A stretch of 10,877 bases of DNA from Candidatus Altarchaeum sp. GTDB taxonomy: Archaea > Altiarchaeota > Altiarchaeia > Altiarchaeales > Altiarchaeaceae. Shown in pieces: positions 1 to 10,877 of this stretch. How positions within the stretch are numbered: the first letter of the stretch is position 1; each line of letters begins with the position of its first letter. The position numbers were made by a program, and so were the translations under genes. The DNA is taken from assembly GCA_018260615.1 (NCBI GenBank), contig JAGWDQ010000038.1:1-10877 (forward strand), read 5' to 3'. The notes beneath the pieces are model-generated. The model was not told the origin of the DNA. It searched no databases and saw only the letters and a program-made list of their open reading frames with translations.

Positions 1-173
1 AGATGATTTAAAGTTGTGATTTTTATTTTCATTTATTTAATATCCAAAATTTAATCATTTATTTACTTTAAATTATAATTATTTATTTTGTTTATTTATT
101 TAAATTTATTAATTTAATAATATCCGAAATTAATTATTAACCAAAATAACAGAAATAAAATTTCATCCAAAAT

Positions 174-292
174 GAGTATATACGCAACAACTGCGGATTT
201 CATGCCAAATCGGAGTTATATACGCAATGCTGATATCATGCCAAATCAGGAGGATATGTGCAATAACTGCGGATATAACATGTTATACGCAA
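174..292. repeat. Three degenerate ~32-39 bp tandem repeats built from attC-like arm fragments, ending in GTTATACGCAA
   Basis: Units 174-212 gagtatatacgcaacaactgcggatttcatgccaaatcg, 213-249 gagttatatacgcaatgctgatatcatgccaaatcag, 250-281 gaggatatgtgcaataactgcggatataacat, then gttatacgcaa 282-292. ATAACTGCGGATA (263-275) matches ATAACAGCGGATA (3094-3106) at 12/13; GTTATACGC (282-290) is identical to 2325-2333. Confidence 0.7.
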
Positions 293-366
293 TTGACTTC
301 GGGACGGATTTAACTTTAGAATCACAAAAAACATTTATTAACTTTAAAAGTTAAATAAATTAAAAA

Positions 367-2055
367 ATGAAAACAAAAAATTCTAAAACAGGAAAAAATA
401 AAAATTTAATTAGTAAGATATTTGTATTTTTGGTGGTGTTATTTATAAGTAATTTGATGATAGGGTCAGTTATTGCCAAAGACGACCCTGGCTGTAAGTT
501 GAGTGCCATAGCAGCTGGATGGTACTGTGCGTACGACGGTAATACATGCAAAAGCAAAGGAAACATATGTGAACTACAAGGAACAAGCACAGTGAATTAT
601 TGGTGTAAATGTGTGAAAAAGAGCAGTACGGGTACGGAAGGTTGTGCAGCAGTATATGTAGATGACAAAACCTGCTATGTGTCTGCCCCACAAGATATTC
701 AATATGTAATCCCAGACACAGATATAATCATCTGGACGACTCATGTTACTCTCCCACTGTGTTTAGGAGGGGGAACTATAGATTCAAATACTTCACAGGT
801 AGAGTTTAACCTTTCCTTTAAAAACAATATTTCTGAAATTGTACCGTTTACAATAACAGGTTATCGTGCCACATGGCAATCTGTGGATATTCAAGGAATA
901 TCCACTGGCGTAAACTATGAGACACTAAACTCTAATTATAATTCTAGTGGATTTTTCAATAGAACAACTGGTCAAATTATTTCATCCTTTTCGACAATTA
1001 TCACAAACGATATATACACCACAGAAAACCCAATGATAGCTCGAGGGTATATAATAGGCACAATTAATTGTACTAATAACATTACGACAATCCAGTATGA
1101 TGGAACACTTGAATTTCCCTATGATGAAACAATTCCATCATCCGACGATTGCGAAAAGAAAATTGAAGAAATTAAACATAAAGAACTATTGACTGTATAC
1201 TACCTTCCACTTCGTGATGCAGTAGATAAAGCATATATCCTAGCAGACTACAACTTCAACGACAACGCTGCGGGTTTCATAGGAACAATTGAAGTTACAA
1301 ACACCAATGATTATCCTGTAACTATAATCATTGACCCGAGCAATCTTGAAGGTTATGTTGTTGTCAGCGAGCAAAATAGAACAATAGATAAGATAACTGG
1401 TCCACTAGTTAATGTAAGTGATAAAGGTATAACTTACAAACCAGCAATCAATGTAACTCTTGGTCCTCATGGTAGTCCAAATGATACCGTAAAACTTGGC
1501 ATTGTAGGTCATTGTATAGGTCCATATGATATAACTCCGGGGTCTGGAAATCTTCCTGTTATCTCCCCAGTTGAGGTTACACCTATTGACCCAAGATTCA
1601 ATACAACAAAAGATATTGTTGAGTTTACCAATAATATCACATATCCTGAAGATTTTACAAATATAGAAAAAGGAGTTGCAGGTTCAATTATACATCTTGC
1701 AATCACAAATCAAAGTGTAACTCCAGAACAATTCCTGTCCATTTACCCAGATGTGAATATAACTGATAAAATTATACCGTTTGTCAATGAGACATTAAAT
1801 GAGAAAGGTATAAGTACAGAAGGTGTGCCATTACTCACAGAAACGGGAGTTAAAAAAGAACCGGCTCCAGTAACAGTGCCAGAAAAACCTACGGAAGAAT
1901 TTCCTTTGATATCTATAATTATTGCTCTATTGGGGGTTGGATTAACTACTTTAGGGCTGATAAAAAAGAACAAAGCACTAATAGTAATTGGAATTGTCCT
2001 TCTTGGCGTATCAGCTATGCAGTACAGTATGAGTCCGATGCCTTTTTACAGGTAG
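367..2055 (+). CDS. Secreted, C-terminally membrane-anchored Cys/Thr/Asn-rich surface (glyco)protein, 562 aa, function unknown
   Basis: Long ORF. Basic N-region plus hydrophobic signal ending in SVIA; Cys at 43, 54, 61, 68, 80, 82, 93, 103, 132; many N-x-S/T sequons (NLS, NSS, NRT, NVS, NVT, NDT, NTT, NIT, NQS, NET); P/T/E linker (EPAPVTVPEKPTEEFP) then two hydrophobic segments separated by KKNK. Confidence 0.8.
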   Translation: MKTKNSKTGKNKNLISKIFVFLVVLFISNLMIGSVIAKDDPGCKLSAIAAGWYCAYDGNTCKSKGNICELQGTSTVNYWCKCVKKSSTGTEGCAAVYVDDKTCYVSAPQDIQYVIPDTDIIIWTTHVTLPLCLGGGTIDSNTSQVEFNLSFKNNISEIVPFTITGYRATWQSVDIQGISTGVNYETLNSNYNSSGFFNRTTGQIISSFSTIITNDIYTTENPMIARGYIIGTINCTNNITTIQYDGTLEFPYDETIPSSDDCEKKIEEIKHKELLTVYYLPLRDAVDKAYILADYNFNDNAAGFIGTIEVTNTNDYPVTIIIDPSNLEGYVVVSEQNRTIDKITGPLVNVSDKGITYKPAINVTLGPHGSPNDTVKLGIVGHCIGPYDITPGSGNLPVISPVEVTPIDPRFNTTKDIVEFTNNITYPEDFTNIEKGVAGSIIHLAITNQSVTPEQFLSIYPDVNITDKIIPFVNETLNEKGISTEGVPLLTETGVKKEPAPVTVPEKPTEEFPLISIIIALLGVGLTTLGLIKKNKALIVIGIVLLGVSAMQYSMSPMPFYR

Positions 2056-2237
2056 ATACCCTGCGGTGAATAGTAGGAAAAAATGAACGGTTGAAAGAAT
2101 CAGAGAAAGCATCAGAAGAATTTTGATTTGTGTTGCTACGGTGGCTGCGAGAATATTGGCTATTGTGGGTATTTACAAGATAATTAAGAAGTAGAAAAAT
2201 TAAGAAAGTGATTATATTTAGTGTCCCTTCGTCAACA

Positions 2238-2333
2238 GCGTATAACAAAGGATATCCGCGGCGGGCTATCGCCCTTGCACTTCGTGAAATTGCCCTATCG
2301 GGCAACTTCGGATACCCTTATTCCGTTATACGC
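2238..2333 (+). repeat. attC-like imperfect palindrome (site 1)
   Basis: GCGTATAAC (2238-2246) and GTTATACGC (2325-2333) form a perfect 9-bp inverted repeat with AAC/GTT cores. Inner arms AAGGATATCCG (2248-2258) and CGGATACCCTT (2309-2319) pair 10/11. Internal hairpins gggc-tatc-gccc and ttgccc-tatc-gggcaa. Core-to-core length 92 bp, within the known attC size range. Confidence 0.7.
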
Positions 2334-2354
2334 CATTTTAGGCAAATAAATATT

Positions 2355-2360
2355 AGGAGG
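2355..2360 (+). promoter_or_regulatory. Shine-Dalgarno AGGAGG of the cassette ORF
   Basis: AGGAGG 8 nt before ATG 2369. The starts at 367, 3824, 6348 and 9374 have A-rich leaders with no comparable SD. Confidence 0.75.
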
Positions 2361-2368
2361 ATAAAAAT

Positions 2369-3046
2369 ATGAATGATATAATATCTATTATTTTAGGGAT
2401 TTTAGCGTTTATTTTAGCGTTTGCAATTATGGTGGGGTTTGTACTGTTACCTTATACCTTAATTGAGTGGCTTATTTTTAAATACAAAAAGGGGGAATAT
2501 TTACGACAACTCTCAATAGTAATAAACAGCCAAATAGATGCCTCTTTCTGGATGATCTTTCGGAATTCGAGCGCAAGTTTAAAAGGGGAATGGGATGGTA
2601 AAAAAATTGAAGTTAAATTATACTATCGTCTTAGATTCATGCGTTACGAATCCCCACAAATTGAAATTTGCCTTTACCATATTTTTCCCTGTCAGGTGTC
2701 AATATGTCGCAAGGATTTTCCTCCTGACTTTTTAATGACCGAGTTTTACTTCCGTGAAGAAAAAATAAGTACCGGTGATTTGCAATTTGACAAGAATTAT
2801 GAAATTTTATCCGATAGTGAACTAAATGCTAAAACCTTCTTAACTTTAAAACGCAGGGAGATCATACAACGCCTTTTTACTCAAAAAAACATTAAAAGTG
2901 TAAGTATATACGCGAGTTATGTAAAAATAACTTTTAAATCTTTTTCCGGATCCAAAAAATTTGAAAATATTTTGTCTTCAACAGAATTTCCCGAAGTCCT
3001 AATAGATATTAAGAGATTGACTGATGAATTGGAGGATAGTAAGTAA
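2369..3046 (+). CDS. Hypothetical membrane protein, 225 aa: N-terminal TM helix plus a soluble domain resembling DUF3137-like proteins
   Basis: SD plus ATG; hydrophobic stretch IISIILGILAFILAFAIMVGFVLLPY. The segment TGDLQFDKNYEILSDSELNAKTFLT resembles the D-x-x-F-(D/E)-x-x-(F/Y)...A-x-x-x-L-T pattern I recall from DUF3137-like proteins; that family assignment is tentative. Confidence 0.7.
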   Translation: MNDIISIILGILAFILAFAIMVGFVLLPYTLIEWLIFKYKKGEYLRQLSIVINSQIDASFWMIFRNSSASLKGEWDGKKIEVKLYYRLRFMRYESPQIEICLYHIFPCQVSICRKDFPPDFLMTEFYFREEKISTGDLQFDKNYEILSDSELNAKTFLTLKRREIIQRLFTQKNIKSVSIYASYVKITFKSFSGSKKFENILSSTEFPEVLIDIKRLTDELEDSK

Positions 3047-3091
3047 TTTTTGCGAGAGAGATATTTTATCAAATATATGCCCCAAAACAGT

Positions 3092-3171
3092 GCATAACAG
3101 CGGATAAAAGAGAAATCATGGATTTCCCAAAATTGCCTTCAGCAACTTCTTTTATCCGCAAACCGTTATCT
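3092..3171 (+). repeat. attC-like imperfect palindrome (site 2)
   Basis: GCATAAC (3092-3098) and GTTATCT (3165-3171) cores. Perfect 12-bp inner arms GCGGATAAAAGA (3100-3111) and TCTTTTATCCGC (3148-3159). Internal hairpins gaaatc-atg-gatttc and ttgc-cttca-gcaa. Length 80 bp. Confidence 0.7.
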
Positions 3172-3401
3172 GAAATACCAAACCCCACATTTGAAAAGAA
3201 AATCTAATAAAGAGATTATTATAAATATATTCTAAATACCTGATTTTCAATCTTATCAATGTTTCATCAAATCCCAAATTAATGAAAATTTCATTGTTTT
3301 TTCTTTTTTCTACAAAAGTACAGAAAGTATGTATTGAATGTGGTTTGCATTGCATAGTAAATCTTAAAATTTTTACAAAATAAGAGCGAAAATGTTTTCT
3401 G

Positions 3402-3434
3402 TCTAAATTTATTGTTAATATCTAAATTTATTAT
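3402..3434 (+). promoter_or_regulatory. Probable archaeal TATA-type promoter of the displaced tgtA 5' end, with a tandem TCTAAATTTATT motif
   Basis: TCTAAATTTATT at 3402-3413 and 3421-3432. TTTATTAT (3427-3434) lies at -26 to -19 from ATG 3453, consistent with a leaderless or short-leader archaeal promoter. Confidence 0.45.
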
Positions 3435-3452
3435 CGTTAAAGTTCACCAAAG

Positions 3453-3751
3453 ATGAAAATTTCGTTTGAAATAAAAGACAAGGACATCACCTCACTTACG
3501 TTCACTTCGTTCGTGTATTTACAAAATGCTTTGCATTTTGTAAGATTGAAAATCTTGTAGATTTTCAGTATTTCAAATCTCTGCGATTTAAAAAATCTCG
3601 CAGATTTTTTAAAGATTGAAACCGAAGGTTTCAGTATTTTGAAAATCGTTCGGAGATTTCAGAAACAAGTTCTGAAATTGCGGGAAGGATTGGAAATCCG
3701 GAGATAAAGAATGAGAATAACAACATAAGCAAAACCATAGAAACACCCGCA
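3453..3751 (+). pseudogene. tgtA: Truncated, interrupted copy of the first 36 codons of tgtA
   Basis: 3453-3487 reads MKISFEIKDKD(I) and 3680-3751 reads AGRIGNPEIKNENNNISKTIETPA, versus MKISFEIKDKDIAGRIGKLEIENENNSMKKTIETPA at 9374. Split by a 191-bp insertion that gives a TAG at 3558-3560. Homology stops after codon 36. Confidence 0.9.
3488..3678. repeat. 191-bp composite palindromic (REP/BIME- or MITE-like) insertion made of short hairpins
   Basis: Hairpins: ttacaaaatgc-ttt-gcattttgtaa (3519-3543), tgaaaatct-tgt-agattttca (3547-3567), tttaaaaaatct-cgc-agattttttaaa (3587-3613), tgaaacc-gaa-ggtttca (3617-3633), atttcagaa-acaag-ttctgaaat (3656-3678). Removing it rejoins the tgtA-like sequence gacat|tgcg. 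Boundaries are ambiguous by a few bp. Confidence 0.85.
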
Positions 3752-3779
3752 TCAATACAGAATGCTTTTTGTTTTCCCA

Positions 3780-3816
3780 TCTAAATTTATTATACTTAAA
3801 TTTATTATACTTAAAT
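3780..3816 (+). promoter_or_regulatory. Probable promoter of mod: 15-bp tandem duplication TAAATTTATTATACT
   Basis: TAAATTTATTATACT at 3782-3796 and 3797-3811, plus a partial TAAAT. Each copy contains a TTTATTAT(A) TATA-like box, just upstream of ATG 3824. Confidence 0.45.
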
Positions 3817-3823
3817 CAGTAAA

Positions 3824-6337
3824 ATGAATCAAAAAGAAAAAGAGTTTTTTAAAATACTGGAAAATATTTTTATAGGAGCAAAAATAGAGGGAAATTCTGC
3901 ATCCGGATTTATAAATTTAATGAAAATAAAATCATCTTATTTTGAATGGCTTTTTGAGGATTTAACTAATGAAATTAACGAAAAAACAAAGAACTTTCCG
4001 GAGTTTAAAGAGGAAATGTTTGATAAGCTTTACAGTTTCTTTAAAACATATTTTTCCGAATCTGGAAGCATATATTTTAGTTATACTCCGTTAAAATCAA
4101 ATGTTTATGAGAGGGTCTATACAAATCAAAAAGATGTTGCTTTATTTTGGAAAACCCACATGCTTTATTATGTTAAAACAGACAAATTGTGGAAAGACAT
4201 GACTATTGATTTTGATAATAACGGAATTTCTTATAAAATTCATTTTGATGTTTCCAAATTGGAATATAAAAAAGCCAATGAAAAAAAGAATACAATTTAT
4301 GAGTTAATGACTATAGATAATAAGGAAATTACATTCGGTGTTTTATATTCTGAAAGAGGTAAAGTAACCAAAATAGACGAAATATTAAAGGAATTTAAGA
4401 GGAAAAAAATATTTCCTGATGAGGAAAATCTTAATAAAATTTTTAGAATTTTTGAGAAACAAAACGAAGTGGACTATTTCATTAACAAAAATGCAGAGCA
4501 GTTTTTAAAAGAGCATTTTAATTTATGGCTGAAAAGCTATTTGTTAGATGATGAATCGGATTATTCGGAAAAGCGACTGAAGCAGTTAAAGGTCCTGAAA
4601 GAAATTGCTTATACAATTATTGATTTTGTTGCACAGTTTGAGGATGAACTTGTGAAAATCTGGAACAAACCAAAATTTGTTAAAAACAGTAATTATGTAA
4701 TTACATTAGACAGGATAAAAGACGAAAATCTGACTGAAAAAATTTTAAATCACAAAAACATTGAAGAACAGATCAAAGAATGGAAGGAATTAAACATAAT
4801 TGAGAATGATTTTGATAAAAGCAAAATTTTAGAGAATAATTTAACAGGAAAACATTTATCTAAAAAATATGAGCATTTGCCGATTGACACAAAATATTTC
4901 AAGGATTTGGAACTTGAAATTTTAGGATTATTTGATGACCTTGATAATTCTTTGGACGGCTGGCTGATAAAGAGCGAAAACTATCAGGCATTAAATACAA
5001 TCCTGCCAAAGTTCAAAGAGAGAGTGCAGACAATTTATATTGACCCGCCATTTAATTTGGATTCTTCCGACCAGTTTTTATACCGCACAAACTACAAAGA
5101 CGCTAACTGGGCGACTTTGCTTGAAAATAGATTAAAGTTAGCAAAAGATATTTTGGATAAAAAAGGAAGCATTTTTGTCAGATGCGATTATAACGGGAAT
5201 TGGATTGTGAGATGTTTGATGGATAGCGAGTTTGGGAAAGAAAATTTTAGGAATGAGATTGTTGTAAGAAGATTTAGAAAAAATGTGATGGAGAAAGAGA
5301 TAAAGAAATTACCCGAAGGTATAGACACTATTTTCATCTACTCATTAACTGATAAGTTTAAATATCTTCATCCTTACAAAGCAAAAGCACAAAGAAGAGA
5401 GGGATTTTGGAGACACATGGGAGATTCAAGCGGACAGGGCACTTCCAAGATATTCTTTGGCAAGGAATTATCTCCGCCTAAGGGCAAACATTGGAAATAT
5501 TCGCAAGAAAAAATAAATCAGATGATTGAAGAAGGAACTCTAATCCTTGTGTGTAGTAATTGTGGTTATCAACACGATAAAACAAAAGAGGATTGGAGAG
5601 GATGCCCTAATTGTAAAGAAGATAAATTTATTCCTAAATATTGGGTGGATGCAGGGGAAGAAGAGGTTTTAGATTCTAACTGGACTGATTTGTATGGTTA
5701 TTCTACGGGTTGGCAATTTCAAACCGAAAACTCCGAAATTCTCCTAAATCGTGTGATGAAATCCACTTCCAACGAAGGCGATCTTGTTATGGACTTCTTT
5801 CTCGGCTCTGGCACAACAACCGCAGTAGCACATAAACTTGGCAGAAAATGGATTGGAGTTGAGATGGGAGAACATTTTTATAGTGTGGTTTTGCCAAGAA
5901 TGAAAAAGGTCCTGGCTTATGATAAATCCGGAATTTCAAAGGAAATCAAAGAATATCAGGGCGGCGGATTTTTCAAGTATTTTGAACTGGAACAATACGA
6001 GGATACTTTAAGGAGAGTAATTTATAAAGAAAGTCATCCATTTATGAATTTTTCTGACAAAACAACAATTTATCAGCAATATGTTTTCTTAAATGATTTA
6101 AAAATGTTAGATGCAATAGAGTTGGACCACAAAAATAATAAGATTAAGATTGATTTTTCAAAAATTTATCCGGACATTGATCTGGCAGAAACGATTTCAT
6201 TAGTAAGCGGGAAGAAAATAAAGAAAATAGAGAAAGATGGAGTTATTATTGAAAAAGATGAAAACACAACCGGGAAGATAAATTTTGATAATATTCCTTT
6301 CAGTTTAATCAGGCCGTTAATCTGGTGGACAAAGTAA
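3824..6337 (+). CDS. mod: Type III restriction-modification methyltransferase (Mod), beta-class amino-MTase, 837 aa with a long N-terminal extension
   Basis: Catalytic motif IV IYIDPPF (DPPF 5042-5053) precedes SAM-binding motif I DFFLGSGTT (from 5792), the beta order, with a target-recognition region between them. Directly upstream of a Res-type helicase/nuclease. Confidence 0.92.
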   Translation: MNQKEKEFFKILENIFIGAKIEGNSASGFINLMKIKSSYFEWLFEDLTNEINEKTKNFPEFKEEMFDKLYSFFKTYFSESGSIYFSYTPLKSNVYERVYTNQKDVALFWKTHMLYYVKTDKLWKDMTIDFDNNGISYKIHFDVSKLEYKKANEKKNTIYELMTIDNKEITFGVLYSERGKVTKIDEILKEFKRKKIFPDEENLNKIFRIFEKQNEVDYFINKNAEQFLKEHFNLWLKSYLLDDESDYSEKRLKQLKVLKEIAYTIIDFVAQFEDELVKIWNKPKFVKNSNYVITLDRIKDENLTEKILNHKNIEEQIKEWKELNIIENDFDKSKILENNLTGKHLSKKYEHLPIDTKYFKDLELEILGLFDDLDNSLDGWLIKSENYQALNTILPKFKERVQTIYIDPPFNLDSSDQFLYRTNYKDANWATLLENRLKLAKDILDKKGSIFVRCDYNGNWIVRCLMDSEFGKENFRNEIVVRRFRKNVMEKEIKKLPEGIDTIFIYSLTDKFKYLHPYKAKAQRREGFWRHMGDSSGQGTSKIFFGKELSPPKGKHWKYSQEKINQMIEEGTLILVCSNCGYQHDKTKEDWRGCPNCKEDKFIPKYWVDAGEEEVLDSNWTDLYGYSTGWQFQTENSEILLNRVMKSTSNEGDLVMDFFLGSGTTTAVAHKLGRKWIGVEMGEHFYSVVLPRMKKVLAYDKSGISKEIKEYQGGGFFKYFELEQYEDTLRRVIYKESHPFMNFSDKTTIYQQYVFLNDLKMLDAIELDHKNNKIKIDFSKIYPDIDLAETISLVSGKKIKKIEKDGVIIEKDENTTGKINFDNIPFSLIRPLIWWTK

Positions 6338-6347
6338 AAACATCAAA

Positions 6348-10877: not shown

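Follow-up and report, generated by a model that had tools for sequence, protein, structure and literature searches.

The window, by which we mean the whole stretch of DNA analysed here, is the complete contig C38 (10,877 nt) of a 2.23-Mb archaeal MAG with a completeness of 87%. The host is a groundwater archaeon, Candidatus Altarchaeum, and the archaeosine TGT encoded in the window shares 83-88% identity with the TGTs of Candidatus Altarchaeum and Altiarchaeales MAGs. In order, the window holds the end of a recombinase gene, an attI-like site, two putative gene cassettes, a type III restriction-modification system and the archaeosine TGT. The same succession is present on an independent 12.7-kb JGI contig (L065), where the recombinase gene, the attI-like site, cassettes 1 and 2, Mod, Res and TGT follow one another unbroken; the part of this contig corresponding to the window is 99.98% identical to it, and its recombinase part is 96.8% identical. 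The locus is present in the samples JGI 3300029890, SRR3546456, ERZ27239246 and ERZ27239245. The features on which the following discussion is based are:

1-19, plus strand: 3′ end of the recombinase gene (last codons and stop TGA at 17-19); window positions 1-55 are identical to positions 110-56 of contig C79
20-154, plus strand: AT-rich spacer from the recombinase gene to the attI-like site, with a repeated motif at 20-58 and 83-121
about 155-293, plus strand: attI-like site, with at least nine genome copies kept up to ATAAC-nn-GTTA
283-2325, plus strand: putative cassette 1, comprising a 562-aa ORF (367-2055) and its own attC-like site, as suggested by the complementarity of its left box to the attI junction
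2238-2333, plus strand: attC-like site 1, with R″ at 2238-2246, L″ at about 2248-2258, L′ at about 2309-2319, the bulge ATTCC at 2320-2324 and R′ at 2325-2333
2326-3165, plus strand: putative cassette 2, comprising a 5′ UTR, a 225-aa ORF (2369-3046), a 3′ UTR and its own attC-like site, as delimited by comparison with contig L069
3090-3173, plus strand: attC-like site 2, with R″ at 3090-3098, the bulge AAACC at 3160-3164 and R′ at 3165-3173
3166-3210, plus strand: distal junction TTATCTGAAATACCAAAC..., a generic "cassette start" motif found after many sites

Past the distal junction, a further attC-like site is absent in the window. The type III pair (Mod of 837 aa with N6_N4_Mtase, Res of 1007 aa with a ResIII/SNF2 helicase) occupies positions 3824-9371 between the cassette array and the archaeosine TGT, is without a bounding attC-like site, and at its start the GC content drops to 0.25-0.29. 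Just ahead of the mod start codon lie overlapping AT-rich inverted repeats (AAAATCT..AGATTTT units, 3537-3647) and a perfect 15-nt tandem duplication (two copies of TAAATTTATTATACT, 3782-3815), and these repeats may be regulatory or phase-variable. A minus-strand ORF of 96 aa (2015-2305) that overlaps site 1 is probably not a gene.

The remainder of the recombinase gene is located on contig C79 (92-1120, minus strand) and its 342-aa product is the only tyrosine recombinase found in the assembly. At about position 55 of the window, 36 nt past the recombinase stop codon, the assembly forks (contigs C79, C49 and C20), one branch being the window and the other a multi-copy IS630-like element (terminal TATACTGCCCAACC..., with a transposase ORF on C49). 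Rather than alternative cassettes, an interpretation that was rejected, the fork reflects a polymorphic insertion of the IS630-like type, located after the recombinase gene and before the attI-like site. The motif repeated within the spacer is found ahead of other attI-like copies too. An earlier note on this DNA had described the locus as CALIN-like, with no integrase in view, a description which is overturned by the recombinase gene end at 1-19, the attI-like site at about 155-293 and the linkage on L065. The window is a complete platform and not an orphan cluster, and represents the recombinase-linked platform copy in the Altarchaeum genome.

In regard to the second cassette, the same note had proposed that two imperfect palindromes of the AAC...GTT type bracket the co-oriented 225-aa ORF, and both their positions and their folding agree with this. 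Site 1 has the left box GCGTATAAC and the right box GTTATACGC (2325-2333), site 2 the left box GTGCATAAC and the right box GTTATCTGA (3165-3173), with left boxes of the form ..ATAAC and right boxes of the form GTTAT.. in both. Folded as single-stranded DNA, the two sites reach z values of -4.4 to -5.8 against shuffled sequences, with none of 200 shuffles equal to them. The 225-aa ORF is also, as had been stated, the only one of the five long ORFs with a strong AGGAGG (2355-2360) ahead of its ATG, none being present before the other four.

A single close relative of the 225-aa protein, with 63% identity, was found among 5.8 billion proteins, encoded on an ENA contig (L069) between two sites of the same family; the best homologue is not one devoid of flanking palindromes, a circumstance which the earlier note had named as contrary to a cassette. 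The homologue has a different upstream neighbour gene (334 aa) and a different upstream site. Compared with the window, the upstream sites are unalike, identity starts at ..CCGTTATACGCC and runs through the 5′ UTR, and the homology spans the ORF, the 3′ UTR and the site belonging to it, breaking right after CCGTTAT. Marking the border with a slash, the similarity starts at ..CC/GTTATACGCC and stops at CCGTTAT/. Since it starts and stops at the two GTTAT boxes, the borders of the cassette are placed between 2325 and 2326 and between 3165 and 3166, in exact accordance with the borders proposed before, the crossover position being resolved only to within GTTA. A circle in which 3165 is joined to 2326 is predicted to read ...AAACCG/TTATACGCC... 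at its junction. From this comparison, the 225-aa gene is a genuine mobile cassette that belongs to an integron-like array.

Cassette 2 and its homologue on L069 agree at about 97-100% in their untranslated ends (2326-2368 and 3047-3098), against no more than 63% identity at the protein level. This difference points either to rapid evolution of the central part of the gene or to homogenisation of the cassette ends. In the hydrophobic N-terminus of the ORF, a perfect 12-nt tandem duplication (two copies of ATTTTAGCGTTT, 2399-2422) repeats four residues, and the homologue is 9 nt shorter in this region. The structural model of the protein (pLDDT 82) has a long N-terminal hydrophobic helix followed by an alpha/beta domain, and membrane anchoring is predicted. 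The protein matches DUF3137 below threshold, and a fold search with the model gave weak matches (TM 0.4-0.5) to membrane-anchored proteins of translocon complexes (7tm3, 6w6l) and to mycobacterial TtfA. A search of 1.84 billion representatives gave only nine relatives; the closer of these are themselves cassettes located behind sites of the same family, and those on bacterial-looking contigs are only about 30% identical and without sites. On these grounds, a bacterial origin of the gene, previously suggested as possible, is not supported.

A search for further copies of the site, advised in the earlier note and carried out by BLAST, by nhmmer in iterated rounds and with a covariance model derived from 21 copies, revealed at least 24 (24-26) of them on 12 contigs of the genome; as members of such a family, sites 1 and 2 are not due to chance. 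The 23 full sites range from 58 to 107 nt. Their parts are an R box (..TAAC / GTTA..), a covarying L stem of 11 bp, a tip that is variable, and a 4-5-nt bulge that is conserved. TAAC is invariant and GTTA near-invariant (20 of 21 aligned sites), and an AACTTC motif and the TCC ahead of GTTA are near-invariant as well. The L stem is 90% paired and shows compensatory changes in 8 of its 11 pairs, with slid and shuffled controls all failing. The bulge, ATTCC on the gene strand, is positioned beside the crossover, and in predicted folds of the bottom strand its 4-5 nt are contiguous and separate the R stem from the L stem, the latter being otherwise continuous. In 19 of the 23 sites this strand, which is antisense to the genes, gives the more stable fold (Wilcoxon p=4e-4). 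A stretch of about 25 nt just 5′ of the left box (TTAGTGTCCCTTCGTCAAC) is common to three otherwise unlike cassettes (window 2208-2237, C36:2340-2370 and C105:20867-20895), so the conserved module may reach past the palindrome. All 22 judgeable sites are found just 3′ of a co-oriented ORF, and the occurrence of palindromes outside a cassette-like gene context, which had been named as a counter-argument, was not observed among them.

For cassettes of the integron type, complementarity of a site's left box is expected with the right box of the preceding junction and not with its own. For site 2, the claim that its left box pairs better with the right box of site 1 (6/7) than with its own (5/7) is correct, and extension to nine bases gives 7/9 against 5/9. 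Across 16 consecutive junctions in the genome, left boxes complemented the preceding junction at 78 of 96 variable positions (7 perfect), compared to 48 of 96 (1 perfect) for their own right boxes. Shuffled pairings gave 53.5 +/- 4.3, and 0 of 100,000 reached 78 (p<1e-5). This rule, together with the L069 homologue, supports the original proposal of a cassette moved by site-specific recombination.

The position of the sites would also be in line with RNA elements of 3′ UTRs or transcription terminators serving many genes, as every judgeable site follows a co-oriented ORF. Such elements, however, leave unexplained both the pairing of left boxes with the previous right box and the exact break of homology at GTTAT between related cassettes, and it is the antisense strand that folds better; moreover, an Rfam scan of the window with E up to 10 gave no match at the sites, and no T-run was found after them. 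We regard this explanation as highly improbable. Equally improbable is a MITE family with terminal inverted repeats. The ends of the sites are indeed inverted repeats, and Ca. Altiarchaeum hamiconexum reportedly exceeds all other archaea in MITE-like elements (PMC11602168), a richness that would favour this possibility. On the other hand, the orientation relative to the upstream gene is fixed and not random in 22 of 22 judgeable sites, the terminal boxes of one copy often mismatch each other and match those of the neighbouring copy, and the internal stem covaries instead of being conserved by descent. Integron-like cassette sites remain the preferred interpretation of the palindromes.

The attI-like site consists of three direct repeats of 36-38 nt each (about 174-274), which end in ..GCGGATATAAC-AT-GTTA. 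At the end of the third repeat stands a dif-like core, ACTGCGGATAT-AACATG-TTATACGCAAT (266-293), in which G282 and T283 flank the crossover; the two 11-bp arms and the 6-bp spacer of this core correspond to the Xer/dif layout as defined in PMC2958812. A 60-aa ORF (172-354), predicted as a gene on L065, represents a translation of the direct repeats and is probably not a gene. Among the copies of the attI-like site, at least nine in the genome, conservation extends as far as ATAAC-nn-GTTA and is lost immediately behind it, and the sequences following their GTTA are those that follow attC-like sites elsewhere. In five cases (C38, C142, C68, C70 and C81) the attI junction is complementary to the next downstream left box at 9/9 positions, in the window between the junction GTTATACGC and the left box GCGTATAAC of site 1. 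Because of the divergence at GTTA and the 9/9 complementarity, the element seems to behave as an attI, and the orphan 562-aa ORF, whose product has only one partial relative among 5.8 billion proteins, is accordingly considered to be cassette 1 (283-2325). The attI-like site lies about 140 nt past the recombinase stop, and the first cassette is joined at its GTTA, as it is in G003, G029 and a Nitrospirae contig as well. Many attC-like sites and attI-like copies are distant from any recombinase gene. As sequence comparison shows, cassettes are excised and inserted by recombination at G/TT, between sites as well as between sites and the attI-like core. The segment 2326-3165 is probably the second of two cassettes in a chromosomal integron-like capture platform, on which the adjacent Xer-type enzyme would act.

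The recombinase itself passes the NCBIfam XerA equivalog model (NF040815; 237.9 bits, cut-off 220) and fails the IntI model TIGR02249 (207 bits, cut-off 265), of which positions 181-234 are skipped. Among solved structures, VchIntIA (2a3v) and Pyrococcus abyssi XerA score equally, with 137 bits each; compared to VchIntIA, however, the recombinase has 36 residues where IntI has 78, while P. abyssi XerA is aligned end to end. In terms of its sequence, the enzyme is of Xer type (XerA-like), without the IntI-specific insert, and the element is for this reason not a canonical integron. At the N-terminus, members of the family share a conserved extension of about 70 aa, and in the AlphaFold model (mean pLDDT 62) only the N-terminal 65 residues are confident, forming a small beta-rich domain; this domain might serve, we conjecture, in binding the attI-like direct repeats. 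Recombinases of this family are very numerous, with 7,967 of 8,000 scored candidates at E<=1e-20, and members annotated as archaeal or bacterial are 55-65% identical to the Altarchaeum recombinase. From the linkage, we infer that the adjacent Xer-type recombinase is the enzyme acting on the sites. The adjacency of recombinase and array could also result from hitch-hiking, or the recombinase gene could itself be cargo, and given the XerA equivalog call the enzyme may be a housekeeping dimer resolvase.

The platform is not restricted to a single genome. The site model matches 22 of the 41 genomes of the class. In the same genus, contig C2 of G003 combines a recombinase gene with a region of attI-like repeats and with seven sites, all facing the same way, an arrangement similar to that on contig C3 of G030. 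In G029, G033 and G036, the gene for a shorter form of the recombinase adjoins sites and is oriented divergently to them. Many recombinase genes are located within a few hundred bases of contig ends. In an array of G029, a pair of an AbrB/SpoVT-like antitoxin and a PIN-like toxin is present as a cassette (L060, 7500-7950, minus strand); toxin-antitoxin cassettes are common in integrons. Among bacteria, a recombinase with 59% identity is encoded on a Nitrospirae contig, together with an attI-like region that contains repeats, a single CsgG-like cassette and a model-matching site; the attI junction and the left box of this site are complementary at 9/9 positions. On a WOR-3 contig two model-matching sites follow the recombinase gene. 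The recombinases of these two contigs are 55-59% identical to that of Altarchaeum. In both (L075 and L076), purE (AIRC) lies beside the recombinase-linked array, and its neighbourhood may be a preferred chromosomal location.

Two further explanations concern the enzyme. The cassettes could be ordinary integron cassettes (CALIN) served in trans by a canonical IntI, either unassembled or belonging to another organism, with the neighbouring gene being a housekeeping XerA. MAGs are fragmented and the sites have the box layout of attC; furthermore, as the genome is 87% complete, an unassembled IntI or a second Xer is possible. The archaeal integrons described to date are mostly CALINs without IntI (PMC9668308), which points in the same direction. 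However, an IntI above the cut-off was found neither in the genome nor in any of the 41 genomes of the class, including a genome assembled as a single scaffold of 1.39 Mb with 13 sites, in several archaeal genera and two bacterial phyla it is the Xer-type gene that is found beside an attI-like site and cassettes, and the sites carry a 4-5-nt bulge instead of the canonical single extrahelical bases. We consider this explanation unlikely. Alternatively, the cassettes could form a site-specific system of another enzyme, the linkage to the recombinase being coincidental or secondary. The many attI-like and attC-like copies distant from the recombinase gene would fit this, but only one tyrosine recombinase was found in the genome, the arms of 11 bp and the spacer of 6 bp in the attI core are those of Xer/dif (PMC2958812), and the linkage between recombinase and sites recurs across domains, making this explanation quite unlikely, too. 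The Xer-type recombinase next to the array is the enzyme we prefer.

The platform shares with canonical integrons a recombinase gene with an attI-like insertion point, single-gene co-oriented cassettes ending in a folded imperfect palindrome with AAC...GTT boxes and a G/TT crossover, and left boxes complementary to the box at the 5′ end of their own cassette. The cargo, orphan genes and, in relatives of the Altarchaeum array, toxin-antitoxin cassettes, is alike as well. The sites have the attC layout (R″-L″...L′-R′, AAC/GTT, a variable centre and 57-141 nt) together with the G/TT border and the left-box pairing, and an attI-like site with a presumed role in insertion stands beside the recombinase gene, as attI does beside the integrase gene. 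In contrast to canonical integrons, the Altarchaeum recombinase is without the IntI-specific additional domain, its gene is, in the genus, co-oriented with the array and not divergent from it, the attI-like site exists in at least nine dispersed copies, and the L box has the 4-5-nt bulge where attC has single extrahelical bases. A CALIN, defined as at least two attC sites less than 4 kb apart with no integrase nearby, does not describe the window; as IntegronFinder criteria require IntI, the array might still be labelled as one. Archaeal integrons and CALINs have been published by Ghaly et al. 2022 (PMC9668308), with IntIs that carry the additional domain, and as far as Data S1 of that paper is concerned, no Altiarchaeota are among its 75 genomes. 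Our literature search found no description of cassette arrays linked to Xer-type recombinases.

Likeness to Xer/dif, as known for archaeal XerA (PMC2958812, PMC3646895), is seen in the score against the XerA model, the end-to-end alignment to P. abyssi XerA and the 11-bp arms around a 6-bp spacer in the attI core. The platform differs in the N-terminal extension of about 70 aa, in the 55-65% identity of the recombinase family across archaea and bacteria, in having many sites, mostly hairpins, and in that the recombinase adjoins its own sites, unlike archaeal dif, which is not beside xerA (PMC2958812). Gene modules between Xer-type sites are also known as the pdif (Xer) modules of Acinetobacter (PMC7399989), which are alike in this respect; the Altarchaeum sites differ in being directly oriented hairpins with an attI-like partner. 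Within the Altarchaeum genome, the cassettes are chromosomal and stand in arrays. The pdif sites are double-stranded and located on plasmids. The CTX phage is a mobile element that exploits Xer via folded single-stranded DNA. Likewise, an Xer-type enzyme would here meet a dif-like site formed by a folded single strand, although the unit in Altarchaeum is not a phage genome but a chromosomal gene cassette, placed in an array that has an insertion site of its own.

In regard to the mechanism, each cassette starts with TTA... and ends in a hairpin-forming site, whose folded bottom strand could mimic a dif-like site of 11+6+11, with the bulge as a strand marker. The R stem and the L stem of this strand would rebuild a duplex similar to the attI core: on the unbulged strand, GGATA and GTTAT would stand six bases apart, as in the attI-like core, while the other strand would carry the extra 4-5-nt bulge beside the cut. 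The Xer-type enzyme could then swap one strand between the folded site and the attI or another site, and replication would resolve the product, as in integrons.

On balance, we lean somewhat towards the view that the window holds the recombinase-linked master platform of an undescribed archaeal and bacterial gene-capture family, characterized by an Xer-type recombinase without the IntI domain, a dif-like attI and bulged hairpins. As the same recombinase and site family is present in Altiarchaeales, Nitrospirae and WOR-3, it is a candidate route for gene exchange between domains. If this view is true, many "CALINs" would not be orphans, and integrase-less attC clusters in archaea and uncultivated bacteria would be explained. 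An array directly behind an Xer-type recombinase without the integron-defining domain is also relevant to the question of integron origins. The current view is that integron integrases require the extra domain to use folded single-stranded sites, and a widespread cassette system with a plain Xer-type recombinase as its only linked enzyme would challenge this view. The family could, if so, stand between Xer/dif recombination and integrons, and would offer a testable intermediate for the origin of integrons.
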